From positions 1 to 5,605 of IMG/VR virus record IMGVR_UViG_2711768053_000011: a stretch of DNA of 5,605 nt, one strand, 5' to 3'. The number at the start of each line of letters is the position of its first letter. Positions within the stretch are counted from its first letter, which is position 1. A program made the position numbers and the translations under genes. This document shows, piece after piece, positions 1 through 5,605 of this stretch. Below the pieces are notes generated by a model. It was not told where the DNA came from, ran no database searches, and worked only from the letters and a program-made list of their open reading frames with translations. Source of the DNA: a virus. Taxonomy: Duplodnaviria; Heunggongvirae; Uroviricota; Caudoviricetes.

Positions 1-356
1 GCTTCCGCGCTCTGCTGCGCCTGCGCCACCATTTCCTCAAAGCGTTTCACTACATCCGGCTTTAAATCGCCTTCATCAAGGGCAGTCAGAAAGTCGTTCA
101 GCGTGCCGGGCTTTGAGTCGTCGTAAACAGCAATGTCGCCAACACAGTACTCGTCGCGCCAGTCCTGTTTCAGATATACGCAATATTTTCCGGTCTGCGC
201 CTTAAAACAGTACTCGCCACAGTTTCCTGTCACCACGTCGGCAACTGTGCGCATCACCACTTCTGAGGTGTTTACCCGGGATTTCAGAATTATGTGGCAT
301 CCGGACATGGGGATGCCTGCGCCATCAATCAGCGCACCTGATATCACTACAGACAT
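1..356 (-). CDS. Side tail fibre protein, N-terminal part (lambda Stf / Rac StfR-like 'prophage tail fibre N-terminal' domain); 3' end cut off by the window start
   Basis: Not in the supplied ORF track because it runs off the window. Hand translation from ATG at 354-356 gives MSVVISGALIDGAGIPMSGCHIILKSRVNTSEVVMRTVADVVTGNCGEYCFKAQTGKYCVYLKQDWRDEYCVGDIAVYDDSKPGTLNDFLTALDEGDLKPDVVKRFEEMVAQAQQSAE, open to position 3. It aligns residue for residue with the lambda Stf N-terminus as I recall it (ISG.L.DG.G.P...C.I.LK.R.N.S.VV..TV....G.Y....G.Y.V.L....G.I.VY.DS.PGTLNDFL.A..E.D..P.V..R.E.MV). An in-frame TAA at 375-377 makes this the first start; the upstream Shine-Dalgarno is weak (GAGA). Confidence 0.7.
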   Translation of the reverse strand, partial: MSVVISGALIDGAGIPMSGCHIILKSRVNTSEVVMRTVADVVTGNCGEYCFKAQTGKYCVYLKQDWRDEYCVGDIAVYDDSKPGTLNDFLTALDEGDLKPDVVKRFEEMVAQAQQSAE

Positions 357-379
357 AGTTTTTCTCGCGATAAATTAAA

Positions 380-910
380 TCAGGAAGAGGCTTCCGGAGA
401 GACGGGCCATTCAATGGCGTTATATGAGGTTTTATCAGTGATAATGTTGAAATCCATCGCCTGTAACTCCTTTGCGTAAATACGCCAGGCTTTCAGCTTT
501 TCTTTTTCTTCATCGCTGATGATTCCCAGAAGTAAATCCGTCTTCTTATCGGATATTTCCCGTTCGGCAATCGCAGTAAGACGTGCACGCTCCGACTCTG
601 CCTGCAGCCTGTAGTCAACAGGGACCGGCAGTACTTCACCGTCTTTGTAATACCAGCGCGCTTCTATACAAAAGTCATCCGGTAGTTCATCCACTTCCAC
701 AATGGTAAAACCAACGGGATAAAGACGGGATACATCTTCCGCCATGGAATAAATAACGCCGGTTTCAGGATGCGTGCACAGTTTGTATTTCTTTGTGAAT
801 TTATCCAGTGAGTCGTAAAAATCCTGTCCGTCTTCACTGCGGAAATACTGAACACCTTCACCATAAGGCATGTTTTCCGGGTAATAACGCGTGACATTTC
901 TGAGTTCCAT
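380..910 (-). CDS. Tail fibre assembly chaperone (Tfa; P2 gpG / Mu U / lambda Tfa family)
   Basis: 176 aa from ATG at 908-910 (MELRNVTRYYPENMPYGEGVQYF...). The C-terminus KLKAWRIYAKELQAMDFNIITDKTSYNAIEWPVSPE fits the conserved Tfa C-terminal pattern (W..Y...L...D.......I.WP..P). It sits immediately downstream of the tail fibre gene and has a strong AAGGAG Shine-Dalgarno 6 nt upstream. The longer track ORF starting at 946 would overlap the tail fibre gene and lacks an SD. Confidence 0.85.
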   Translation of the reverse strand: MELRNVTRYYPENMPYGEGVQYFRSEDGQDFYDSLDKFTKKYKLCTHPETGVIYSMAEDVSRLYPVGFTIVEVDELPDDFCIEARWYYKDGEVLPVPVDYRLQAESERARLTAIAEREISDKKTDLLLGIISDEEKEKLKAWRIYAKELQAMDFNIITDKTSYNAIEWPVSPEASS

Positions 911-916
911 TATTTT

Positions 917-922
917 CTCCTT
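917..922 (-). promoter_or_regulatory. Shine-Dalgarno (AAGGAG) for the tail fibre assembly gene, in the 14-nt gap between the tail fibre stop (925-927) and the ATG at 910
   Basis: Minus-strand sequence TAA-TTAAGGAGAAAATA-ATG read directly from 908-927. Confidence 0.7.
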
Positions 923-924
923 AA

Positions 925-1962
925 TTAACCTGATACGGATCGCCATGCACCATTAATATAAATCTGAGCCTGTTTGTAATACACGCCACCGATATTATCT
1001 GCAGAGTTACTGCCAGTGTCCTGAACATTAATGCCTGACAAAACACAACCAGAAGGTGCCCGAAACGTCCAGCTGCGCTCATTCCCACCAGGGTTGTAAA
1101 ACACCTCACTGGTGTACTGAAAATTCTGCACACCGCCTGTTCTGGTCTGGTAGCGTTCATCGAAATTGCCATAATCAGTTGGTGTTACCCTCCCTGAAAC
1201 ATTCACTGCCCGGTGACTTTGTAACGCCCCATTCTGAAAACGGAATACGTGCTGACCATTGGCATAAACATCCAGCAGGCCATCACCATTCTGTTTCAGG
1301 CCGGTATCGTTATCCCCGAAAGCAATTGAGTTTCCGCCCAGCGCGTTCTGAACGCCGATACCCAGCGCACCATTGACCTGAGAACCGCCGCCAACAGACA
1401 CTTTATGCGACATGGATATTTCACCCGTCCGCAGATTAATAGTGAACGGTCGAAGTGGACCAATATCGCCATTCTCGCCCTGACCTTCACTGGTAGGGAT
1501 AAGGTGCAGGCACTCTTCCGAACGACGAAAAATCAGACCAAAGGCTTCGTTGAAAATCCTCAGCGCATTAACACCACGGATTTTCAGTTCCCCGGTCATG
1601 GTGTCGCCATCACGCTGAACGGCATTTTTTGCCTTGTCCACCGTGGGTTTCAATCCGAGGTTTTCAACAGCCTCATCCTTATCTTCCACATCCGAAAGGT
1701 TATTTTTTATCAGCAATGCCTCTTCGTTAATTGCACCACCCACCAGTAATAATATGGCTTTATATAGCTGATCGTGTTCTTCTTTATTCAGTTCTATCCC
1801 GGCCTTCTCAATGACACCACAGATTTCCTCCTGAATGGCATCCCACATGGCACTGTTCAGCCAGGTGGCAAGACGTCCTGTGCGAAGATTTCCATCAGTA
1901 AATCCGTTCTTGCCCGGGCCAAACTTATCTTTTACCGCTGTCAGCGTATCAATCCTGTGCAT
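925..1962 (-). CDS. Tail fibre protein (Mu S / P2 gpH-like, with a P2 gpH-type C-terminal receptor-binding region)
   Basis: 345-347 aa. The C-terminal part (NALGGNSIAFGDNDTGLKQNGDGLLDVYANGQHVFRFQNG ... IYINGAWRSVSG) closely matches the P2 gpH C-terminus as I recall it (ALGGSSIVLGDNDTGFKQNGDGILDVYANSQRVFRFQNG ... KYINGTWYNV). The N-terminus (FGPGKNGFTDGNLRTGRLATW...AGIELNKEEHDQLYKAI) resembles Mu/e14-type fibre N-termini. Two in-frame ATGs lie at 1968 and 1962; the one at 1962 has GAGG 6 nt upstream (1969-1972) and is preferred. It overlaps the upstream gene by about 14 nt. Confidence 0.85.
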   Translation of the reverse strand: MHRIDTLTAVKDKFGPGKNGFTDGNLRTGRLATWLNSAMWDAIQEEICGVIEKAGIELNKEEHDQLYKAILLLVGGAINEEALLIKNNLSDVEDKDEAVENLGLKPTVDKAKNAVQRDGDTMTGELKIRGVNALRIFNEAFGLIFRRSEECLHLIPTSEGQGENGDIGPLRPFTINLRTGEISMSHKVSVGGGSQVNGALGIGVQNALGGNSIAFGDNDTGLKQNGDGLLDVYANGQHVFRFQNGALQSHRAVNVSGRVTPTDYGNFDERYQTRTGGVQNFQYTSEVFYNPGGNERSWTFRAPSGCVLSGINVQDTGSNSADNIGGVYYKQAQIYINGAWRSVSG

Positions 1963-2539
1963 CTTCATCCTCGTCTGGATAGGAAAATAAAACGACGGTG
2001 TGTGACGGACATAATTTATTAATCACGCACTCCGCAATCGTATCGCCCCACGTCCGGATCGGTGTGTTACAGGCATCCGTACATGTCTGCCACTGCGCGC
2101 CAGCATCCACTGGTAACGTCACACGCCAGAAATAACGCCAGCGATCTCCCCATTCCGGATCAGGGCTTGCATCCAGGTGCTGGAACTGTTCGATCGTCAC
2201 GCCGGTATATCCCAGCGCCTCAAGCTGATCCAGGAAGAACTGCTCATTTATGCCACCAGCCACATTGGCTTTTGCTTCAAGACGTTGCTGACGCTGGCGT
2301 AATGTCTGGGTTCCGACAGGGGAACAGGAATCAGGTAAACCATACAATTCTTCATAACGTTCAATCAGCTCTGTGGACTGACCGGGATCGATTTCAATCA
2401 CCAGTTCATCAGCCCGCTGGTGAACACGCACAAGCGATGGTGCCAGACCGTCAAGCACACCGTCGGTATCTGACCATGCAGGTCCCGGCGGCATCAGGCC
2501 ATACAACAATTTTGTATAATCATCCTGTAACGTATCCAT
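1949..2539 (-). CDS. Baseplate/tail protein of the DUF2313 family (YmfQ-like; Mu gp48 / P2 gpI position)
   Basis: 196 aa (MDTLQDDYTKLLYGLMPPGPAWSD...), with size and N-terminal pattern typical of YmfQ/DUF2313 proteins and placed between the J-like gene and the tail fibre gene. Its ATG at 2537-2539 overlaps the upstream stop (TAATG), and AAGGAG lies 6 nt upstream (2546-2551). Confidence 0.8.
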   Translation of the reverse strand: MDTLQDDYTKLLYGLMPPGPAWSDTDGVLDGLAPSLVRVHQRADELVIEIDPGQSTELIERYEELYGLPDSCSPVGTQTLRQRQQRLEAKANVAGGINEQFFLDQLEALGYTGVTIEQFQHLDASPDPEWGDRWRYFWRVTLPVDAGAQWQTCTDACNTPIRTWGDTIAECVINKLCPSHTVVLFSYPDEDEDAQD

Positions 2540-3621
2540 TATTTACTCCTTACCGGGTCATAAGCCTGCCATGTGATCTCCCCGAGTACCGGAAGCTCTG
2601 TTTCCCCCAGGTCAATATCCGATGAAGGGTCGATGAGTCGATGGGCCACCTCGCCTGCAGATAAACTGATAGCCTCGCTGATCCTGGACAGATACATGCG
2701 CCCTTCCGGCACACCATCCCGGAACATCAGCGCATTCAGTTCTGATTTTATTGCCGCCCTGATCTGCGGTGTGTCTTTCGATAACGCAATCGTCATCGGA
2801 ATGACTTTTTCTGTGGCACCGAATACATACAATCCGCTTCCGGCAACAGGTGCCAGAGGAAGGATGTGGTCCCTGACTGCGTTAATCACGCTTTCATCCG
2901 GGGCCGGGTGTTCCGGATCGTTTGTCGCCACCATCACGCCAACCGTTCCAATCCCTTTCCAGTGTCTGAAAGTCCATGCACGGTTAATACCCTGAACTTC
3001 TTTCGCCCAGATAACATAATCAGGGTCTGCGCCCCCCTGTGGAATGTAGTAATAACGTTCCATAACGCGGGCACGCCATATTTCCAGATTTTCAATATCT
3101 TCACCGTCTGTAATGGTGTCTGCGTACCCTGTGGACGGCAGACCACTGACGGGTGTTCCCAGCTGCATGGCAATACCATCATCCGTATTCCCCGCCGATC
3201 CCGGTTCGTCTGCCACAACAGGCACCCGGAGAAGACCATCGGCTGCGGTCACCGTCGCCGTCGTGGTGAAGGTCACCTGATCATCACGCTGGATCTGCGT
3301 TCCCGCTGGCAATACCGGCGTCCCCTCTACGCCATCCCAGCGCACAAATCCCCGGGCTGCCACCGCATCTTTTCGCGGGCAGCGTTTGATTCTGGCGTGC
3401 CGGTACAGCCAGTCTTCATCACACATGTCCGGCAACAGATTTCTGGCAAGATAATCGATATACCCGTACAACGTGTGTACGGCTGCAGCCTGTACACGGG
3501 CATACACTTCCGCATCCATACGACGAAGCAGCGTATCCTGCTCAAAGCGGGTTAATAAATCGCTCCGGATCATAGAAATAAGTTGCGGGAGGCCGGGGCG
3601 ATAAAACTGACTGTCAGCCAT
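2539..3621 (-). CDS. Baseplate J-like protein (Mu gp47 / P2 gpJ family)
   Basis: 360 aa, of the expected size and position between the GP46-like and DUF2313 genes. GGAG lies 8 nt upstream of the ATG (3630-3633). The start overlaps the upstream stop by 8 nt (ATGGCTGA). Confidence 0.8.
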   Translation of the reverse strand: MADSQFYRPGLPQLISMIRSDLLTRFEQDTLLRRMDAEVYARVQAAAVHTLYGYIDYLARNLLPDMCDEDWLYRHARIKRCPRKDAVAARGFVRWDGVEGTPVLPAGTQIQRDDQVTFTTTATVTAADGLLRVPVVADEPGSAGNTDDGIAMQLGTPVSGLPSTGYADTITDGEDIENLEIWRARVMERYYYIPQGGADPDYVIWAKEVQGINRAWTFRHWKGIGTVGVMVATNDPEHPAPDESVINAVRDHILPLAPVAGSGLYVFGATEKVIPMTIALSKDTPQIRAAIKSELNALMFRDGVPEGRMYLSRISEAISLSAGEVAHRLIDPSSDIDLGETELPVLGEITWQAYDPVRSK

Positions 3622-4027
3622 TCAGTTCACTCCAGATATCATCAAAAATAATGTTGTGAATATTGCCGTCACGCTGGTAAATGGTAATGGCAAGTGCCAG
3701 CGAGTCTGTCCCGGTCCTGACAGCGTTAATATCAAGACGGGAAGCAGCACCATCCTCCACCATCCACGCCAGCGCTTCACGGGCATAATCTCTGGCAAGC
3801 TGCGGGGTTTTATTTGTCAGCTTGCTGCGTCGCAACAGATACAGACGCGACCCCGTGCGATCATTCTGAACCGCAGGCCAGGTATCCCCCCACCATCCAA
3901 ATATCTGCGGTGCATCATCATCACGCCCTGCACGCCGCCAGGTAAAAAGCGAAATAATCACAGCACGCGTCAGAAGGTCGAGCGAAGCCCCGGTCGACAC
4001 GGTTCGCCCGTTAACATTAATCATCAT
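3614..4027 (-). CDS. Phage GP46-family baseplate protein (Mu gp46-like, small gp25/W-like wedge protein)
   Basis: 137 aa containing the GWWGD and GSRLYLL motifs that I recall as characteristic of the Phage_GP46 family, and located between the V and J genes. There are tandem ATGs at 4027 and 4024; no strong SD is present, so translational coupling to V is likely (the V stop is 5 nt upstream). Confidence 0.8.
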   Translation of the reverse strand: MMINVNGRTVSTGASLDLLTRAVIISLFTWRRAGRDDDAPQIFGWWGDTWPAVQNDRTGSRLYLLRRSKLTNKTPQLARDYAREALAWMVEDGAASRLDINAVRTGTDSLALAITIYQRDGNIHNIIFDDIWSELNG

Positions 4028-4032
4028 GATTT

Positions 4033-4566
4033 TCAGCCCATCGGTTGATCTGGCGTGTCAGTGATCCCACCACCATCACCATTTTCGGTGTGTTTGTGGG
4101 CATTGTAGGTCTGCCGCATTTGCTGCATGCTGAGTCCGCCACTGTCGCAATTGTCAGTAATATCAGCGGTGGATTCGACAGGCATTTCAAAGCGCGCTTT
4201 AGGCGCGTTTTGAAAAATAATGGGCTTCCCGCCCCCGTTCACCACAATGCCGGAACGAGTCAGGACAACGGATTGCCCCTGATCGTCATAAAGCGCCACT
4301 TCCCCACGTTTCAGTCCTTTCAACCGGTAACGTCTGTCAGCCACGACCACAACCACACCATGCGAACGATCGCCCGCCGGGAATAAAGCAACGCCCTCAG
4401 CACCGTTCTGTGCGGCAGATGTAAAACCATAAGGTTCAAGGTGCTCAACGTGTTGTTTCTGATCTCCGGCTATCATTTTCAACCCTACAGACTGACACTT
4501 TCTGGCGGAATCCACCGCCGTGATGACAGCCCGGGAAATCAGATTGCGAAGAGAAAACCCGTTCAT
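4033..4566 (-). CDS. Baseplate assembly protein V / central spike (Mu gp45 / P2 gpV family)
   Basis: 177 aa with N-terminal RAVITAVD, a GVALFPAGDRSHGVVV OB-fold-like core and a C-terminal H-K-H ... GDGGG apex motif typical of gpV-type spikes. A strong GAGGAGG Shine-Dalgarno lies 7 nt upstream, and the ATG overlaps the hub stop (TGATG). Confidence 0.85.
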   Translation of the reverse strand: MNGFSLRNLISRAVITAVDSARKCQSVGLKMIAGDQKQHVEHLEPYGFTSAAQNGAEGVALFPAGDRSHGVVVVVADRRYRLKGLKRGEVALYDDQGQSVVLTRSGIVVNGGGKPIIFQNAPKARFEMPVESTADITDNCDSGGLSMQQMRQTYNAHKHTENGDGGGITDTPDQPMG

Positions 4567-5447
4567 CAGAAATCCTCCTCAACATTTTTTTTCTTCCTGG
4601 CGGTAACAGGCTCGGGGAGATAAGCATCTGCCGGGCCAACCCGTAATTCAGTCGTCGTGCCCCGGTCGTCCTGGTTATAGGTGACTTCTGCGATCACCAG
4701 TTCATCATTATCAAAATTATTCAGCGGGTCGAAAACGATGACAGATAACCCCGGACGCCATAACGCGCCACTGCCCTGCCGCCAGCCCTGAACTGTATAT
4801 GTTGTCTCACGGGTAAGTGCAGCCCGTTGGCGCGCTTCAAATTCACAACGGGCCTTACAGGTTGCTGTCGTTGCTGTGCCTGACTGCTGAATCAACAAAG
4901 GGCGATAACGGGTCACACCACTGTCCTGAATAGTCTGTCGTATTGCGGCAATGGTGGCCTCACCAAAATCATCGTCGTTGCCCGGTCGCTGCCCACTGAC
5001 CTGATATTCAGAAAACCGCTCTCTGATGCTTCTTTCCGTGTCACAGGAAAGAATATTCTCTCCCAGAACCAGCGCCGTCGCCGCTTTACCTGTTCCGGGT
5101 TTTCCCAGAACCAGTCGCCCGCATTCATCGTCATAAGCCAGCGTCTGAACCTGCCCCAGTAACCGGTTAAGACAATCGGCAACGGTTTCGCCGTGTTCCG
5201 GCTGGGCATCAATCACCGCTGTCTGCGGCACGCCAGCATCAACAACGGTGATGCCAAATGGCGCAGCCAGTTCACTGACTATTCTGAGCAGGTTTTTTCC
5301 GCTCTGCTGGAGTGGCAAAGCAGAGCAGTCAACCAGATCGGCTGTTTTGCTTCGCCCGACAATCCCCATGCTGACGCTGCTGGCGTCATAACGAAGCGGT
5401 AACGCCTCCACATATCCGGTGAGCACGGGCTCATCCCCGATAAGCAC
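4566..5447 (-). CDS. Baseplate hub-like protein (Mu gp44 / P2 gpD-like position); 5' boundary uncertain, frame open up to 5570
   Basis: 293 aa if started at GTG 5445-5447 (the track start). Its position directly upstream of V matches Mu gp44. The same frame stays open 41 codons further upstream (PLSVLVRVINRIARDFNVAITTRWPGSRDYQPRIKNGELVEV) with no ATG, GTG or TTG, up to an in-frame TGA at 5571-5573. The family assignment rests on gene order and loose similarity only. Confidence 0.55.
   Translation of the reverse strand: MLIGDEPVLTGYVEALPLRYDASSVSMGIVGRSKTADLVDCSALPLQQSGKNLLRIVSELAAPFGITVVDAGVPQTAVIDAQPEHGETVADCLNRLLGQVQTLAYDDECGRLVLGKPGTGKAATALVLGENILSCDTERSIRERFSEYQVSGQRPGNDDDFGEATIAAIRQTIQDSGVTRYRPLLIQQSGTATTATCKARCEFEARQRAALTRETTYTVQGWRQGSGALWRPGLSVIVFDPLNNFDNDELVIAEVTYNQDDRGTTTELRVGPADAYLPEPVTARKKKNVEEDF
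4574..4580 (-). promoter_or_regulatory. Shine-Dalgarno (GAGGAGG) for the V gene, embedded in the 3' end of the hub gene
   Basis: Minus-strand sequence GTTGAGGAGGATTTCTGATG read directly; spacing to the ATG is 7 nt. Confidence 0.7.
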
Positions 5448-5605
5448 TTCAACCAGCTCACCATTTTTTATCCGGGGTTGATAATCCCGGCTTCCGGGCC
5501 AGCGGGTGGTAATGGCGACATTAAAATCCCGGGCAATACGGTTAATGACCCGAACTAAAACGGACAGAGGTCACGCCGACCCATTAGCTAACGACAACCG
5601 CAACA

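What the first reader, a model, noticed from the sequence alone, without database searches (positions are those of the whole stretch)
1..379. Second, lambdoid Stf-type tail fibre gene in tandem behind the Mu/P2-type fibre and its chaperone
Immediately after the Tfa stop (380-382), on the same strand, a new gene starts at 356 whose first ~118 residues align closely with the N-terminal anchor domain of lambda Stf / Rac StfR. It is co-directional with the fibre and chaperone genes, so it is not the inverted alternative cassette of a Gin/Pin-type invertible segment. It therefore looks like an independent second fibre carrying its own attachment domain. A myophage-type baseplate followed by a P2 gpH-like fibre, a Tfa and then an Stf-type fibre suggests a phage carrying two different receptor-binding fibres, or a recombination junction between fibre modules. 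Either bears on host range. The receptor-binding end of this gene lies outside the window.
Basis: partly seen in the sequence, partly recalled or inferred. Interest (0 to 1): 0.5.

Follow-up and report, generated by a model that had tools for sequence, protein, structure and literature searches.

The report
Second, Stf-type tail fibre gene
The window ends inside a real second tail-fibre gene with a lambda Stf-type anchor, already annotated in Shiga-toxin phage phiP27 (gene L56); the same anchor occurs unchanged on several unrelated phage tails, so where it attaches to a contractile tail is an open question.

Summary
On the minus strand, 23 nt after the Tfa stop (380-382), an ATG at 356 opens 118 codons that run off the sequence. 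They match Pfam PF08400 (E 3.7e-60) and are 44% identical to lambda Stf. The window is a whole 5,605-bp draft contig, so the rest of the gene lies elsewhere in that assembly.

The window is 97% identical to Stx2e phage phiP27. There the gene is L56 (490 aa, "putative tail fiber"), followed by a DUF4376 chaperone-type gene (L57) and attR, with no invertase. The feature is therefore already known by annotation.

What this work adds: the block of fibre-1 tip, Tfa, Stf-type fibre and DUF4376 gene occurs on at least four unrelated tails. These are phiP27 (Mu-type baseplate), Rac-SA53-type, P2-type and lambda-type. Anchor sequences identical over their first 100 residues are shared by the three contractile-tail types. 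The anchor of fibre 1 is specific to each tail type. The Stf-type anchor is under purifying selection (median dN/dS 0.11).

Its two solved relatives dock on rings around the tail axis: lambda Stf at the tube/tip junction, and Vibrio myophage XM1 gp40 at the neck. The docking site on a sheathed tail is unresolved. I lean slightly towards the neck, but this is inference.

The parts
84..356 (-). Second fibre gene, codons 1-91: Stf-type anchor (collar) domain, a six-stranded beta-sandwich plus a short helix
   Evidence: ATG at 356. PF08400 E 3.7e-60. AF2 model has strands 2-8, 20-29, 33-42, 48-54, 56-64, 70-77 and helix 86-91. Foldseek gives 9e7m Ur-lambda StfN at E 3e-8 (TM 0.87) and 7kjk XM1 gp40 NTD at E 9e-8. 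Lambda domain limits are taken from PMC12617516.
54..83 (-). Codons 92-101: predicted flexible linker (TALDEGDLKP)
   Evidence: By alignment to lambda Stf linker residues 92-101. pLDDT is lower here. The motif is invariant in alignment A1.
1..53 (-). Codons 102-118 plus 2 nt: start of the predicted trimeric coiled-coil shaft; the gene is cut by the contig end
   Evidence: Helix 103-116 in the model. Lambda's coiled coil starts at residue 102. Relatives continue with an Ala/Gln-rich shaft. The contig end is shown.
357..379 (-). 23-nt spacer between Tfa and the second fibre, with a weak GAG ribosome-binding motif; no convincing promoter or terminator, so co-transcription is likely
   Evidence: Sequence. 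The same short spacing (previous gene's match ends ~24-27 nt upstream) holds in most of the 80 related loci. The promoter/terminator scan gives nothing above chance.
380..946 (-). Tail fibre assembly protein (Tfa) of fibre 1; the annotated start is probably at 910 (176 aa)
   Evidence: PF02413 Caudo_TAP E 2.9e-21. phrog_136 E 1e-55. The exact 176-aa protein is found in other genomes on Rac-SA53-type and P2-type tails.
925..1968 (-). Fibre 1: Mu gpS-like baseplate fibre with a tail-specific N-terminus (about residues 1-115) and an exchangeable distal part
   Evidence: PDB 5yvq/9ki1 Mu tail fiber protein S, E 1.4e-16. phrog_6859. Only residues ~117-347 are shared with Rac-SA53 tail1, and residues 52-346 with a P2-type fibre.
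533..1122 (.). Segment with no nucleotide match to phiP27: a swapped fibre-1 tip plus Tfa N-terminal part; lower G+C (0.44-0.47)
   Evidence: blastn of the window against phiP27 gives 92% over 1-532 and 97.6% over 1123-5599, with nothing between. Composition.
1949..5605 (-). Mu-type baseplate genes: gp48/YmfQ (1949-2539), baseplate J (2539-3621), GP46 (3614-4027), gp45/V spike (4033-4566), gp44-like hub (4566-5605, cut by the contig end)
   Evidence: Pfam PF10076, PF04865, PF07409, PF06890, PF22255/PF21929. Colinear with phiP27 L49-L53.

Best explanation
Positions 1-356 (minus strand) encode the first 118 residues of a second tail-fibre gene, the orthologue of phiP27 L56. Residues 1-91 form a lambda Stf-type anchor (collar) domain, 92-101 a linker, and 102 onward the start of a trimeric coiled-coil shaft. 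In close relatives the gene continues to 420-1,047 aa with a fibre-type distal end, and a DUF4376 (Mu-U/Tfa-type) chaperone gene follows it. It is the third gene of a four-gene host-range block: fibre-1 distal part, Tfa, second fibre, DUF4376 chaperone. This block sits at the end of the late operon and moves by recombination between unrelated tails. The likely function is inferred. The phage would carry two receptor-binding proteins. The Mu gpS-type baseplate fibre would trigger contraction. An accessory Stf-type fibre would speed up or broaden first contact, as Stf does for Ur-lambda. The anchor probably assembles as a ring of N-domains around a hexameric, tube-like part of the virion with few specific contacts, which would explain its portability. 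On a sheathed tail the lambda site is buried. The neck, where the homologous anchor of myophage XM1 gp40 sits, is the best-precedented site, but a site at the baseplate is not excluded. Shown here: gene identity, fold, synteny, absence of an inversion system, spread across tail types, and purifying selection. Inferred: incorporation into the virion, receptor binding, and the docking site.
For: Identity and fold: PF08400 E 3.7e-60; 44% identity to lambda Stf, E 1e-30; AF2 model plus Foldseek hits to 9e7m and 7kjk only at E < 1e-3; profile search of PDB gives 9e7m 8e-40 and 7kjk 7.5e-5. Orthology and synteny: the window is 97% identical to phiP27, where the order is L54 fibre, L55 Tfa, L56 fibre (490 aa, PF08400), L57 (DUF4376), then attR. 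E. coli STEC276 and A8 have the same layout. DUF4376 proteins are fibre chaperones according to PMC7882524 and PMC10579305. Portability: phiP27 and Rac-SA53 share no structural protein by BLASTP except fibre-1 distal part, Tfa, fibre 2 and DUF4376. Of 80 IMG/VR loci, 41 are Rac-SA53-type, 16 phiP27-type, 7 P2-type, 3 lambda-type, 1 DUF3383-type and 12 unclassified. Anchor variants identical over 100 aa occur on phiP27 + Rac-SA53 and on phiP27 + P2 + Rac-SA53 tails. The exact window Tfa is followed by a PF08400 fibre and a DUF4376 gene on Rac-SA53-type and P2-type tails. Function retained: median dN/dS 0.106 over 1,218 pairs for the first 100 codons. Docking precedents: 12 lambda StfN copies form a collar at the gpV/gpM junction with only a few loop contacts; six trimers of XM1 gp40 bind the neck proteins gp4 and gp5.
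Against: No experiment or structure shows this protein in a phiP27-type virion. This copy is cut by the contig end, so its intactness is unknown. About a dozen of the 80 related loci carry truncated copies of 113-304 aa, including 2 of the 3 lambda-type loci. Some phiP27-type prophages have lost the gene. So it is dispensable at least in decaying prophages. XM1 gp40 is a remote relative only: PF08400 scores 18.4 bits, below the 26.6 cut-off. phiP27 neck proteins L42 and L43 show no sequence similarity to any solved structure. A fibre at the neck is less obviously useful for adsorption than one at the baseplate.
Confidence: 0.72

Rival explanations
1. The second fibre is a baseplate fibre. Its Stf-type anchor docks at or just above the baseplate, next to fibre 1, so the baseplate carries two sets of fibres.
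For: The gene lies in the baseplate/fibre gene cluster, directly after fibre 1 and Tfa. [quoted passage not shown] A distal position suits receptor binding best.
Against: Identical anchors occur on Mu-type, P2-type and Rac-SA53-type tails, whose baseplate proteins are not detectably similar. The N-terminus of fibre 1, which does dock on the baseplate, differs with each tail type. On a sheathed tail the tube/distal-ring junction used in lambda is covered. The only solved contractile-tail homologue sits at the neck.
Confidence: 0.3
2. Branched fibre: the anchor docks on something encoded in the same block, either the shaft of fibre 1 or a Tfa retained on it. That would be why the block can move between tails.
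For: The anchor always travels with a fibre-1 distal part and a Tfa gene. The spacer is short and near-constant in most of the 80 loci. TfaMu is reported to stay bound to the Mu fibre (PMC7882524).
Against: Loci L059-L063 have an unrelated fibre-1 distal part and a lambda-type Tfa, only ~29% identical over its last 70 aa, yet carry an anchor 81-87% identical to the window's. Both solved homologues bind rings around the tail axis, not fibres.
Confidence: 0.1
3. Passenger or remnant: the gene is carried along with the fibre-1 tip/Tfa swap and is not assembled into phiP27-type virions. In this genome it may be only a short remnant.
For: This copy is cut by the contig end. Truncated copies are common. 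Related prophages have deleted it, leaving only its first ~14 codons.
Against: Purifying selection on the anchor is strong (median dN/dS 0.106, all pairs < 0.5). Intact genes of 420-1,047 aa with their own chaperone gene are present in most loci of every contractile-tail type. The nearest colinear relative, STEC276 (95.7% identity over the whole window), has an intact 490-aa gene.
Confidence: 0.1
4. Alternative cassette of a Gin/Pin-type invertible host-range switch, as in Mu, P1 and e14.
For: Related Mu-type baseplate prophages such as e14 do use such a switch: stfP-tfaP / tfaE-stfE-pinE.
Against: The gene is co-directional and has its own start codon and anchor. phiP27, STEC276 and A8 have no invertase. 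Only 1 of 80 loci has a pin-like gene within 10 kb. The window has no crossover-type inverted repeats.
Confidence: 0.01

Closest known systems
Phage phiP27 L56 (NP_543108 / CAC83574), with L54-L57, in the Stx2e-converting phage genome (AJ298298, NC_003356)
   Same: The first 118 residues differ at one position (K/R at residue 82). Gene order is the same: Mu-type baseplate, fibre, Tfa, PF08400 fibre, DUF4376 protein, attR. The window is 97% identical at nucleotide level over 89% of its length.
   Different: The window carries a different fibre-1 tip and Tfa N-part (533-1122 has no match). The C-terminal part of the window's gene is unknown.
Lambda side tail fibre Stf (orf-401/orf-314; Ur-lambda structure 9E7M/9MGH)
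   Same: Same Pfam family and fold for the N-terminal anchor, then a linker, then a coiled coil. A downstream chaperone gene is present. Stf has an accessory adsorption role.
   Different: Only 44% identical. Lambda is a siphophage, and its collar wraps the exposed gpV/gpM junction, which is not exposed on a sheathed tail. Lambda's chaperone is Caudo_TAP type, here it is DUF4376 type. In lambda Stf is the only side fibre, here the gene follows another fibre and its Tfa.
Vibrio myophage XM1 gp40 collar spike (PDB 7KJK)
   Same: Homologous N-terminal beta-sandwich followed by a long coiled coil, on a contractile-tailed phage that also has separate baseplate receptor-binding proteins.
   Different: A remote relative: 24% identity, below the PF08400 cut-off. 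Its C-terminus is a tailspike rather than a fibre. It is encoded away from the baseplate genes. Its neck location is shown for XM1 only.
Mu G segment / e14 P segment (S-U / S'-U' with Gin or Pin)
   Same: Mu-type baseplate, Mu gpS-like first fibre, and a second set of fibre and chaperone genes that extends host range.
   Different: No inversion system. The second fibre is a complete, co-directional gene with its own anchor, so both fibres can be made at once rather than alternately.
T5 p132 / DT57C LtfC collar with pb1 / LtfAB fibres
   Same: A dodecameric ring around the tail that anchors side fibres, as compared in PMC12617516.
   Different: In T5 the collar is a separate protein and the phage is a siphophage. 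No sequence relation was tested here.

Membership tests
PF08400 / lambda Stf-type N-terminal anchor (collar) domain | Sequence matches the family model above its curated threshold | tested here: met
   202 bits against a cut-off of 26.6, E 3.7e-60, residues 1-117 on profile positions 1-117.
PF08400 / lambda Stf-type N-terminal anchor (collar) domain | Six-stranded antiparallel beta-sandwich followed by a short alpha-helix at the extreme N-terminus | tested here: met
   AF2 model, pLDDT 79, six strands plus helix 86-91. Foldseek to 9e7m gives E 3e-8 and TM 0.87 on the target.
PF08400 / lambda Stf-type N-terminal anchor (collar) domain | Flexible linker, then a trimeric coiled-coil shaft and a distal receptor-binding part | tested here: inconclusive
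   The linker motif and helix 103-116 are present. The shaft and tip lie beyond the contig end. Relatives have them.
PF08400 / lambda Stf-type N-terminal anchor (collar) domain | Twelve copies form a collar at the tail tube (gpV) / gpM junction | not testable with these tools
   This needs a multimer prediction or cryo-EM. The tail here has a sheath and a Mu-type baseplate, so the lambda site is not exposed.
PF08400 / lambda Stf-type N-terminal anchor (collar) domain | A dedicated chaperone gene immediately downstream | tested here: met
   Met in relatives only: a DUF4376 protein follows in phiP27, STEC276, A8 and most IMG/VR loci. That region lies outside this window.
Gin/Pin invertible tail-fibre segment (Mu, P1, e14) | The alternative fibre end and tfa lie in inverted orientation to the expressed set | tested here: not met
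   All genes are on the same strand.
Gin/Pin invertible tail-fibre segment (Mu, P1, e14) | A serine invertase gene next to the segment | tested here: not met
   None in phiP27, STEC276 or A8. tblastn with K-12 PinE finds 1 of 80 loci, 7.6 kb away. The window itself ends too early to test this.
Gin/Pin invertible tail-fibre segment (Mu, P1, e14) | Inverted-repeat crossover sites flanking the segment | tested here: not met
   Only 15-20-nt imperfect inverted pairs, with none bracketing the fibre/Tfa genes in a meaningful way.
XM1 gp40-type neck collar spike | Homologous N-terminal Ig/transthyretin-like domain followed by a coiled coil | tested here: met
   phmmer gives 3.7e-6 with full-length L56. 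The profile search gives 7.5e-5. Foldseek gives 9e-8. The relation is at superfamily level only: gp40 scores 18.4 bits on PF08400, below the cut-off.
XM1 gp40-type neck collar spike | Binds the head-completion and tail-terminator rings at the neck | not testable with these tools
   phiP27 neck proteins L42 and L43 have no sequence match to any solved chain. No multimer modelling was available.
XM1 gp40-type neck collar spike | C-terminal tailspike (Det7 gp208-like) domain | tested here: not met
   Relatives carry PF03406 Phage_fiber_2 fibre repeats or no Pfam domain, not a tailspike.

The most novel reading that the evidence does not exclude
The phiP27-type Stf anchor is a tail-independent 'universal' fibre adaptor. 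A ring of N-domains would clamp around any tube-fold hexamer stack with minimal sequence-specific contact. One ready-made fibre plus chaperone block could then be added to Mu-type, P2-type, Rac-SA53-type and lambda-type virions. On contractile tails it would sit at the neck, giving these temperate myophages previously unrecognised receptor-binding neck fibres.
Probability: 0.3. Interest if true: 0.6.

Novelty: already known. Interest (0 to 1): 0.33.

Why it matters
As an annotation, it matters little. The gene is phiP27 L56, and NCBI's pipeline already labels its homologues 'prophage tail fiber N-terminal domain-containing protein'.

The wider pattern is more useful. It is a self-contained second-fibre block whose anchor does not need adapting to the tail it joins. 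If that holds experimentally, it would explain how Stx- and LT-II-converting and other E. coli prophages exchange host range across unrelated virion types. It would also offer a portable anchor for engineering receptor-binding proteins onto phages or tailocins.

There is a practical point too. The conserved anchor is a multi-copy repeat that breaks short-read assemblies exactly here. That is why this contig, and many database entries for this protein, end inside the gene.

Tried and rejected
- **phiP27 genome paper:** The original paper (PMC127862) is not held, so its own comments on L54-L57 and on virion morphology could not be read.
- **Literature searches:** Searches for PF08400, Rac-SA53 and 'prophage tail fiber N-terminal' found nothing on contractile-tail docking.
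- **Neck proteins:** phiP27 L42 and L43 were searched against solved structures to link them to XM1 gp4/gp5, with no hits.
- **Branched-fibre idea:** It was weakened by loci where the fibre-1 tip and Tfa are of another type but the anchor is nearly the same.
- **Invertible-segment idea:** Rejected.
- **Hairpin at 383-395:** It overlaps the Tfa stop and is terminator-like, but such sites are no more frequent than in shuffled sequence.
- **Disintegrin hits:** These PDB hits (E 0.004-1) come from the five non-conserved cysteines in the domain and are spurious.
- **Extending the window:** The exact-protein look-up showed the window is the whole contig.
- **Broad homologue search:** The protein database search returned mostly contig-end fragments and gave no architectures.

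Full report
**1. What is in the window**

All genes lie on the minus strand. The gene order is listed here.
- A Mu gp44-like hub gene, cut by the sequence end (4566-5605).
- gp45/V spike (4033-4566).
- GP46 (3614-4027).
- Baseplate J (2539-3621).
- Mu gp48/YmfQ (1949-2539).
- A 347-aa fibre (925-1968).
- A Caudo_TAP tail fibre assembly protein (380-946).

The fibre is Mu gpS-like: PDB 5yvq/9ki1 at E 1.4e-16 and phrog_6859.

The Tfa stop is at 380-382. After a 23-nt spacer, an ATG at 356 opens 118 codons with no stop up to position 1.

**2. Check of the observation**

- The 118 residues match PF08400 (prophage tail fibre N-terminal) at E 3.7e-60 over the whole fragment.
- They align without gaps to lambda orf-401/Stf at 44% identity, E 1e-30.
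- They match the solved Ur-lambda Stf collar domain at E 2e-18.
- An AlphaFold2 model (pLDDT 79) shows six strands, a short helix at 86-91, a weaker linker, and a helix from 103. That is the layout described for lambda StfN, its linker and the start of its coiled coil (PMC12617516).
- Foldseek against the PDB gives only two matches below E 1e-3: Ur-lambda StfN (3e-8) and the N-terminal domain of Vibrio myophage XM1 gp40 (9e-8).

**3. Where the sequence comes from and what follows the gene**

The window is 97% identical to Stx2e-converting phage phiP27 over 89% of its length. In phiP27 the gene is L56, 490 aa, annotated 'putative tail fiber protein'. It is followed by L57 (188 aa), L58 and attR. 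L56 has PF08400 at its N-terminus and L57 is a DUF4376 protein.

DUF4376 is the domain of Mu-U/Tfa-type fibre chaperones, according to PMC7882524 and PMC10579305. So a second chaperone-type gene does follow.

E. coli prophages in STEC276 (95.7% identical and colinear over the whole window) and in strain A8 show the same layout. Their genes are intact at 490 and 473 aa, and no invertase is present.

The window is a complete draft contig: CXXT01000096.1 of GCA_001268445.1, 5,605 bp. The rest of this copy is on another contig, and its intactness cannot be shown here.

The arrangement is not an inversion switch.
- The gene is co-directional and has its own start and anchor.
- Only 1 of 80 related loci has a pin-like gene within 10 kb, and that one is 7.6 kb away.
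- The window has no meaningful inverted repeats.

**4. A recombination junction is present too**

Against phiP27, window 1-532 is 92% identical and 1123-5599 is 97.6% identical. Positions 533-1122 have no match. That stretch covers the Tfa N-terminal part and the last ~66 residues of fibre 1. It also has lower G+C. This is a swap of fibre tip plus chaperone.

**5. The block is portable**

phiP27 and the LT-II prophage Rac-SA53 were compared protein by protein. Rac-SA53 is a different myophage: it has a sheath (phrog_205) and a baseplate J protein. The two phages share only four things:
- the fibre-1 distal part;
- Tfa;
- fibre 2 (N-terminus 82% identical over residues 1-192, C-terminus 89%);
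- the DUF4376 protein (91%).

No head, neck, sheath, tube or baseplate protein is similar.

Eighty IMG/VR loci encode an anchor 79-100% identical to the window's. I classified their tails by similarity to reference proteins and by Pfam.

| Tail type | Loci |
|---|---|
| Rac-SA53-type | 41 |
| phiP27-type | 16 |
| P2-type (sheath, FII tube, GPD, gpW, J, Tail_P2_I, PF12571 fibre) | 7 |
| Lambda-type siphophage (J, lom and a lambda-type Stf upstream) | 3 |
| DUF3383-type | 1 |
| Unclassified | 12 |

In nearly all of these loci the gene follows a Tfa gene after a short, near-constant spacer, and a DUF4376 gene follows it. Intact lengths range from 421 to 1,047 aa. About a dozen copies are truncated.

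The exact 176-aa Tfa of the window also occurs on Rac-SA53-type and P2-type tails in other genomes. Each time it is followed by a PF08400 + Phage_fiber_2 fibre and a DUF4376 protein.

**6. The anchor is not adapted to the tail**

Anchor variants identical over their first 100 residues are shared by phiP27 + Rac-SA53 tails, and by phiP27 + P2 + Rac-SA53 tails. Lambda-type loci carry variants 86-90% identical to the window's.

Fibre 1 behaves differently. Its N-terminus is specific to each tail type: Mu S-type here, PF12571 on P2-type, a different one on Rac-SA53, and lambda-type StfN on lambda-type tails. Only its distal part is shared.

The anchor is under purifying selection. Median dN/dS is 0.106 over 1,218 pairs, and every pair is below 0.5. 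It is therefore a working domain, not drift.

**7. How it probably works**

Inferred by analogy with lambda: the fibre is a trimer with three anchor domains on flexible linkers, a coiled-coil shaft, and a distal tip folded with help from the DUF4376 protein. It probably serves as an accessory adsorption fibre beside the Mu S-type baseplate fibre.

The open point is where it docks.
- In Ur-lambda, 12 anchors form a closed collar around the gpV/gpM junction. Only a few contacts are made, through the beta4-beta5 loop.
- On a sheathed tail that junction is covered.
- The only solved homologue on a contractile tail is XM1 gp40. Six trimers sit at the neck on the head-completion and tail-terminator rings.
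- The homology to gp40 is real but remote. phmmer with full-length L56 gives 3.7e-6, the profile search gives 7.5e-5, and Foldseek gives 9e-8. gp40 scores below the PF08400 cut-off.

A ring held mainly by its own closure around a tube-fold hexamer stack would explain why one anchor serves unrelated tails. It points to the neck on myophages, but I rate this only slightly above a baseplate-proximal site.

Docking on fibre 1 or on Tfa is less likely. Loci with an unrelated fibre-1 tip and a lambda-type Tfa keep almost the same anchor. I could not test docking directly. No multimer modelling was available, and phiP27 neck proteins have no solved relatives by sequence.

**8. Comparison with what is known, and novelty**

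The feature is the L56 orthologue of a phage whose deposited GenBank and RefSeq records already annotate it as a tail fibre protein. NCBI's pipeline routinely annotates its homologues. As a finding it is already known.

In the literature I could search, I found no description of two things: the sharing of an unchanged Stf-type anchor across tail types, and the question of where it sits on a sheathed tail. That library is incomplete.

**9. Verdict**

- The feature is ordinary as an annotation.
- It carries a moderately interesting, testable side question about a portable fibre anchor.

Noticed in passing
window 1-5605: The window is an entire draft-assembly contig (CXXT01000096.1, GCA_001268445.1). 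Both ends break inside genes: the second fibre at position 1 and the gp44-like hub at 5605. Many database homologues of the anchor are also contig-end fragments, and some complete E. coli genomes hold up to 8 matching places. The conserved anchor therefore seems to act as an assembly-breaking repeat.
   Followed up: partly
window 533-1122: This segment has no nucleotide match in phiP27 while both flanks match at 92-98%. It covers the fibre-1 tip and the Tfa N-terminal part and has lower G+C, which indicates a specificity swap. The exact Tfa protein recurs on Rac-SA53-type and P2-type tails.
   Followed up: yes
L050, L079, L089 (IMG/VR loci); probably L086: These lambda-type siphophage loci carry two PF08400 fibres in tandem. 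The order is J, lom, lambda-type Stf, Tfa, phiP27-type Stf-like fibre, DUF4376 gene. The second fibre is intact in L050 (590 aa) and truncated in L079 and L089. How two anchor subtypes would share one collar site is unexplained.
   Followed up: partly
alignment A1 (P0085, P0089, P0091): These anchor domains are mosaic: a lambda-type beta-sandwich (residues ~1-80) joined to the phiP27-type helix, linker and coiled-coil start. The stretch GTLNDFL..DEGDLKPDVVKRFEE is invariant across the set and may be a recombination hotspot.
   Followed up: no
window 84-356, minus strand (residues 20, 46, 50, 59, 72): The anchor contains five cysteines. They are not conserved among close relatives and produce spurious weak hits to snake-venom disintegrins in the PDB search.
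   Followed up: partly
window 383-395, minus strand: A short GC-rich hairpin (GGAAG-CCT-CTTCC) followed by TGATTTAATT overlaps the last Tfa codons and the stop. It is terminator-like, but such sites are no more frequent than in shuffled sequence. It could modestly lower read-through into the second fibre.
   Followed up: no
PP818812.1 (Actinobacillus phage vB_Apl-pPE4), 42019-43755: A phage recorded as infecting Actinobacillus pleuropneumoniae carries a fibre module 94% identical at nucleotide level to this E. coli prophage module, with a 100% identical anchor. This suggests either a very recent transfer or a questionable host assignment.
   Followed up: no
L007 (E. coli 10035776-3, NZ_CP159170.1) 5883-6066: Some phiP27-type prophages have deleted the second fibre. 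Similarity to the window starts at position 315, so only the first ~14 codons remain, joined to a DUF4376 C-terminal remnant next to tRNA-Ser. Their baseplate gp48 gene is also a pseudogene.
   Followed up: partly

Follow-up and report, generated by a model that had tools for sequence, protein, structure and literature searches.

An apparently leaky in-frame TGA at the start of a phiP27-like baseplate hub gene is most likely a by-product of a scrambled contig end

The TGA that stands in frame upstream of a baseplate hub gene in this stretch of viral DNA, in a sequence context prone to readthrough, most likely results from a contig end that is scrambled and shifted in frame, and is neither a recoding signal nor a gene boundary. 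The window, that is, the whole stretch of DNA analysed here, was identified by exact-product look-up as the reverse complement of the entire 5,605-bp contig CXXT01000096.1 of draft assembly GCA_001268445.1, and the edge of the window is therefore the physical end of a contig. The anomaly that contains the TGA sits at this physical terminus and is private to this contig. Judging from comparison with related hub genes, the scrambled tip is probably a contig-end artefact of assembly or sequencing, a reading to which I assign a probability of roughly three in four.

All the genes of the window lie on the minus strand and belong to a contractile-tail module of the Mu type, of which they form the distal part: the hub (gp44-like), gp45, gp46, gp47, gp48/YmfQ, a tail fibre, a protein for fibre assembly and the first part of a second fibre gene. 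The source assembly is an Escherichia/Shigella-type draft and the contig is the distal tail module of a phiP27-like prophage; the same module is found in about 50 complete E. coli genomes and in the Stx2e phage phiP27, with 97–98% DNA identity. The tail genes downstream of the hub (gp45–gp48, tail fibre and assembly protein) are all intact and full length, which argues against a generally decaying prophage.

Several features of the module are worth recording in their own right. Start and stop codons overlap as ATGA at the hub/gp45 (4566) and gp47/gp48 (2539) junctions, gp46 and gp47 overlap by 8 nt (3614..3621), and in the relatives the hub ATG and the stop of the preceding gp43-like gene overlap in the same way as hub and gp45; such overlaps would fit translational coupling of the genes in the baseplate operon. 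The 345-aa tail-fibre product (annotated 'phage tail protein', 925..1962, minus strand) is known from this contig only in a collection of 15 billion proteins, and its central part (especially 1166..1585) is strongly diverged from relatives that are otherwise 97–98% identical, a divergence typical of host-range mosaicism. At the opposite end of the contig, positions 1..463 are identical at 463 of 463 nt to an E. coli SC418 gene for a 'prophage tail fiber N-terminal domain' protein. The contig breaks within this tail-fibre gene, which matches several places in many E. coli genomes, and the break was probably caused by a repeat; no repeat is evident at the hub end, unlike the opposite end.

The gene interrupted at the hub end is already known: it is a baseplate hub of the phiP27/Mu gp44 type. 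Residues 26–351 encoded by the window do not differ at any of 326 positions from WP_001066645.1 of E. coli A8, and downstream of the tip the hub DNA is about 1% different from that of the relatives, almost exclusively at third codon positions. Full matches to PF22255, PF22630 and PF21929 (domains 2–4) are present in the window ORF, and the relative with identical residues 26–351 has all four hub domains, these three and PF21683, in complete form. The window hub lies before gp45, gp46, gp47 and gp48, and the gp43-like (N, DNA circularization) gene that precedes the hub in the relatives falls beyond the contig end here. In the relatives the hub is an intact 351-aa CDS spanning the TGA site, and its ATG, which alignment places 16–17 nt outside the contig, forms an ATGA overlap with the gp43-like stop. 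Eight members read of the 652-protein hub cluster begin with MNNTV or MNDTV (MNNTV/MNDTVLLRVSGREWGGWTSVRISAGIN) and have no stop at this site. Five close relatives are mutually identical over nt 1–100 of the hub CDS, and none of the 17 substitutions of the window occurs in any of them; the relative A36 does have the window's ordinary downstream polymorphisms. The deposited hub gene is thus a 5'-damaged, truncated copy: the window holds no intact frame running from the conserved hub N-terminus (MNNTV…GW…), the first 16–17 nt being absent and every frame containing a stop.

The sequence-only reading of the window was accurate as to the immediate surroundings of the TGA. On the minus strand C follows it at position 5570; the first ATG, GTG or TTG encountered downstream is indeed the GTG with which the gene call begins (ORF 4566..5447, 293 aa), preceded by GGTGA (5462..5458) 10 nt upstream; 41 sense codons separate the TGA from this GTG; and upstream of the TGA the frame is open to the window edge (LRLSLANGSA). 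This upstream stretch comprises 10 codons, and the sole ATG, GTG or TTG start in it is a TTG at the very edge. It carries no weight, because an open stretch of 10 codons arises by chance about 60% of the time ((61/64)^10, my estimate). The peptide encoded by the 41 codons, which had been taken for genuine hub sequence, is genuine over 33 of them (5546..5448, hub residues 26–58, identical to the relatives), whereas the first eight (PLSVLVRV, 5570..5547) are an out-of-frame reading of the scrambled stretch. Over the last 60 nt (within 5605..5546) a stop occurs in each of the three frames. The TGA is therefore not a lone interruption, and no reading of the tip restores the hub.

The nature of the tip becomes apparent when it is aligned with the relatives, whose sequence at this locus is of the phiP27/A36 type (…CGCGAATGGGGCGGCTGGACATCC…GCGGGCATT…). 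The tip is collinear with the hub gene and identical to it at 40 of 57 nt, from which it is separated by 17 substitutions and a 1-nt insertion (Table 1). Differences thus affect 18 of 58 columns, versus 1.1% over the other 3,578 nt of the baseplate genes (P ~3e-21). Read in the homologous frame the window gives VAVVVS*WVGVTSVRFSSG where the relatives have LRVSGREWGGWTSVRISAG; the conserved Trp17 becomes Val, and the conserved Gly-Trp pair (G16-W17) is lost in all three frames. Between about 5583 and 5549 homology to the hub (W.G.TSVR.S.G) is found in another frame than that of the TGA, while upstream of about 5590 the frame is ambiguous, ungapped and one-base-shifted alignments scoring alike. 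The frame homologous to the hub differs from the frame that continues the ORF because of the 1-nt insertion, and it is only because of this inserted base that the TGA is in frame with the downstream hub.

In the homologous frame the TGA takes in the last two bases of the Trp17 codon and the first base of the Thr18 codon. The stop is not conserved, since the relatives, with which a comparison at this position had been proposed, have sense codons here; the TGA is not a simple TGG to TGA change. A nonsense pseudogene created by one such base change was rejected, the TGA being out of the homologous frame and surrounded by 17 substitutions and an indel, and hub-homologous coding does not carry on in one frame across it. 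An alternative genetic code in which UGA specifies Trp was likewise ruled out: five of the seven complete genes of the contig end in TGA, and the relatives have no TGA at this position.

Table 1. Features at the hub end of the contig (window coordinates)
Feature	Position	Strand	Remarks
gp45-like baseplate protein V gene	4033..4566	-	ATG overlaps hub stop (ATGA); first intact gene downstream
Intact part of hub (Mu gp44 / GpP type)	4566..5546	-	Residues 26-351 and stop
GTG start of the gene caller	5445..5447	-	Internal Val59 codon in relatives; 293-aa product on record for this contig only
Scrambled contig tip	5548..5605	-	Collinear with nt 17/18-74 (codons 6-25) of the relatives' hub CDS
Inserted T	5548	-	GGGTCATT versus GGG-CATT in all relatives; shifts frame between tip and intact hub
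Flagged TGA	5571..5573	-	From TGG ACA to GTG ACC (hub Trp17-Thr18 codons)
TAA	5584..5586	-	GAA (Glu13) to TAA when read collinearly with the hub of the relatives

The substitutions in the tip bear no trace of selection. They fall on codon positions 1, 2 and 3 in the proportions 8/5/4, and affect 2 codons synonymously and 10–11 non-synonymously. The hub gene of Salmonella phage ST64B (Sb18), a true diverged orthologue, shows as a control the pattern that real divergence leaves in the same 57 nt: it also has 17 differences, but these are distributed 2/1/14 over the codon positions, 12 being synonymous and 2 non-synonymous, and frame and peptide are kept. The contrast between the two in synonymous versus non-synonymous changes is significant (Fisher p=0.001). 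Transitions and transversions stand at 3:14 in the tip, which is enriched in T, against 35:6 in the rest, a significant difference from the background of close relatives. This excess of transversions was downgraded as a signature of artefact because ST64B, a genuine homologue, is likewise transversion-rich in these 57 nt, and the argument rests on the synonymous/non-synonymous and codon-position tests instead. Of the 17 wrong bases, eight match the true base before them and four the one after; this is only weakly above chance and is not used as an argument.

The tip was not recovered anywhere else. It has no match in 5,426 complete E. coli genomes or in phage records, and the terminal 60 nt alone, compared by blastn with 28 Gb of E. 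coli genomes, gave no match at E<=10. An exact 50-mer of the tip is absent from GTDB species genomes and IMG/VR viral contigs, and an exact 24-mer is absent from JGI metagenome contigs and genome contigs, so that the exact searches yielded neither an upstream continuation nor a second carrier. An IS end, or a known allele or paralogue, as the source of the tip is excluded by absence from the collections searched. Within the contig no self-similarity of the tip, of the kind left by an inverted duplication or hairpin artefact, was found, and mutagenesis of the DGR type was ruled out because the changes are not adenine-specific.

A corrupted tip is the best explanation of these observations because a 30%-diverged, selection-free patch abruptly adjoins a perfectly conserved gene at the end of a short draft contig. 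The contig would then be accurate up to position 5547, and its last 57 bases would represent a corrupted copy of hub codons 6–25, most likely a low-quality or chimeric tip left by short-read assembly. Through the 1-nt insertion the frame that continues the hub would read the corrupted stretch out of register and meet the TGA fortuitously; the gene caller would then have fallen back on the first available start, the internal GTG, to yield a truncated 293-aa 'gene'. The identity of the contig, the homology, the frame relations and the unique, non-coding-like character of the changes are all demonstrated; that the corruption arose during sequencing or assembly, outside the cell, I infer. Chimeric contig ends have been documented for Velvet contigs assembled from untrimmed Illumina reads (PMC2768983). 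Against an artefact it may be said that this contig is not noisy at its tips in general, the opposite end being identical to its match throughout, and that real pseudogenes of the hub do exist, as in E. coli UMNF18.

A rival possibility is that the scramble is real and that a local cluster of mutations destroyed the 5' end of the hub, leaving a true pseudogene in a tail-defective prophage; error-prone repair, or conversion over a short tract with a degenerate paralogue as donor, are examples of how this could have come about. The sequence is, after all, present in the deposited assembly, and hub pseudogenes occur in relatives (the 'frameshifted' gene of UMNF18 and the Shigella variants described below). 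The record of the contig moreover carries the field 'samples_with_this_contig: 2', which might mean that the contig was reproduced independently; if the two samples were independently sequenced isolates the lesion would have to be real, but I take them to be duplicate copies of one deposit. A real lesion is nonetheless unlikely. Divergence of 30% within 57 nt, next to 981 nt that encode a 100% identical protein, is unlike the decay of a pseudogene, the scramble lies precisely where the contig terminates, none of the collections searched contains a donor sequence, and all the other genes of the module are intact. Less probable again is its most specific form, a dense local burst of 17 substitutions and an indel confined to the first 25 hub codons of an otherwise pristine phiP27-like prophage. 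Were such a burst true, it could be due to an error-prone synthesis patch or to a short conversion templated by a degenerate hub remnant that has escaped sampling, and it would amount to a specific knock-out of tail assembly. Quite improbable is a chimeric contig whose last ~57 nt stem from a second, degenerate hub remnant elsewhere in the genome, joined at a shared k-mer. This would account for a tip that is clearly homologous to the hub and collinear with it yet looks non-functional, some E. coli genomes do carry two copies of the tail module, and chimeric contig ends have precedent; the searches of 28 Gb of E. coli genomes and of the genome, viral and metagenome collections, however, turned up no such remnant.

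The two biological readings of the TGA have next to nothing in their favour. Programmed or leaky readthrough, which would give an N-terminally extended hub protein, was suggested by a frame open on both sides of the stop and by the C that follows it, a context that Poole, Brown and Tate are said to have described in 1995 as one of weak termination in E. coli. Readthrough is refuted because its product would contain the scrambled segment without the G-W motif and not the hub N-terminus; the homologues read have no stop here, the homology upstream of the insertion lies in a different frame with its own TAA, and the short open stretch before the TGA offers no start but the TTG at the edge. Likewise refuted is the proposal that an upstream gene ends at the TGA and that the hub truly starts at the GTG, as the automatic gene call and the GGTGA would have it. 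The gp43-like stop of the relatives falls outside the contig, in an overlap with the hub ATG; the GTG is an internal codon, and the residues encoded upstream of it, 26–58, are identical to hub sequence. The ORF that starts at the GTG moreover matches PF21683 (domain 1, 85 positions) only over profile positions 54–85, with 19 bits against a cut-off of 27, and loses positions 1–53. Addition of the 41 upstream codons extends the match to positions 21–85 and raises it to 49 bits, and in an intact relative the domain occupies residues 5–91. Alignment to Mu gp44 (PDB 1WRU), proposed earlier to test whether homology spans the TGA, points the same way: residues 1–344 of the E. coli A8 hub align with residues 1–349 of the Mu protein (E=1.3e-46), so that homology begins at residue 1 and spans the TGA site, where the relatives have no stop. 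The call of a 293-aa gene, missing most of the hub N-terminal domain, is an artefact of annotation.

The remaining option of the sequence-only reading, a hub gene that extends upstream and is interrupted by a nonsense mutation or a sequencing error in a decaying prophage, proved right in essentials. The hub does extend upstream and is interrupted, and the 'sequencing error' half of the proposal is favoured; in place of a single nonsense change there is a 57-nt scramble, and the intact rest of the module speaks against general decay of the prophage.

Other hub alleles illustrate how this gene is altered elsewhere. The hub of E. coli UMNF18 (NZ_AGTD01000001.1, 1139124..1140179) is annotated as a frameshifted pseudogene and its first 147 nt are those of intact alleles; real inactivation of the hub does occur, elsewhere in the gene. 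Alleles of Shigella sonnei and of some E. coli have one to three extra Leu-Val units (ALVLVLGENIL, ALVLVLVLGENIL, ALVLVLVLVLGENIL) together with a C-terminus that is shifted in frame and reads …ARKKKMLRRISDERVFSS instead of …ARKKKNVEEDF; I ascribe this shift to the run of A residues ahead of the hub stop. Such alleles suggest that some tracts are prone to slippage and that the Shigella hub copy is decaying. The window has the normal Leu-Val form (motif ATALVLGENIL, at an estimated ~5010..5060, minus strand).

The value of the case is mainly cautionary, in that a stop codon at a window edge, in a context taken for leaky, resembled recoding or prophage decay. It has no bearing on the biology of readthrough, and if the scramble were real it would add only one more prophage with a dead hub gene.

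With the chimeric or low-quality contig ends of short-read assemblies the tip shares its position at the extreme terminus, its privacy to one contig and its lack of a selection signature; it differs from generally noisy contig ends in that the opposite end of the same contig is clean. The hub itself is the same gene as that of phiP27 (P27p49 / L49, NP_543101.1) and the E. coli alleles WP_001066645.1 and WP_001066647.1, and the window shares the phiP27/E. coli module order of gp43-like DNA circularization protein, hub, gp45, gp46, gp47, gp48 (YmfQ), tail fibre and assembly protein. Compared with the phiP27-type hub the window copy is without the first 16–17 nt, where the contig ends, and has codons 6–25 scrambled. 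Mu gp44 (gene P; PDB 1WRU / 9KI1) and the 43-kDa tail protein of Shewanella MuSo2 (PDB 3CDD) belong to the same family and have the same four-domain architecture, though as distant homologues they are identical to the hub at only part of the aligned positions; a conserved N-terminal G-W-T motif is common to Mu gp44 and the intact hub relative. Apart from its damaged 5' end, nothing distinguishes the window hub functionally from the Mu gp44 and MuSo2 proteins.
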